From NCBI GenBank assembly GCA_041484665.1, contig JBGPIA010000003.1, positions 128,001 to 192,000 of the forward strand: 64,000 nt of DNA, in the 5' to 3' direction. The stretch comes from Candidatus Krumholzibacteriia bacterium (lineage in GTDB: Bacteria; Krumholzibacteriota; Krumholzibacteriia; JAJRXK01). This document shows, piece after piece, positions 1-64,000 of this stretch (its first letter is position 1; each line of letters opens with the position of its first letter). The notes below the pieces were generated by a model. It ran no database searches. It was not told where the DNA came from and saw nothing but the letters and a program-made list of their open reading frames with translations. The position numbers were made by a program, and so were the translations under genes.

Positions 1-1
1 A

Positions 2-3000
2 CTCGCGCTTGACGCCGGGCACCGGCCGGTACCAGCGCGACAGGACACGCTGATGCGGCCACAGCCGGCGTTGGTTGGCGGCGTCGAACTCGGCGGGCAG
101 GCTCGCCCAATACCAGCCCTCGCGGCTCAGGTTGATCTCCTCGCTGTCGTCGGCCGACTCGAAGTCCTCCAGGTAGGCGTCGCCTTGCGTGTTGGGATTG
201 GGAACGGAGATCGCCACCTCGGCATCGAGATTGAGCGTGCTCTGCTCGTCGGTCTTGACCAAGGGGAGTAGATTGGCCAGCGCCGTCAGGATGTTGGGAT
301 TGAAGCGCATCTTCGCGCCCAGGTTGCCGACCCAGGTGCGCGTGGGCTCTTCGCCCAGCCGCGGCTTGCGGCTCGGGCTGGGTCGGCTTTGCAAGAGCCA
401 GGTCGTGCTGAGGCTCTTGTTGAGCCCCAGGTCGTACTGCAGGTTGACCCCGTGCAAGCTGCTGCGCCCTCCGGCGAACAGCGGGTCGACCTCGTAGCTC
501 ACCTGGATGTTGCTCTGGGCATTGAGGCGCCGGGCGGCTTCCTTGAGGGTGATCTCGCCGGCGAAGTAGTCGATGTCGTAGTCGACCCCGCGCTGCAGCG
601 CCACGCCGTCGAGGGTAACCTGCTCGCTGCCTTCCTTGATGTTGAAGGCGTTGAGGCGGAAGCGGCTGCTGGTGGAGGTGTGCTTGGCGACGATGTTGAA
701 GTGCGTGTCCCCCGACTTGGGGTCTTCCCCGGTGTAGATGTCAGTGTACAGGCGCCGCGGGCGCCAGACGGACGGCAGCGTGTAGCCCGGTACCCCGGAG
801 AAGAACGCCAACGCGGCATCGCTGGCGTCGAAGGGCTTGAAGACGGGGAACTGCAACGTCCCGCGCGCGAAGTCCACCAGGCCAGCGTTGAGATCGATGC
901 GATCGTCGTGCCCTGCGGCGCCGCCGGCCTGCTCGTTGACCTGGTCCAGTCCGAAGATCCGCAGCCACGGGATCGCCGGGGTGATGTGGGTGTCGAGGTC
1001 GGGATTATTGGGCTCGTTCACGAGTTGGATGGACACCTGCAGCGACGACTTGTCGATGTCGACCCCGCGCAGGTCATAGAAGTTGCGGAACGGGTACTCC
1101 CAGGTCAGGTCCAGGCTGCCCCAGCGCCGTAGGGTCGTATCCGAGGTCGGCTTGGACTCCGAGGCGGGCTTGATGAGCTTGAACAGGTAAGCGCTGAGAG
1201 GCTGCCCGGTGGCGGGGTCCTTGAGGGTGACGGTCGGGGCGACCGGGTCGTTGGGTGAGCGGCCGACGCGGAAGACCGGGATCTTTCCCTGGGGCGTGAT
1301 CTGGTTGATGGTGTAGACGGTGGCCAGCGCTTCGGTGACATCCAGGCTGCGCTGCAGCACCACGCCGATCACCTGGTTGGTGCGCCCGTCGTGGAGAGGC
1401 TCCCACTCGTTCTCGGCCAGCTGCTTCCACTTCTCGCGCCGCACCAGCCCCGGGGCAAAGTTGTCCAGGACGGCCGGATCGAAGGGCACGCCGACCCTCT
1501 CCCAGCCCAGGCCCGTGGGGTCGGCGTACGCGAAGCCCGGAAACGTATCCAGGATGTCCGCGCCCGATCCAGCGGTGACGCTCACGAACAGCTGGATGCT
1601 GTTGGGGTCGATCTCGAAGCGCGTGGAGTCCCACGGCGCCAGATCGGGCGGAATCGACGCCTCGGGCGCCTCGCGCAGAGCCGGCTGGCTGGTGCCGGGA
1701 TCGGCCTGCAGGAACATCGGCCCGAACTGCCACGTGGTCAGACGGAAGTAGCGGTTCTTGATGTAGTCCGTCTCGGGGATGACCACCTCTTCCTCGGTCC
1801 CCCCCTGCTGGTTGAAGCTGGCGCGGCTCTGCTGGCTCTGCTCCTTGCTCGTCAGCGCCGTGAAGTGCAAGCCGCCGATCGCCCCCTCGATCTTGATGCC
1901 GAACAGGCCCCCGCGGCTGGTGCCTACGCCCAGCAGCGCCGAGCCGGGCAGCGTCACGTCGATGTCCCCGGCGCGGATGGTGCGGATGATGTCGTCCTCG
2001 TCCCCCTCGAAGGCGAGCTTGACCTGGGTCGACTGCGCGCCAATCGCCTCGCTGTCGTGGCTGACGCGCACCTTGATCTTCTCGCCGACGGTGCCGTCCA
2101 GCTCGACGCGCAGCTGCTGCTGCATCTCGAGGGTGGGGAAAAGGCTCTGGTGGCGTTGGACCTCGTTGCCCAGGAAGTCGCTGCGCACGTTCGACTCGCC
2201 CGCAATCGAGATGGTCTCGCTGCCGCTGATGCGGATGTTGGTGGACTCGCCGCGCCCGATCACGCGCTCGATGGTGCGGGGCAGCTTGATGGGGATCGTG
2301 AAGTTGATCTGGCCTCCCTCCTTCTCGGAGGCGGCTTTACGCTGGCGGAGCTGGTCGTCCCACTTGTCGTAGAAGGCGACCGTGCGCCACGTGCGCAGCC
2401 AGCCAGCGAACGAGTGCAAGCCCAGCTTGACCTGCGGATCGCCCAGCGGCCGCGGTGTGGGGAACGCCACCCCGACCACGTTCGTGTCGGGCGCGGTGTC
2501 GAACGCGAAGGCCTCGGGGAACCGGTAGATCGCGACCAGCCCGTGGTGGAGGTCGACCTCCAGGACCTCGACGGTGCGGGGCTCCACGAACAGCGGCAAG
2601 TGCGCGGCGTCGGCGATGGTGCGCCCGAACAGGGTGGCCAAGGTCGGCCGCTGCCGCTCACCGCTGGGATCGACCCCCATGTCCAGGAGCTTCTGGCGCA
2701 TCAGCGCTTCGCGCGCCGTGAGGGCGTCAGGATCGTCGGTCACCCGCGGGAGCAGGTCGAACATCCAGCGGTCCCGCGGATCGGACGCGCCGGCGAGGCT
2801 GGGCTCTGACGCGGGGATTTCGGCGATCCGCTGGACCGGTGCGGCCGCGGCAGTCGCAGCGATACTCTGGCTCAGCGCGGGCGGCGGAACCACGGCGAGG
2901 CTGTCCGTCGACGCGGGCGCGAGGGAGATGCTGTCAACCGGCGCGGGCGCAAGGGCGAGGCTGTCAATCGGCGCCGGCGCCGGAGCCACGGCGAGGCTGT

Positions 3001-3181
3001 CAACCGGCGCGGGCGCAAGGGCGGGGCTTTGCCCCAGCGCGGACACGGGAGCGCCGGCTCCGCCGATCAGGCAGGCCAGAAGGAGGGCGCTGCGGGCCAG
3101 CTGCCCGAAACCTCGTCGTCCCCGGTTGGGCACCGCACCCCCCGCGCGCGGCCTGGGCCGGAGCGGGCCGGCCTGGCGCAA
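2..3181 (-). CDS. sprA: SprA/Sov-family cell-surface protein (type IX secretion translocon), N-terminal ~1060 aa; runs off the window start
   Basis: Absent from the ORF track (open at the edge). Manual translation gives a signal peptide (RRGFGQLARSALLLACLIGG) and SprA-typical segments QVKLAFEGDEDDIIRTIRAGDIDVTLPGSALLGVG...GLFGIK and GSEQVTLDGVALQRGVDYDIDYFAGEI. TTG at 3181 has GGAGG upstream; GTG at 3133 is an alternative start. Confidence 0.88.
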   Translation of the reverse strand, partial: MRQAGPLRPRPRAGGAVPNRGRRGFGQLARSALLLACLIGGAGAPVSALGQSPALAPAPVDSLAVAPAPAPIDSLALAPAPVDSISLAPASTDSLAVVPPPALSQSIAATAAAAPVQRIAEIPASEPSLAGASDPRDRWMFDLLPRVTDDPDALTAREALMRQKLLDMGVDPSGERQRPTLATLFGRTIADAAHLPLFVEPRTVEVLEVDLHHGLVAIYRFPEAFAFDTAPDTNVVGVAFPTPRPLGDPQVKLGLHSFAGWLRTWRTVAFYDKWDDQLRQRKAASEKEGGQINFTIPIKLPRTIERVIGRGESTNIRISGSETISIAGESNVRSDFLGNEVQRHQSLFPTLEMQQQLRVELDGTVGEKIKVRVSHDSEAIGAQSTQVKLAFEGDEDDIIRTIRAGDIDVTLPGSALLGVGTSRGGLFGIKIEGAIGGLHFTALTSKEQSQQSRASFNQQGGTEEEVVIPETDYIKNRYFRLTTWQFGPMFLQADPGTSQPALREAPEASIPPDLAPWDSTRFEIDPNSIQLFVSVTAGSGADILDTFPGFAYADPTGLGWERVGVPFDPAVLDNFAPGLVRREKWKQLAENEWEPLHDGRTNQVIGVVLQRSLDVTEALATVYTINQITPQGKIPVFRVGRSPNDPVAPTVTLKDPATGQPLSAYLFKLIKPASESKPTSDTTLRRWGSLDLTWEYPFRNFYDLRGVDIDKSSLQVSIQLVNEPNNPDLDTHITPAIPWLRIFGLDQVNEQAGGAAGHDDRIDLNAGLVDFARGTLQFPVFKPFDASDAALAFFSGVPGYTLPSVWRPRRLYTDIYTGEDPKSGDTHFNIVAKHTSTSSRFRLNAFNIKEGSEQVTLDGVALQRGVDYDIDYFAGEITLKEAARRLNAQSNIQVSYEVDPLFAGGRSSLHGVNLQYDLGLNKSLSTTWLLQSRPSPSRKPRLGEEPTRTWVGNLGAKMRFNPNILTALANLLPLVKTDEQSTLNLDAEVAISVPNPNTQGDAYLEDFESADDSEEINLSREGWYWASLPAEFDAANQRRLWPHQRVLSRWYRPVPGVKRE
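2890..3022 (-). repeat. Four degenerate ~30-36 bp tandem repeats encoding (APAP)x-D-S-[LI] units in the SprA N-terminal linker
   Basis: Recurrent ggcgaggctgtca / ggcgcgggcgcaaggg on +; peptide APAPVDSLAV-APAPAPIDSLAL-APAPVDSISL-APASTDSLAV. Confidence 0.85.
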
Positions 3182-3281
3182 AGCGTCCCCTCCGGGAGAC
3201 ACCCCCTGCCCTCGTAAGGGGTCAGTGAAGCTACCGCAGGCGCCTGCGGCGATCCAGCGAATCGGCGGGCTACGTCCTGGC

Positions 3282-3310
3282 TCGACCGCGCGACGCGCGG
3301 AACCTATGCT
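3282..3310 (+). promoter_or_regulatory. Putative sigma-70 promoter for lptFG
   Basis: TCGACC-17 bp-TATGCT about 100 bp upstream of the ATG at 3412. Confidence 0.45.
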
Positions 3311-3411
3311 GTACCGGTGTTCCGCAACGAGCCTGCCCGGTCCCGCTGCTGGTGGCCGGCGGGGAGTCTCCGTCGGAGAGCCTTGGCCGCCGCGACCGTC
3401 CAATCCGCCGC

Positions 3412-4800
3412 ATGATCCTGATTTACAGGCATCTCCTCGGGACCTTCGTGCCGCCATTCTTCTTCGGCCTGTCGGTCACCACGTTCGTGCTGATGATCGA
3501 CGTGCTGTCGAAGTACATCGACCTGTTCCTCGAGAAGGGGATCCACGTGGGGCTGGCGACGGAGGTGCTCTTCCTGAGCCTTGGGCACACGTTTGCATTA
3601 TCCATTCCAATGGCCGTGCTGGTTGGCACGCTCATGTCCATCGGCTCGCTGGCCGCCGATCACGAGATCACCGCGCTGCGCGCCAACGGCGTGAGCCTCT
3701 ACCAGACGACGATGCCGCTCTTGGGCATGGGCACGCTGTTGTGCGCGCTGATGATCTTCTACAACCACTACGTGCTGCCCGAGAGCAACCACCGCCTCAC
3801 CAATCTGCTGATCGAGATCCACCAGCTACGCCCCACGCTGCGCGTGGAGCCCAACATGTTCGTCCGCATCGACGACCGCTACACCATCTTCGTGCGCGAG
3901 AAGAACGACCGGACGGGCGAGCTGCGCGGCGTGAAGCTCTACCAGGCGCGCGGCCGCGGCGACCGCTTCCCCGACGTGATCGTGGCACGCACTGGTGTGC
4001 TGCGCACGGTGGCGCCTGGCCGCATCGAGCTCGAGCTGCGCTCGGGTGAGATGCACAGCATGCCCGACACGCGCAACACTGCCACCTACCAGCGCACGGC
4101 ATTCTCGCGGCAGACCTTCAACATCGACCTGGGCCCCGAGGGGAGCGCCCGCTCGCGCGAGCAGCGCGGCCAGCGCGAGATGAACCTCTCGCATCTGGCG
4201 CACGGGCGCCGTGAGGAGCTGGGGCAGATGGAGGACGCGCAGCGCGAAGCGCGGACCGTGCTGCAGCGCGCTCTGCTGGCGCTGGGCTCCCTGCGCTCGC
4301 CGGCGCCGGTCGATCCTGCTGCTGGCGCTGGCCCCGGCGCCAGCGCTCCATTCGCAGCCTACCGCGATCTGGTGGCGGCGACCACCCGCGACGCGTCGGC
4401 CCTGGCGCTCAAGGCCCAGCTGGTTGATGCCCACCGCCTCAAGGCGAGCCAGTACGCCGTGGAGTACCACAAGAAGTTCGCCATACCGGTCGCGTGCATC
4501 GTGTTCGTTCTGCTGGGGGTGCCTTTGGGGGTGTCGACCGGGCGGGGCGGCCGGGGCGTCTCCACCGGGATCTCGCTCGCGGCGTTCCTCGTGTACTACC
4601 TCTTCCTGACCGGCGGAGAGAAACTCGCCGACCGCGGCCGCCTGTCGCCGTGGCTTTCCATGTGGATGGCCAACTTCGTGCTGGGGGGGCTGGGGGTCGC
4701 GCTGCTCATCCGCTCGGTGCGGGAGGTGCACGTGCTCCGCCTTTCGCGTCCCGCCTGGGTGCGCAGGATGTGGACGCACTGGCTGCGGCAGGGCGCATGA
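3412..4800 (+). CDS. lptF: LPS export ABC permease, LptF/LptG family
   Basis: N-terminal TMs, LAADHEITALRANGVS motif, periplasmic domain, YHKKFAIPVACIVFVLLGVPLG. Confidence 0.88.
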   Translation: MILIYRHLLGTFVPPFFFGLSVTTFVLMIDVLSKYIDLFLEKGIHVGLATEVLFLSLGHTFALSIPMAVLVGTLMSIGSLAADHEITALRANGVSLYQTTMPLLGMGTLLCALMIFYNHYVLPESNHRLTNLLIEIHQLRPTLRVEPNMFVRIDDRYTIFVREKNDRTGELRGVKLYQARGRGDRFPDVIVARTGVLRTVAPGRIELELRSGEMHSMPDTRNTATYQRTAFSRQTFNIDLGPEGSARSREQRGQREMNLSHLAHGRREELGQMEDAQREARTVLQRALLALGSLRSPAPVDPAAGAGPGASAPFAAYRDLVAATTRDASALALKAQLVDAHRLKASQYAVEYHKKFAIPVACIVFVLLGVPLGVSTGRGGRGVSTGISLAAFLVYYLFLTGGEKLADRGRLSPWLSMWMANFVLGGLGVALLIRSVREVHVLRLSRPAWVRRMWTHWLRQGA

Positions 4801-5873
4801 CGCTGCTCGACCGCTACGTGCTGCGGCTGTTCCTGCGCGTGCTGGGTTGGTCCCTGCTCGCCTTCACCTCCCTATTCGTGCTGGTCGACCTCTTCGACCA
4901 CCTCGACGACTTCCTCGACGACCACGCCACCACGCTCTCCATCGCCAAGTACTACGCGTTCCAGCTGCCGTGGGTCGTGGACCTCTGCCTGCCGGTCGGA
5001 ATGCTGTTGGCCAGCCTTTTCACCACCGGCTTGCTCTCGAAAAACCGCGAGTACATGGCGTCCTTGGCGGCGGGCGTGAGCCTGGCGCGACTGTCGCGCT
5101 GGGTGATCGTGCTGGGCGTGGCCATGACCGCGGGCACGTTCGTGTTCCGCGAGGAAATCGTCCCCGAGGCGAACCGCCTGCGCACCGAGGTCAAGCAATA
5201 CGAGATCGAGCACAAGCCGCGCGGCGACCTCAAGAGCAAGAGCGACTTCGCTCTGGTGGGCGAGAAGGGGCGCGTCTACGTCGTCTCGCGGTTCCGCCCC
5301 GCGCCGCCGACCCTCGACGGCCTGTCGATCCAGACCTTCGGCGACACGACCATGGTCGAGCGCATCGACGCCGCGCGAGCGACCTGGACCGGCGCCCACT
5401 GGACGCTCCACACCGGGACCATCCGGCGCTTCGGCCAGGCCGGCGAGACCGTGGAGCGGTTCGACAGCTACGATCTGAACGACGCGGCGGAGACCCCCGC
5501 GGATTTCTCGCGCCGGGAGGTCGAGCCCGAGGACATGGACTATCGGGAGCTGGCGTCCTTCGCCGGGTGGGTCGAGCACACCGGCGGCGACGCCACGCCG
5601 TACCGGGCGGCGCTGGCGAACAAGCTGAGCTTCCCCTGGGTGAACGTCATTCTGGTCGTGCTCGGCCTTTCGTTGGGGGCCGAGCGCCGCAAGACCACAG
5701 TCTGGGCGGGCTTCGGTCTGACCGTCGGCCTGGCGTTCGCCTATTACCTGTTGATGGACTTCGGGCTGGCACTGGGCAAGGGGGGGGCCCTTCCCGCTTG
5801 GCTCTCCGCCTGGGGGGGCAATCTGGTCTACGGCGCAGGCGCCTTGCTGCTCTTCCACCGGGCGAACCGCTGA
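4797..5873 (+). CDS. lptG: LPS export ABC permease, LptF/LptG family
   Basis: MTLLDRYVLRLFL start overlapping the upstream stop (ATGA); LSKNREYMASLAAGVS; KLSFPW; LPAWLSAW. Confidence 0.88.
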   Translation: MTLLDRYVLRLFLRVLGWSLLAFTSLFVLVDLFDHLDDFLDDHATTLSIAKYYAFQLPWVVDLCLPVGMLLASLFTTGLLSKNREYMASLAAGVSLARLSRWVIVLGVAMTAGTFVFREEIVPEANRLRTEVKQYEIEHKPRGDLKSKSDFALVGEKGRVYVVSRFRPAPPTLDGLSIQTFGDTTMVERIDAARATWTGAHWTLHTGTIRRFGQAGETVERFDSYDLNDAAETPADFSRREVEPEDMDYRELASFAGWVEHTGGDATPYRAALANKLSFPWVNVILVVLGLSLGAERRKTTVWAGFGLTVGLAFAYYLLMDFGLALGKGGALPAWLSAWGGNLVYGAGALLLFHRANR

Positions 5874-6061
5874 CGCTCTCCGCGTCGCCCGCCCGGGCTG
5901 GCCACGCGCGGTCGACCGTGACGGGTCGATTGCCCCTTGCCCGTCGATGGCGTGTGTTGATACTTTGATCCGCTGGCTGCCGCCGGTCGCTGCGAACTCC
6001 CTGTCGTCGCCGCGCCCGATCCGGTGGCCCGCCCCGACCCCACGGCGAGAGCTGATCCACC

Positions 6062-6775
6062 ATGAAGCGTCTGATCGAACTGCCGCGCCTGCGGCCCGCC
6101 TCCGTGGCCACCCTGCCCGCCGCCGCCTTGTGCGCGCTCTTGGGCGCTGGTTGCGGCAAGAACCTGGCCCCCCAGATCACCAGCCTGACCGCAAACCCCA
6201 CGTGCAGTCCGCTGTCCCCCTCGGGCCCGGGCGGCTACGTCGACGTCACCTTGTCCGCCCGCGCCACCGGCGGCAACCCCAAGAGCCAGCCCACCGGGGT
6301 CAACGCACCGTTGGACATGACGTGGGACTTCGGCGACGGCGGCACCGACCAGAACAAGTCGCTCGTCTTCCACCGCTACACGGCGAGCGGCACATACCAC
6401 GTGACGGTCACCGTCAAGGACAAGGACGGCGACGCCGACGAGCGCGGCGTTGACGTCCGCGTGCTCACCGCCGAGGAGGCGATCATCGCCCAGGCCACCA
6501 AGGACGAGGTGGTGACGGTTTCCAGCGGGGGCAGCGTGATCGGCTACGACGCCCATTTCTCGGCGACGGCCTCGTCCGCGTGCAATCTCTCCCCTCTGGA
6601 GACGCAGTTCCTCTACGAGTGGAACTTCGGGGACAATACGCCGCTGCAGCGCGGCGAGCAGGTGGTGCACCGCTACGCGGCCACCGGCGGTCCCTACAAC
6701 GTCACGATCAGCGTCACGATGCTGAACTCGGACTCCACCAAGCAGGTGGATCTGCCGGGCGTGGCGATCCCCTAG
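6062..6775 (+). CDS. Lipoprotein with two PKD domains
   Basis: Lipobox-like LLGAGC; TWDFGDGG...HRYTASGTYHVTVTV and EWNFGDN...HRYAATGGPYNVTISV. Confidence 0.8.
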   Translation: MKRLIELPRLRPASVATLPAAALCALLGAGCGKNLAPQITSLTANPTCSPLSPSGPGGYVDVTLSARATGGNPKSQPTGVNAPLDMTWDFGDGGTDQNKSLVFHRYTASGTYHVTVTVKDKDGDADERGVDVRVLTAEEAIIAQATKDEVVTVSSGGSVIGYDAHFSATASSACNLSPLETQFLYEWNFGDNTPLQRGEQVVHRYAATGGPYNVTISVTMLNSDSTKQVDLPGVAIP

Positions 6776-6919
6776 GGGTTTGCATCGCCAGAGCGGGGGC
6801 GCTCGCCGCAGAGTCGGGACTTGCGCCACGCAATGGGCGGGCGCCGCGCCGCGCGCCGCCGCTCACCTCTGCCCACTGCGCCAGCGTGACCTGATCCCGC
6901 GCGGCAGTGGTGGGCTGCG

Positions 6920-8083
6920 CTACATGCCCAGGAAGCGGCGCACCTCGTCGACGCGGCTCTTGCGCTCCCAGGTGAACTCGGGCTCCTCGCGCCCGAAATG
7001 GCCGTAGGCGGCGGTCTTGCGGTAGATCGGCCGTTTGAGGTCGAGCACCTTGATGATTCCCGCCGGGGTTAGATCCCACAGCTCGCGCGCGGCCTGGGTC
7101 AGCTTGGAATCGGAGACCTTCCCGGTGCCAAAGCTGTCCACCATGATCGACACGGGCTCTGCGACGCCGATCGCATAGGCGAGCTGCACCTCGAGCTGCT
7201 CGGCGGCGCCGGCAGCCACGAGATTCTTCGCCACGTGGCGCGCCGCGTAGCTCGCACTGCGGTCCACCTTGCTGGGGTCCTTGCCGGAGAAGGCACCGCC
7301 GCCGTGGCTGCCGACCCCGCCGTAGGTGTCCACGATGATCTTGCGGCCGGTGAGCCCGCAGTCGGCCTTGGGCCCCCCCTGCACGAAGCGTCCCGTGGGA
7401 TTGATCAGATAGCGGCAGTCCTTGTAGTCCAGCCCGGTCGCGTCCAGCACCGGCCGCACGACGTGCTCGATCATCTCGGCGCGGATCTGGTCGTGCTTGA
7501 CGTCAGGGTGGTGCTGCGTGGAGACCACCACCGTGTTCGCGCGCACTGGACGCTTGCCTTCGTATTCGATGGTGACCTGGGTCTTGCCGTCGGGACGCAG
7601 CCAGGTGACCTGCTTCTCCTTGCGCAGCCGCGACAGTCGCTGGGCCATCTTGTGGGCCAGCGCGATGGGCATGGGCATGAACTCGGGCGTCTCGGTGCAC
7701 GCGTAGCCGAACATGAGGCCCTGGTCGCCGGCGCCCTGCTGCTCGGGGGTCCCGCGATCCACGCCGATGGCGATGTCGGGGGATTGGGCGTCGATGGAGG
7801 TCAGCACCGCGCAGGTCTCGTAGTCGAAGCCGAACGTGGCGTCCGTGTAGCCGATCTCACGGATGATCGCGCGCGCGATCTCCGGGATCTCGACGTAGGT
7901 CTGCGTGGAGATCTCACCAGCGATCAGGGCCAGCCCGGTGGTGACCAGCGTCTCGCAGGCCACGTGGGATTGGGGATCGCCGCCGATGATGGCGTCCAGG
8001 ACGCCGTCGGAGATCTGATCGGCCACCTTGTCGGGGTGCCCCTCGGTCACCGACTCGGACGTGAACAGGTGCTTCTCGGCCAT
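6920..8083 (-). CDS. metK: S-adenosylmethionine synthetase
   Basis: [35 protein letters not shown]. Confidence 0.98.
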
Positions 8084-8141
8084 CGTCTGTGGGCTCCTTG
8101 TTGGGTATGAGCGAGCGTTTCACGCTACCAGAAGGGTCGCG

Positions 8142-9119
8142 TCAATGCAATTCGGTGCGCGAGTAGTCGCCGACGTTGAGGCTGGCGCCGCGCCCCTGCA
8201 CCTCGGCGTAGGGGCCGATCAGGCTAGCCCGCAGCACCACGCCGTCGACCTGCGCCCCCTCGTTGACGATGCTGTCGGCGATCACGGCGTCCTTGATGAC
8301 GGCCCCCGGTCCGATCGTGACGTGGGGCCCGATCACGCACGAGCGCAGGCGCGCCGACGGATGGATCTCCACGGGTGCCTTGATCACCACCGACCCGTCC
8401 GCATGGATCCGCCCCTCCGGCCCCAGCAGGACCCGATTGGTCTCCAGCAGCGTCTCCGCCTCGCCGCAGTCGTGCCAGCCGTCGATCTCCTGCACCAGGA
8501 AGCGCTCGCCCCCCTCCAGCATGAGCTGGAGCGCGTCCGTCAGCTGGTACTCGCCCTTGGTGCGGATGCCCTCGCGGACGAGGCGGTCGAGGCAGGCGAA
8601 CAGCCGCGCGGACTCCTGGAAGGTGTACAGCCCGACGATGGCCAGGTTGCTGCGGGGCTGCTCGGGCTTTTCGACGAACCGGGTGACCACGCTCCCTTGG
8701 GTCTCCACCACGCCGAAGCGCCGCGGATCGTCCACCGGGCACACTGCGATCAAGTTATCCGGGCGGCGCACCATCGCCGCCAGGTCGGCCCGCACGATCG
8801 TATCGCCGAGGATCACCAAAGCCGGCCCTCCGCCCACCGCGTCGCGGCACAGGTGCACCGCATGCCCCAGTCCCAGGCGCTGGTCCTGCTCGACGAAGGT
8901 CACGCGCTTGTCGCCGTGGTCGCGGGCAACGAACTCGCGGATGCGGTCGCCGTGGTAACCGACCACGATCACGAACTCCTCGATGCCCGCGCCGTGGAGG
9001 CCATCGAGGATGTGCCCCAGGATGGGACGGCCTGCCACGAGCAGCATCGCCTTGGGGATGGTGAGGGTGTGGGGCCGCAGTCGCGTCCCAATTCCGGCGG
9101 CCGGTATGATTGCCTTCAT
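8142..9119 (-). CDS. Sugar-phosphate nucleotidyltransferase (glucose-1-P thymidylyltransferase-like, with C-terminal left-handed beta-helix)
   Basis: MKAIIPAAGIGTRLRPHT...PK, GEYQLTDAL, hexapeptide tail; start taken at ATG 9119. Confidence 0.9.
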   Translation of the reverse strand: MKAIIPAAGIGTRLRPHTLTIPKAMLLVAGRPILGHILDGLHGAGIEEFVIVVGYHGDRIREFVARDHGDKRVTFVEQDQRLGLGHAVHLCRDAVGGGPALVILGDTIVRADLAAMVRRPDNLIAVCPVDDPRRFGVVETQGSVVTRFVEKPEQPRSNLAIVGLYTFQESARLFACLDRLVREGIRTKGEYQLTDALQLMLEGGERFLVQEIDGWHDCGEAETLLETNRVLLGPEGRIHADGSVVIKAPVEIHPSARLRSCVIGPHVTIGPGAVIKDAVIADSIVNEGAQVDGVVLRASLIGPYAEVQGRGASLNVGDYSRTELH

Positions 9120-9237
9120 GGTACCTGCACTCCTGGATCCAGAGTCCGCGCTCCCGCGCGCGCCCGCGTGAGCGCCGGGCTCACGCTGGGTCGCCGCGCC
9201 CGCGCCCGTCCGGTGCGCTCGCGCCCGACCGCAGAGA

Positions 9238-10287
9238 TCACAGCTGATCCGCGAGCCTCTGCTTGAGGCGCTCGATGGGCTCGACGGGCATGGGGTCGAC
9301 GCCATACTCGGCGGCCAGATACACCGACAGATAGTCTCCCAGCTGCACCAGGCTCAGGGCCCGCGCCGTGGGTCCCTGCCCCCTGCTCTCGAAGCTCTCC
9401 CAACCCCGTACGCGCTCACCGAGAACCTCGCGGGTGAGCGTGAATCGGCGCTGGATGCGCGGGTGATCCTGGCGATCGCGCAGGGCCACCACGAACAGGT
9501 CCTCGCGCAGTCGCACCGCCGAGTCCCATCCGACGATCTCGTTGTGATCGAGCTCGGGGAGCACGCCGACGTAGGCCATGGCCTTCGCATTCTCGTTGAT
9601 CTGCGTCTTCCACCGCCACGCCACGGCCTCGGTCAGTCCGGCCGCGGCGTAGAGCAGGGGTAGCTTGCCGTAGAGCCGCCGCGCGAGCTGGCGCGCCGGG
9701 TTCTCCGAGACGGGTGCCTGCGGCCCGTACTCGTCGTTGCCTGTGCGCAGCACCGCCGCGGCCTCTTCGATCTGGGCGTCCACGTCTCGGGCGATGCCGC
9801 AGCATTCCAGCAGCCGGAACAGCGCACCCACGCCCAGGCCCAGGCTGGCGCGCGGTGGCAGTCCCTCGGGCAGCAGCACCACCGGGATGCCGTCGCGGCG
9901 GGCGCGCTGCGCCAGCTCCCCTCCCGAGCAGATCGCCACCCGGCGGGCGGTCAGCGGCCCCGCGCCGTCCTGGTCGTACGCCGCGAGGGTCTCCTCGGTG
10001 TTGCCGGAATAGCTGCTGAACACCAGCAGGGTCGAGGCGCCGATCGCTCCCGGCAACCGGTAGGTGCGGCACACGTCGATCGCGGCCGGCGCCTCACGGA
10101 AGACGCCACGCGCCAGCTCGGCCGCCGCCGCGCTGCCCCCCATGCCGCACACCACGACGCGCTCGACCCCCACGAGCTGTGGCAGCTCCGCGGCCAGCCG
10201 CAGCCCATGGGCCAACTGGTCTGGAAGCTGCGCCACCAGCTCCAGCATCGGGCTTGCTTGGCCCCCCGGCTTGCTCGTGGCGGACAT
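9238..10287 (-). CDS. Bifunctional phosphoglucose/phosphomannose isomerase (SIS domain)
   Basis: GMGGSA, SYSGNTEET, RWKTQINENAK, PELDHNEI. Confidence 0.92.
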   Translation of the reverse strand: MSATSKPGGQASPMLELVAQLPDQLAHGLRLAAELPQLVGVERVVVCGMGGSAAAAELARGVFREAPAAIDVCRTYRLPGAIGASTLLVFSSYSGNTEETLAAYDQDGAGPLTARRVAICSGGELAQRARRDGIPVVLLPEGLPPRASLGLGVGALFRLLECCGIARDVDAQIEEAAAVLRTGNDEYGPQAPVSENPARQLARRLYGKLPLLYAAAGLTEAVAWRWKTQINENAKAMAYVGVLPELDHNEIVGWDSAVRLREDLFVVALRDRQDHPRIQRRFTLTREVLGERVRGWESFESRGQGPTARALSLVQLGDYLSVYLAAEYGVDPMPVEPIERLKQRLADQL

Positions 10288-10380
10288 CGCCCGTCCTCCT
10301 CTGCTGCCTCTGCCACCTCGGCGGCTGGTTCCGCCGTCTCGCCCGGCGGCTGCGCTGGCTCGGCTCGCGCCCCTGCCGCT

Positions 10381-12129
10381 CTACGCGCGCCGATCGAGCA
10401 CGCCGCGCAGGCTCTGCTGCGTCTTGCTGCGCAGGAACTCGCGTACGTCGTCGGCCGTGGAGAGCGACAGCGCCTCCTGCGCCCAGGCCTTCGCCTGCGC
10501 GTAGGTGATGGTTCGGATCACCTTCTTGAGCGCCGGGATCGCCGCCGCGTGCGTCGAGATCCCGTCGATGCCCAGCCCCATGAGCAGGATCGCGTTGGCC
10601 GGGTTGGCGCCCATCTCGCCGCACAGCCGCACCGGAATCCCGCGGGAGTGTCCCGCGGAGATCGTCTCGGCGATAGCGCGCAGCACGGCCGGATGATGGG
10701 GACGGTGCAGGTGCGCCACCCGCCAGTTGGTCCGGTCCACCGCCAGGATGTACTGCGTGAGGTCGTTGGTGCCGATGCTGAAGAACGCACACTCGGCAGC
10801 CAGCTCGCGCGCCATGGCGACCGCCGACGGTGTCTCGACCATGATCCCCACGTCCAGGTCGGGTTCGAAGCGCTTTCCTTCCCGCTGCAGATCGTCGCGG
10901 CAGCGCCGCGTCAAGTCGTTGGCGGCCCGCAGCTCCTCCAGCCCCGTGATCATCGGGAACATGATCCGCACGGGCCCGAACGCGCTCGCCCGGTACAGGG
11001 AGCGCAGCTGCGTGTAGAGCACCTCGGCGTTGGACAGCAGGAACCGGATGCCGCGCATGCCGAGCTGCGGGTTTGCCTCGCGCAACCCACCCTTGCCCGT
11101 GATGAATTTGTCGCCCCCCACGTCCAGCACCCGGAAGATCACGGTCTCGCCGCGCGCGCGAGAGAGCACGTCGCGGTAGGCCGCGAACTGCTCCTCCTCG
11201 CTGGGGATGCGTCCCTGCTTGAAGTAGAAGTACTCGGTGCGCAAGAGACCGATCCCCTGCGCTCCCGTCTCCATCGCCAGCTCGATCTCGAAGGGGACCT
11301 CTGCGTTGGCGGCCAGCTCGACCACGTGGCCGTCGGGCGTGATCGCCGGCTGGTCGCGCATCTCCTGGAGGCGCTCGCCCATCCGCCGCCAGCGCTCACT
11401 TCGCGCCTGCGAGCGCTTGATCACGGCCGCCGTGGGATCGGCGATCACCAACCCAGTGGTGCCGTCGACCACCAGCTCGCAGCCGTCCTGGATCGCATTG
11501 CTGAGCTCACGCAGCCCGACCACGGCCGGGACGCCCAGGCTGCGGGCCAGGATCGCGGTGTGGCTGGTCGGGCCACCCTCGTCCACGCAGAATCCCAGCA
11601 CGCGGTGGCGGTCGAGAGCAGCCGTCTCGCTGGGTGTCAGTACGGGGGCCACCAGCACGCAGGGCTCCGAGAGCTCCAGCGCGCTGTCCGCTCCGCCCTG
11701 CAGCGCGCGCAGCACGCGCTGCTCCAGATCGCGGAAGTCGATCAGGCGCTCGCGGAAGACGGTGTCCCCCTGCAGGTCGAGCGGCATGAGCGCGTGGGCC
11801 ATCGACCGGGCGAAGGCCGCTTCAGCGGAGCAGCGCTCGTGGCGGATCGACTCCCGCGTCGCGCTCAGGACGGTCTCGTCCTCCAGGATGAGCAGCTGAG
11901 CGTCGAGGATCGCGGCGTGATCCTCGCCGAGGCGACTGGCCAGCTGGCCGCGCACGTCCAGCAGCTCGGCGCGTGTCATGGCCAGCGCGGCGTCGAGACG
12001 CTGCAGCTCGCCCGCAACCTCTTCGGGCGCGCACTGGCGGCGGGTAACGACCAGATTCTGCTTGTGCCAGACCCGCGCGGGGCCGAAGACCACGCCTTCC
12101 GAGGCGCCGATGCCCTGGAATTCGCGCAC
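10381..12129 (-). CDS. ptsI: PEP-protein phosphotransferase, PTS enzyme I
   Basis: GGPTSHTAILARS, GIGLLRTE, EANPQLGMRGIR, FFSIGTNDLTQY; GTG start with GGAGGAG. Confidence 0.95.
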   Translation of the reverse strand: MREFQGIGASEGVVFGPARVWHKQNLVVTRRQCAPEEVAGELQRLDAALAMTRAELLDVRGQLASRLGEDHAAILDAQLLILEDETVLSATRESIRHERCSAEAAFARSMAHALMPLDLQGDTVFRERLIDFRDLEQRVLRALQGGADSALELSEPCVLVAPVLTPSETAALDRHRVLGFCVDEGGPTSHTAILARSLGVPAVVGLRELSNAIQDGCELVVDGTTGLVIADPTAAVIKRSQARSERWRRMGERLQEMRDQPAITPDGHVVELAANAEVPFEIELAMETGAQGIGLLRTEYFYFKQGRIPSEEEQFAAYRDVLSRARGETVIFRVLDVGGDKFITGKGGLREANPQLGMRGIRFLLSNAEVLYTQLRSLYRASAFGPVRIMFPMITGLEELRAANDLTRRCRDDLQREGKRFEPDLDVGIMVETPSAVAMARELAAECAFFSIGTNDLTQYILAVDRTNWRVAHLHRPHHPAVLRAIAETISAGHSRGIPVRLCGEMGANPANAILLMGLGIDGISTHAAAIPALKKVIRTITYAQAKAWAQEALSLSTADDVREFLRSKTQQSLRGVLDRRA

Positions 12130-12131
12130 CG

Positions 12132-12401
12132 CTACGGCTCCTCCGCGAGTCCGCGCTCGATGAGCTCCACAAGCACAGAGAGGGCCGCACCCGCGTCGGG
12201 CCCCTCCGCCGTGATCTCCACGGGGTCCTGGTACCGTGCCACCAGCGAGGCCAACCCCAGGATGCTCTTGGCGTTGGCCTGGACCCCGTTGTAGGCGATG
12301 GTGATCTCGCTGGCGAACCCCTTGGCCGCCCGCACGATGCGGCTCGCGGCGCGCAGGTGCAGCCCAACGGGGTCCCCGATCCTCGCCTGGCGCGTCTGCA
12401 C
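12132..12401 (-). CDS. ptsH: Phosphocarrier protein HPr
   Basis: GLHLRAAS (His15) and NAKSILGL (Ser46). Confidence 0.92.
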   Translation of the reverse strand: MQTRQARIGDPVGLHLRAASRIVRAAKGFASEITIAYNGVQANAKSILGLASLVARYQDPVEITAEGPDAGAALSVLVELIERGLAEEP

Positions 12402-12433
12402 CTCTGGTCCCCTCCCCTGCGCCACCTTGCCCC

Positions 12434-13195
12434 CTAGCGTAGCAACGCGGCGCCCCGCGCTCCGGCCCACAGCGCCAGCGCGCCCACCAGCGCAAGCCGG
12501 TCGGCTTGCGCCCCGCGCCACGCCGCGATGATTCCGGCGGCAGCCGCGCCGACCAACAGCAACGCTCCGGTCAGCGGAGAGGTCCAGCCCGGCGTGCCCG
12601 GCGCGGCGGTGACCACGGCGTGCGCCACCACCGCCGCGATGGTCCCCGCACCCACCAGGCCGGTCCGTCGGGCCCAGGTCACCGCGCGGTGGACGCGCCC
12701 ATCACCGAGAAGAGCGGCCGTCTCCGCCGCGCGATCGTACCCCAGAGCCAGGCACCGCGAGCGCAGCCAAGCCTGGGCCGCGGCGAAGGCTCCCCAGGCC
12801 AGCAGCGCGATCCAGGGTGAGATCGCCACCGCAGCCGCGGCAGTCAAGAGCCCGATGGCCGGGATGATCCCGCTCCAGAAGAAGGCGTCGCCGACGGCGG
12901 CCACCGCCCGATCCAGCGCCGGCTCCAGTCGCCATGCCACCTCGGGCGGTCCCAGCTCGTGCAGCCGCAGCGACGCTCCCAGCGCGAGCCCGGCAGCGTA
13001 GGGATTGGTGTTACGGAACTCCAGCTCCCGGGCGGCCCAGCCGGCGCGCCGCTGCGCGTCCCACGGCTGGCGGCGCAGCCAGGGAAGCGCCGCCACTAGC
13101 ATCCCCAGGCTCTGCATCGTCTTGGGATTCCAACTCGCCTGCAGCAGCCATAGCCGCCACCACGAGCTGACCCGCCCGCGGGTTGCGCCGCTCAT
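12434..13195 (-). CDS. PTS mannose/fructose/sorbose family IID component (divergent)
   Basis: LQASWNPKTMQSLG, FRNTNPY, AAVGDAFFW. Confidence 0.85.
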   Translation of the reverse strand: MSGATRGRVSSWWRLWLLQASWNPKTMQSLGMLVAALPWLRRQPWDAQRRAGWAARELEFRNTNPYAAGLALGASLRLHELGPPEVAWRLEPALDRAVAAVGDAFFWSGIIPAIGLLTAAAAVAISPWIALLAWGAFAAAQAWLRSRCLALGYDRAAETAALLGDGRVHRAVTWARRTGLVGAGTIAAVVAHAVVTAAPGTPGWTSPLTGALLLVGAAAAGIIAAWRGAQADRLALVGALALWAGARGAALLR

Positions 13196-13941
13196 CGTGC
13201 CCCTCCCCCACCCAACCGGCACAGCGCGAGCCCCAGGGCCAGCCCCAGCGCCAGCCAGCCCGGCCGGGCAAGGCGCAGATGAAGGCGCAAAGCTAAGGGC
13301 AGACCCAGCACTGGCGCCAGCGTCCAGAAGCCGGCGAGCGCCGCGCGCTCGGGCTCGGGCATCCGCGGGCCGAGCCGGCCGAGCGCCCACGCGATCCCCC
13401 AGGCGCCCAGGCCCGCCGTGACGGCGCCGCGCAGCAGGTGCAACGCAGCGCAGGCAACGTGCGCCCGCTCGGCGACCCCGAGGTCGCCACCGGCCCCTGC
13501 GGGGCCCAGCCCGCCGCCCGATCCGGCGCTCGGGGCACCGCCTTGGCCGCGGTTCGCTCCACCTTCCAGTCGCGTGCGCACGCCCTCCACCACGGATGCG
13601 CTCGCCGCGCGAGTGGCGGCGATCAACATCCCCCCCGCGTTGGCCAGCAACAGCGACAGCAAGAGCGCCGCGCCCCACGCCCAGCTTTCGCGCTGCCCCG
13701 CCGCGCCAAAGCAAGCGGCCACGGCTGCGCTGGTCCAATCCCGCAGCCGCTCGGCGCCGACCGGCACGTGGGACGCCGAGAGCAGCGTGAGCGAGAGGGC
13801 GACCCAGGCGCCCTGGGCGGGCGCCCCTACGATCCAGCCGGCGAGTGACGCCGCCACCGCGGGGTGGGACAAGAGGGTCTGGCCGAACGCGGTGCGGTCC
13901 AACCCTGCCGCGCCGCCGAGTGCCATGGGAAGGAACGTCAC
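13192..13941 (-). CDS. PTS mannose family IIC component (divergent, Gly-rich insert)
   Basis: GLDRTAFGQTLLSHPAVA...G.IVG, VPVGA; GTGA overlap with IIB. Confidence 0.75.
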   Translation of the reverse strand: MTFLPMALGGAAGLDRTAFGQTLLSHPAVAASLAGWIVGAPAQGAWVALSLTLLSASHVPVGAERLRDWTSAAVAACFGAAGQRESWAWGAALLLSLLLANAGGMLIAATRAASASVVEGVRTRLEGGANRGQGGAPSAGSGGGLGPAGAGGDLGVAERAHVACAALHLLRGAVTAGLGAWGIAWALGRLGPRMPEPERAALAGFWTLAPVLGLPLALRLHLRLARPGWLALGLALGLALCRLGGGGAR

Positions 13942-14441
13942 GGTCGCTCTCCGGGCCCGGCCAGCTCGGCCACGGTCGCCTCGTGCGCCGCCGCCGTCGG
14001 AAGCGTCTGGAGGGTGACCCGCACTCCCCGGCGCAGCAGGTCGAGCAGGTCGGCTCGCTCCTGGGCCGTGAGGAAAACGCCCGGCCAGACCTCCTGCGCG
14101 CCGGCGCGGAAGTGCAGCCCTCCGAGGTTGACGGCACGCAGGTCGACGCCGGCGCGGAGCAGCCACAGCAGGTCGCCGGGGCTCTGCACCAGCAGGATGG
14201 TCGCCGCGTCGCCGCCGCTCCGGAGCAGCTCCCGCAGGCGCTGCAGAGCCGTGGTCCGGTCGAGGATCTCCAGATCCACCTCGGGCGGCACCGCCGCTGC
14301 GTAGATGCGACGCTGCAGCGCATCGCCCGCCACATCATCATTGCACAGCAGCAGCCGGCGCGCGCGCAGCTGCGCGCAGCAACCCAGGATGACCTGGCCG
14401 TGGATCAGGCGGTCGTCGATGCGCGCCAGGAGGAGACTCAC
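13938..14441 (-). CDS. PTS mannose family IIB component
   Basis: LARIDDRLIHGQV, VNLGGLH. Confidence 0.92.
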   Translation of the reverse strand: MSLLLARIDDRLIHGQVILGCCAQLRARRLLLCNDDVAGDALQRRIYAAAVPPEVDLEILDRTTALQRLRELLRSGGDAATILLVQSPGDLLWLLRAGVDLRAVNLGGLHFRAGAQEVWPGVFLTAQERADLLDLLRRGVRVTLQTLPTAAAHEATVAELAGPGERP

Positions 14442-14821
14442 GGCGCGATCCCCAGGAGCTTGACGGCGGCTCGCGCCCGGTCGAGCACCTTGTCCACCAG
14501 AGCCTCCGCCGGAAGTTGGGAGCAAGCGGAGAGGTAGGCGACCAGCATGGGGATGTTGGCGCCGGCCAGGACCCAGGTGCGCGGGCGCCCGGCGCTGGCC
14601 AACAGCGCCGCGCTGCCGCAGCTGCCGCCCCCCTCGTCCACCAGGATCAGCGCCGGCCCCGGCGAGGCGTCCAGCCACGCGCGGATGCGTTCCTGCAGGC
14701 CGGCCGCGCTGAGGTCCTGATTGCTCAGCGCGGACAGCGATCCGTGCGCGCCGACCACCGCCTCGGCGGTGGTCACCAGGGCCTGGCCGAGCCCGCCGTG
14801 GGTGACCACCAGCGCCCGCAC
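14438..14821 (-). CDS. PTS mannose family IIA component (start uncertain, 14821 or 14893)
   Basis: VVTHGGLG, ILVDEGGGSC, AGANIPML. Confidence 0.85.
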   Translation of the reverse strand: MRALVVTHGGLGQALVTTAEAVVGAHGSLSALSNQDLSAAGLQERIRAWLDASPGPALILVDEGGGSCGSAALLASAGRPRTWVLAGANIPMLVAYLSACSQLPAEALVDKVLDRARAAVKLLGIAP

Positions 14822-14858
14822 CCCGGCGCCGGCCCCGCGCCGGTCGGGGGCGCCTTCC

Positions 14859-15827
14859 TCACTCGGGGTCGTGCTTGAGGTACTTCGCGACATGACCGGA
14901 CTCCGCCATGGTCTCCACCAGCTTGCGGCTGAGCTCGCGCGCGGCGTCGATGCCGTAGATCTTCAGCATGAGATCCAGGGCGATGACCTCGGCGATCACC
15001 GTGATGTTCTTGCCAGGGAAGATCGGCACCACCACGCGCGGGACCTGCACGCCGAGGATTTCGACGTGGTCCCGCTCCAGGCCGGTGCGGTCGTAGTCGC
15101 GCCCCTCGACCCACTCCTCCAGGCGCACCTCCACCTCGATGCGCTTCTGCATGCGGATGGCGCGCACGCCGAAGATGGGGAAGACATCCACCACGCCGAT
15201 GCCGCGGATCTCCATGTTGTGCTGCAGCAGTTCGCGGCCCCGGCCGATCAGAACATCCCCGGGCCGTTTGACCACCTCGACCAGGTCATCGGCCACCAGA
15301 CGGTGGCCCCGCTCGACCAGGTCCAGCGCCGTCTCGCTCTTGCCGATGCCGCTGCGGCCGGTGATGAGCATTCCCACGCCGTAGACGTCCATGAGCGTGC
15401 CGTGGAAGGTCACGCGGGGGGCGAACAGGTCGTCGAGGATGTCCGCCAGCAGCGTGGTGAGCTCGGAGGTGGGGAGAGCTGCCCGCGCGATGGGGACACC
15501 CCGTCCGCGCGCCTCCTCCAGCAGGGCCGGCGGCAGGTGCAGTGCGCGCGCCACGAAGGCGCCGGGGATGCCCTGGGCGAAGATGCTCGCCAGCGCCGTG
15601 CGCTGGCGGTCGGGTGCGATCGAGTCGAGGTAGCCGAGCTCGGTCTCGGCGAATACCTGCACGCACTGGGGCAGGAACCCGTCTGTATAGCCCATCAGCC
15701 CCATGCCGGGACGATGGACATCGCGGGCGGAGATCTCCGCGCCCAAGGCGTCGCCCGCCACGAGCATCTCCACCTCGGCGTGGGATCTCAGGCGCTCGAC
15801 GATCTCATCGAAGCGGAAGGTCGGCAA
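14859..15827 (-). CDS. hprK: HPr(Ser) kinase/phosphorylase
   Basis: HGTLMDVYGVGMLITGRSGIGKSETALDL, HRLVADD, MEIRGIG. Confidence 0.96.
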   Translation of the reverse strand: MPTFRFDEIVERLRSHAEVEMLVAGDALGAEISARDVHRPGMGLMGYTDGFLPQCVQVFAETELGYLDSIAPDRQRTALASIFAQGIPGAFVARALHLPPALLEEARGRGVPIARAALPTSELTTLLADILDDLFAPRVTFHGTLMDVYGVGMLITGRSGIGKSETALDLVERGHRLVADDLVEVVKRPGDVLIGRGRELLQHNMEIRGIGVVDVFPIFGVRAIRMQKRIEVEVRLEEWVEGRDYDRTGLERDHVEILGVQVPRVVVPIFPGKNITVIAEVIALDLMLKIYGIDAARELSRKLVETMAESGHVAKYLKHDPE

Positions 15828-15829
15828 GC

Positions 15830-16243
15830 TTACGGCTCACCCTCCTGCGGCGGCGCGTCGTCATCGCCGGCGGGCGCGTCCGCCCCGGGAGCGCCGAGGC
15901 TCTTCTCCAGCGCTGCGGCGGAGGTCAGCCCGGGTTGGGCGAAGCGCGCCTTGTGATCGGTGACCTTGGCTTTGTGGCGGCTGAGCTGCTCGTCCATGCT
16001 CGCACACGCCTGCTCCACCGAGGTGAGCATGTCCTGCGAGCGGGCTGTGGCGTGGAAGTCGCGACCGCGCAGGTGGATGTGGATTTCGCAGCCCATGTCC
16101 AGCTTCTCGGCGATGAGGGTGAAGCGAGCTTGTTTGAGATCGTGGGCATAGCGCGTGAACTTGGAGGCGCGCTCCTCGATGTGGTCGCGGACGCGCTGGG
16201 TGAGCTGGTAGTTCCGAGGCGTGATCTCGACATGCACCGGCAT
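15830..16243 (-). CDS. hpf: Ribosome hibernation promoting factor (short HPF/RaiA)
   Basis: VEITPRNYQLT...DML.SVEQA...MDEQLSRHK; canonical position after rpoN; GGAGGAGG SD. Confidence 0.88.
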   Translation of the reverse strand: MPVHVEITPRNYQLTQRVRDHIEERASKFTRYAHDLKQARFTLIAEKLDMGCEIHIHLRGRDFHATARSQDMLTSVEQACASMDEQLSRHKAKVTDHKARFAQPGLTSAAALEKSLGAPGADAPAGDDDAPPQEGEP

Positions 16244-16422
16244 CCTCCTCCCACGATGGACCCCGCCCCCCCGCTGCGCCGTCGGGCGTCCGCCCGGCGC
16301 AGCGGCCAGGGGCATTCACTTGCCGAGCTTCAATCTAACCCGAGCCCTGGTCCCGGCCAACCGGCAATGCGCCGCGAGCGGCGCCTGCGCGCAGCACCCG
16401 CCGGATTCCCGCCCCGCAGGGA

Positions 16423-17901
16423 TCAGTACGTCTTGCGCATGCGTGCCGGCAGGATGGAGAGCTGCTCGCGGTACTTGGCCACCGTGCGGCGCGCGATGTT
16501 GAGGCCCTCCAGCTTGAGCAGGTCCACGATCTTCTGGTCGCTGAGCGGACGCCGCTTCTCCTCTCCGTCGATGATCTCGCGGATGCGGGTTTTCGCCGCC
16601 TTCGACGACATGTTCTCGCCGTCGTCGGTGTCGAGGCTGGAGCTGAAGAAGTACTTCAGCTCGAACACGCCGCGCGGCGTCTGCACGTACTTGTTGGTCG
16701 TAACGCGGCTGACGGTGGACTCGTGCATGCCGATACGATTGGCCACCTGCTGCAGCGTGAGCGGCTTGAGCGCCACCGGCCCCTTGTCGAAGAATTCCCG
16801 TTGCTCGTCCACGATGCACTGCATCACCTTCACGATGGTGCGGCGACGCTGCTCGATGGTCTGGATGAGCCACTTGGCGGAATTGAGGCGCCCCATGATG
16901 AACTCGGCCGTGGCCTTGTCGCCCTCCACGCGACTGCGGTTCAGCTCGTCGCGGTAGGCGCGGCTCACGCGCAGGCGCGGGATGTTGCTGTCGTTGAGAT
17001 AGACGATGTACTCGCCGTCGACCTTCTCCACGACCAGGTCGGGCACCACGTACTTGGCGTTCTCGGAGAAGGTGGCCAGGCCAGGTCTCGGGTCGAGGTG
17101 GCCGATCTGCTGGGCGATCTCCTGCACCTCCTGGGTGCTGATCTTGAGCTCCTTGGCGATCTCGTTGAACTTGCGGCTCTTCAGCGAGTCGAAGTGGTCC
17201 CGCACTACCTCCGCCGCCAGGGAGTCGGTCTCCCCGCGCGCGTCCAGTTGCAGCAGCAGCGCCTCCTGGAGGTTGCGCGCGGCGATGCCGGGCGGGTCGA
17301 AACTCTGGATCACCTTCAGGACGGCTTCCACGCGGGCGACGTCCACCTCGAAGGTGCGGGCGACCTCCTCCACGTCGCAGGTGAGGAAGCCATCGGTGTT
17401 CAGCGAGCCGATGACGTACTCGCCGATCTGCAGATCGAGCTCGTCGTCGAGGGTGAGGCGCAGCTGCTTGAGCAGCTGCTGGTAGCCGCTCTCCTGCGCC
17501 ACGGCCACGCGCTCGAACCGCTCGTCGAGCTCCTCGTGCTCCTGCTCGTAGGCCTGGCCGCTGAAGCCATCGTTGAAATAGTCGTCCCAGTCGACGGGGT
17601 CCTCGGGCTCCTGCGGCTCGGGGGCCTCGGCGGCCGCCTCGGGAGTCTGCTCCTCCTCGGCGCCAGCGCCGTTCTCAGACGGCTCGGCCTCCCGCTCCCG
17701 CTCCTGATCCTGATCCGGCTCATCCTCTTCTGACGGATCGATCTCCTCGAGCAGGGGGTTCTGTAGGACCTCCTCCTTGAGGATCTGCTCCAACTCGAGG
17801 GTGGGGACCTGCAGCAGCTTGAGCGCCTGCTGCAACTTGGGCGTCATGACCAGACGCTGCTGCTGGCGCATCTGCGTGGATATGGTCTGCTTCATCTCCA
17901 T
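16423..17901 (-). CDS. rpoN: RNA polymerase sigma-54 factor
   Basis: Q-rich region I (MTPKLQQALKLLQ), HESTVSR, RpoN box ARRTVAKYRE. Confidence 0.98.
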   Translation of the reverse strand: MEMKQTISTQMRQQQRLVMTPKLQQALKLLQVPTLELEQILKEEVLQNPLLEEIDPSEEDEPDQDQEREREAEPSENGAGAEEEQTPEAAAEAPEPQEPEDPVDWDDYFNDGFSGQAYEQEHEELDERFERVAVAQESGYQQLLKQLRLTLDDELDLQIGEYVIGSLNTDGFLTCDVEEVARTFEVDVARVEAVLKVIQSFDPPGIAARNLQEALLLQLDARGETDSLAAEVVRDHFDSLKSRKFNEIAKELKISTQEVQEIAQQIGHLDPRPGLATFSENAKYVVPDLVVEKVDGEYIVYLNDSNIPRLRVSRAYRDELNRSRVEGDKATAEFIMGRLNSAKWLIQTIEQRRRTIVKVMQCIVDEQREFFDKGPVALKPLTLQQVANRIGMHESTVSRVTTNKYVQTPRGVFELKYFFSSSLDTDDGENMSSKAAKTRIREIIDGEEKRRPLSDQKIVDLLKLEGLNIARRTVAKYREQLSILPARMRKTY

Positions 17902-17922
17902 GTTGCCCCGTTCTCTCCGTTG

Positions 17923-18672
17923 TCAGGCCCGGCCCAGGCGGAAGCCCTCACCCAGGTAGATCTGCCGCGCGCCAGCGTTCTCCACGATCTCGGCGGGCGT
18001 CCCCTCCACCAGGATGCGGCCTTCGTGGAGGATGTAGGCCCGGTCGGTGATGCTGAGCGTCTCGTGCACGTTGTGGTCGGTGATGAGCACGCCCAGACCG
18101 CGCTCGCGCAGCTCAGCCACGATGGTCTGGATGTCGTTGACGGCGATGGGGTCGATGCCCGCGAAGGGCTCGTCGAGCAGCATGAAGGACGGGCGCGTGG
18201 CCAGCGCGCGGGCGATCTCCACGCGCCGCCGCTCCCCGCCCGAGAGCTGGTAACCGCGGCTCTTCGCCAGGTGGGCCACGCCCAGCTCCGCGAGCAGCTC
18301 GCCGCAGCGCCGCGTCTGCTCGGGCTTGGGGATGGGCAGCGTCTGGAGGATCGCGCGGACGTTCTCCTCAACGGTCATGCGCCTGAAGATCGAGGCCTCC
18401 TGGGGGAGGTATCCGATGCCGCGCCGTGCCCGCTTGTACATCGGCAGCGATCCGATCTCCTCGCCATCCAGGAAGACCTGCCCCGACGTGGGCTTGATGA
18501 AGCCGACCACCAGGTAGAACGTGGTCGTCTTCCCCGCGCCGTTGGGTCCCAGCAGGCCAACGATCTCGCCGGTGCGGACGCTGACGGTCACGCCGTCCAC
18601 AACCCGGCGCGAGCGGTACTCCTTGACCAGCTCCTGGCAGGACAGCGACATCCGTGCCAGGGTGGCACTCAT
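17923..18672 (-). CDS. lptB: LPS export ABC transporter ATP-binding protein
   Basis: GPNGAGKTT, YLPQEASIFR, LSGGERRRVEIARAL, LLDEPFAGIDP. Confidence 0.96.
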   Translation of the reverse strand: MSATLARMSLSCQELVKEYRSRRVVDGVTVSVRTGEIVGLLGPNGAGKTTTFYLVVGFIKPTSGQVFLDGEEIGSLPMYKRARRGIGYLPQEASIFRRMTVEENVRAILQTLPIPKPEQTRRCGELLAELGVAHLAKSRGYQLSGGERRRVEIARALATRPSFMLLDEPFAGIDPIAVNDIQTIVAELRERGLGVLITDHNVHETLSITDRAYILHEGRILVEGTPAEIVENAGARQIYLGEGFRLGRA

Positions 18673-19265
18673 GGCCGCTGCTCCTGCGAAACTTGCCGCC
18701 TGGCGCTGTCCGGCACGTTACCCTCGACTCGCTCCCGCAGCGTCAAGTCGGTCAGGTCCGGATCGGTTTCCAGCCCATAGCCGGTCAGAACCTGGTCGCC
18801 GTCCGTGAACTTCACGAACTCGTCGGTGTGGATACGCTGGCGCGCATCGTCCCAGTGGAGCACCTCGCTCTCGAGCAGTTGCTCGCGCGTGTTGATCACA
18901 CGCACATTCCCTCGCGCAGTCATGTTCTTGGTCTGCTCGTCGACCTCCGCCGAGCTCGAAGTGAGCGTCGCGTCGGCGATACCGGCGCGGTAGAAGACCA
19001 TCCGTACGGCGTTGAGGTGCAGCGCCTGCTGGCCGGGAAAACGCTCGGCCGTGTTCCCCCACAGCTCCCACTGCATGACACCATCGCGCGTCTGGGTGGT
19101 GTGGTAGCCCTCGGTGACCTGCGTGGGCTGCCCCGCCGGCGGGGGCGTCGATTGTGGCTCCTGCTGGTTGCACCCAGCGACCAGCGCCAGCGCAGAGGCC
19201 AAAGCCGGCGCGATCCACAGCCTGCGCCGCCACGCCGCCAGATCGAGACGTCCGCAGCCGGTCAT
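18669..19265 (-). CDS. lptC: LPS export periplasmic protein LptC (lipoprotein-like)
   Basis: LVAGC, ARGNVRV, LESEVLHWD, IHTDEFV...TGYGLETD; position before lptB. Confidence 0.85.
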   Translation of the reverse strand: MTGCGRLDLAAWRRRLWIAPALASALALVAGCNQQEPQSTPPPAGQPTQVTEGYHTTQTRDGVMQWELWGNTAERFPGQQALHLNAVRMVFYRAGIADATLTSSSAEVDEQTKNMTARGNVRVINTREQLLESEVLHWDDARQRIHTDEFVKFTDGDQVLTGYGLETDPDLTDLTLRERVEGNVPDSARRQVSQEQRP

Positions 19266-20074
19266 CGTCGGTCTCCATAGCGATCGTGGAACCAGGTCCA
19301 CTCGGAGGGCGCCCGACAGATCAGCTCCTCGAGCGCCGCATTGCAGCGGGCCACCAGGGCGGCCTCTCCGGCGTGATCCTCGGGCACGATCTCGCCTCCC
19401 AGCATCACTCGATGTCCTTCGCCCTCGCGGCGGATGCCCGCGGGGACGATCCGGGCCGAGGTCGCCAGCGCGATCCAGGCCGGTCCGCGCGGCGTCGGCG
19501 CCGCGCGCCCGAACCAGGGCGCCGACAGGCTCGCCACCGCGCCGCGGTGGTCCCCCAGCACGGCCAGCGGGTGCCCCGACCGCAGCCACCGTACCGCCGC
19601 CAGCACGTCGTGCCGCCGGTCGAAGGGCGTCAGACCCAGCCGCAGCCTCTCCCGTCGCAGCCACGCATCGACGCGTGGGTTGTGCGGATCGGCCGTGACC
19701 ACCCCCAGCTCACCCAGCACGCCCGCCAAGAATCGTCCCAGCAGCTCCCAGCAGCCAAGGTGCGCGGTCAGGATCAGCAACGGCCGCCCGCCCTCGCGCG
19801 CCTGCTGCAGCCGCCGCAGATCCGCCCGGTCGGCCACGACCGCAACGTCCCCGCGTGCAGCGTCGACCAGATTGCGCCCCAGCTGGACGAAGCAGGTCCG
19901 AGCCAGCCCCTGCCGCTCCCCGCGCGGCATGGCCGGGTACGCCGCCGCCAACTGCTCCAGGGCCCGCCGGCGGTCGTTGGACCGGGTCGCCCACGCGACC
20001 TCTCCGAGGCCTTTGAGGGTCGCGCCGGCGACGGGTCGCGGAGCCCACCGCACGAACCCCGCTAGAGCGCGCAC
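19262..20074 (-). CDS. Lipid A late acyltransferase (LpxL/HtrB family); start uncertain (no nearby ATG; GTG 20074 or TTG 20080)
   Basis: LTAHLGCWEL, LAVLGD, PWFGR.A.T..GPA, PSEWTWFHDRY. Confidence 0.85.
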   Translation of the reverse strand: MRALAGFVRWAPRPVAGATLKGLGEVAWATRSNDRRRALEQLAAAYPAMPRGERQGLARTCFVQLGRNLVDAARGDVAVVADRADLRRLQQAREGGRPLLILTAHLGCWELLGRFLAGVLGELGVVTADPHNPRVDAWLRRERLRLGLTPFDRRHDVLAAVRWLRSGHPLAVLGDHRGAVASLSAPWFGRAAPTPRGPAWIALATSARIVPAGIRREGEGHRVMLGGEIVPEDHAGEAALVARCNAALEELICRAPSEWTWFHDRYGDRR

Positions 20075-20171
20075 GCACAAGTAGAAGCACCACCGGCGGA
20101 TACGGCGTACCCCGCGAGGCGGGGCGGGCAGCCGGGGCCTGCTGCCGGTATCGGCTCGGCCCCGCTTTCCC

Positions 20172-20215
20172 TTGATAATCGGAAGGAATGGAGTTGTCAA
20201 GCAAGGATGATGCCA
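20172..20215 (-). promoter_or_regulatory. Abutting sigma-54 (-24/-12) and sigma-70 promoter motifs
   Basis: Minus strand reads TGGCATCATCCTTGCT (20215-20200) directly followed by TTGACA-17 bp-TATCAA (20200-20172) in an AT-richer intergenic patch. Confidence 0.65.
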
Positions 20216-20217
20216 GG

Positions 20218-21264
20218 TCAAGCGGATAGACCCGCGCGGAGGATATCGTGCATGTGGATCACGCCGGCCGGGCGGCCCAGCTCCACAATCACCAGTTGGG
20301 TGATGGGGCCAGGCTTGTTGTTCTCCATCTTGGTCAGGGCCACCCGCGCCAGGCAGCCAGCGTCCACGAGCTTGGGCTCGTGGCTCATGTACTCGCGGAC
20401 CGGACGCGCCATCGGATCGACGTCGCGCAGCAAGGCCCGTTTGTAGTCGCCGTCGGTGAGAAACCCCACGAGCAGCCCCTGACCGTCGACCACGCAGGCG
20501 CAGCCCAAGCGCTTCTGCGCGATCAGCAGGAGCGCCTCCCGCATCGGCATGTCCAGCTGGACGACTGGCAGCGCGTCGTCTCGGTGCATCAGGTCGGCGA
20601 CGGTGGTCCGAAGCGCCCGACCCAGCGCGCCGCTGGGATGGAACAGGGCGAAGTCTTCGCGCCGGAAGTCGCGCAGGCGCAAGAGCGTCACCGTCAACGC
20701 GTCGCCCATCACGGCCGCCGCGGTGGTGCTGGTGGTGGGAGTGAGATCCAGCGGGCAAACCTCGCGCGCAACGGCGATGTCCAGCGTCAGGTCGCAGGCG
20801 CGCGCCAGGGCGGACTGCACGTTGCCCGTGGCCACGATCGTCCGCAGCCCCAGCGCCTTCAGCGAGCTCGCCAGAACGAGCAGCTCCTCGTTGCCTCCGC
20901 TGCGGCTGAACGCCAACAGGATGTCCGCCGCCGTCGCGATTCCGATGTCGCCGTGGAGCGCCTCGACGGGGTGGATGAACAGCGCGGGCGTCCCCGTGCT
21001 GGTGAGCGTGGAGGCGACCTTGCGGGCGACGATGCCGCTCTTGCCCAGCCCCGTCACCAGCACGCGCCCTTCGCACGCGTAGAGCCAGCGGACCGCGGTG
21101 GCGAAGCGGGCATCGAGCCGCTCGCCCACGGCCCTCAAGGCGGCAGCCTCCTCCACGAACACGTCCCTGCCCAGGGCGACCAGCTGGTCGTCGGGCCAGC
21201 GTTGCGCACGTCCGGGCTCGCCGCGGCGCGGGGTAAGGCGGTTCAAGGAGGGCTCGGTGTGCAT
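20218..21264 (-). CDS. kdsD: Arabinose-5-phosphate isomerase (KpsF/GutQ, SIS + 2 CBS)
   Basis: GLGKSG, STGTPA.FIHP.EA.HGD.G, PTTST, FALFHPSGALG. Confidence 0.94.
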   Translation of the reverse strand: MHTEPSLNRLTPRRGEPGRAQRWPDDQLVALGRDVFVEEAAALRAVGERLDARFATAVRWLYACEGRVLVTGLGKSGIVARKVASTLTSTGTPALFIHPVEALHGDIGIATAADILLAFSRSGGNEELLVLASSLKALGLRTIVATGNVQSALARACDLTLDIAVAREVCPLDLTPTTSTTAAAVMGDALTVTLLRLRDFRREDFALFHPSGALGRALRTTVADLMHRDDALPVVQLDMPMREALLLIAQKRLGCACVVDGQGLLVGFLTDGDYKRALLRDVDPMARPVREYMSHEPKLVDAGCLARVALTKMENNKPGPITQLVIVELGRPAGVIHMHDILRAGLSA

Positions 21265-21317
21265 GGGATCCGCCGGGTTCGTGAGGCTCGTGGCGCTCGC
21301 CGGATCCGGCGGACCCT

Positions 21318-21878
21318 TCAGCGCGGCGCCGCGGTCGGCGTCAGGTGATAACGGCGTTGCACCCATTCCCAGTCTCCCCGGGATTGCAGGATCGTCTCGC
21401 AGGCCTCGCGCACCGCTCCCCGCCCGCCGCGGGAGCGCAGCACGCGCTGGACGCGCGCACGCACGCGAGGATCGGAGTCGCAGGGCGCCAGGCTCAACCC
21501 CGCCAACAACAGCATCGGCAGGTCGACGATGTCGTCGCCGATGGCTGCGATGGCCCCGGGCGGCAGCCCCCAGGCCGCGGCGACCTCGTGCAGCGCCTGC
21601 GCCTTGTCCAGGCGGCCGGTCAGGCACGGATCGACGTGCAGGTCGCGCGCGCGTGCGCCGATGACGGGGCTGGTGCGGCCGCTGACGATGGCCAGCTTCA
21701 CTCCAGCGTCGTGCAGCAAGGCCAGGCCCAGGCCGTCGCGGGAGTGGAAGGCCTTGAGCGCCTCACCGTCGGGCCCGTAGTACAGCCGCCCATCGGTGAG
21801 TACGCCGTCGACGTCCATCACCAACCCCTCGATCCGCGCGGAAGGCGACGTGCCACTCGCTGTGCCGGGAGCGCTCAT
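21318..21878 (-). CDS. kdsC: KDO-8-phosphate phosphatase (HAD)
   Basis: DVDGVLTDG, GDDIVD, GGRGAVRE. Confidence 0.93.
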   Translation of the reverse strand: MSAPGTASGTSPSARIEGLVMDVDGVLTDGRLYYGPDGEALKAFHSRDGLGLALLHDAGVKLAIVSGRTSPVIGARARDLHVDPCLTGRLDKAQALHEVAAAWGLPPGAIAAIGDDIVDLPMLLLAGLSLAPCDSDPRVRARVQRVLRSRGGRGAVREACETILQSRGDWEWVQRRYHLTPTAAPR

Positions 21879-22729
21879 GGCGCGGCGCCAAGGCGGTGCT
21901 CCGCCACGCGCCGGTGCAGGTCGACCACGAACGGCAACCAGCTCTCCAGCGAGTCCAGCGGCAGCTGCGTCGACGCGTCGGACAGGGCGCGTGCGGGGTC
22001 GGGGTGGGCCTCCAGGAAGAGCCCGTCGACACCGGCCGCCACCGCAGCGCGCGCCATCATCGGCGCGAGCTGCGGCGTCCCGCCTGAGGTGTTCCCACCG
22101 CCGCTGGGGCGCTGCAGTGAGTGCGTGACGTCGAACACCCACGGCCAGCCCAGCGCGTGCGCGACGGCGAAGCCGCGGAAATCCACCACCAGATCGTGGT
22201 AGCCGAAGCTCGTGCCGCGCTCCGTGAGCAGCAGGTCGTGGCAGCCCGCCGCCTGCAGCTTGTCCACCACGTGGCGCAGGTCGTCGGGCGCCAGGAACTG
22301 GCCTTTCTTGACGTTGACGGCGCAGCCGCTGGCGCCGGCGGCCTCCAGCAACCGCGTCTGGCGACTGAGGAAGGCCGGGATCTGCAGGACATCGACGCCG
22401 GCCTGCGCCGCCATCTGCGCCTCGTCGGTTTGGTGCACGTCGGTGAGCACCGGGCAGCCCACCTCACGTTTGACTCGTTGCAGCACCGCCAACCCCTCCG
22501 GCGCACCAGGGCCGCGGGGGCTGTCGCCGCGGGTGCGATTGTCCTTGAGGAAGCTGGACTTGAACACCAGCGCGATGGAGAGCCGCCGTGCCAGGCGCGC
22601 CAGCGTGTCGGCCACGCGCAGCGTCTCGTCGCTGTCCTCGATCACGCAGGGCCCGGCAATGAGCAGCAGTGGCGCGCCGCCGCCAACGCGCAGCTCGCCG
22701 ATGCGGATCTGACGCGCGCTCGTGGCCAC
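21875..22729 (-). CDS. kdsA: KDO-8-phosphate synthase
   Basis: IAGPCVIE, QIPAFLSRQT, NVKKGQF, ERGTSFGY, FDVTHS. Confidence 0.95.
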   Translation of the reverse strand: MATSARQIRIGELRVGGGAPLLLIAGPCVIEDSDETLRVADTLARLARRLSIALVFKSSFLKDNRTRGDSPRGPGAPEGLAVLQRVKREVGCPVLTDVHQTDEAQMAAQAGVDVLQIPAFLSRQTRLLEAAGASGCAVNVKKGQFLAPDDLRHVVDKLQAAGCHDLLLTERGTSFGYHDLVVDFRGFAVAHALGWPWVFDVTHSLQRPSGGGNTSGGTPQLAPMMARAAVAAGVDGLFLEAHPDPARALSDASTQLPLDSLESWLPFVVDLHRRVAEHRLGAAP

Positions 22730-22741
22730 CGTGTCGCCTCG

Positions 22742-24415
22742 CTAGCTCTCCTCGCGGCCCGCCGCGAGCGTCCGCCGCGCGTCGCGGCAGTGCACCGCCG
22801 CGCCCACTAGCCCCGTGAACAGCGGATGCTGCCGCTCCGGGCGGCTCTTGAGCTCGGGGTGGAACTGGACGGCGATGAAGAAGGGGTGGGAGGGCAGCTC
22901 GATGATCTCCACCAGGCGCTCGTCGGGGGAGATCCCGCTGATCACCAGCCCCGCGCGCTGCAGCGGCTCACGATAGAGGTTGTTGACCTCCCAACGGTGG
23001 CGGTGCCGCTCGTGGATCAGCTCGTCCTTGTAGAGGCGCGACGCGAGGCTGCCGGCACGCAGCTGAGCCGGGTAGCTGCCCAGGCGCATGGTGCCGCCCA
23101 GGTCCTCCACGCCGTGCTGCTCGCTCAGCAGCGCGATCACGGGATCGGGCGTGTACTGGTCCCACTCGGTGGAGCTGGCCTTGCGCAGACCGAGGATGGA
23201 GCGCGCGTACTCGATGACCGCCAGTTGCATGCCGAAGCAGATCCCCAGGAAGGGAATGCGTTGCTCGCGGGCGTACTTGATGGCGGCGATCTTGCCCTCC
23301 ACCCCGCGCTCGCCGAACCCGCCGGGAATGAGCAGGCCGTCCACGCGGGAAAGGTGCACCGCAGGTCCGTCGTCCTGCACGGCCTCCGCCGAGATCCACT
23401 CCGGCTCTACGCGCACGTTGTGGCTGACCCCGGCGTGGACGAACGCCTCCACGATGCTCTTGTAGGCGTCCTTGAGGCCGGTGTACTTGCCCACCACCCC
23501 GATGCGGACCGTGGTCGGAGCGTTGTAGATGCTGTCCACCAGTTCCCGCCAACGGGTCAGTTCGGCCCGGCCCTGCGGCAGCTCGAGGTGCTCGCAGACC
23601 AGGTCGTCGAGGTCCTGCGCCTCGAAGCGCAGGGGCACCTCGTAGATCGAGTCCACGTTGCGCGCGTCGATCACGTGACCCTCGTCGACGTTGCAGAAGA
23701 GCGCGATCTTCTTGCTCACATCCGAGGGCAGGCCCGTGTCGCAGCGGCACAACAGGATGTCGGGCTGGATCCCGATGGCGCGCAGCTCCTTGACAGAGTG
23801 CTGCGTGGGCTTGGTCTTGAGCTCACCGGCCGAGTCGATCCAGGGCACCAGCGTCAGGTGGATGAACAACGTCTTGTGCGGCCCCAGCTCCAGCCGCAGC
23901 TGGCGCAACGCCTCGAGGTACGGCAGCGATTCGATGTCGCCCACCGTGCCGCCCACCTCGGTGATCACCACGTCGCAGGGCCCTCCGTCGGCCATGCGCG
24001 TGGCAGGCAGCTTGATGCGGTGCTTGATCTCGTCGGTGACGTGGGGAATGACCTGTACGGTGCGGCCCAGGTACTCACCACGGCGCTCGCGGGCGATGAT
24101 CGCGTCGTAGATCTGGCCGCTGGTGACATTGTGGATGCGCTGGAGGCTCTCATCGATGAAGCGCTCGTAGTGGCCGAGGTCCAGATCGGTCTCGGCGCCG
24201 TCGTCGGTGACGAACACCTCCCCGTGCTGGAAGGGGTTCATCGTGCCCGGGTCCACGTTGAGGTACGGATCGAACTTCTGCAGCACCACGCGCAGTCCGC
24301 GCGCTTTGAGCAGCTTGCCCAGTGACGCGGTGGCGATCCCCTTGCCGAGGCTGGAGACGACCCCTCCGGTGACGAAGATGTACCGGGTCGACGGGGCGCT
24401 CGCGGCACTGGTCAT
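22742..24415 (-). CDS. pyrG: CTP synthase
   Basis: GGVVSSLGKG, DPYLNVDPGTM, KTKPTQHSV, GICFGMQ, QFHPE. Confidence 0.98.
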   Translation of the reverse strand: MTSAASAPSTRYIFVTGGVVSSLGKGIATASLGKLLKARGLRVVLQKFDPYLNVDPGTMNPFQHGEVFVTDDGAETDLDLGHYERFIDESLQRIHNVTSGQIYDAIIARERRGEYLGRTVQVIPHVTDEIKHRIKLPATRMADGGPCDVVITEVGGTVGDIESLPYLEALRQLRLELGPHKTLFIHLTLVPWIDSAGELKTKPTQHSVKELRAIGIQPDILLCRCDTGLPSDVSKKIALFCNVDEGHVIDARNVDSIYEVPLRFEAQDLDDLVCEHLELPQGRAELTRWRELVDSIYNAPTTVRIGVVGKYTGLKDAYKSIVEAFVHAGVSHNVRVEPEWISAEAVQDDGPAVHLSRVDGLLIPGGFGERGVEGKIAAIKYAREQRIPFLGICFGMQLAVIEYARSILGLRKASSTEWDQYTPDPVIALLSEQHGVEDLGGTMRLGSYPAQLRAGSLASRLYKDELIHERHRHRWEVNNLYREPLQRAGLVISGISPDERLVEIIELPSHPFFIAVQFHPELKSRPERQHPLFTGLVGAAVHCRDARRTLAAGREES

Positions 24416-24469
24416 GTTCGCCTCCTGAGGGCCAGCAGACGTGCATGGGCGAAGGGCGGGCTCGCGGCG

Positions 24470-25333
24470 TCAGCCTACATCACGCCCTGCCCCCGCGCCA
24501 CCCCAGGCGCCGCCGGCCAGAAGGGCCGCGCAGCGCGCCAGATCCTCGGGCGTGTCCACGCCCAGCGGGATGCTCTCGACGATGCCGACCACGATCACCT
24601 CGCCCAACTCGAGCAGCCGCAGCTGCTCGAGCCCCTCGGCCAGCTCCAGGGGCGTGGGCGGCCGGCTCAGGAAGCGCTCGAGCGCCGCGCGCCGGAACCC
24701 GTAGACACCCACATGGCGTAACGCGGGGGCAGCGGGACGCCCGGCCGTGGGATGCCGCCCCGGGATCGGCGCGCGCGAGAAGTACAACGCCCGCCCGGCG
24801 GCGTCGATCACGACCTTGACCACGTTGGGATCCAGGTGGTGCGCGCTCCCAGCCGCGAGCGGGCAGGCCAGCGTGCTGGCCGCGGCGTGTGGCGCGGCCT
24901 CCAGCAGCTCCACCAGCCGATCGATGGCATCGGGCGGCACGAGCGGCTCGTCGCCTTGGACATTGAGCACGATCGACTCGGCGCGCCGGGCGATCGCCTC
25001 GCCGATGCGGTCCGTTCCTGTGGGATGGTCGGGGCGGGTCATGGCCACCTGCGCCCCGGCAGCGCGGGCGGCCGCCGCGATGCCGGCGTGGTCGGTCGCC
25101 ACCAGCACGACGCCGACGCGCTGCGCGCGTAGCGCCTGCGCCACAACGTGGGCGATGAGGGGGCGGCCAGCCAGGGGCGCGAGGGCCTTCCCCGGGAAGC
25201 GCGAACTCCCATGGCGAGCGGGGATCACCGCCACGACATCGTCCGCAGCAATGCGTTGCGCCATCGCCGGCGCGGTCACCGGTGCGGCGTCCGGGGACCC
25301 CGCCGCGCCGCGCGGCCGGCGCGATGTGCTCAC
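24470..25333 (-). CDS. kdsB: CMP-KDO synthetase (start GTG 25333 with AAGGAG, or ATG 25264)
   Basis: VIPARHGSSRFPGK, NVQGDEP, ALYFSR, EGLEQLR, GVDTPED. Confidence 0.95.
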   Translation of the reverse strand: MSTSRRPRGAAGSPDAAPVTAPAMAQRIAADDVVAVIPARHGSSRFPGKALAPLAGRPLIAHVVAQALRAQRVGVVLVATDHAGIAAAARAAGAQVAMTRPDHPTGTDRIGEAIARRAESIVLNVQGDEPLVPPDAIDRLVELLEAAPHAAASTLACPLAAGSAHHLDPNVVKVVIDAAGRALYFSRAPIPGRHPTAGRPAAPALRHVGVYGFRRAALERFLSRPPTPLELAEGLEQLRLLELGEVIVVGIVESIPLGVDTPEDLARCAALLAGGAWGGAGAGRDVG

Positions 25334-25451
25334 CGCGGCTCCTTCCGCAAGCGTGGCGGCCGCCTGGGGGAGAGGCGGTGCCGGACCCGTCTCAAACCGA
25401 GCCGCCCACCCGGAGGGGGTGGGCGGCGTCGTGGATGCTCGCTGTGTCGGC

Positions 25452-25709
25452 TCATCCCTGCGGGACAATGTGGACCCTGCGCCGGTCCTTCCCCCACCGC
25501 TCGTACAGCACCGTCCCGGTGATGCGCGCGAAGAGGGTGTCGTCCTTCCCCTTGCCGACATTGCGGCCGGGGTGGATGCGGGTGCCGCGCTGGCGCACGA
25601 GGATGCTGCCCGCGGAGACCATCTCCCCGCCGTAGCTCTTGACCCCCAGGCGTTGCGCGTTGCTCTCGCGCCCGTTGCGACTGCTGCCGGCGCCTTTCTT
25701 GTGGGCCAT
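25452..25709 (-). CDS. rpmA: 50S ribosomal protein L27
   Basis: [16 protein letters not shown]...RQRGT. Confidence 0.98.
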
Positions 25710-25727
25710 GACGTCGACCTCCTGTCG

Positions 25728-26051
25728 CTAGGCCGTAATCGAGGTGATACGGATGGCCGTATAGGACTGCCGGTGCCCGTTGCGCTTCTGATAGCGCTTC
25801 CGCCGCCGCTTGTGGAAGACGATGATCTTCTCGTCGCGGCCGTGGGCCAGCACCGTGGCGGCCACCTTGGCGCCCGGCACCGTCGGCGAGCCGATCTTGA
25901 CGGAGTCCCCCGCGCCCACCATCAGCACCTCGTCGAACTCCACGCTGTCCCCGGGCGTTGCGGTGAGCAGCGGAACGTGGAGCACCTCGTTCTCCGCCAC
26001 CCGGAACTGCATCGCCTTGATGCGGACCACTGCATTCGTGTGCGGCGCCAT
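25728..26051 (-). CDS. rplU: 50S ribosomal protein L21
   Basis: QFRV, KIGSPTV, KRRRKRY.KRNGHRQ. Confidence 0.96.
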   Translation of the reverse strand: MAPHTNAVVRIKAMQFRVAENEVLHVPLLTATPGDSVEFDEVLMVGAGDSVKIGSPTVPGAKVAATVLAHGRDEKIIVFHKRRRKRYQKRNGHRQSYTAIRITSITA

Positions 26052-26080
26052 GACTTCGGTCCTCTCTTAGGAAACGCTGA

Positions 26081-26109
26081 AAGCTACCATCGACCCCGCC
26101 GGGCGTCAA
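26081..26109 (-). promoter_or_regulatory. Sigma-70 promoter for rplU-rpmA
   Basis: TTGACG-17 bp-TAGCTT with TG extension. Confidence 0.7.
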
Positions 26110-26298
26110 GTCGGCGGGCCGGGCGTTGGATCGGCGAGCCTGGCGTTCCGTCGCCGGGCCGGTCGGAGCAGCGGGCCGCGAGCCCGGGCTTGCCTCGACC
26201 GCCTCCGTGCGTTAGCTAGGGAGGTCGTGCGACCAGCGGCCCGACGGGGGGCCGTGGCCGACCTGGACATCCGGTTTTGGGAAGGCAGGGAGCTGGTC

Positions 26299-27243
26299 AT
26301 GAGCAAGGCGGTAGCGGGCGTGGAGAAGTGCGCGGTGATCGGCTCGGGTCCGGCGGGGCTCACGGCAGCGCTCTACCTGGCGCGCGCCAACCTGACACCG
26401 GTGGTGTTCGAGGGTCAGCAGCCCGGTGGCCAGCTCACCATCACGACCGACGTGGAGAACTATCCGGGCTTCCCCGAGGGGATCCAGGGGCCCGAGCTCA
26501 TGGAGAAGTTCCGCGCGCAGGCCCGCCGCTTTGGCGCCCGCTGTGAGTGGCACACGGTCACTGCCGCGGATTTCGCTGGGCGCCCGTTCACCCTCACGCT
26601 GGACGACGGCACCTCCGTCCGCGCCCAGACGGTGGTCTGCGCCACCGGCAGCAGCGCCAAGTGGTTGGGGATCGACAGCGAACGCCGCCTGCAGGGCAAG
26701 GGCGTGTCGGCGTGCGCCACCTGCGATGCCTTCTTCTTCAAGAACGAGATCGTCGCCGTGGTGGGTGGCGGCGACACCGCCATGGAGGAGTCGATGTTCC
26801 TCACCAAGTTCGCCAGCAAGGTGATCGTGGTGCACCGGCGCGATCACCTGCGAGCGAGCAAGGTCATGCAGGATCGGGCGCGCCGCAACGAGAAGATCGA
26901 GTTGCGGTGGAACCAGGAGGTCGTCGAGGTCCTCGGCTCCGAGAAGGTCCAGGGAATCCGCGTGCGCGACATCCAGAGCGGTAAGGAATCCACCGTGGCC
27001 TGCGGGGGGCTGTTCCTGGCGATCGGGCACACTCCCAACACGGCGATCTTCAAGGGTCAGCTCGACATGGACGCCGTGGGCTACCTCAAGACCCACGACG
27101 AGGTCCTCACCAACATCGAGGGCGTGTTCGCCGCCGGTGATGTGGCCGACCACGTGTACCGGCAGGCCGTGACAGCCGCCGGCTCGGGCTGCGCCGCTGC
27201 GATGCGGGCGGAGCGCTGGCTGGCCGAGCAGGGGATCGAGTAG
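26299..27243 (+). CDS. trxB: Thioredoxin reductase
   Basis: GSGPAG, GGQL..T..VENYPG, CATC, GGGDTA.EE, HRRD, GVFAAGD. Confidence 0.97.
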
Positions 27244-27320
27244 GCGAATGACTGTCCGCGCCGCGCGGAGCCCCCGCCGCGGTCCGCGCGCGCCACGGCG
27301 CGGGCGCCGCCGCTCGTGCC

Positions 27321-27863
27321 TTACAGCTTGATCAGGCTGAGGAACTCGTGGCGCGTGGCCTGGTTGGCCCGGAAGTCGCCGAGCATCTCACTGGTCAGCG
27401 CCTGGCTGTTCTGCTTTTCCACCCCGCGCATCATCATGCACAGGTGCTGGGCGCGCATCACCACGGCCACGCCCTTGGGGTTGAGGTGCTGCTCCAGGCA
27501 CTGGGCGACCTCGCTGGTCAGGCGCTCCTGCACCTGTAGCCGCCGCGCGAAGACCTCCACGATGCGGGCCAGCTTGCTCAGGCCGATGATCTTGCCATCG
27601 GGGAGGTAGGCTACGTGCGCGCGGCCGAAGAACGGCAGCAGGTGATGCTCGCACAGGCTGAAGAAGTCGATGTCGCGCACGACCACCATCTCGCGATTGT
27701 CCGACTCGAACACCGCGCCGTTGATCTCGTCCTCCAGGTCGGCCCGGTAGCCGGCCGTCAGGAATGCCATCGACTTGGCGACGCGCTCGGGCGTTTTGAG
27801 CAGCCCCTCGCGCTGCGGGTCCTCGCCGAGCTCGCGCAGCATCTGCCGGATGAGCTCCTCCAT
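27321..27863 (-). CDS. folE: GTP cyclohydrolase I
   Basis: [36 protein letters not shown]. Confidence 0.97.
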
Positions 27864-27866
27864 GGA

Positions 27867-28346
27867 TCACCTGCCTGTCGTCTCGAAGCGGTTGTTGCGC
27901 GTCTCCAGCACGTGGAGGCGGACCAGCCGCGCGCCGTCCGGCAGGCGCGGCGCGATCCAGCTCCAGAAGACACGCGCAAGGTTCTCACCGGTGGTCACGA
28001 CGTCGATCACGTCGTTGAGGTTGTAGTGATCGACGCGCATCAGCAGATGCTCGTGGACCAGTGCGTCGAGCTCGGCGCGGCCGATCAGCAGGCCCGTGCG
28101 CGGGTCCGCAGCGCCCTCGAGGGTCACCGCGATCTCGTAGTTGTGGCCGTGCCCGCCCGGCCGGCTGCACTTGCCGAAGACACGGGTATTCTCCGCGTCG
28201 CTAAGCCGCGCGCTCACCAGGCGGTGCGCCGCCTCGAAGCGGTAGACGCGCGTCAGGCGTACCGTCGGCGCGAAGGCAGCCACCGCAGGAGTTGTCATGG
28301 ACGGGCGCGCCGCGGGGACGCCCAACGGCCGCGCTTGCCCGCTCAT
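27867..28346 (-). CDS. 6-pyruvoyl-tetrahydropterin synthase family protein, copy 2 (C-X5-HGH)
   Basis: FEAAHRL, FGKCSRPGGHGHNY, TTGENLA, ETRNN. Confidence 0.9.
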   Translation of the reverse strand: MSGQARPLGVPAARPSMTTPAVAAFAPTVRLTRVYRFEAAHRLVSARLSDAENTRVFGKCSRPGGHGHNYEIAVTLEGAADPRTGLLIGRAELDALVHEHLLMRVDHYNLNDVIDVVTTGENLARVFWSWIAPRLPDGARLVRLHVLETRNNRFETTGR

Positions 28347-28780
28347 CCCTCGCCTCCGCCGGCTTCGGCGTAGAGATCCTCGCTCTCCCACACGCGCACG
28401 CGCAGCAGCCGCGCGCCTTGCAGCTGCGCCGCCAACGGACGTAGCTCGGCCATCACATGGAGCGCCAGATTCTCACAGGTGGGAACCACGGTCCTGAAGT
28501 GGGGGACATCGAGGTTGAGGAATGTGTGGTCCAGCGGCTGGACGACGCGCTCCTTGAGCAGGCGATCGAGGTCGGCCAGGTTCATGACCATCCCAGTGAC
28601 CGGATCGACCGCGCCCTCCAGGGTGACGTCTACGCGGTAATTGTGGCCGTGGCCGTGCGGAGAATTGCAGGCGCCGAAGACGCGGCGGTTCTCCTCGTCC
28701 GACAGTGCGGGGGTGTGGTAGCGGTGCGCGGCGGAGAAGCGCACCGTGCGCGTGATGCGGGCGGTCGTGGGGAGGGTCAC
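28343..28780 (-). CDS. 6-pyruvoyl-tetrahydropterin synthase family protein, copy 1
   Basis: FSAAHRY, FGACNSPHGHGHNY, LDHTFLN, PTCENLA; GTG start with AGGAG. Confidence 0.92.
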   Translation of the reverse strand: MTLPTTARITRTVRFSAAHRYHTPALSDEENRRVFGACNSPHGHGHNYRVDVTLEGAVDPVTGMVMNLADLDRLLKERVVQPLDHTFLNLDVPHFRTVVPTCENLALHVMAELRPLAAQLQGARLLRVRVWESEDLYAEAGGGEG

Positions 28781-29009
28781 GCCAACTCCTCGACGGCAGC
28801 AGATCCGTGCGCGCCGGCGCCAGGCAGGAGGCACGGTGATCGGCAGCCGGCGTCCATCCGGTGCGGCGACCACGCGCGGATCCGGTGCCCGGCCTGGGCG
28901 CCGGTGCTTGGGCCGCGCGCGGGACCGCGAAACGATACCGAGGGCGCAGCCGGTCCGCCACGGGGCGCGCGGGGCGCGCGCCGGCGCTGCGCGCGCGGCG
29001 GCCTTGCTC

Positions 29010-29741
29010 TCAAGCCAGACCGATGCCGCCGTCCACGTTGAGCACGGCGCCGGTGGTCCAGCCCGAGCGGTCGCTGGCGAGGAAGAGGATCGCGTCCGCG
29101 ACCTCCTCGGCGCGGCCAACACGGCCCAGCGGGTGCATGGGCGCCATGGCGTCCAGCCGTCCGCGGTCGGAATGGATCGGGGTGTCGACCACGCCCGGCG
29201 CGACCGCGACGACACGGATGCCATCCTTGGCCCACTCCAGCGCCAGGCATTGCGTCAGCGACAAGAGCGCGGCCTTGCTGGCGCTGTAGGCAGCGGTCCC
29301 GGCCACCGGGCGCTGCGCCAGGTTGGTGAGGACGTTCACGATGACGCCGTGGCCCGAACGCTTCAGGTCGATGTAGGCCTCGCGACAGAGCAGGAACGGG
29401 CCGGTCGAGTTGACCGCGAGATGCTCCTGCCATGACTCGAGAGTGCACGCAGCGGCGGGCGCCGGCTGGAACAACCCCGCGTTGTTGACCAGGACGTCGA
29501 GGCCGCCCAGCTGGTCGCGGCAGGCGGCAACGAGTCGCGCGACGTCTTCTTGCTGCGTGATGTCCGCGCCGACGGCGAGTGCGCGCCCACCCGCCTGCTC
29601 GATGTCGGCGGCCATCGCCGCGAGCGGCTCGCGCCGGCGTCCCGCGAGCGCCACGCGGGCGCCTTCGCGCGCAAACGCGCGCGCCGCGGCTGCGCCAACG
29701 CCGCTGCCGGCGCCCGTGATCAATGCAACACGGCCGTGCAA
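29010..29741 (-). CDS. Short-chain dehydrogenase/reductase
   Basis: TGAGSGVG, NNAG, YSASK, NVDGG; TTG start with GGAGG. Confidence 0.93.
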   Translation of the reverse strand: MHGRVALITGAGSGVGAAAARAFAREGARVALAGRRREPLAAMAADIEQAGGRALAVGADITQQEDVARLVAACRDQLGGLDVLVNNAGLFQPAPAAACTLESWQEHLAVNSTGPFLLCREAYIDLKRSGHGVIVNVLTNLAQRPVAGTAAYSASKAALLSLTQCLALEWAKDGIRVVAVAPGVVDTPIHSDRGRLDAMAPMHPLGRVGRAEEVADAILFLASDRSGWTTGAVLNVDGGIGLA

Positions 29742-29911
29742 TGTAGGCCTCCATTCCGCCGGAATATGGGGCTCTTGGCGCAGCGGGCTACGCGCCCTCC
29801 ATCAGGCCGGCCCGCGGGACGTCAGCGCCATCGTTCCCCGTCTTGCCCCCGCCTGCCTCGCCATCCCCGGAAAAGACCCCCGCTTGGGGCGGGAGGGGGC
29901 CATTCGGTCGC

Positions 29912-29927
29912 GGGCACGGCCATTGCT
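29912..29927 (+). promoter_or_regulatory. Putative sigma-54 -24/-12 promoter
   Basis: GGGCACGGCCATTGCT versus consensus TGGCACGNNNNTTGCW; exact GG-N10-GC spacing. Confidence 0.6.
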
Positions 29928-29937
29928 GAATTCGCCC

Positions 29938-30085
29938 TTGCCTACGCCTTGCTTCGCCGGAGGGCGGAGTGAAGCGGTTCTGAGATCGAGCCGTGTCTGC
30001 CACGAAAGTCGTCCCCCCCAGAGATCGGGTGGCAGATGTCGATCGAAGAGCCGTCTGAGCTTCGTCCCTCCGGCAATTTCTTTTC
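29938..30085 (+). ncRNA. Candidate structured small RNA (long irregular hairpin with U-rich 3' tail), family not recognised
   Basis: Nested helices 29956-29970/30059-30074, 29975-29981/30047-30053, 29984-29989/30039-30044 and 29995-30003/30029-30037; G-U pairs and tandem GA mismatches favour +; followed by AATTTCTTTT; no credible protein ORF. Confidence 0.55.
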
Positions 30086-30445
30086 GGGCTGAGCGACCGC
30101 CGCGGTCGAAGACCGCTCGAGTCGCAACGGCGCGCCACCGCGGGACGACCGGCCGCTGCTCCGCCCTGGTCCCGTGCGCACCGCACCCAGATCCCTGCTC
30201 TCCCACTATCGAGCCGCGATCGCCGGCTGTCGATCCCCGGGCGGCCATCCGCTGGATCGCCCGCGATTGCCGGCAGCTGGAGACGCGCTGAGGGGGCCGC
30301 GGCGTTTGCCGTCCAACGGACGCTTGCCTTTCTCATCCCGTCAAGCCACCCTGACTGGGTGCGCGGCCCCACGCTGCAATGCAGTCCGCGCCCCCTGCAG
30401 CGCGCGCACCGTCGGCAGGCTCGATGAGACTGCCGCGTTTCTCCC

Positions 30446-31238
30446 ATGACGACCTCGATGCAGCCGCTCAAGAGCTTGGAGCCACGCTCCCCCGGCCGGC
30501 GGGCAAGCGGCGCGGGCCCCGACCTCTCGGTCGTCGTCCCCTGTCTCAATGAAGCCGAATCGCTGCGCGAGCTCGTGCGGCGTCTGGGCCAGACGTTTCC
30601 CGTGGGCGGACCGATCGCGGCGGAGTTCCTGGTGGTCGATGACGGCTCCGCCGACGCGACGCCGCGGCTGTTCCGCGAACTGCAAGCGCGGGAGCCGCGT
30701 CTGATTCCGGTGATCCGCCCACAGCGCGGGGGGCCAGACCGCTGCGCTTTGGTCAGGATTGACCCGGGCGCCTGGCCGCTACATCGCCCAGCTCGACGGT
30801 GACCTGCAGAACGATCCGTCCGATCTCCCGCGCATGCTGGAGTTGGCTCGGCAGGGTCACGACGCCGTCCTGGGCTACCGCGAGCAGCGGTACGACCGGC
30901 CCGCGCGCCGCACCGCCAGCTGGATGGCGAACGCGATCCGCCGCGCCGTACTCCACGATCACATCCGCGACATCGGCTGCTCTACGCGCGTCGTGCGACG
31001 CGAGGCGATGCTCGCGCTGTCTCCCGTCCCCAATCTCAACCGCTATCTGCCGGCCCTGTTGGAGAGATCGGGCTGGCGGATCGTGCAGGTCCGAGCGATC
31101 CACCACCCGCGCCTGTGTGGACGGAGCAAGTACGACAACCTGCGACGCGGGCTGCAGGGGATCGTCGACCTGATCCGCATGGCGCGGCTGGCGGCGCAGC
31201 ATGCCCGGCAGGCGGAATCGAGGACCCATGGTGTTTGA
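30446..31238 (+). pseudogene. GT2 polyprenol-phosphate glycosyltransferase (ArnC/DPM1-like), split by a +1 frameshift in a G6 run
   Basis: SVVVPCLNEA and VVDDGS.D in one frame; GQTAALWSG...LDGDLQNDP in the next; removing one G at 30728-30733 joins them. Confidence 0.8.
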
Positions 31239-31503
31239 CGCTTGGAAGTGGCTGGGCCTGGCGGCCCAGGTGGTGTTCGCCTCCCGCTTCGCCGTGCAGT
31301 GGCTGGTCTCCGAGGCGCGCGGCCAGAGCGTGATCCCAACCTATTTCTGGTGGGCGAGCATCCTGGGTGCGGCGGCGTTGTTGGCCTACGCCATCCACAT
31401 CCACGATCCGGTCTTCATCCTGGGACAGTCGTTCGGGATGCTGGTTTACGTGCGAAACCTCACGCTGCGCCGCCAGCGGACCGACCCCCAGACCACCACA
31501 TGA
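31228..31503 (+). CDS. Lipid A biosynthesis N-terminal (LAB_N) domain small membrane protein
   Basis: GLAAQVVFASRFAVQWLVSE...SVIPTYFW..S..G...LLAYAI...DPVFILGQ......Y.RNL. Confidence 0.88.
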   Translation: MVFDAWKWLGLAAQVVFASRFAVQWLVSEARGQSVIPTYFWWASILGAAALLAYAIHIHDPVFILGQSFGMLVYVRNLTLRRQRTDPQTTT

Positions 31504-32931
31504 GCGACCGCAGACTGCGCGGCCCGCTGGCGCTGGCCGCCGCCGGCCTCGCGCTCTGGGTAGCGGGGCTGGGCGCCTATCCCCTGCTCGAGAGCACCGA
31601 GGGGCGCTATGCATCGATCGTGGCGGACATGCTTCGCCGCGGTGACTGGCTCGTGCCGCGCTTCGATGGGCTGCTGCACTTCGACAAAGCCGCCGCTGGC
31701 GTACTGGGGCGGCGCTCTGGCGCTGCGACTGCTGGGCCACAGCGAGCTCGCGCTGCGCGTGCCTGCCACGCTCGCGTGGCTGCTGTCCGCGTGGCTGGTG
31801 TTCCGCCTGGGGCTCGCCGCGACGCTTGACCGCCGCCGCGCGACGTGGGCGGCCGTGTTCGCCAGCTTCGCTCCGCTGGCGGTGGTGCAGGCGCGCATGC
31901 TGAGCAGCGATGTCTTCCTCTGGCCGGCGACCCTGTGCGTCTACCTCGGCGTGGTCGACGTGAGTCGAAGCGCGTGGGGGCGCGCTGCGCTCACGGGCGT
32001 GGGCCTGGCCGCTGGTCTGCTGGCCAAGGGTCACCTGGTGCTCTTCTGGACGATCTCCGCGCTGCTGGTGTGGGCGGGCTGGCAGCGGCGGTGGCGCGCG
32101 GCCGGCGTGCTTGGCCATCCGCACGCGCTGGTGCTGGGGCTCGGGGCCGGGCTGCCGTGCTATGTGATCGAGGCGCTGCGCCACCCACAGCTCGTGCGAT
32201 TCTGGCTGGGACGCGAGACCGCCGGACGATACCTGAGCGGCGTCCATGGCCGCCACGAGCCGTGGTGGTACTTCGCCGCAATCCTGCCCGCGATGGTGCT
32301 GCCGTGGTTGCCGGAGATCGTGCGGGGCGCAGCGCGCGCGCTGCGCCGGGAAGCCACCGAGGCCGCCGCACAGGCCAGGCTGTGGGTGCTGTGGGCCGGT
32401 CTTCCGCTGGTGCTGTTCAGCGTCAGCGGCTCGAAGCGCTCCAACTACCTGATCCCGCTCCTCGCACCGCTGGCATTGCTGGCCGCCTCCGCGCTCCCGG
32501 CGCAGGCGTCGCGCCACCTGGGGATCCGCACGGGCGTGTGGTCGCTGGTGGTGCTGCTCTCGCCGTTCGTGCTGGGCGCGGTGCCCGGCCTCGCGCCTGC
32601 GACGCGCGAGCTCGCGACGGCTGCGCGGCGGACGGGCGGGCAGCTCGTGGCGTACCACGAGCTGCCCACCAGCCTGCCCTTCTATTACGGCGCCAACGTC
32701 GCGGCGGTGTTCACCGCCGTCGATGAGACACTCGATGACGCGCAGACATGCGCGCGCTGGCGGCCGCCACGCCCAGACGCTGTCGCGCCCGTGCTCGCCC
32801 ATGGAGGGCTGGTCCTCGCTCGCACGGAAGACTGGCCCGTGCTGTCGAAGCTGGCAGGTGTGACGCTCACGCCGGTGGCGAGCGGCGGCGGGCGCGTGCT
32901 GCTGCACGCGCCGGGCGCCGCGCGGCCGTGA
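31500..32931 (+). pseudogene. ArnT/PMT-family (GT-C) glycosyltransferase, split by a +1 frameshift
   Basis: EGRYA.I...M...GDWLVP..DG..HFDK, then PPLAYW in the shifted frame (extra A at 31686-31688); later LAKG, H.EPWWYF, SKRSNYLIP. Confidence 0.8.
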
Positions 32932-33050
32932 GCTGAACGGTATATCCCTGAAGCGGTTGAGGCGCCCGCGAGGGAGACGAGGCGTCCCCCGGGCGAACGG
33001 TCCGCCGCCGCTAGGCCGAGCGCGGGAGCCCCAGCCGCGGCATCGAGCCG

Positions 33051-33284
33051 CTACTTCTTCTTCGCGCGCGAGTCGAGCAGGCGGAGGATCTCCCCGTCCT
33101 CCGGGAAGCGGTCGAGCTGCTTCTTCGAGAAGATGAGCTTGCCGTCAGCGTCGACCTCGAACACTCCCCCGCTGCTCTCGATCAGCGTCACGTCCTGCCC
33201 GGTGTGCTGCTTGATCTCGGCGGCCAGACCGGTCGCCCGGGGCAGGTAGTTTCAGACACCGCAGTAGGTGATCGCGATCTTCAT
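33051..33284 (-). CDS. SelW/Rdx-family selenoprotein (CxxU), 77 aa, in-frame UGA at 33254-33252
   Basis: MKIAITYCGV(U)NYLPRATGLAAEI...SSGGVFEVDADGKLIFSKKQLDRFPEDGEI; AAGGGAAG SD; Rdx motifs on both sides of the TGA. Confidence 0.93.
33219..33237 (-). promoter_or_regulatory. Bacterial SECIS element
   Basis: GGCG-A-CC-[GGUCU]-GG-C-CGCC hairpin; the G-initiated loop starts 21 nt after the UGA. Confidence 0.75.
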
Positions 33285-33318
33285 GGTCCACTTCCCTTCT
33301 TGGGATCGTCAGCAGACG

Positions 33319-34011
33319 CTAGGGCAAGCGCGCGGGCGGTGCAAGCATCACGGGCTGCCACGGCTTCCCCTCCCGCAGGGGCTGGCCGTCACGCACCTGC
33401 AGCTCGCCCTTGGCCAGCCACTGCAACACCGTCGGGTAAAGCTCGCATTCTGCCACGAACACCCGGTCCGCCAGGGTGCGCGTTGAGTCACCCGGGAGCA
33501 CGGGCACCTGCACCTGCGCCAGGATCGGCCCGTGGTCGTAGCGGCGATCCACCAGATGCACCGTCGCCCCGGAGACGCGGTCGCCGGATGCGAGCACTGC
33601 GGCGTGCACGCGATCGCCGTAGCATCCCTTGCCGCCGTGGGCCGGCAGCAGGGCCGGGTGGATGTTCAGCACGGACAGGTCGCCCACCGCGGTCAGGTCG
33701 AGCAGCGACAGGTAGCCGCAAAGGACGATGACCTGGGCGCCGCAGGTGCGCGCCCATTGCAGCATGGCGCGATCGCGCTCGGCGCGCGACGGATGCTCCC
33801 CGCCCGGAAACGCGCGCGTCGCGACGCCGGCGTCGCGCGCGATGTCCAGCCCCAGGACGCCGTCGCGGTCACTGGCCGCGGCGACCACGCTCGCAGACAG
33901 GCGCCCCTCGCGGATGCACAGGAGCAGATTCGCGAGCGTGCGGCCCGTGCCGCTGAGCAGCACCGCGAGCGGCAGCACTCGTGCGGTCGGCCGTCGCTCA
34001 TCCCGACTCAC
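33319..34011 (-). CDS. purN: Phosphoribosylglycinamide formyltransferase
   Basis: AVLLSGTGRTL, LNIHPALLP, SGATVHLV...YDHGPI. Confidence 0.93.
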   Translation of the reverse strand: MSRDERRPTARVLPLAVLLSGTGRTLANLLLCIREGRLSASVVAAASDRDGVLGLDIARDAGVATRAFPGGEHPSRAERDRAMLQWARTCGAQVIVLCGYLSLLDLTAVGDLSVLNIHPALLPAHGGKGCYGDRVHAAVLASGDRVSGATVHLVDRRYDHGPILAQVQVPVLPGDSTRTLADRVFVAECELYPTVLQWLAKGELQVRDGQPLREGKPWQPVMLAPPARLP

Positions 34012-36236
34012 GGCAACAGCTCCATGCGCCACGCCCCACTGCGATCGAGCACCGCCACGACCTCCAGCTTTTCGGGGTCCGACCAGGCGAGGCCTTCGAC
34101 CCAGCGCGCGGCAAGGTCCACCTCGAGCTCGGCCCACGACCGCCCCGCATCGCGGCTGAGGAAGAGCATGGCCGGCGCACCCGCGGTTCCTCGGCACCCA
34201 GCCAGCACCCACCCCGAGCGCGTGGGATGCGGGGCGAGCACGTAGACGTCGCCGTTGCCCAGACCCTGGCCGGACGGGTGCCAGTCGCCGGTGCGCGCAT
34301 CGTCACGGTAGACTCCGAAGCCGGTCGCGGCGAGCAGCGCGCCGTCGGGCAGCGCGGCCAGATCGCGCACGTCCACGATCGTCGTCACCGCCTGCGTCGG
34401 CGGAGCGATGCAGCAGGTGTCCAGAGGCAGCCCGCCACGCAGCGCGTCGGGCAGGCCGCGGTCGTGCTGCTCCCAGGTGTCCGTGGCCGCTTCCAGCGCG
34501 TACACCCCTCCGCGGAAGGCGCCCATCCAGATCTGGGTGCCGACGAACACGAAGCGACGGATCTGTGTTGCGCCGGAGAGGCCATGCTCGCTCTCGAGCA
34601 CGCCGGGATAACCCAGGCCGCCGTGCACCCGCGACCAGCTCCGCCCGCTGTCGGTGCTGCGGTAGACTCCGTTTCCGTCCGCACCCCCCAGCCAAAGCCG
34701 CTCCGGATGGCCCGGCTCCTGCGCCAGCGCACTGACCTGGAATGGTTGCCCAGGATTGGCGTAATCGTCCAGCCCGGCACTGCGCGGGTCCCAGGGCTCG
34801 CCGACCAATCCCGGATGCCACTGCGCGCCAAAGGCGCCCCAGAAGACGCCGCTGGCGTCGCCGCGGTCCGGCAGCACGACGGTCAAGAACGACGCCAGCT
34901 GCGGCGTATCGAGGAAGTCGGGATGCGCATCAGCGGCATCCCCGCGATACACCTCTCCACCCACGCGGCCCAGCACCACCACCCCCTCCGCGCGCGGGTC
35001 CGCCGCGGCGCTCCCGAAGTCCAGGATGCCGCCGGCGAATGGGACGGGCGTGACTCCCGCCGCAAAGACGCGCTCGAGCTCGCCGGACACCGACACGACG
35101 TAGCCACCACCCTCCACGGCGACGGGCCCCTCAACACCGCCGACGCCTGCTGAAGCTGCAACGGACGTGGGGCTCGGGCCCGGTAGCATCCCGGCGAACG
35201 CAGAGCCGTCGTCGACCTGCGCGACGTAATCCACGACGGCGCCGCGCGCACGGACATCCGCGCGCTCGAACCGGCTCCCGCTGGGCGCGAGCACGCTTGC
35301 GCCCGGCCCGACGATGCGCGCCGGGGTCGCGTAGCTGAGCGCGCCATCGGGAAGCAGCGCCACACTCAGCACCGGCCCCTCCGGCGAAGCTCCAGAAGCG
35401 GTGAAGGTCGACCCACCGTCGATGCTCCGCCAGAATTGCCAGCCACCTGGCGTCTGCACGGCCAGCGCTACGCGCCCCTGGCCATCGGCCGCCAGCGGAC
35501 CGAACGCCTGCGGCGCGGCGGGGAGGCTCGCGGGCGTCCAGCTGTCGGTCTCCTGGGCGCGCACGAAGAGCGCGGTTCCCTGGACGACGGCCAGCGCTCC
35601 GAACGGGTGTGCGGGGCTGCGGGGCAGCGCCGCGATCCGATCGACGCCCGCCACCGTCGCCGGCCGTGCCACCTGCCGGAACGATCGTCCCCGGTCGTAG
35701 CTCACGTGGAGCGCGTCCTCGACCAAGCGCGATTGCACGATCCAGATGCTTCCGGTGACGTCGCCGTCGATGGCCACGATCGCCTGCAGCGACGCGTCGG
35801 GAGGTCCGGGCCGCCACGCGAGATCGGCCCCGCTCTGCACCACCCGGTACGCGCCGCGGTCGGTCCCCACCCACAGCAGGTCCGCCCGTCCGCGCAGCGC
35901 CGTGATGGCGCGCACGGCGGTGGGTCCGGCAAAGCCCTGCGCCACCACCCGTGCGGCCGGCGCCACGCCCGCTGGGGGTGTCCCGAAGTTCTCGCTGCAG
36001 CCGAAGCACCACAGCGCGCTCAACAGCATCGCGATCCGCCCCCTGCGGTTGGACGGGATGGCCGGGGCGACGAGCGGCGTCCAGAGTGCGGAAACGTCCA
36101 TGGTGGCCAGGCCGGGGAAGACGGTCAGGGCGCGGCTCCAGGGTTGGGGGGACGCAAGCACGGTCCGGCGCCGGCTCCACAGCCGGGAATCGCCTCCACG
36201 GCCTGGCTGCGCCCGACGCTCCGGGAGCGGCTCCAC
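34008..36236 (-). CDS. Putative lipoprotein with BNR/Asp-box beta-propeller (start uncertain, possibly 36101 or 36029)
   Basis: LWCFGC lipobox-like; Asp boxes SYDRGRSF, SIDGGSTF, STDSGRSW, SRDAGRSW. Confidence 0.7.
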   Translation of the reverse strand: MEPLPERRAQPGRGGDSRLWSRRRTVLASPQPWSRALTVFPGLATMDVSALWTPLVAPAIPSNRRGRIAMLLSALWCFGCSENFGTPPAGVAPAARVVAQGFAGPTAVRAITALRGRADLLWVGTDRGAYRVVQSGADLAWRPGPPDASLQAIVAIDGDVTGSIWIVQSRLVEDALHVSYDRGRSFRQVARPATVAGVDRIAALPRSPAHPFGALAVVQGTALFVRAQETDSWTPASLPAAPQAFGPLAADGQGRVALAVQTPGGWQFWRSIDGGSTFTASGASPEGPVLSVALLPDGALSYATPARIVGPGASVLAPSGSRFERADVRARGAVVDYVAQVDDGSAFAGMLPGPSPTSVAASAGVGGVEGPVAVEGGGYVVSVSGELERVFAAGVTPVPFAGGILDFGSAAADPRAEGVVVLGRVGGEVYRGDAADAHPDFLDTPQLASFLTVVLPDRGDASGVFWGAFGAQWHPGLVGEPWDPRSAGLDDYANPGQPFQVSALAQEPGHPERLWLGGADGNGVYRSTDSGRSWSRVHGGLGYPGVLESEHGLSGATQIRRFVFVGTQIWMGAFRGGVYALEAATDTWEQHDRGLPDALRGGLPLDTCCIAPPTQAVTTIVDVRDLAALPDGALLAATGFGVYRDDARTGDWHPSGQGLGNGDVYVLAPHPTRSGWVLAGCRGTAGAPAMLFLSRDAGRSWAELEVDLAARWVEGLAWSDPEKLEVVAVLDRSGAWRMELLP

Positions 36237-36250
36237 GACCCGGGATCGCG

Positions 36251-37831
36251 TCAGCCGGGCCGGCGCCCGACCGCCAACAAGAACGCAAAGTTGACGGCGA
36301 TCAGCACGAACAGCGGCCCATCCCCGTGGCGCGTGTAGGGCGAGCCGGCCGCGGCAGGCGTGATCGTGCGCACGGCGATCGTGCGTTCGAACAAGCGCGT
36401 GCGGTCTACGATCCTCCCCGAGGGAAGCGCGAAGAAGCTGATCCCGTTGTTGGCGACGCGCACGAGCGGCACCCGGTTTTCCGCCGCGCGCATGGCCGCC
36501 ATGAGAGCGTGCTGGTAGGGAGCCAGCGTCCGCCCGAACCAGCCGTCGTTGCTCATATTGACCAGGAAGCCGGCGCCGCGCTGCACCGCCAGGCGGCTCA
36601 GCGGTGGGAAGATCGACTCGAAGCAGATCAGGTTGGAGAAGCGATCACCTTCGACGTCGAAGACGGTCATTTCGGGACCCACGGCCCACTCCGCCTGCCC
36701 CATGTCCCATTTGGCCAGCGCCGGGATCCAACGCTGGAACGGCATGCGCTCGCCCAACGGAAGCAGGTGGATCTTGTGGTAATGCCCGCGCACGGCGCCC
36801 GTATCGTCCATCAGGAGCGAGCTGTTGAACGCCAGCAGCTGCCCCTCCTTGGTCACCTCGCGCTGGGGGAGTCCGATGAGTAGCCAGGTCCCCGTACGCC
36901 GCGCGAGCTCCTGGACTTGCTGCAGGTATGCGGGCATCCGCAGCAGATCGAAAGGAATCGTCGTCTCCGGCCAGACCACCAGCCGCGCCCCCTCGCGGGC
37001 CGCCCGCTCGGTCAGGAGCGTGAACGGTACGAACGTCGAGTCGCGCTTGGCCGGGTCCCACTTGTCGTTGAGGTCCACGTTGCCCTGGATCACCGCGACG
37101 CGCAGCCCGGTGGTCTGCGGATCGGCGCGCTCGAGCGCGTGCATGGTGATCACACCGTACAGCGAGGCACCGCCCAGCAGGACCAGCAGCGACACGATTC
37201 CCCAGTAGCGGTGCAGCGTCGCCCGTCCCAGCGTCGGGTACTCCCCGCGCCACGAGAGCCAGATGACGACCGCGAGCACATTCACCCACGCAACCACGAA
37301 GGTCACGCCCAACTCCCCCAGTAACCCAGCCACCTGCAACAGGGGCACGAAGCGCCACTGGGTGGTCGCCAGCCGCAGCCAGGGGAAGCCCAACTCGCCT
37401 TTGGCCATGAGCCACTCACCGCACACCCACAGCCCCGGGAACCAGAAGATGGCCTGGGCGCCGTAGCGGTTGCGCAGCCGGCGAGCGATCCAGAGCGGCA
37501 GGGCATCGAAGATCGTGAGGTACAGGGTGAGCAGCAGCAGGCAGATCGGCAGCAGCCAGCGGTAACGGAACGTGGCCGCGTCGCCCAGCAGCACCAGCCA
37601 GTATAGCGTAGTGATGTGGTGCGTCAGCCCGAACGAGAGGATCATCGCACGCAGGCGAACCGGCTCCCCGGAGCGCACGCGCTCGGGAGAGAACAGCACG
37701 AGCAGCAGCGGCGCCAGCGCCACGAAGCCGAGCACGCCCAGCGGCGAGGGCGGTGACGCAAGGGTGAACAGCAGGCCGCTGGTGACGCCCGCAATGAGCT
37801 CGGGGGTGGAGAGGAGTCGACGCAGGCGCAT
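36251..37831 (-). CDS. lnt: Apolipoprotein N-acyltransferase
   Basis: GFPW, QGN, VVWPET, YHKIHLLPLGE, ICFES, SNDGWF, RAAENR, NNGIS. Confidence 0.95.
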   Translation of the reverse strand: MRLRRLLSTPELIAGVTSGLLFTLASPPSPLGVLGFVALAPLLLVLFSPERVRSGEPVRLRAMILSFGLTHHITTLYWLVLLGDAATFRYRWLLPICLLLLTLYLTIFDALPLWIARRLRNRYGAQAIFWFPGLWVCGEWLMAKGELGFPWLRLATTQWRFVPLLQVAGLLGELGVTFVVAWVNVLAVVIWLSWRGEYPTLGRATLHRYWGIVSLLVLLGGASLYGVITMHALERADPQTTGLRVAVIQGNVDLNDKWDPAKRDSTFVPFTLLTERAAREGARLVVWPETTIPFDLLRMPAYLQQVQELARRTGTWLLIGLPQREVTKEGQLLAFNSSLLMDDTGAVRGHYHKIHLLPLGERMPFQRWIPALAKWDMGQAEWAVGPEMTVFDVEGDRFSNLICFESIFPPLSRLAVQRGAGFLVNMSNDGWFGRTLAPYQHALMAAMRAAENRVPLVRVANNGISFFALPSGRIVDRTRLFERTIAVRTITPAAAGSPYTRHGDGPLFVLIAVNFAFLLAVGRRPG

Positions 37832-37929
37832 GCTCAAAAGGCGATGGGTCCGGCTTGGTGCCGAGCGCCGTGGCAAGTCCGGCGCGTCCGGCCACGGGCC
37901 GTTGCGCGGGCGCCCGACAGGAGGGCCGA

Positions 37930-39546
37930 CTATAGGGAGCGGTTACCGTCCTGTCGAGCGTGGAGGTTGTGCCGTCGCAGCATCTTGTAGAGACCCTGAC
38001 GGCTCAGCCCCAACGCTTTGGCAGCCGCAGTCTTGTTGCCCTCGGTGCAACGCAGCGCGCGCCGGATCATGATCGCCTCGACGACCTGGTAGGCCGTCCC
38101 CAGCGGCAGCAGTTGCTGCAGCTGGCCCTGCGCGTCCGCACCCTCGCCGTCGCGCAGCGCCTCGGACAGCATGTCGGCGCGCAGCGCTTCACAGCTCCCG
38201 AACAGCCCCGCCAGACGCGCGGCCTCCGCGCGGAGTTGCGCCAGGTTGCCCGGCCAGCCACAGCGTGCGAGCAGCGCTGCCGCCGCTGGCTCGATGACCG
38301 ACAGAGCGGCGGGCGCTCCGCTGGCCGTTCGCACCAGCTCGCCCAGCAGCGCGGGGACGTCCGCGGCGCGGGCACGCAGCGGGGGCAGCAGCAGGGTGCA
38401 CGGAGCCAGGTGCCAGTAGAGATCCTCGAGGAATCGCCCCCGCCGCGCGTCGAGGCGCAGATTGCGGCGGCTGGATGCGAGTACGCGCACGTCGACGCCG
38501 CGCCGTACGTGTTCGTTCACGCGGGTCACCTCGGCGCATCGCAGTGCCTGCAGCAGGCGCTCCTGCAGCATCCGCGGCAGCTCGCCGACGTCCTCCAGCA
38601 TCAGCGAACCGCCGTGGGCTTGCTCCAGCGCGCCGGCCCATCCCGCGTCGGTGCGCCTGCCGCGGGTGGCCACGCCGAACAGCTCGCGCTCCAGGCGCCG
38701 TCTCGAGATGCCGGCGCAGCCGAGCACGACGAATGGCCCCGCGCGCCGGGGGCTGTGGGCGTGGAGCCAGCGCGCCAGCTCTACGGGTTCCGATCCGCTC
38801 TCAGCCTGCAGCAGCAGCGGCTCGTCGGAAGCGGCGGCCCGTCGGGCTCGCTGCCGAAGCTCCTGCGCTAGTGCAGACGGGCCGAGCAGCAGCAGGGGTG
38901 CATCGCCAGGGGCAGGCTCGGCCGGCCGGCGCGGACGCGAGGCCGCGCGGCGGCGCCCGGCAGGTGCCCGCGACTGCGCCAGGGCCGGCGCATCGTGCGC
39001 GCGCACGTTGCGGTCGGCGGGGGCGGCCGCTGTGCGCTGCGCGGACGCGGGCCCCTGCGCGGGGTGCGGAAGCAGGAGCCACTGCGGCGGCGCCAGTGCC
39101 CTGGCCAGCGCCTCCATCCCCTGCTCGGCCACGCGCAGGCGGCCTTCGCCGGGCTCACGGCCCGCAACGAACAGCGCGAGGAAGAGCACGCAGGGCAGGC
39201 GGTCGTTGGGCAGCGCCCAACCGCGCAGCACCGCGGCATCCTGGGCGCGCAGCCACGCCGCCAGCGCATGCGGGCCGTTCGCGGAGAGCTCGACGTGCCG
39301 TCCCTCGTCGATGAGGAGTTTGAAACCCGCCAGCGGCAGCGCGTCCTCGACAGGCCAAAGCGGGCCGGACTCTGCGACGGCGGCCAGGACCGCGAACGGT
39401 TGGGGCGACGGTCCGGGGAGGGCCAGCCGGCGGGCGAGACCCAGACGAGCAGCGCCGAGCGCCGCACGCAGACACTGCAGCCGCGTGTGGAGAAGTTCCG
39501 GATCCGGCTCGCGAAGCGGAGGCGCAGAGCGTGGGGCGTTGGTCAC
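37930..39546 (-). CDS. Sigma-54 enhancer-binding-protein-like regulator with degenerate AAA+ core and Fis-type HTH
   Basis: ELFG, A.GGSL.L, LQ.RLL, GRF.EDLY, WPGN, GNKTAAAKALGLSRQGLYKML; Walker A/B and GAFTGA altered. Confidence 0.8.
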   Translation of the reverse strand: MTNAPRSAPPLREPDPELLHTRLQCLRAALGAARLGLARRLALPGPSPQPFAVLAAVAESGPLWPVEDALPLAGFKLLIDEGRHVELSANGPHALAAWLRAQDAAVLRGWALPNDRLPCVLFLALFVAGREPGEGRLRVAEQGMEALARALAPPQWLLLPHPAQGPASAQRTAAAPADRNVRAHDAPALAQSRAPAGRRRAASRPRRPAEPAPGDAPLLLLGPSALAQELRQRARRAAASDEPLLLQAESGSEPVELARWLHAHSPRRAGPFVVLGCAGISRRRLERELFGVATRGRRTDAGWAGALEQAHGGSLMLEDVGELPRMLQERLLQALRCAEVTRVNEHVRRGVDVRVLASSRRNLRLDARRGRFLEDLYWHLAPCTLLLPPLRARAADVPALLGELVRTASGAPAALSVIEPAAAALLARCGWPGNLAQLRAEAARLAGLFGSCEALRADMLSEALRDGEGADAQGQLQQLLPLGTAYQVVEAIMIRRALRCTEGNKTAAAKALGLSRQGLYKMLRRHNLHARQDGNRSL

Positions 39547-39594
39547 GGGCGATCCCCCTGGGCAGGCAGATGCGCGGAAGCCGCCGGCTAGAAG

Positions 39595-39610
39595 AGCAAG
39601 GGCGGTGCCG
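39595..39610 (-). promoter_or_regulatory. Putative sigma-54 promoter of the degenerate bEBP gene
   Basis: CGGCACCGCCCTTGCT (GG-N10-GC) about 50 bp upstream of GTG 39546. Confidence 0.55.
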
Positions 39611-39922
39611 CCAAGCGGCTTTTGCCGCGACTGATGCAACTAGCGCAAGCACACGAGCCTCACCCGCGCTTGGAGCAGGTGCTGGCGCCCGCAGAGTGTC
39701 GCCGGGTGTCACCTCGGCCGGGCGGCGGCGTGCGACGATGCGCGGGTGCGCTGCTAAACCATTTCGTTGCAGCAGATCCGGCGCGCGCAGCGACATGCCC
39801 GGTGAGCAGGACACCCGGCGCGCACCGACGGCCCTACGGGAGGCATCGACCGGCCTCTCACCCGAGCAGCGCTGCGTGGCGTTTGCGGCTGGGCACCCAT
39901 GCAAACCCAGTGACGGCAACGC

Positions 39923-40942
39923 TCAGAGAACATCTCCCAGAAAACGGACAGGAGCACGGCCCGCGCGGGCGACGACCCGCCCGAGTGTGAAGGGCGGCTC
40001 CTCCAGAGTGGCGAGCACGGCCTTTGGGATCGGGGGCGCGACGACGACCATCCCCACGCCCAGGTTGAAGACCCGGCGCATCTCATCGACGGGGATCTGC
40101 CCGCGCTGGGCGATGAGCTGGAAGATCGGTGGGATCGTCCAGGCCAACGGATCGAGCTCGACCGCCGTGGCGTCGGGAAGCACGCGCGGAACGTTGTCCA
40201 CCAACCCGCCACCAGTAATGTGGGCGAGCGCCGCGATGCGGGCGCGCTGGCGCAGCGCAAGCACCGGCTGGAGGTAGCTGCGGTGCATGGCAAGCAGCGC
40301 GTCCGCGAGCGTGCCGCCCAGCCCGGCGGGCTCGGCATCGAGCGCAAGCGCGTCGGGTCCTTCGAGCAGGACCTTGCGCGCCAGGCTGTAGCCGTTGGTG
40401 TGCAGCCCGGTGGAGGTCCAGGCGTACACCTCCATGCCCACTTCCACGGTCTCTCCGGTCAGGAGGTCCTGCGGCTCGACCCGACCGACGATGCAGCCTG
40501 CCAGATCGAAGTCCTCGCCGTGGTAGACGCCGGGCATCTCGGCGGTCTCGCCGCCGATGAGCGCACAGGCATTCTCGCGGCAGGCCTTGGCCATGCCCTC
40601 GAGCACCGCGACAAAGCGGTCGCCATCCAGCCGTCCGGCCGCGAAGTAGTCCAGGAAGAAGAGCGGCGTCGCCCCTTGCACCAGGATGTCGTTGACGCAG
40701 TGGTTGACGAGGTCGGCACCCAGCCCGGCCAGACGGCCGGCGGCGAGGCCCACCTTGAGCTTGGTTCCGACGCCGTCGATCGAGCTTACGAGGTAGCTGC
40801 CGTCGGGCTGGCGGAACAGGCCGCCGAAGCTCCCAACGTCAGAGGCCACCTGCGGACCCCACGTGGAGGCGATCGCCTTCTTGGCGCGTTGGATGGCCGT
40901 CGTGGCCGCGTCGATGTCCACGCCGCTCTCACGGTACCGCAT
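39923..40942 (-). CDS. purM: Phosphoribosylformylglycinamidine cyclo-ligase (AIR synthase)
   Basis: Y.ESGVDI, DGVGTK, VNDIL, GGETAEMPG, GLHTNGYSL, HITGGG, FNLGVG. Confidence 0.97.
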   Translation of the reverse strand: MRYRESGVDIDAATTAIQRAKKAIASTWGPQVASDVGSFGGLFRQPDGSYLVSSIDGVGTKLKVGLAAGRLAGLGADLVNHCVNDILVQGATPLFFLDYFAAGRLDGDRFVAVLEGMAKACRENACALIGGETAEMPGVYHGEDFDLAGCIVGRVEPQDLLTGETVEVGMEVYAWTSTGLHTNGYSLARKVLLEGPDALALDAEPAGLGGTLADALLAMHRSYLQPVLALRQRARIAALAHITGGGLVDNVPRVLPDATAVELDPLAWTIPPIFQLIAQRGQIPVDEMRRVFNLGVGMVVVAPPIPKAVLATLEEPPFTLGRVVARAGRAPVRFLGDVL

Positions 40943-40948
40943 GGCGGC

Positions 40949-40977
40949 ATCCTAGGGGGAGCCGCGAGCGATGTCAA
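40949..40977 (-). promoter_or_regulatory. Sigma-70 promoter giving a leaderless purM mRNA
   Basis: TTGACA-17 bp-TAGGAT-6 nt-ATG; no SD. Confidence 0.75.
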
Positions 40978-41111
40978 AGCAGCGCGCGGCGCGGAGACGA
41001 CCTGCTGAAGGGACCGTGGGCGGGCGGAACGGGCAGATCGCCGCGCGACCGAGCGGCGCGGTCGTTGAGCGGCCGCGGGCTGAGCGGTGGTCCCGCTGAG
41101 CCGGGAATCGG

Positions 41112-42449
41112 CTAAGCGGCGTCGCGCTGGGGAAGGATAGTGAACGGCTGCGCGGCCTCGCGCAGGATGCGCTGGATCTCGAGGGCGCTGCCGTCGGTCT
41201 GCGGGATAATCGTGAAGCTGCCCTCGTTCACCATGCGCTCGAGCGTGTCCACCACCCGGATGTCGAACTGCGTGCCGCGAAAGCGCGTCAGCTCCGACAT
41301 GCACGCGTCCAACGAAAGTGCCGCCCGATAGGGGCGGTTGCTGGTCATGGCGTCGATTGCGTCGCAGACATTGAGGATGTGGCTGCCCTGGCTGATCTCC
41401 TCGCCGGTGAGTCCGTCGGGGTAGCCCTGACCATCGGGGCGCTCGTGGTGGTGACGGACCATGTCGGCGGCCTCGCGCAGGAATTTCATCTGTGACACGA
41501 TCTCGCCGCCGATGGCCGGGTGCGCGGCGAGGATATCGAACTCCTCCTTGGTGAGTCGCGCGGGCTTGCACACGATGTCGTTGGTGATCGCGATCTTGCC
41601 GATATCGTGGAGCAGGCCGCCGTACTCGAGGATCTCCAGCTCGCGCTCGCTCATCCCCAGCTCGCGGCCCAGCGTCGTTGCGTACTTGGCCACGCGGTAG
41701 CTGTGGCCGTGCGTGTACGGCTCGTCGGCTTCCAGCGCAGTGGTGAGCGCCGCGACCGTGTTGATATGCGCTTCCTTCATCTCTTCGAAGAGCTTGTGGC
41801 TGCGCCACACGATGAACAATGGCAGGCTGAAGAGCAGCAGCGACCACAGCCCCGCGTACTTGTAGCTGAAGATGAGGAACGCGCTCAGTAGCCCCGGCAA
41901 CAGGCCGCTCAGGAAGTGCCAGCCGTAGTTGCTCCGCCAGACCTGCACCAAGTTGCGCCCCTCGCTGAGGGCAACCACAAAGGCGGCCAGCGTCATGTTG
42001 ATCGCGGAGAACACGGCGTAGGCAATGATAGCCGGAACGAGGAACAACGGGGACGTAAGATCGCGCCCCCACGGGATCGCATGGAAGACCACGCCGGCCG
42101 TACCAACCGAAATGGACATCGCCGCTGCGTTGTAGATGAGCTTCAGCGGATGCTTGCGCTTGATCATCCCGTCGCCGAACGCGACGCCGAGGATCTCCAT
42201 CGCGATCGCCACAATGGGGCCCAGAGTAGCGATGACCGCAACGTCGATCGTGGACGACGGGAGCCATCTGCCGCCCATCGCCGTCTTGATCTCGAACAGC
42301 TCGACGCCGACGAGGAAAGCCGTGAAGCACAGCAACGGAATCCACTGGTCGCGAGTGAGTGGATGGTGGGGCCAGATCCACATAGTGAGCATTGTGCCCA
42401 CGCTGGTGAGCAGCAGGAGGTAGAGGTAGAGGACGAGTTTGTGCTTCAT
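41112..42449 (-). CDS. Membrane-anchored HD-GYP cyclic-dinucleotide phosphodiesterase (about 6-7 TM N-terminal sensor)
   Basis: Hydrophobic N-terminal ~210 aa; YT.GHS.RV, LLHDIGK, HHERPDGQGYPDGL, DAMTSNRPYR, GTQFD. Confidence 0.93.
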   Translation of the reverse strand: MKHKLVLYLYLLLLTSVGTMLTMWIWPHHPLTRDQWIPLLCFTAFLVGVELFEIKTAMGGRWLPSSTIDVAVIATLGPIVAIAMEILGVAFGDGMIKRKHPLKLIYNAAAMSISVGTAGVVFHAIPWGRDLTSPLFLVPAIIAYAVFSAINMTLAAFVVALSEGRNLVQVWRSNYGWHFLSGLLPGLLSAFLIFSYKYAGLWSLLLFSLPLFIVWRSHKLFEEMKEAHINTVAALTTALEADEPYTHGHSYRVAKYATTLGRELGMSERELEILEYGGLLHDIGKIAITNDIVCKPARLTKEEFDILAAHPAIGGEIVSQMKFLREAADMVRHHHERPDGQGYPDGLTGEEISQGSHILNVCDAIDAMTSNRPYRAALSLDACMSELTRFRGTQFDIRVVDTLERMVNEGSFTIIPQTDGSALEIQRILREAAQPFTILPQRDAA

Positions 42450-42482
42450 GGTAAACTGGAGCCGGTCGGGGAGGTGGTCAGG

Positions 42483-42521
42483 CTACCACTTGATCTTGCT
42501 TCCCAGCAGCCAAGCGATCAC
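42483..42521 (-). CDS. Putative 12-aa micro-peptide MIAWLLGSKIKW (17 aa if started at GTG 42536)
   Basis: GAGGTG SD at 42534-42529, 7-nt spacer, GTG ATC GCT TGG CTG CTG GGA AGC AAG ATC AAG TGG TAG; host-like codons; ends 33 nt before the HD-GYP ATG. Confidence 0.6.
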   Translation of the reverse strand: MIAWLLGSKIKW

Positions 42522-42718
42522 GGCGAACCACCTCACTCTTGGTTGATTTGCCGTCCAGCTCCGCTGATGGTGACGGCAGTGAGGCTCCGCTCAGCTCTGT
42601 TCGTTCCGCTTGTCCGCTTATTCCAGTGGTTCTCTCCTCGACCGGCCCATCAAAAGGTTGACGGGAGTCCAGCCACCGGCGCACCGGACCTGGCCCCCCC
42701 GAATGTCTCGGCGATCGC

Positions 42719-43504
42719 CTAGTGGGTGCCCGTGGCTTGCGAGGCCGGGTAGACGAGCTCCATGAACTCGGCCTGGCCCAGGCTGCGGTTCAGGGCATCC
42801 AGCGTGGCGTAAACCGCCGTCTCGTAGAGAGATCCTCGCTGCAGGCAGGTGCCGCAGAGGCGGCTGAGCTCCCTGCCCCTGCCGAAATCCAGGAGCACCA
42901 AGATCAGGCTGGTGCCCGACAGCTCCAGCAGCCTGACCTCGCGCACGAGGGCCTCGTAGCCCGGCTGGAGCAAATTGCGCACCGCTTCGACGGTCGCGCG
43001 GGCCACGATTTCGACCGCAGCCTCCTGGTCCTTGGCCGGACCCACGGCGCGGCCTGGAACGCCCTCGATTCCCTCGAACACCAGTTCGACCTCGGCCATG
43101 AAGCTGCCGCTGCCCATGGTGCAGTGTACGGCGGACAGCTGGACCCGCTCCCGCTCGGGGACCATCTTCAGAACGGCCGGCCGGGTTGCCTCGTCGCCTC
43201 GCTCATCCTCCGGAGAGTGCGGCTGGGTGTGCGCCATTGCGTCCAGCCCCCGCGGGCCCGGCTCGTTCTGGCTGACGAGCTGGACCACTCCGATCTTGCG
43301 ATGATCGATGTCGACGCCGCCTTTGCGGAGGATGACCTCGGCGTCCCGCACGATCTTCTGCGGGGCGCGGCGCGTGTCCGAGACGATGTCTACGTTGCGG
43401 ATCTCCCCGCGGTCATCGACGACGATCCGGCAATACCTGACGTTCTGGATCTGTGCGAGCTCGGTATCGAAGGCGTGGATCTGGTCGGGGGTGAGCCTCG
43501 TCAT
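42719..43504 (-). CDS. Conserved hypothetical cytoplasmic protein; C-terminal half has two beta-beta-beta-alpha-like repeats reminiscent of the LeuA regulatory domain
   Basis: AAGGAG SD; N-domain IVSDTRRAPQKIVRD; repeats end VARATVEAVRNL and AVYATLDALNR; fold assignment is inference. Confidence 0.7.
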   Translation of the reverse strand: MTRLTPDQIHAFDTELAQIQNVRYCRIVVDDRGEIRNVDIVSDTRRAPQKIVRDAEVILRKGGVDIDHRKIGVVQLVSQNEPGPRGLDAMAHTQPHSPEDERGDEATRPAVLKMVPERERVQLSAVHCTMGSGSFMAEVELVFEGIEGVPGRAVGPAKDQEAAVEIVARATVEAVRNLLQPGYEALVREVRLLELSGTSLILVLLDFGRGRELSRLCGTCLQRGSLYETAVYATLDALNRSLGQAEFMELVYPASQATGTH

Positions 43505-43791
43505 GACCTGACGTCTCCTTTCCCAGCAGACCAACCCCGCTGAGTTCCTGGATGAACGTCAGCCCGTAACCACAAGCGTACCATATGACTTTCGTGCTGG
43601 CCAATCCATCCGGCCCGGCGCAGCGACCCCCTTATAGCACAGGACCACACCCAAGGCGCACGTGGAATTTCGAGCCCCTGACGGTCCCTGGCTCGGCCGG
43701 CCGCTGGCGTACGCCGGCTGGCAGCTGTGGCGCCCTCCCTGCGCCGGGGTCATGGCGGATCATGGGGCAGACCGGGAAGCAGGGGGGAAGG

Positions 43792-44700
43792 CTATTCCGG
43801 GGTCCAGCGCGTGAACGCGTGGAGCTCGGCGCATCGGCCGCGGATCTGGTCGGCCGTGAGATCCGTGATACGGTCCACGCTGAAGTGCTCGGTCGTGAAG
43901 CTGGCCAGGACCGTCCCGAATCCCATGGCGCGGCGGAGCTCCTCGTCGTCGAAGCGTCCGGCCCGAGCCAGGTGCCCCAGGAAGCCGCCGGCGAAGGCAT
44001 CGCCCGCCCCTGTGGGATCGAAGACGCGCTCCAGCAGCACCGCCGGTACGGCGAAGCGCGACTCCGGCGTGAACAAGAGCGCGCCGTGCTCGCCCTTCTT
44101 CACCACCACCCAGCGCGGCCCCAGCGCCCGGATCTGCGCCACCGCCGCTGGCAGCAAGGCGTGCCCGGTGAGCTGGCGGGCCTCCTCCTCGTTCACGAAC
44201 ACGAGGTCCGCGCGCGCCAGCACCGCCTTGAGATCGTCCAATGCCGTCTCGATCCACAGATTCATCGTGTCGACCGCGACAAGCCTGGGCCGGGAGATCT
44301 GGTCGAACACCTCCAGCTGCAGGGCCGGGTGGATGTTGGCGAGGAACAGGATCGGCGCGTCGCGGTAGGCGGGTGGCAGCTTGGGATGGAAGTGCTCGAA
44401 GACGTTGAGCTGCGTGAACAGCGTATCGCGGTGGTTCATGTCTTTGTGGTAGCGGCCGCCCCAACGGAACGTCTTTCCGGGCGCCACCTCCAGACCCGCG
44501 CAATCGATGCCGCGCCGCCGGAACAGCCCGCGCGCGCTCTCGGGGAAATCCTCCCCCACCACCGCTACCAGCTTGATGCTGGTGAAATAGCTCGCAGCCA
44601 GCGCGGCGTAGCTGGCGCTGCCGCCCAGGCACTCCTCCGCCGAGCCATACGGCGTGCTGATGCTGTCCAGGGCGACGGAGCCGACGACCACGATGTCCAT
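43792..44700 (-). CDS. PfkB-family carbohydrate/nucleoside kinase
   Basis: GSVALD, LGGSASY, VKKGEHG, DPTGAGDAFAGG. Confidence 0.93.
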   Translation of the reverse strand: MDIVVVGSVALDSISTPYGSAEECLGGSASYAALAASYFTSIKLVAVVGEDFPESARGLFRRRGIDCAGLEVAPGKTFRWGGRYHKDMNHRDTLFTQLNVFEHFHPKLPPAYRDAPILFLANIHPALQLEVFDQISRPRLVAVDTMNLWIETALDDLKAVLARADLVFVNEEEARQLTGHALLPAAVAQIRALGPRWVVVKKGEHGALLFTPESRFAVPAVLLERVFDPTGAGDAFAGGFLGHLARAGRFDDEELRRAMGFGTVLASFTTEHFSVDRITDLTADQIRGRCAELHAFTRWTPE

Positions 44701-44733
44701 GACGGATCCTTGGCGGGTGCGGCGCGCCGCGCG

Positions 44734-46461
44734 TTACATGCGCTCGGGCGCTTCGATCCCCAGGAGCCGCAGCGTGTTGGCCAGCACGATCTGCGTGGCG
44801 CGGCTCAGCGCTACGCGGGCCTTGGCCAACGGCTCCTCGTCCGTGAGGATCTTGCACTGGTGGTAGAACTGGTGGAAGGCCGTCGCCACGTCGACGGCCA
44901 GGGCCGTCAGGCGTGCCAGCTCCCTGCTGGCCGCCGCGCGCGCTACCGCGTCGGGTAGCTCTGGCAGCAAGCGGAGCAACGCCAGCTCCGCGTCGTGGGT
45001 GAGCAGGGCGAGGTCCGCCGCGGAGGCCTCCCTGAGATCGCGCCCCTGTGCCTGGGAGTTGCGCAGCACGCTGCAGATGCGCGCGTGGGCGTACTTCACG
45101 TACCAGCCGGGATTCTCATTGCTCTGGCTGCGTGCCAGATCGAGATCGAAGTCCATATGGCTGGTGTTCTTGCGCGCCAGGAAGAAGAACTTCGCCACGT
45201 CGGCGCCCACCTCAGCGATGAGCTCGTCCATGGTAACCAGCCGCCCGGCCCGCTTGGACATCTCCAGCGGCTTGCCGTCCAGGATCAGGTTCACCTGCTG
45301 CAGGATCACGATCTCGAGCCAATCCGGCGCGTAGCCGAGGGCCTGCATCGCTGCGGCCATGCGCGCGACGTGCCCATGGTGGTCGGGGCCCCAGAAGTCG
45401 ATGACGCGCTCGAAGGCGCGCTGGTGCTTGTCCGCGTGATAGGCGATGTCAGTCAGGAAGTAGGTGGGCTCGCCGTCCTTCTTCACGACCACGCGGTCCT
45501 TCTCGTCGCCGAAGGTCGTCGAGCGGAACCACTGGGCCCCTTCGTGCTCGTAGACGTGGCCGCGCTCGCGCAGCGCCGCCAGCGCCCGCTGCAGGCGGTC
45601 TCCCACGTGCATGCTGCTCTCGAGGGTCCAGGTGTCGAACTCGACGCCGTAGCGCACGCAGGTCGCCCGCTGGCCGGCCAACAGGGCACAGAAGGCGTAG
45701 CGGCCGAATGCGCGCGCTGACTCCGCTGGCGGCAGCGCCAGCCACTCGTCGGGAGTCCCCTGTACTTGAGGCAGCGTGCCGGCGATGCGGCCGGCCGCGG
45801 CATCGCGCAACACGGCCACGGCGCCCGGCTCTTCCGCCGCGAGCCGGCGGGCCAGCTCGACTAGGTACTCCCCCTGGTAGCCGCCCTCGGGCACCGCGAC
45901 GTCGTCGCGGCCGAGCAGCTGGGCGTAGCGTGCGCGCAGGCTCTCGCCCAACAGCTCCACCTGGCGGCCGGCGTCGTTCACGTAGAACTCGGATTGGGGC
46001 CGGTAGCCGGCCGTCGCCATGGCGCGCACGAGCGCCGCGCCGACCGCGGCCGCGCGGGCGCTCACGATGTTCAGCGGGCCGGTGGGGTTGGCGCTGATGA
46101 ACTCCACGTTCACGCGCTGCCCCTGCCCGGTGTTGCTCTCGCCGTAGCGCTCGCCCTGCTGCAGGATCTGCGCGACGACGTCCACGAGCCGCCCGTGGGC
46201 GAGCCGGAAATTGATGAAGCCCGGCCCGGCGATCTCGACCGCCGCCACCAGCGACCGGTCCAGCGCCAGGCGCGCGGCGATCTCCCCGGCCAGCTCGCGC
46301 GGCTTGCGCGCGAGGCGCTTGGCCAGCACCAGAGCGACATTCGTGCTGAGGTCGCCGTGGGTGGAGTCCTTGGGGCGGTCCAGCTCCAGGACGAAATCCT
46401 CCTCGAAGACGCCGTAGTCCTCGAGGGCTTCCAGGATCGCTTCGCGGATGCGCTGCTCCAT
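44734..46461 (-). CDS. argS: Arginine--tRNA ligase
   Basis: HGDLSTN, GPGFIN, VEFISANPTGP, YVNDAG.Q, WGPDHHG, MSKR.G, YVKYAHARI. Confidence 0.97.
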   Translation of the reverse strand: MEQRIREAILEALEDYGVFEEDFVLELDRPKDSTHGDLSTNVALVLAKRLARKPRELAGEIAARLALDRSLVAAVEIAGPGFINFRLAHGRLVDVVAQILQQGERYGESNTGQGQRVNVEFISANPTGPLNIVSARAAAVGAALVRAMATAGYRPQSEFYVNDAGRQVELLGESLRARYAQLLGRDDVAVPEGGYQGEYLVELARRLAAEEPGAVAVLRDAAAGRIAGTLPQVQGTPDEWLALPPAESARAFGRYAFCALLAGQRATCVRYGVEFDTWTLESSMHVGDRLQRALAALRERGHVYEHEGAQWFRSTTFGDEKDRVVVKKDGEPTYFLTDIAYHADKHQRAFERVIDFWGPDHHGHVARMAAAMQALGYAPDWLEIVILQQVNLILDGKPLEMSKRAGRLVTMDELIAEVGADVAKFFFLARKNTSHMDFDLDLARSQSNENPGWYVKYAHARICSVLRNSQAQGRDLREASAADLALLTHDAELALLRLLPELPDAVARAAASRELARLTALAVDVATAFHQFYHQCKILTDEEPLAKARVALSRATQIVLANTLRLLGIEAPERM

Positions 46462-46868
46462 CAGGGGCGGACCTCGCCGGCGGCGGCGCGGTCACCTGGC
46501 GCGATGGGGCGCCCGAGCTCATCGTAGCGCACGATCGTTGCGTCGGCCCACAGGCGCTCCAACGCGTAGTAGCGCCGCACATCGGGCAGCATGACGTGGA
46601 CGACGACGTCGATGAAGTCCAGCAGCGCCCAGCGGCCGGCGTCGCGTCCCTCGACGTGCTCGGGTCCCACGCGCGCAGCGGTGGCGCCGTCCCAGATGGC
46701 ATCGCTGATGGCCTGCACCTGGACCTGCGATTGCCCGGTAACGATCACGAAGTAGTCGGCCACGTCCATCAGGCCGTGCAGGTCCAGGACGACCACGTCC
46801 TCGGCCTTCTTGCCCAATGCCCAGGCGATGACGAGCTCGACGAGCTCCCTGCCTTCAACGCGGCTCAT
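46461..46868 (-). CDS. rsfS: Ribosome silencing factor
   Basis: KKAEDV, ADYFVI.TG, WALLDF.DVVVHV, R.YY.LERLW.DA. Confidence 0.95.
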   Translation of the reverse strand: MSRVEGRELVELVIAWALGKKAEDVVVLDLHGLMDVADYFVIVTGQSQVQVQAISDAIWDGATAARVGPEHVEGRDAGRWALLDFIDVVVHVMLPDVRRYYALERLWADATIVRYDELGRPIAPGDRAAAGEVRP

Positions 46869-46908
46869 CGCTTGCGGATGGGCTGGGCGGAGGGCGGGCT
46901 GGGCCTTC

Positions 46909-47907
46909 TCAATCGACACGGCCGAGCACGTAATCCACGGCCGCGGCCAAGATGTCGCGTTGGGGCTGGATCGAGATCCCCACGAGGCATTCCTTGGCCT
47001 GGCGCCCGAACTGGCGGGCTTTCTGGTAGGCGTAGTCGAGGCCGCCGTGGTGCTCCACGAAGCGGCGGACGTCGGGCCACAGCGCGCTGCCGTCGACCAG
47101 CGTGGCGAGGGCGTCCCGCAGGCGCTCGCTCTCGCGCGGCGGCGCGTTGCGCCAGGCCGAGATGAATGGGAGCGTGATGCGGCCTTCGCGCCAGTCACTG
47201 CCCACCGGCTTGCCGAGGCGGCGCTGGTCGCCGAGGTAATCGAACATGTCGTCGATGATCTGGAATGCCAGTCCGATGTTGAGCCCGAAATCGGCAAAGC
47301 GGTCGCGCTGGCCGTTGATGCCGCGGTTGAGCAGCGCTCCGATCTCACAGGAGGCCTGGATCAGGCTCGCCGTTTTCTGGTGGATGATGGCGAAATAGTC
47401 CTCCTCGCTGACGTCGAGGCGGCGCCGGCGCTCCAGCTGCATCATCTCGGCGATGCTCATCTCATGCGTGGTCCTGGCCAGGATGTTCATGGGCTCGAGC
47501 ATCCCGCGCGCCGTGAGCTGGGCGAAAGCCTTGCTGTACAGATAGTCGCCCATGATCAGCGCGGCGCTGGCGCCCCACTTGACATTGACGGTGGGCAGGC
47601 GGCGGCGCACCTCGGCCTCGTCAATGAAGTCGTCGTGGATGAGCGTGGCGGTATGGATGATCTCGACGACCGTCGCCGCGAAGATCACTTCGGCGCTCGA
47701 TCCGCCGCGGTCCTTCGCAGTAACCAACAACAAGGTCGGCCGGAAGCGTTTGCTTCGGCCGCGCTTGAGGTGCTGGCAGATCTCGTTGAGGAGGGGCAGC
47801 TCGGCGCTGAGCTGCTGCTCGTATTCGGCCTCGAAGGCGGAGAGCTCGCTGGCGACGACCTCCTGCAACGACTCGAGTTTTACGCGGTCCTCTCCAGCCA
47901 GAGGCAC
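46909..47907 (-). CDS. Polyprenyl diphosphate synthase (IspB/HepT-like); start uncertain
   Basis: KRFRP, LIHDDFIDEAEVRRR, KTA, FQIIDDMFD, GKPVGSD..EG. Confidence 0.93.
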   Translation of the reverse strand: MPLAGEDRVKLESLQEVVASELSAFEAEYEQQLSAELPLLNEICQHLKRGRSKRFRPTLLLVTAKDRGGSSAEVIFAATVVEIIHTATLIHDDFIDEAEVRRRLPTVNVKWGASAALIMGDYLYSKAFAQLTARGMLEPMNILARTTHEMSIAEMMQLERRRRLDVSEEDYFAIIHQKTASLIQASCEIGALLNRGINGQRDRFADFGLNIGLAFQIIDDMFDYLGDQRRLGKPVGSDWREGRITLPFISAWRNAPPRESERLRDALATLVDGSALWPDVRRFVEHHGGLDYAYQKARQFGRQAKECLVGISIQPQRDILAAAVDYVLGRVD

Positions 47908-47972
47908 GTCAACCCTTTCAGCAGGCAGGCGCTCCATGCAGACGACCGGATGGGGCCGCAAAGACCTCCAAA

Positions 47973-48001
47973 CGTATACGCTTCGAGCGGGAGACTGTCA
48001 A
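47973..48001 (-). promoter_or_regulatory. Putative internal sigma-70 promoter overlapping the tatC stop
   Basis: TTGACA-17 bp-TATACG. Confidence 0.55.
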
Positions 48002-48759
48002 TTCGATTCGGCCAACTGCCTGGCTTGCTTCCGCTTGCGCCTCCAGGTCACCAGCAGGGCCGCGAACACGCTCAAGAAGTAGAGCAGCAGGATGGGCACG
48101 CCCAGCATGATCTGGCTAGCGACGTCGGGGCCCGGCGTAAGGACCGCCGCCGCGATCATGATGATCACGACCGCCTCACGCCAGCGACGCATGAGCATGC
48201 GTGGGCTGACGATTCCGATCGTGGCCAGGGCGAACACGACGAGTGGCAGCTCGAACATGGCGCCCATGGCCAGGCACATGCGCGCGGCCAGCCCCAGGTA
48301 CTCTCCCGCCGAGAGCCAGGGCTGCAACGACTCGCTGGCGAAGCTGAGCCCAACGCGCATCAGCACGGGCATCAGTACAAGGAAGCAGAACACAACCCCC
48401 GTGTAGAACAGCGCCGTCCCCACCACTAGCACCGGCGTGATCACCCGCCGCTCGCGCTGGCGCAGCCCCGGGAGCACGAACCCGTAGATCTTGAACAGGA
48501 TCAGCGGCGCAACCGCCAGCAGGCCTACGAATCCCGCGGCCTTCAGGCGCAACATGAGCGCGCCCAGCGGGCTGGTGAAGTAGAGGGAGTGGTGCCCGGC
48601 CTGCACTGCGGGCCGCAGCAGGGAGTCCACGATGCGGGCGCTGAAAAACCAGGCCACCAGCGCGGCGCCCGCCGCCAGGGCAGCGGCCCAGATGATCGTG
48701 TCGCGCAGCTCGGCGATGTGCTCGAGGATCGTCATCTCCTTCTCGGATGACCGGGCCAT
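47998..48759 (-). CDS. tatC: Twin-arginine translocase subunit TatC
   Basis: MTILEHIAELR, FVLPGL...E, FELP, AAVLTP.PD. Confidence 0.95.
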   Translation of the reverse strand: MARSSEKEMTILEHIAELRDTIIWAAALAAGAALVAWFFSARIVDSLLRPAVQAGHHSLYFTSPLGALMLRLKAAGFVGLLAVAPLILFKIYGFVLPGLRQRERRVITPVLVVGTALFYTGVVFCFLVLMPVLMRVGLSFASESLQPWLSAGEYLGLAARMCLAMGAMFELPLVVFALATIGIVSPRMLMRRWREAVVIIMIAAAVLTPGPDVASQIMLGVPILLLYFLSVFAALLVTWRRKRKQARQLAESN

Positions 48760-48762
48760 CGA

Positions 48763-49242
48763 CTAGCCGCCTCCCCGCGACCGCCCCTGGGTGCGCTCCA
48801 GGATCTGCCGCAGCTCGTCCATGAATTGGTTCACGTTGCGGAAACTGCGGTAGACCGACGCGAAACGCACGTACGCCACCTCGTCGAGCTCTTCCAGCTC
48901 GGCCATCACCGCCTCGCCGATCTCGGTGCTGGTCACCTCGTCCTTGGCGCTGGAGAAGAGCCGCGCCTCGACGCGGTCGGCCAGGGCATCGATCTGCTCA
49001 CGGCTGACGGGCCGCTTCTGGCAGGCGCGCATCACACCGGTGATGACCTTTTCGCGGTCGTAGGGAACGCGGCGCCCGTCCTTCTTGGCCACCAGCACCG
49101 GGGCGCGCTCGACGTACTCGTAGGTGGTGTAGCGGTGCTCGCAACGCAGGCACTCGCGGCGCCGGCGGATCGCGGCACCGTCGCGGGTCGCACGCGAGTC
49201 GACGACCCGATCCTCGTCGTGGCCGCAGGCGGGACAGCGCAT
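48763..49242 (-). CDS. nrdR: Transcriptional repressor NrdR
   Basis: MRCPAC...VVDSR...IRRRREC..C..RYTTYE, ATP cone, AYVRFASVY. Confidence 0.98.
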   Translation of the reverse strand: MRCPACGHDEDRVVDSRATRDGAAIRRRRECLRCEHRYTTYEYVERAPVLVAKKDGRRVPYDREKVITGVMRACQKRPVSREQIDALADRVEARLFSSAKDEVTSTEIGEAVMAELEELDEVAYVRFASVYRSFRNVNQFMDELRQILERTQGRSRGGG

Positions 49243-49255
49243 GGGGGCGGAGGTC

Positions 49256-50503
49256 CTACCCCAGCTCCGGGTAGAGGGGGAACGCGCTGGCCAACGCGTG
49301 GCTGCGCTGCTTCAGCCGGGGCAGCTCGGGGCTCTCCCGTCCCGCCGTGAGCGCCGCGTCGATGATCTCGGCGATGGCGCGCATCTCAGGCTCCTTCATG
49401 CCCCGGGTGGTCAATGCGGGTGTCCCGATACGGATTCCGCTCGTGACGAACGGCTTCTGCGGATCGAACGGGATCGTGTTCTTATTCACGGTGATCCCCA
49501 CCTGGTCGAGGATCTCCTCGGCGTCTCTGCCGGTGAGACTGCGAGGCCGCAGGTCCACCAGCAGCAGGTGGGTGTCCGTGCCGCCGCTCACCAGACGCAG
49601 CCCCCGCGCCACCAGCTCCTCGCCCAGCACCCGGGCGTTGGCGACGGTCTGGTGCTGGTCGAGGCGGAACCGCTCGGTCATCGCCTCGCGGAAGCAGACG
49701 GCCTTCGCGGCGATGACGTGCATGAACGGGCCGCCCTGCGTCCCGGGAAAGTTCCACTTGTCGATCGACTTGGCCCAGGCCTCTTTGCAGACGATCAGGC
49801 CGCCGCGCGGGCCACGCAGTGTCTTGTGCGTGGTCGAGGTGACCACCGCGGCATGCGGCACGGGATCGGGATGCAGCCCCACCGCCACCAGCCCGGCAAA
49901 GTGCGCCATGTCCACCAACAGTGGGATGCCCAGCTCCTGGGAGATCGCCCCCAGGCGCTGGAAGTCCCAGGCGCGCGGATACGCGCTGCTACCCGCCACC
50001 AGGATCGCAGGGCGCACCTCCTTGGCCTGCCGCAGCAGCGCGTCGTAGTCGATGCGCTCGGTCTGTCGGTCGACCTCGTAGTGGTGGGCCTTGAACAGGA
50101 TGCCGCTGAAATTGACGTTGTGCCCGTGGGTGAGGTGGCCGCCGTGGCTCAGGCTCAAGCCGAGGATCGCCGAGCCGGGCGCCGCCAGCGCCAGGTAGGC
50201 GGTCATGTTGGCCTGGCTGCCGCTGTGCGGCTGCACGTTGGCGTGCTCGGCGCCGAAGAGCTTCAGCGCGCGCTGGCGGGCCAGCGTCTCCGCCTCGTCC
50301 ACGAACTCGCAGCCGCCGTAGTAGCGCTTGCCGGGGTAGCCTTCGGCGTACTTGTTGGTCATCACCGAGCCCATGGCCGCCAACACGGCCAGGCTGGTGA
50401 AGTTCTCGCTGGCGATCATCTCGAGCTGGCCACGCTGGCGCTCCAGCTCGCGCTCGATCGCGGCGGCGATCTCGGGATCACTCGTGCGCAGATGCGTGAA
50501 CAC
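49256..50503 (-). CDS. glyA: Serine hydroxymethyltransferase
   Basis: [38 protein letters not shown]. Confidence 0.98.
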
Positions 50504-50550
50504 GGGGTCCTCCCCGGGCGCCCGCCCACCGGCTGGCGGAACGGACCGGC

Positions 50551-51495
50551 CTACAGGAACTCCAGCCACTCGTGCCGGTCCTCCGCGCGCCCCTCCAGGA
50601 TGTCGAACAGCGCGCGCTGCAGGCGCTCGGTGACCGGGCCACGCTTGGCGTTGCCCACGGCGATGCGGTCGACGGTGCGGATCGGCGTAATCTCGGCGGC
50701 GGTGCCCGAGAAGAACGCCTCGTCGGCGCTATAGAGCATCTCGCGCGGCAGCACCGCCTCCTCCAGGCGCAGGCCCAGATCCGGCGCGAGGCGGAACACG
50801 CAGTCGCGGGTGATCCCGCCCAGGATCGAGGCTCCGAACGGCGGCGTGTAGATCGTGCCGTTGCGCACCACGAAGAGGTTCTCGCCGGTTCCCTCGCTCA
50901 GGTTGCCGTGCGAGTCCAGCATGACGGCCTCGGCAAAGCCGAGCAGCACGGCCTCCATCTTGGCCAGCGATGAGTTGACGTAGTTGCCCGTGATCTTGCC
51001 CATGGCCAGGTGGGTGTCGGGCGCCATGCGACGGTAGCTGCTGACGCACACGTCCACCCCGTCGGTCAGCGCCCCCTCGCCAAGGTACTTCCCCCACTCC
51101 CACACCGCGATGAACAGCCGCGTAGGATTGTTGAGCGGGTTGACGCCGGCGCGGCCCGTGCCGCGGTAGGCCAAAGGGCGCACGTAGCACGCCTTGAGCT
51201 TGTTCACCCCCACCGTCTCGCGGATGGCGTCCATCACCTGCTCGGGTGAGAAGGCGATCTCCATGCGCAGCATCTTGGCCGACTGGAACAGGCGCGTGAC
51301 GTGATCGCGCATGCGGAACATCGCTGAGCCCTTGGGGTGAGCATAGACGCGCGCGCCCTCGAAAACGCCGCTGCCGTAATGGATCACGTGGCTCATCACA
51401 TGGATCTTTGCGTCCTCCCATGCGACCAGCTCTCCGTCCATCCAAACGTACGAGGCTTTGGGTCCCGTGCTCTGGGTGCTCATGCGCCTGCTCAC
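50551..51495 (-). CDS. ilvE: Branched-chain amino acid aminotransferase
   Basis: [37 protein letters not shown]. Confidence 0.95.
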
Positions 51496-52019
51496 GATCC
51501 TTTCTGGAGGCTGCCGTCCGAGGCGTTGGGGGCGCTCTGCGCGCGACGGGCGCGCTCGGCCAGCACCCGTTCCTTCACGCGCGGCACCGCGGCCCGGACG
51601 TACTCCTCGAGCTGGAAGTAGGCGCGCTCATACAGCGCGCGCGGCCCGCCGATCGGATCCTCGACGTCCTGCCCGCGCGCCACGCCGGAGAACTCCGCGA
51701 GCGTGAAGACCTTCTCGCCTAGGCCCGGCTGCAGATGGAGGAGCTCCTCCTTGTGCCGCCGCGTCATGGTCAACACCAGCGCGCTGCTCGCCATCAGCTC
51801 GGGCGTGACCGGACGGCTGCGATGCCCGCCGAGGTCCCCCCCCATCTCGTGCACGATGCTCTGCGCGTGAGGCGCGGCCGGCTGCCCGTCCGTCGCCCAC
51901 AGTCCGGCCGAGGACACCTCAACCTCCGGCCCCAGTGGGACCAGGTAGCGGCGCCCCAGGTCCGCGGCCATGGGGCTGCGGCAGGTGTTGCCCGTACACA
52001 CGAAAACGATGGAAAACAT
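51492..52019 (-). CDS. Low-molecular-weight protein tyrosine/arginine phosphatase
   Basis: FVCTGNTCRSPMA, DPIGG. Confidence 0.92.
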   Translation of the reverse strand: MFSIVFVCTGNTCRSPMAADLGRRYLVPLGPEVEVSSAGLWATDGQPAAPHAQSIVHEMGGDLGGHRSRPVTPELMASSALVLTMTRRHKEELLHLQPGLGEKVFTLAEFSGVARGQDVEDPIGGPRALYERAYFQLEEYVRAAVPRVKERVLAERARRAQSAPNASDGSLQKGS

Positions 52020-52050
52020 GACGGTTACGCCACTTCTCAGGATGCCGGCA

Positions 52051-52079
52051 ACCGTAGCCGACGCTCGCCCCGAAGTCAA
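52051..52079 (-). promoter_or_regulatory. Putative internal sigma-70 promoter overlapping the tsaC stop
   Basis: TTGACT-17 bp-TACGGT. Confidence 0.5.
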
Positions 52080-52669
52080 GGCGGCCCCTCCCCAGGAGGC
52101 CACGCGACGGCCCCGGCGCGGACAACGCGGCCGGGGCTGACGGTCAGGTCGACGATCGTGGAGGGCGGCCGCGCGGACCCGCCCCCCAGGTCGTACGCGC
52201 GCAGCAGCGGGAAGATGCCGCAGGCCGACGCCAGATCGCCCGCCGGCGACTGGCCTGGCCGGTTCGCGCTGGTGCTGAAGAGCGGGCCACCCGCCTCCCG
52301 GATCAGGGTGCGCAAGCTCTCGTGCGCCGGGACGCGCACGGCGATGGAGCGCCGCTCATGCACCCACGCGGCGGGTGCCTCTGCGGTGGGACACAACAGC
52401 GCGGTGAGCGGCCCAGGCCACACGCGCAGCAGCCGATCCCGGTCCAGCGGCGAGGCAGTCCTGCCGCAGGCCAGGACCTGCGCTGCATCGGCGAACAACA
52501 GCAAGAAGGGCCGCGCCCCCGAGGTCCCTTTGGTCGCACGCAATTCATCCGCCGCGCCGGGACGCGTCGCCAGCGCGTGGAGCCCGGGGACAGTGTCCGT
52601 GGTGAGCAGGACGATTTCCCCCGCCCGCAGCGCCGCGGCCGCGGTCACGCTCGCCCTGGCCGCGGTCAC
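52076..52669 (-). CDS. tsaC: TsaC/Sua5/YrdC-family protein (divergent)
   Basis: TDTVPGL, WPGPLT, AVRVP, STSAN, PSTIVD. Confidence 0.8.
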   Translation of the reverse strand: MTAARASVTAAAALRAGEIVLLTTDTVPGLHALATRPGAADELRATKGTSGARPFLLLFADAAQVLACGRTASPLDRDRLLRVWPGPLTALLCPTAEAPAAWVHERRSIAVRVPAHESLRTLIREAGGPLFSTSANRPGQSPAGDLASACGIFPLLRAYDLGGGSARPPSTIVDLTVSPGRVVRAGAVAWPPGEGPP

Positions 52670-53145
52670 CGGCCCCCCGCGGCGAGCCCCGCGCGATACT
52701 CGCGCAGACGGCGGGCGATCTGGGCATTGGCCAACCCCAGGATCTGCCCGGCGAGCACCGCGGCGTTCTTCGCCCCGGCAGTGCCGACGGCGAGTGCGGC
52801 GACCGGCACCCCGACGGGCATCTGCACCACGCAGAGCAGAGCGTCCAGCCCGTCGAGCAGCCCGCCCTTCAGCGGCACGCCGAGCACGGGGAGCGCGGTG
52901 AGCGACGCCACGACGCCGGGCAGCTGCGCCGCCATCCCGGCCATGCAGACGAAGACCTGCGTGCCGCGGGCCTCGGCGTCGGCGACGTAGGCGCGCAATG
53001 CGTCGGGCTGGCGATGCGCGCTCAGCACGCGGCGCTCGTGGGCAATGCCGAGGGTGCCCAGCAGCTCCGCGCAGGCGTCGACCGCCGCGTCATCGGAGGC
53101 GCTCCCCGAGAGGATGGCGACAAGGGGTGTCGTGGAGCTCGTCAC
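52666..53145 (-). CDS. purE: N5-CAIR mutase
   Basis: GSASD, SAHR.P, AG.AA.LPG, GLDAL...VQMP.GVPVA, GAKNAA. Confidence 0.95.
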   Translation of the reverse strand: MTSSTTPLVAILSGSASDDAAVDACAELLGTLGIAHERRVLSAHRQPDALRAYVADAEARGTQVFVCMAGMAAQLPGVVASLTALPVLGVPLKGGLLDGLDALLCVVQMPVGVPVAALAVGTAGAKNAAVLAGQILGLANAQIARRLREYRAGLAAGGR

Positions 53146-54476
53146 GGGCGATCCTCCTCTTCGTGGTCTGGATCCTCATTGCCGGGGATGCCCTCATCCC
53201 CGGAGAGGTTCTCGTCCTGCGCAATCTCCTCGTCTCGGGCAATGTCGTGGCGCATCTGCATCCCCTCGAAGCGGATGTGCTCTGCGGCGGACCGGGCACG
53301 GCGCCGGGCGGCGGGCACGTTCGCCGCCGTGCCGACCACGCACAACACGCGCCCCCCCGCGGTCACGCATCGGCCGCCGTCTTGGCGCGTACCAGCGTGG
53401 AAGACCAGCGCCTGCGCCGCAGCCTGCTCGATCCCCGTGATCGGCCGCCCCTTCACCGGCGAAGCCGGATAGCCCTCGGCGGCGAGCACGACGCAGACGG
53501 CGGCCCCGCGGCTGCGCAGCTCGCCCTGCGCCGGCAGCTCGCCGCGGGCGGCCCCCCACAAGAGCGGCAGCAGATCGAAGTCGAGCGTGGGCAGGACGGC
53601 CTGGGTCTCGGGATCGCCGAAGCGGCAGTTGTACTCCAGGACCTGCGGGCCGCGCGCGGTGAGCATGAGCCCGACGTAGAGCAGGCCGCGGTAGTCCAAG
53701 CTCCGGCGGCGCAGCTCGGCCAGCGTCGGCTCGAGCACCTCGGCCACCACCTTGCCCATGAGCTGCGGGGTGGCGTCGGACACAGGCGCATAGGCGCCCA
53801 TTCCGCCGGTGTTAGGCCCGCGGTCTCCGTCCTCCAGGCGTTTGTGGTCGCGGCTGGGCAAAAGCCAACAGCAGCGCTCCCCGTCCAGCAACGCGAACAC
53901 CGACAGCTCGCGCCCGCACAGACGCTCCTCGATCAGGATCGTGCGGCCGGCGTCGCCGAAGGCGCGCTCCTGCAGCGACTCGCGCACCGCCGCACGCGCC
54001 TGCGCCGGATCGTCGCAGACCGTCACGCCCTTGCCCGCCGCCAAGCCGGTGGCCTTGACCACGCACGGCGCGTCCAGCCCATCGACGTGACGCAGGGCCT
54101 GCTGCAAATCGTCGAAGGCGCGCGCTTGCGCGGTCGGCACGCCCGCAGCGCGCATGAACTCCTTGGCAAAGGCCTTGTCGCCCTCCAGCCGCGCCGCGGC
54201 GGCGCCGGGTCCGAACACCGCGCAGCCGCGGGCCCGCAACCGGTCCGCCAGCCCGCCCGCCAACGGGCCCTCGGGTCCGACCACGACCAGGTCGATGTGA
54301 TGCTCGGCGATGAGCGAGGTCCAGCCGGCCTCGTCGGCGACGGGGATCACGGTGGCCACGTCGCGCATGCCATCGTTGCCGGGCGCAACGTAGACTGCCG
54401 TTGCCAACGGGCTGTGAGCGAGCTTCCACGCCAGGGCGTGCTCGCGGCCACCGCTGCCTATGACGAGGAGCCGCAT
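53142..54476 (-). CDS. purD: Phosphoribosylamine--glycine ligase
   Basis: GSGGREHAL, APGN, GPE.PL, GLAAGKGV, GPNTGGMG, EYNCRFGDPE. Confidence 0.98.
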   Translation of the reverse strand: MRLLVIGSGGREHALAWKLAHSPLATAVYVAPGNDGMRDVATVIPVADEAGWTSLIAEHHIDLVVVGPEGPLAGGLADRLRARGCAVFGPGAAAARLEGDKAFAKEFMRAAGVPTAQARAFDDLQQALRHVDGLDAPCVVKATGLAAGKGVTVCDDPAQARAAVRESLQERAFGDAGRTILIEERLCGRELSVFALLDGERCCWLLPSRDHKRLEDGDRGPNTGGMGAYAPVSDATPQLMGKVVAEVLEPTLAELRRRSLDYRGLLYVGLMLTARGPQVLEYNCRFGDPETQAVLPTLDFDLLPLLWGAARGELPAQGELRSRGAAVCVVLAAEGYPASPVKGRPITGIEQAAAQALVFHAGTRQDGGRCVTAGGRVLCVVGTAANVPAARRRARSAAEHIRFEGMQMRHDIARDEEIAQDENLSGDEGIPGNEDPDHEEEDRP

Positions 54477-54491
54477 CGCCGCGCGCGATCC

Positions 54492-55664
54492 CTAGCGGCG
54501 ACGCACGGAGTCGACGCACGCGCCCAAGCGCGTCAGGCCTTCCTTGAGGTTCTCGCGGCTGTTGGCGTAGCTGAGCCGCAGATAGCCCTCGCCGAAGCGG
54601 CCGAACGACGTCCCGGCCAGCCCGGCGACGCCGAACTCGTCGAGCAGGAGCCGCGCGAACTGATCGGCGGGCATCCCCAGCGCCTTGATGCTGGGAAATA
54701 CGTAGAACGCGCCGCCCGGCGTCGTGCAGGTCAAGCCGGGGATGCGGTTGAGCCCCTCCACGACCAGATCGCGCCGCGCGCGGAACTCTTCCACCATGCC
54801 CCGGGCCCCGCTCTGATCTCCGCACAAAGCCTCCACACCCGCGAGCTGGGTGAAGCTCGCCGTGCAGCTGTTGCAATTGGTCTGCAGGCGAGCGATGGCG
54901 GGCGCCAGCGACTCGGGCATCACGCCAAAGCCCAGCCGCCAGCCGGTCATGGCATAGGTCTTGGAGTGGCCGTCGAGCACGATCGTGCGCTCGGCCATCC
55001 CGTCGAGCTCCAGGATCGTGTGGTGCTTCTGGCCGTAGATGATCCGGCTGTAAATCTCGTCGGCCAGCACCCAGCAGTCGTGCGTGCGCGCCACCTCCGC
55101 GACCACCTTCAGGTCCTCCAGCGTAAGGACGCTCCCGGTGGGATTGCCCGGCGAGTTGAAGATGATGAGCTTGGTGCGGTTGGTGACCAGCTGGCGCAGC
55201 TCGCTGTGGTCGACGCCAAAGCCATTTTCCTCGCGCAAGGGCAGCGGCACGGGCTTGGCTCCCACGAAGTTGATCATCGACTCGTAGATGGGGAATCCCG
55301 GGTTGGGGTAGACGACCTCATCCCCCTCGTCCACCAGAGCCGTGATCACGTAGTACATGATGGGTTTGGCGCCCGGAGTGATGACGATCTGCTCGGGCTT
55401 GACCGCCAGGCCGCGGTCCTTGCTGAACGCCTCCGCAAACCGGGCCCGCGCCTGCGGCAGCCCCGCGGCGGGCCCGTAGTGCGTCGCACCGCCGCGCAGC
55501 GCCGCGATGCCGGCATCGATGATGTTGCGTGGGGTGTCGAAGTCGGGCTCCCCGATCTCCAGGTGGATGACCGAGCGGCCCTGGGCCTCCAGCGCTTTCG
55601 CCCTCGCCAGCACCTCGAAGGCGGTCTCGGTGCCCAAACGACCCATCCGGCTCGCAAGCTGCAT
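54492..55664 (-). CDS. Class I PLP-dependent aminotransferase (aspartate aminotransferase-like)
   Basis: GEPDF.TP, NSPGNPTG, DEIY, SKTYAMTGWRLG, GAFY.F, RLSYA. Confidence 0.94.
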   Translation of the reverse strand: MQLASRMGRLGTETAFEVLARAKALEAQGRSVIHLEIGEPDFDTPRNIIDAGIAALRGGATHYGPAAGLPQARARFAEAFSKDRGLAVKPEQIVITPGAKPIMYYVITALVDEGDEVVYPNPGFPIYESMINFVGAKPVPLPLREENGFGVDHSELRQLVTNRTKLIIFNSPGNPTGSVLTLEDLKVVAEVARTHDCWVLADEIYSRIIYGQKHHTILELDGMAERTIVLDGHSKTYAMTGWRLGFGVMPESLAPAIARLQTNCNSCTASFTQLAGVEALCGDQSGARGMVEEFRARRDLVVEGLNRIPGLTCTTPGGAFYVFPSIKALGMPADQFARLLLDEFGVAGLAGTSFGRFGEGYLRLSYANSRENLKEGLTRLGACVDSVRRR

Positions 55665-55854
55665 CGGCACGGCGCTGCCTCCCCGCTGGGGTAATCGTCG
55701 CGGCTCGTCCTGCCAATCTAGGCTGGCGCGGCGGCGATTTCCAGAAACAAGGGAGCGCGCCGGGACGGCGCCCAGGCATCTCCGCATGGCGCTCGGAGCG
55801 CGCCGGGACGGCGCACGGGAACGGCCGCGCGCCGCTTGCCGCCCGGAGGTGCCG

Positions 55855-57504
55855 CTAGGGACGCGCCGGGGCCTGACCGAGGCGCTGCCGCAGTGCGTCG
55901 GCCATCCCCGGGTCGCCCGTCTGCAGGGCGCGCTCCCAGAGTGCACGCGCTCGGGTCCCGTCCCCCCGGCGCAGCGCCAGATCGCCGAGCTGGGCCAGCG
56001 CCCAGGCATCGCGCGCGTCCAATCCGACGAGGTGCTGGAGCACGGCCTCCGCTTGCGCATCGTGGCCCAAGCCCAGCTCAGCCTCGGCCAGCAGCCGTAG
56101 GACGCGCGGGTCGTCGGGCCGCAACGCGGCCGCGTGGGTGAAGGACTCGCGTGCCTCATCGGCCCGACCGAGCTGGAGCAGGCACCAGCCGAGGTTTGCC
56201 AGCGACTCCAGATGGTTCGCGCGAAGCACCAGCGCCTGCTGGAAGGAGCTGGCGGCCGCCTGGTACTCGCCCCGCTGCATGTGCACGACGCCCTGGTTGT
56301 AGAAGGGCATCATCCGCGCGGAGGCCTGCACGCCCGCCGGCCTGTAGAGGTTGAGCGCGACGGCCAGAAGCGCCGCTGCGGCCGCAGGGAGCGCCGCACG
56401 TGCGCGGCGCCTCGCGCGCGCCAGCTCCACGATGCGCGTCACCCCCGCCCCTGCCAGCAGCGCGAGCAGTCCGAAGCAGGGCAACCGGTAGCGCGCCGTG
56501 ATGAAGAACGGCAGGACCGAGAGCAGGCATGCGGCGAGCAGCCCGGCCAGCAGCCGCGCGTGGCGATTGGACCACGCCACGACGATCCCGCAGAGGCCCA
56601 GCGCCGCCACCCACCCGAAGCGCACCGGGTTGGCGCCCAGCAGCGCGGACTCCGTCCGCGCCTGGTCGAAGTTCTCGAGCTGAGGTGTCTCGTAGTCGCT
56701 CCAGAAGAGCACGAGCTTGCGCAGGACGAGCGCCAGCGTTCGGGCGGGATACGCGAGGTTCCAGCGCAGCCCCCGCTCCAGCCAGAAGCGCGAAGCTTGT
56801 GCAGGCGTGAGCGCGCGGCCGGCGGTGCGCTCGGCCAGCGCGCGGCTGCCGCCGTCCTGGTCGGCGCCCGGCTGGAAGAACTCGATTCCGGCGGGCGCCA
56901 CGAACGCTCCGGTCGCCAGGTCGTTGTTGCCGATGTAGTAGTTGATGCCTCCGTTGGTGGTGAGCGGCACGAAGCCTCCACCCGCGCGCAGGTTGTGCAG
57001 CGTGACGGGTGCGATCACGACCAGGCAGCCCGCGGCGATCAGCGTCGCGCACAGCGCGAGCACCACGCACAGCAGCAGCGGCTCCGTCGCGAGCTGCGTC
57101 TCCAAGAAGGTTCCGTACCCGTAGAGCGCGAGCAGCAGCCCCGCCACGGCGCCCGCGGTCACTCCGAACGCCCGCCGCCCCACCGTGAACGCCAGGGAAC
57201 ACGCCATCGCGCCGAGCGCTGCCTGCGTCAGTCGTGCGTGCGCCGCGCTGGGCCCGAGCGCCGCGTGGGTCAGTCCGAGCAGGTGGGGATACAGCGGTCC
57301 CATGAAGTAGGGCCCGGCAAGGTCGCCCCCGCCGGCCGCGAGGCGGCTGCCCCACTCGTGATAGAAACGCGAGTCCAGACCGAGCAGTTGCAGATCCGGA
57401 TGCCCGCGCAGGCTGTGGTCCAGAACCAGCCGGTAGCCCAATGCGACCGCGGCGGCCGGCCAGGCGCGCGCGAAGCCGCGCGAAACTCTAGAAGAGCGAA
57501 CCAT
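55855..57504 (-). CDS. GT-C (ArnT/PMT-like) membrane glycosyltransferase with C-terminal TPRs
   Basis: DSRFYHEW, PYFMGPLYP, P.T..N.......PLTTNGGINYYIGNN, RYRLP; TPR helices at the C-terminus. Confidence 0.8.
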   Translation of the reverse strand: MVRSSRVSRGFARAWPAAAVALGYRLVLDHSLRGHPDLQLLGLDSRFYHEWGSRLAAGGGDLAGPYFMGPLYPHLLGLTHAALGPSAAHARLTQAALGAMACSLAFTVGRRAFGVTAGAVAGLLLALYGYGTFLETQLATEPLLLCVVLALCATLIAAGCLVVIAPVTLHNLRAGGGFVPLTTNGGINYYIGNNDLATGAFVAPAGIEFFQPGADQDGGSRALAERTAGRALTPAQASRFWLERGLRWNLAYPARTLALVLRKLVLFWSDYETPQLENFDQARTESALLGANPVRFGWVAALGLCGIVVAWSNRHARLLAGLLAACLLSVLPFFITARYRLPCFGLLALLAGAGVTRIVELARARRRARAALPAAAAALLAVALNLYRPAGVQASARMMPFYNQGVVHMQRGEYQAAASSFQQALVLRANHLESLANLGWCLLQLGRADEARESFTHAAALRPDDPRVLRLLAEAELGLGHDAQAEAVLQHLVGLDARDAWALAQLGDLALRRGDGTRARALWERALQTGDPGMADALRQRLGQAPARP

Positions 57505-57911
57505 CGTCCGGGCGACGGAAGGGCCTCCCCGGGCCGTGGGGAGAGCGGGCATGCACGGGGGGGGCGGGCCTCGCCCCGCCAACGAGCCACCCTAGCACGC
57601 GCCCACACCCGAGCCCAGCGCGGGATGCCGCCCGACCCACCCCGTGCCGACGGTAGATCCGGCGAGTGGTCATCCCTCGCGCGGACGGGCGGGTGACCTC
57701 CTCGTCGAATCCCGGTGACCGCTGCCAAGCCGCGGTTTGCCCTTCGGGAGCTCGCCGAGGAATCTGTCGACATCGTACCTAGCGCTCCTCCAGGATCTGG
57801 ATCGAACTGACAGCCACCTCCCCGGAAAAGGCACGGTCCCCGGACGGGTGGCGGTCATCTTCCCTCTCGGATCAGCTCGGGGCCGGGAAACGGCTCCGAC
57901 CAGACCCCACG

Positions 57912-60125
57912 ATGGAACTCCACGACCCATTCGCCCGCCACGTTGGCCAGACCATCTTCCTGCTCGTGGTCGCGCTCGGCCCCATCCCGCTGTGCTTGCG
58001 GATGCTTCACGCGTTCCGCCGTGACATCGAACCGGCGGACTTTGGCCACGCGCACATCACCCTGTTCCTGTGCTGGTATACGTTGCAGACGACCCTGGCG
58101 CTCCTCCTGGGACTGCTGCATCAGTTCCAGCTGCGGGCGGTGCTTCTTGCAGAAGGACTCCTGCTGGTGGCTGGAGTGGTTTCGCTCGTCATCCTGGGTC
58201 GCAGCGCGAAGCGCGCATCCCTGACTCCCCTGCTCTGGCCGAAGCAGCCTTCCATTCCCCAGGCCACGTTGCTCGTGCTGTTCTTCTTCGTCACGTGCCT
58301 TTCCCTCTGGGGCATCTTGTCGAAACCCACCCACAACTTCGACTCACTGGCCTACCATCTGCCGGTGATGGCGCAGTGGGTGCGCACCATGAAGCTCACT
58401 GTCCTCTCCGACCTACACCAGCTCGCTCGCTACCCGTTCAATATGGAGTTGGTCTCTGCCCTCGTGGCAATTCCCTTCGGCGACGACCTGCTCGTCGCGC
58501 TCCCCAATCTCCTTGCCTGGATCGCTCTCGGTCTGGCTGTAACCTTGCTCGGTCGACAGATGGGTGCTTCGAGCCTTCAGTCGCTGGCCGCCGCGCTGCT
58601 CGTTCTCACCACACGCAGCATGCTCTCACGCATCAATGCCGTTCAACCGGACATCACAGTTGCGGCGTTCTTCCTGGCTGGCTTGTACTTTGGTCTTCGC
58701 TTCGCCCAGAGAGAGTCGGAACTCGACCTTGCCATGCTCCTCTGTTCACTTGCGCAGCTCGCAGGCTTGAAGATGTCGTGCCTGCCCTACGTGGTCCTGC
58801 TCCTCGCAGCTGTGCTGGCGGCGCGCTGTCTCAACGCAAGAGAGGCTGGACGTCGCTGGCAAGACTCATTGCGGGTCAGCAGTCCGGCGCTGAGGACCGG
58901 CCTCCTGGTGCTCGCGGTTGCGTTTCTCCCCGCCATCTACTGGTATGGTCGTAATCTCCTGGATCTCGGAAACCCCTTGGGCTTCATCGAGCTCAAAGTG
59001 GGGCGCACTCAGATCTTCGCGGGCGACGTAACGCAGGAGTTCTGGAAAAGGACCGCGTTGGCCTCCGTGTTCGACGCGGCTCGCCTCCACGACTGGAGGA
59101 TCCTCACCGAAGTCATCTTGAAGTTCTTGGGGTTGCGCTTCGTGCTCATGCTCTTTCTGGGGCTGGCGGCCTTGGTGGGAACGGTGCGCGGATCCCTACG
59201 AGCCCCCAAGCGCTCCGCGATCGTTCTCTTCGCGCTGGTGATGCTCACTGCGATTGTCTATTGGCATTCCCCCTACAGCGGTGACAACGGAACGCACGAT
59301 TGGAAGCTCACTCCCTGGTTCGAGGTGGGCCTGCGCTACGGATATGTCTGCCTCGGAGTTCTTGGTGTGACTGCGGCCATGGGCCTGAGGGTGGTGGGCC
59401 TGCAGGATCCCTGGGTGGTGGGGCTATCAACCCTGAGTTGTCTACTTGGCGTGATGGTTGGCCTGAAGCCAGGAGCGCCGGCTTCGATCGCTGCGCTGGG
59501 TCTTGCGCTCGTCCTCGTACTTGCCCAGCGCAGGATCCGTCTGCCCGTGGCGCCGCGCGCGCTCATCAGCACAGGAGTCGCTCTTGCGTTCGTGATCTTC
59601 CTGGGTGTCTCGTGGCGTGCGAGGGCAGCTCGTGAGGTCGAGCGCAATCGCTTCTATGGACCGCTCTATTCCTTCATGGAAGCCCAGGTGGAGCCCACCG
59701 CGACCGTGGGGTACGTGAACATGGTGGCGATCTATCCTCTGGTGGGCAGGGCATGGACGCGCGATCTGGTTGCGGCAGAGCCTTCGACGGACAGCTACGA
59801 GGAGTGGGTCCGGTGCTTGAAGGCGAAGGGGATCAGTGTCGTCGTCGTGGGGCAGGGGCCGGCTGCGGTCGACGCCTTGGCCGTTGAGCGTGTGCAGCGG
59901 TGGCTGCTCGGCGAACCGCCTGAGTTCGAGCTGCTCCAGCGTACCCAGTACCAAGGCGAAGGTGTCTCCCTGTATCGGCTGAGGAGGCTTGACGGATCGG
60001 CGCAGGGTGTTCCCTCCCAGCAGCCTTGCGCCCAGCGCACTCGACCGGTTGCTTCGGGATGGGTCCGTGGAATCCCCACGGGGCAGCACGACGCCGAAGA
60101 TCGCGCTCCCAGTGTGAAGGTCTGA
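57912..60125 (+). CDS. Large polytopic membrane protein, probable GT-C glycosyltransferase
   Basis: Many TM segments; DSLAYHLP, YPFNMEL, D..VA, K, YWYGRNL...GNP; atypical codon usage. Confidence 0.7.
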   Translation: MELHDPFARHVGQTIFLLVVALGPIPLCLRMLHAFRRDIEPADFGHAHITLFLCWYTLQTTLALLLGLLHQFQLRAVLLAEGLLLVAGVVSLVILGRSAKRASLTPLLWPKQPSIPQATLLVLFFFVTCLSLWGILSKPTHNFDSLAYHLPVMAQWVRTMKLTVLSDLHQLARYPFNMELVSALVAIPFGDDLLVALPNLLAWIALGLAVTLLGRQMGASSLQSLAAALLVLTTRSMLSRINAVQPDITVAAFFLAGLYFGLRFAQRESELDLAMLLCSLAQLAGLKMSCLPYVVLLLAAVLAARCLNAREAGRRWQDSLRVSSPALRTGLLVLAVAFLPAIYWYGRNLLDLGNPLGFIELKVGRTQIFAGDVTQEFWKRTALASVFDAARLHDWRILTEVILKFLGLRFVLMLFLGLAALVGTVRGSLRAPKRSAIVLFALVMLTAIVYWHSPYSGDNGTHDWKLTPWFEVGLRYGYVCLGVLGVTAAMGLRVVGLQDPWVVGLSTLSCLLGVMVGLKPGAPASIAALGLALVLVLAQRRIRLPVAPRALISTGVALAFVIFLGVSWRARAAREVERNRFYGPLYSFMEAQVEPTATVGYVNMVAIYPLVGRAWTRDLVAAEPSTDSYEEWVRCLKAKGISVVVVGQGPAAVDALAVERVQRWLLGEPPEFELLQRTQYQGEGVSLYRLRRLDGSAQGVPSQQPCAQRTRPVASGWVRGIPTGQHDAEDRAPSVKV

Positions 60126-60183
60126 CCCACCGCACCACGCGCCCGCGCGCGGCCGCGGCGCGCTGTGGCCATGCACCGCTGCT

Positions 60184-61773
60184 CTAGTCAAGGCCGTCGA
60201 GGTAGGCCTTGACCTCGTCGTAGACCTCGCGCCGCAGCCCGGTGCGGTCATTGAGCAGGCGTTTGAGCTCCAGCTTGCTGGTGTATTTCACGTGGATGAA
60301 CTTGCGCAGGGCCTTGACCGGCAGGCGTACCGGCGAGCGGAGCAGCAGAAGCGGCACGTTCTTGTTGGCGTAGCCGCTGTGCAGGGGCTTGCTCTCGCAG
60401 ATGAGCTCCAGCACGCGCAGGTTGCGGCAGCTGACGGCGACCATCGCCACGAGGCCCGGCGTGGAGATGACCTTGGAGTTCTTGAGCAGGCCCAGCAGCA
60501 CGCTGGTGTTGGTGATATTGGCGAGCACCAGGTCCTTGATCGTCGCGAACTCGTCCTGCGGAGTCGCCTCGGTGGGCGCGAGCGGCAGCGGTAGCCCCAC
60601 CGGAGCGTAGACGCGACGCGCGGCCGATGGATCGAACGGCAAGCGCAGGATGCCGTCGGCCAGCTCCACGCCCGCCGGCAGCGCGGGCTGCAGGGCCGCG
60701 CAGACCTCGCGCCCGGCGGGCAGCGTCACGCAGCGGTCGGCGTTGAAGTCCAACGCGAGCAGCACGGCCTCTACGGCATCCAGCGCGCGCGGGCGCAGCC
60801 CGGCCTCGTGAAGCACCACCCCCAGCCCGAGCAGACGCTCGGCGTAGTAGGCCAGCATCCGCCCCGGCAGTGGCGAGCGCTGGATGCCCGACAGCAGACG
60901 TCGCACGAGCTGCAGCCGCGGCTCGAGCCCGACGCGGGAGAGCAGCCGGCGGATCTCGTCGGTCTCGAGGTAGTCACGCAACAGTGGATGCTGTTCCTGG
61001 AAGATGGCCGATCGGCCGTGCTGCTCGAGGGCCTCGACGAACGCAAGGTGGTCGCGCACCTCGGAGTCAGCGCCGCTGAGGATCGGCATGACGAGGGAGA
61101 CGGCTCGCGAAGAATAGGGGTTGATCGAGCCTGCCAGCTCGCTCGCGCGCTGCTCGGAAGCCAAGAGCTCCAGGCGGGCCAGCTCCACGAAGCAGCTGAT
61201 CGCCGCCTCGGCCAGCACGCCCCGCTCATCGAGCTGGCGCACGACCGCGGCGAACGCCAGCCGCGGGACACGCGCCGGGCCCAGATCCAGCGGCGAGGGC
61301 AGCCCGCCCGCGTCGTGCCCGACCTTGTCGAGCACGTGCGCGTGGCGCTCCTGGGCTCGCGCCAGGCGGTCCAGCAGGTCGCACTCGGCCGCCGACAGTA
61401 CCTTCGCGCGGTCGCGGCGGTGCTGGTAGCGCTGTGCGATGCGGTGCAGGCTGCGGAACTCGCGGATGCGCTCGATCACCTCCGGCCCCGGCGCGCGCAC
61501 GGCCAAGAGCGCGGCGAGCGCAGCGACGCCGAACGGCTGTCCGGAGGCCGAGGCGGCGACGATCCCCTCCAGCGCGCCCACCAGCGAGGGCTCCCCCAGC
61601 CGCTTGCGCAGCCACCCGTACAGGGCGCGGGAGCGCGAGGCGACGTCGGACTCCCCGGCAAGTTCTTCCAGGAGGTCCACGGCCTCCCGCTCGATCCGGA
61701 CACGGCCCAGCAGGTGGGTTGGAGTGTCGAGGAGAGGCTCGGTCGGGAGGGCAATGTACTGGTTCTGCGCCAC
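60184..61773 (-). CDS. Hypothetical alpha-helical protein; conserved-looking C-terminal helical repeat domain
   Basis: Long ORF with host codon bias; C-terminus LLGLLKNSKV...VPLLLLRSPVRLP...LELKRL; start uncertain. Confidence 0.65.
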   Translation of the reverse strand: MAQNQYIALPTEPLLDTPTHLLGRVRIEREAVDLLEELAGESDVASRSRALYGWLRKRLGEPSLVGALEGIVAASASGQPFGVAALAALLAVRAPGPEVIERIREFRSLHRIAQRYQHRRDRAKVLSAAECDLLDRLARAQERHAHVLDKVGHDAGGLPSPLDLGPARVPRLAFAAVVRQLDERGVLAEAAISCFVELARLELLASEQRASELAGSINPYSSRAVSLVMPILSGADSEVRDHLAFVEALEQHGRSAIFQEQHPLLRDYLETDEIRRLLSRVGLEPRLQLVRRLLSGIQRSPLPGRMLAYYAERLLGLGVVLHEAGLRPRALDAVEAVLLALDFNADRCVTLPAGREVCAALQPALPAGVELADGILRLPFDPSAARRVYAPVGLPLPLAPTEATPQDEFATIKDLVLANITNTSVLLGLLKNSKVISTPGLVAMVAVSCRNLRVLELICESKPLHSGYANKNVPLLLLRSPVRLPVKALRKFIHVKYTSKLELKRLLNDRTGLRREVYDEVKAYLDGLD

Positions 61774-61849
61774 GCCCCACGGGCGAGCAACCTTTGCACC
61801 AGACGCCACAGGGGATCCCGTGGCCCGCTCGCGGCCGACCCTCCCGCGG

Positions 61850-63499
61850 TCATTCCCTCGCGTGGGCCATGAGGCGCACGCCCAGCTCGAGGGCATTGCC
61901 GCGGTCGCCGCCGGCTGCCGCGGCCAGATAGGCGGCCAGATCGAGGTCACCGGTGCGGGCCGAGAGCGCCGCGACGCCTCGCGCTCCGCCGGCCGGCACC
62001 CACGCTCCCACCGCCCCGTAACCGGGCGCAGCGATGGCCCACGGCGCCGCGCCCCCGGAGCAAGCGGCCGCCGCCAGCAGCCAGTGCGCGCCCGCCGTAC
62101 CGCCCAGTGCCCCGCGAATGGCCGTTGCGATCAAGATGCTTCCACCTCCGCTCGCACTCCACAGGCGGCGGGCGGCGACCTCCCGCTGGGGCCCGCCGAT
62201 CCCGGGTGGATCTCGCCAACGGACTGCGGTCGTCAGCTCGGGCGAGGCGGGTCCGGGACCCTCCAGATCGACGCGAGCCCAGGCTCGCCACAGCCCCGCG
62301 GGGCCGGGCCCCTCGGCGTCTGCCTCGAAGCGGTCCTGCGTGCGCTCCGCCCCCGGCGCACCCCGGCGCATGCGCCGCGCGAGGAACGTCGCGGACCAGC
62401 GGTCCACCCGGCGCACGAGCGTCGCCTGCAGCGCCCCATGTGGGCGATCGAGCGGCAGCCGCGTGATGGGATCCTCTCCTTCGCCCAGGCCCGCCGGATC
62501 GGCGGTGAGCGCCAGCCCCAGGCGGGCGCGCTCGCCGCGCGCCTCCAGTGCCGCAGCCACACGGGCCGGTGAGTGGGATGGCATTGCCAGCTCGCAGCGC
62601 AGGCGCGCAGTGCCGCGCGTGCGCTGGACCCACAGCCCCGTCTGCGCGTCGCCGCCGTGGACGGCCAGGGCGCCGCCCACTACGAGCGCCCCCCCGTCAC
62701 CGAGCGCGTGGCTGCCCGCCACGAGGGCGCGGCGGCGCCCCGAGATCGGGTCATCCGCGAGTGCGGCCAACGCCGCGAGCCGGGACAGTCGGGTAGCCCC
62801 CGCCAGTCCGCGCCAGCGGGGCGGCGCCGTGGCAGTGTAAGGGCGCAGCCCGAAGCGCTCCCCCAGCGCGACCGGGCCCGTGCGGCTGCGCGCAGCGGGC
62901 TCTCCCAGCAGCAGCCCCGAGCCCGTGGCCGGTTGCAGGTCGCCGACCACGAGCTCCAGACGCTCGCCGTGCACGTCCAGTGCGCCGCGTTGCAGCGCCG
63001 CGCCACCCGACGACCGCCGCAGGCGCGCCAGCGCGCGTGCCGCTCCCCACTGCAGCTGCGCCCATCCGCCGTGACGGCTGGAGCCCGCACTGTCCAGAGC
63101 CGACTCCAGCCGGACCGAGAGCGCCGGCCGTGGCGCTGCGGGCGACAGCGAAACGAACGGACGCAGCGCCTCCAGGATCTCGGCGTCGATGCCCGGCACG
63201 AGCCGCAGGTCCTCGATCCGCTGCAAGGCTCCCGCGTCGCGCAGCCCGACGATGGCATCGGCGGTGAGCGGATCGATCCACGGCAAGAGTACCAGCTCGG
63301 TCGCGGTGGCTTCGCGCAAGTCGAGCGGCTGCTCGAGCCAGCGTTGCAGCGCCTCCAACACGTCCTCGTCGTCATCCGCGCGGGCCATGGGCGCCACCAC
63401 GGCGAGCAAGCACGCTAGCGCCGCGAGGCGACTCAGCAGCGGCCGCACACCCAGACGGCCGGCGGGGCGCGGTCGGCTCCACGCGTAGCGGGGGCTCAT
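61850..63499 (-). CDS. Secreted ComEA-like helix-hairpin-helix protein with probable C-terminal beta-barrel
   Basis: Signal peptide ending ARA; PLDLREATATELVLLPWI...A.AIV..R...IEDLRLVPGI; amphipathic beta strands downstream. Confidence 0.72.
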   Translation of the reverse strand: MSPRYAWSRPRPAGRLGVRPLLSRLAALACLLAVVAPMARADDDEDVLEALQRWLEQPLDLREATATELVLLPWIDPLTADAIVGLRDAGALQRIEDLRLVPGIDAEILEALRPFVSLSPAAPRPALSVRLESALDSAGSSRHGGWAQLQWGAARALARLRRSSGGAALQRGALDVHGERLELVVGDLQPATGSGLLLGEPAARSRTGPVALGERFGLRPYTATAPPRWRGLAGATRLSRLAALAALADDPISGRRRALVAGSHALGDGGALVVGGALAVHGGDAQTGLWVQRTRGTARLRCELAMPSHSPARVAAALEARGERARLGLALTADPAGLGEGEDPITRLPLDRPHGALQATLVRRVDRWSATFLARRMRRGAPGAERTQDRFEADAEGPGPAGLWRAWARVDLEGPGPASPELTTAVRWRDPPGIGGPQREVAARRLWSASGGGSILIATAIRGALGGTAGAHWLLAAAACSGGAAPWAIAAPGYGAVGAWVPAGGARGVAALSARTGDLDLAAYLAAAAGGDRGNALELGVRLMAHARE

Positions 63500-63999
63500 G
63501 GCGCACCTCCCGCCGAGAGCGAGACGCCCAGCGCCGCCCCGGCGCCGACCGCCGAGACGACGGGCACGGCCACGCTAACCGTCGCCGCGCGTACGCGCAG
63601 GACTGCGACCAGCTCGCCGTCGGACTCGCCGCCGCGCACTGCCAGCACCAGTGCGTGCCCCAGCGCGGCCCGCAGCCCCACCCGCCACGTCGGCGGACCG
63701 CCGTAGCGCGACGAGCGGCGCGCGACGCCGGCGGCCCAGCCGTCGCCGTAGACGTGCGCGCTCCACTCCAGCTGCGAACCGGCCGAGTTTGGGCTCGGGT
63801 GCAGCGGGCCTTCGAAGCGCGCTCCGGCGGCAGCGCGCCGGCCCAGGAACGCCGCATTCGCCGCAACGCGCAGTTGGGAGAAGCGGTCGATGCCCGCCAC
63901 CTCGGATTGCACGGCCTCCAGCCGCGCGCCAGCCGCCAACCTGGGCCCGCGCGCCCGCAGCTCCACAGCAGCCGCCAGCTCGTTCAGCGCGCCAGCCCG
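63496..63999 (-). CDS. C-terminal part of a hypothetical (beta-strand-rich, possibly outer-membrane) protein; runs off the window end
   Basis: Frame open to the edge; stop overlaps the HhH gene start (ATGA). Confidence 0.5.
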   Translation of the reverse strand, partial: RAGALNELAAAVELRARGPRLAAGARLEAVQSEVAGIDRFSQLRVAANAAFLGRRAAAGARFEGPLHPSPNSAGSQLEWSAHVYGDGWAAGVARRSSRYGGPPTWRVGLRAALGHALVLAVRGGESDGELVAVLRVRAATVSVAVPVVSAVGAGAALGVSLSAGGAP

Positions 64000-64000
64000 C

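Follow-up and report, generated by a model that had tools for sequence, protein, structure and literature searches.

The stretch analysed here, a window of 64,000 nucleotides from a Candidatus Krumholzibacteriia genome, contains a real, rod-shaped structured RNA at positions 29938–30086. It belongs to a new family of small RNAs (sRNAs) that has more than 60 members and is so far confined to two sister families of Krumholzibacteriota, namely the family of the window's genome (f1; the genome is G000) and its sister family (f2). Judged from the sequence, it is close to certain that the locus encodes a sigma-54-transcribed structured RNA, and the start and strand of transcription in vivo are very likely those given below. 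The best explanation, to which we assign a probability of roughly 0.6, is that of a stand-alone, trans-acting sRNA that represses pilS. The original prediction for this DNA, a sigma-54-dependent sRNA with a C-rich loop directed at G-rich ribosome-binding sites, is supported in its main reading, with transcription and pairing as deduced steps, because promoter, hairpin and loop are kept in 10 of 10 f1 genomes, the helices covary, the RNA is single copy and a G-run is conserved at the start of pilS.

Promoter and fold of the RNA

The features of the locus are as follows.

29912..29927, + strand: sigma-54 −24/−12 promoter motif (GG at 29913–14, GC at 29925–26), read from the sequence
29938..30086, + strand: predicted sRNA transcript of ~149 nt, with an 18-nt unstructured leader, a rod hairpin and a U-rich tail
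29956..30074, + strand: irregular rod hairpin with 40 core pairs and a GC-rich closing helix, from folding
30004..30028, + strand: apical domain with the near-invariant AGUCGUCCCCCC(C)A(G)AGA and the open seed C30014–A30020, from folding and alignment
30075..30084, + strand: U-rich tail after the closing helix, seen in the sequence; a probable intrinsic terminator
29010..29741, − strand: divergent SDR oxidoreductase gene, a synteny marker
27321..28780, − strand: queD-queD-folE genes, with folE as the synteny anchor common to the sister family
33319..33978, − strand: purN, the convergent downstream neighbour in the ancestral arrangement of the family
16423..17901, − strand: rpoN (sigma-54), 12 kb from the RNA locus and inside the same window

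The RNA lies between the divergent SDR gene and a glycosyltransferase gene that starts at 30446 on the + strand, in an intergenic gap of 704 bp on gene coordinates, in agreement with the ~700 bp first estimated. The promoter reads GGCAC-N5-TTGC and, because the −12 GC sits at 29925–26, transcription is predicted to start at about 29938; the near-consensus −24/−12 motif and the start near 29938 that had been proposed are thus both present in the sequence. The string GGCA-N6-TTGC occurs 172 times genome-wide on both strands, which corresponds to a chance of ~3e-4 per 20-nt placement window. Just 5′ of the promoter, the minus strand carries a terminator-like hairpin followed by a T-run (29877–29895), which would halt antisense read-through towards the SDR gene.

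The minimum free energy structure is a rod of 40 pairs formed by 29956–30003 with 30029–30074, to which five weaker apical pairs are added. The ~37 bp of nested pairing originally counted are therefore a slight undercount of a long rod that is real, while the several G-U pairs (six in this structure) and the U-rich tail behind the closing stem (30075–30084) are as described. Folding of the + strand is markedly more stable than that of shuffled sequences (z values of −4.6 and −5.0, the latter being −4.97 for 29938–30086; 0 of 200 shuffles equally stable), and far better than that of the − strand (z value of −1.85). The apical region 30004–30028, which had been taken as a 25-nt loop, is partly paired through GUC/GAU pairs (probability 0.63–0.71), but C30014–A30020 within it is open, with an unpaired probability of at least 0.93. 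Both tandem GA mismatches of the prediction are present in the RNA of the window (29971–72/30057–58 and 29982–83/30045–46), but their positions are not kept in the orthologs.

Conservation in the family of the window's genome

Orthologs are found in 10 of 10 f1 genomes at the same folE/queD-purN locus. BLAST recovered them in six of the nine relatives, a covariance model in two more and the purN neighbourhood in the last one, so that the suggested check in related genomes yields both orthologs and covariation. All copies lie between divergent queD/folE genes, with or without the SDR gene, and convergent purN. GGCA-N6-TTGC stands upstream of 10 of 10 orthologs at a nearly constant distance, and none of them was located through this motif. 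The stems vary yet stay paired, whereas the apical AGUCGUCCCCCC(C)A(G)AGA is almost constant. Both main helices are fully paired over seven sequences (126 of 126 cells), and the upper helix shows two-sided changes at six of its nine pairs. Most orthologs also have a U-tract behind the closing helix.

The C-run is predicted to be accessible in 10 of 13 f1 sequences (unpaired probability 0.88–0.97) and occluded in three (0.20–0.45), which include the copies of genomes G005 (0.20) and G007 (0.45). Copies of the genus g4 type (L052, L070, L092) carry G-rich arms that could close over the C-run of the same molecule, and those of their genomes that were checked have no pilS G-run; on this modelling these copies are possibly a switchable or repurposed variant.

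The RNA is single copy in its genome. Dispersed copies, which would have marked it as a MITE or REP element, are absent. An exact 17-mer scan of genome contigs gave 19 matches, six of them true (all from Krumholzibacteriota) and 13 without a hairpin; a metagenome scan gave 28 matches, seven true and 21 not, which are left out of the promoter conservation because the scan itself required the promoter. Viral contigs gave 0 matches.

A diverged counterpart in the sister family

A pattern made of promoter plus C-run matched seven of seven genomes of one f2 genus, at folE. Upstream of folE, 53 of the 65 f2 regions examined (from 65 of the 91 f2 genomes) hold a counterpart, which consists of a sigma-54 motif, a hairpin with a GGGC/GCCC closing helix, an apical loop of C5–9 and, usually, a U-rich tail. 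The loops keep G(C/U)UCCCCCC, and some resemble those of f1 (GUCCCCCCAGAG in G020); some copies carry a side branch or a leader hairpin. The element is missing from 12 of the 65 regions, in several of them by clean deletion. An alignment of 35 short-form sequences has 94.5% of its cells paired and two-sided change at 12 of 15 pairs, a result as high in 0 of 500 shuffles, to be read with the caution that kinship inflates such tests; slid controls drop to 27–53%. A rule that was set on f2 and requires a loose promoter, an open C-run and a hairpin of at least 24 bp passes 51 of 65 f2 regions and 0 of 65 reverse strands. Applied to the 5.4-Mb genome of the window, the same rule returns one site, exactly the RNA locus.

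Neither the nhmmer profiles built from f2 nor the f2 covariance model (R2) detects the RNA of the window. Since sequence profiles fail to link the two sets, their homology is argued from shared synteny and architecture together with a tree of PilC. This tree has 42 rows, omits G168 and G180, and groups f1 with f2 against five other families with a support of 100/99. The tree fits one origin of the RNA and several losses.

The search beyond these families was negative among the genomes and regions covered, with a sensitivity limited by first-look filters. Across 151 genomes, the f1 covariance model (R1) had no convincing match beyond the family, its sole match there being a plain terminator. 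R2 gave weak matches outside f2; among 20 of the longer ones that were examined, 10 of which came from other families, none combines promoter and hairpin, and those of 36–43 nt were judged by size to be terminators. No counterpart was found in 17 folE-upstream regions of six other families (f5 not among them).

Two further loci were noticed along the way. In G148, a sigma-54-like motif is followed by a short hairpin with a AGUCGUCC arm and a U8 tail (L130:1230–1296); it was dropped because it looks like a terminator, which it probably is, and is possibly a tiny RNA. In genus g44 (L127:686–813, L073), a long near-perfect palindrome lies between convergent trxB and folE.

Predicted pairing of the loop with pilS

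The apical loop was paired against the start regions of all 3963 genes of our own gene calls, the target prediction that had been called for. The start of pilS ranks 2 of 3963 with the 25-nt loop, a result that precedes any special attention to this gene. With a 16-nt core that was chosen afterwards it ranks 1 of 3963. The predicted duplex of CUCUGGGGGGA with UCCCCCCAGAG comprises 11 pairs. The gene is part of a pilB-pilT-pilC-pilS-pilR-pilA cluster on contig C2, in which kinase, sigma-54 regulator and pilin were confirmed on the copies of a relative and the names pilS and pilR are taken from the cluster context.

A run of G6–7 at the pilS start is present in eight of 10 f1 genomes with otherwise unrelated flanks, covering four of the five lineages of the PilC tree, and in 0 of seven genomes from other families; in f1, the start is preceded by (C/U)UGGGGGGA. 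Such a G6 is found at only 46 of the 3963 starts in the window's genome. Measured against 1500 starts of that genome, each of the eight pilS starts with a G-run falls in the top 1.2% by pairing score, whereas those of G005 and G007 are average. These two exceptions are the genomes with a predicted occluded C-run and, being close kin, count as one event. The pilS leader is itself predicted to be structured and would cost 5–7 kcal/mol to open, and its G6 run may be kept merely as a ribosome site. Further points against the pilS reading are that two other G-run candidates of the window's genome, pilN and a pilH-like gene, are not conserved as G6, and that no target emerged in f2. The seed fits G-runs rather than the ordinary GGAGG. 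Taken together, base pairing through the C-loop is a likely mode of action, and pilS its probable target in f1, with somewhat less assurance.

An sRNA that pairs with a wide set of G-run sites, pilS being one member among many or a passenger and the core role lying elsewhere, is an unlikely alternative. The f2 pilS gene is coupled to pilC and lacks a consistent G-run, and C-run loops are kept all the same in the 53 regions; the 46 G6 starts of the window's genome, and the G-run starts that are common in f2 genomes, would provide such a regulon with sites. Against it, partial screens reveal no second shared target, neither in f1 (47 loci from 302 pattern matches in five genomes) nor in f2, where the 50 starts examined, out of 74 with a G-run in five genomes, gave no shared gene. 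Moreover, the pilS complementarity reaches beyond the C-run into the family-specific AGAG flank.

Other G-runs were seen along the way. In four genomes of genus g2 (L269, L270, L271, L273), a G7 run lies in the pilM leader, ~45 nt before pilM, and GGGGGAC is found at the pilN start; by sequence these are possible further sites of the RNA in this genus. Several f2 loci (L368, L370, L375, L388, L393, L394, L402) have G6-AAC/AGC ribosome sites before signal-peptide-like N-termini, which are not shared between genomes.

Expression and upstream control

One groundwater RNA library contains contigs with 0–3 differences over 29952–30061, which, coming from a single run with no strand information and DNA not excluded, are a hint of expression only; that the flanks have no contig cover is given no weight. 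One of these contigs joins 30046 back to 29962; this joint is probably a library artefact (for example, template switching) and could otherwise reflect a circularised processed form. The genome encodes rpoN and 27 strong matches to sigma-54-activator domains, and sigma-54 motifs precede pilA, pilB and other genes. CsrA is present, and Hfq was not found in the genome, which is 94% complete.

The palindrome TGCA-N3-TGCA, picked by eye from the same data, occurs with at most one mismatch upstream of 24 of 30 pilA/pilM sigma-54 promoters (shuffled mean 1.5). It also occurs upstream of 30 of 53 f2 sRNA promoters (shuffled mean 2.8), and in one of the 12 regions that lack the RNA. It is mostly placed 105–160 nt upstream of the promoters; in the pil cluster of G000:C2 and its relatives (L267–L286) it lies ~110–125 nt upstream of those of pilA/pilM. 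This box is a candidate PilR site for the phylum. It is found in five of 13 f1 sequences, where it overlaps SDR start codons; the RNA promoter of the window's genome has no box at one mismatch or fewer, the best match having two. That PilR activates the RNA in this genome is a tentative proposal.

The f2 data thus point to co-regulation with pili and the f1 data to repression of pilS, and genus g2 is the only one in which a single genome was seen to combine both features, enhancer box and pilS G-run. The RNA and pili do not strictly go together: the RNA-bearing G020, G066, G123 and G004 give no PilM match at 1e-30, and G030, G081 and G106 have pili and lack the RNA.

Proposed mechanism and alternative identities

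In the mechanism that we propose, sigma-54 RNA polymerase and an enhancer-binding protein would start the transcript at ~29938, and transcription would end at the U-tract behind the closing helix. The transcript would fold into one long rod, which may protect the RNA and whose tip would present the unpaired UCCCCCCCAG seed for Hfq-independent pairing with G-run ribosome-binding sites. The conserved partner in f1 would be the mRNA of pilS, the sensor kinase of the PilS/PilR pair; pairing would hide its ribosome site, less PilS would be made and sigma-54-driven pilus expression would be damped. If PilR also drives the RNA promoter, a negative feedback loop would result. This fuller version, in which PilR and sigma-54 transcribe the RNA together with the pilus genes and the oligo-C loop represses pilS, is rather doubtful.

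A decoy or scaffold function, in which the rod offers its oligo-C loop to a protein that binds poly(C) (for example, one with a KH domain) and the pilS G-run is an inherited ribosome site, is quite unlikely. Protein docking would also be compatible with a long rod that varies in sequence and carries one unchanging loop; the length of the run is kept at 5–9 C while its flanks differ between the families, and there is no universal mRNA target. These points have to be set against a conserved and top-ranked pilS complementarity, which is lost in concert with occlusion of the loop. For CsrA in particular, the GGA motif lies hidden within the closing helix of this RNA and the f2 loops have none, which is at odds with binding.

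The view that the locus is a cis element or a mobile repeat (a leader or attenuator acting on the gene that follows, a terminator working in both directions, or a MITE/REP) draws on the resemblance of the closing helix and U-tract to a terminator and on the co-directional oxidoreductase gene that follows the RNA in f2. It is made very unlikely by several observations: the ancestral downstream gene in f1 is the convergent purN, f2 genomes that lost the element retain the downstream gene, a terminator would have no need of a conserved promoter 80–125 nt upstream of a conserved C-loop, and the single copy and absence from viral contigs do not fit a repeat.

A divergent 6S RNA, the alternative raised at the outset, or an SRP-like housekeeping RNA is extremely unlikely, since the genome has separate 6S and SRP loci, which refutes orthology with either. 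The long irregular rod would suit such an RNA, and the window's genome gave no match to the Rfam 6S model. However, canonical 6S lies elsewhere in eight of the nine relatives that carry the RNA, and a profile built from relatives locates the genome's own 6S on contig C2 (C2:212232–212054, − strand, E 4e-21), where it has the same gene neighbourhood; the SRP RNA is at C2:672293–672391 (79 bits). The rod is continuous, with no central bubble, and the TTCGCCC/GGGCTGAG flanks proposed to close one, while present in the sequence, are not conserved and lend no support to a 6S-like closure. At the locus itself, neither RF00013 (6S) nor RF00169 (small SRP RNA) gives a score, in line with the earlier view that the RNA is neither SRP nor tRNA-like, for which no Rfam match was obtained. 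More generally, the Rfam search that had been suggested matched no known family: the RNA region gave only a chance IRES match at E≤10, the whole window 0 matches at gathering score, and 20 f2 loci (E≤5) and 13 further loci (E≤1) 0 matches. The mini-ORF noted in the 5′ arm (GTG 29970, VKRF*) exists in the sequence but is not conserved in the 12 other sequences.

Relation to known small RNAs

The RNA can be compared with several known systems. Qrr, GlmY and CrcZ are sigma-54-dependent sRNAs under the control of enhancer proteins, and depend on or titrate Hfq or RapZ. The RNA resembles Qrr in its proposed feedback on its own signalling pathway, and differs from all three in that no Hfq was found in the genome and no Rfam match was obtained. 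With 6S RNA (RF00013) it shares a long irregular hairpin and a single copy.

The Helicobacter sRNA RepG reportedly reads a G-repeat. Pairing of a C-rich loop with a G-rich ribosome site, in no need of Hfq, is an established mode of sRNA action (PMC12205990, PMC8383071). CJnc190 of Campylobacter, RsaE/RNAIII of Staphylococcus and LhrC have a C/U-rich unpaired loop seed, as the RNA does, and with it block translation at such sites independently of Hfq, as is predicted for the RNA. The RNA agrees with this class in having its own promoter and terminator motifs, an intergenic position and a conserved accessible seed (10 of 13 sequences). It has no sequence or Rfam relationship to CJnc190, RsaE/RNAIII, LhrC or RepG, and stands apart from the C/U-rich-loop sRNAs by its one long rod, single apical oligo-C seed, sigma-54 promoter and predicted pilus-sensor target.

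The closest parallel is Pxr of Myxococcus xanthus, a ~110-nt sRNA with a sigma-54 promoter, an NtrC-like activator and a C-run in a hairpin loop (PMC5684412, PMC5568312). Its function is lost when one C of loop 1 is changed to A (PMC5684412), and a primer shows a GUUCCCCCC loop (PMC5568312), the same string as in many f2 loops. Its direct targets are unconfirmed (PMC11928866). Both RNAs have a sigma-54 promoter motif upstream (here as a motif only, in 10 of 10 f1 and 53 of 65 f2 regions) and an oligo-C in a hairpin loop. In contrast to Pxr, which has three stem-loops and is processed, the RNA here forms one rod; it occurs in a different phylum and gene context, adjoining SDR/queD/folE and purN, whereas Pxr adjoins the gene of its NtrC-like regulator. 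The Pxr model (RF01812) has no match at the locus at E≤10, and membership of that family was rejected on score, shape and context. The likeness in sigma-54 control, essential C-loop and unconfirmed targets suggests seeking Pxr targets at myxobacterial G-run ribosome sites.

Within the open-licence literature of PubMed Central and bioRxiv, searches returned no sRNA that feeds back on PilS/PilR or acts on pilS, no non-coding RNAs of Krumholzibacteriota and no description of the RNA reported here, which is previously undescribed. Its promoter, seed and specific predicted target were read from comparative genomics in a phylum without a cultured genetic model. If the proposal is true, the RNA would be the first riboregulator for the uncultured phylum Krumholzibacteriota, would join Pxr in a class of 'oligo-C loop' sRNAs that are driven by sigma-54 and recognise runs of G at ribosome sites, and would supply a direct, testable rule for the targets of Pxr, which are still unconfirmed.

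Genes downstream of the RNA in the window

In the window's genome a lipid-modification cassette has been inserted between the RNA and purN. It spans 30446–32931 on the + strand (glycosyltransferase, lipid A biosynthesis N-domain and ArnT-like genes) and is absent at that place in relatives. The glycosyltransferase gene is split across frames (30446–30802 and 30759–31238), as is the ArnT-like gene (near 31690), through either decay or an assembly error. Further downstream, the − strand at 33051–33284 encodes an Rdx-family (SelW/SelT-like) selenoprotein of 77 aa that matches PF10262 (E 2e-20) and has a CxxU motif with an in-frame TGA. A similar selenoprotein gene lies directly downstream of the RNA in G002 (L005).
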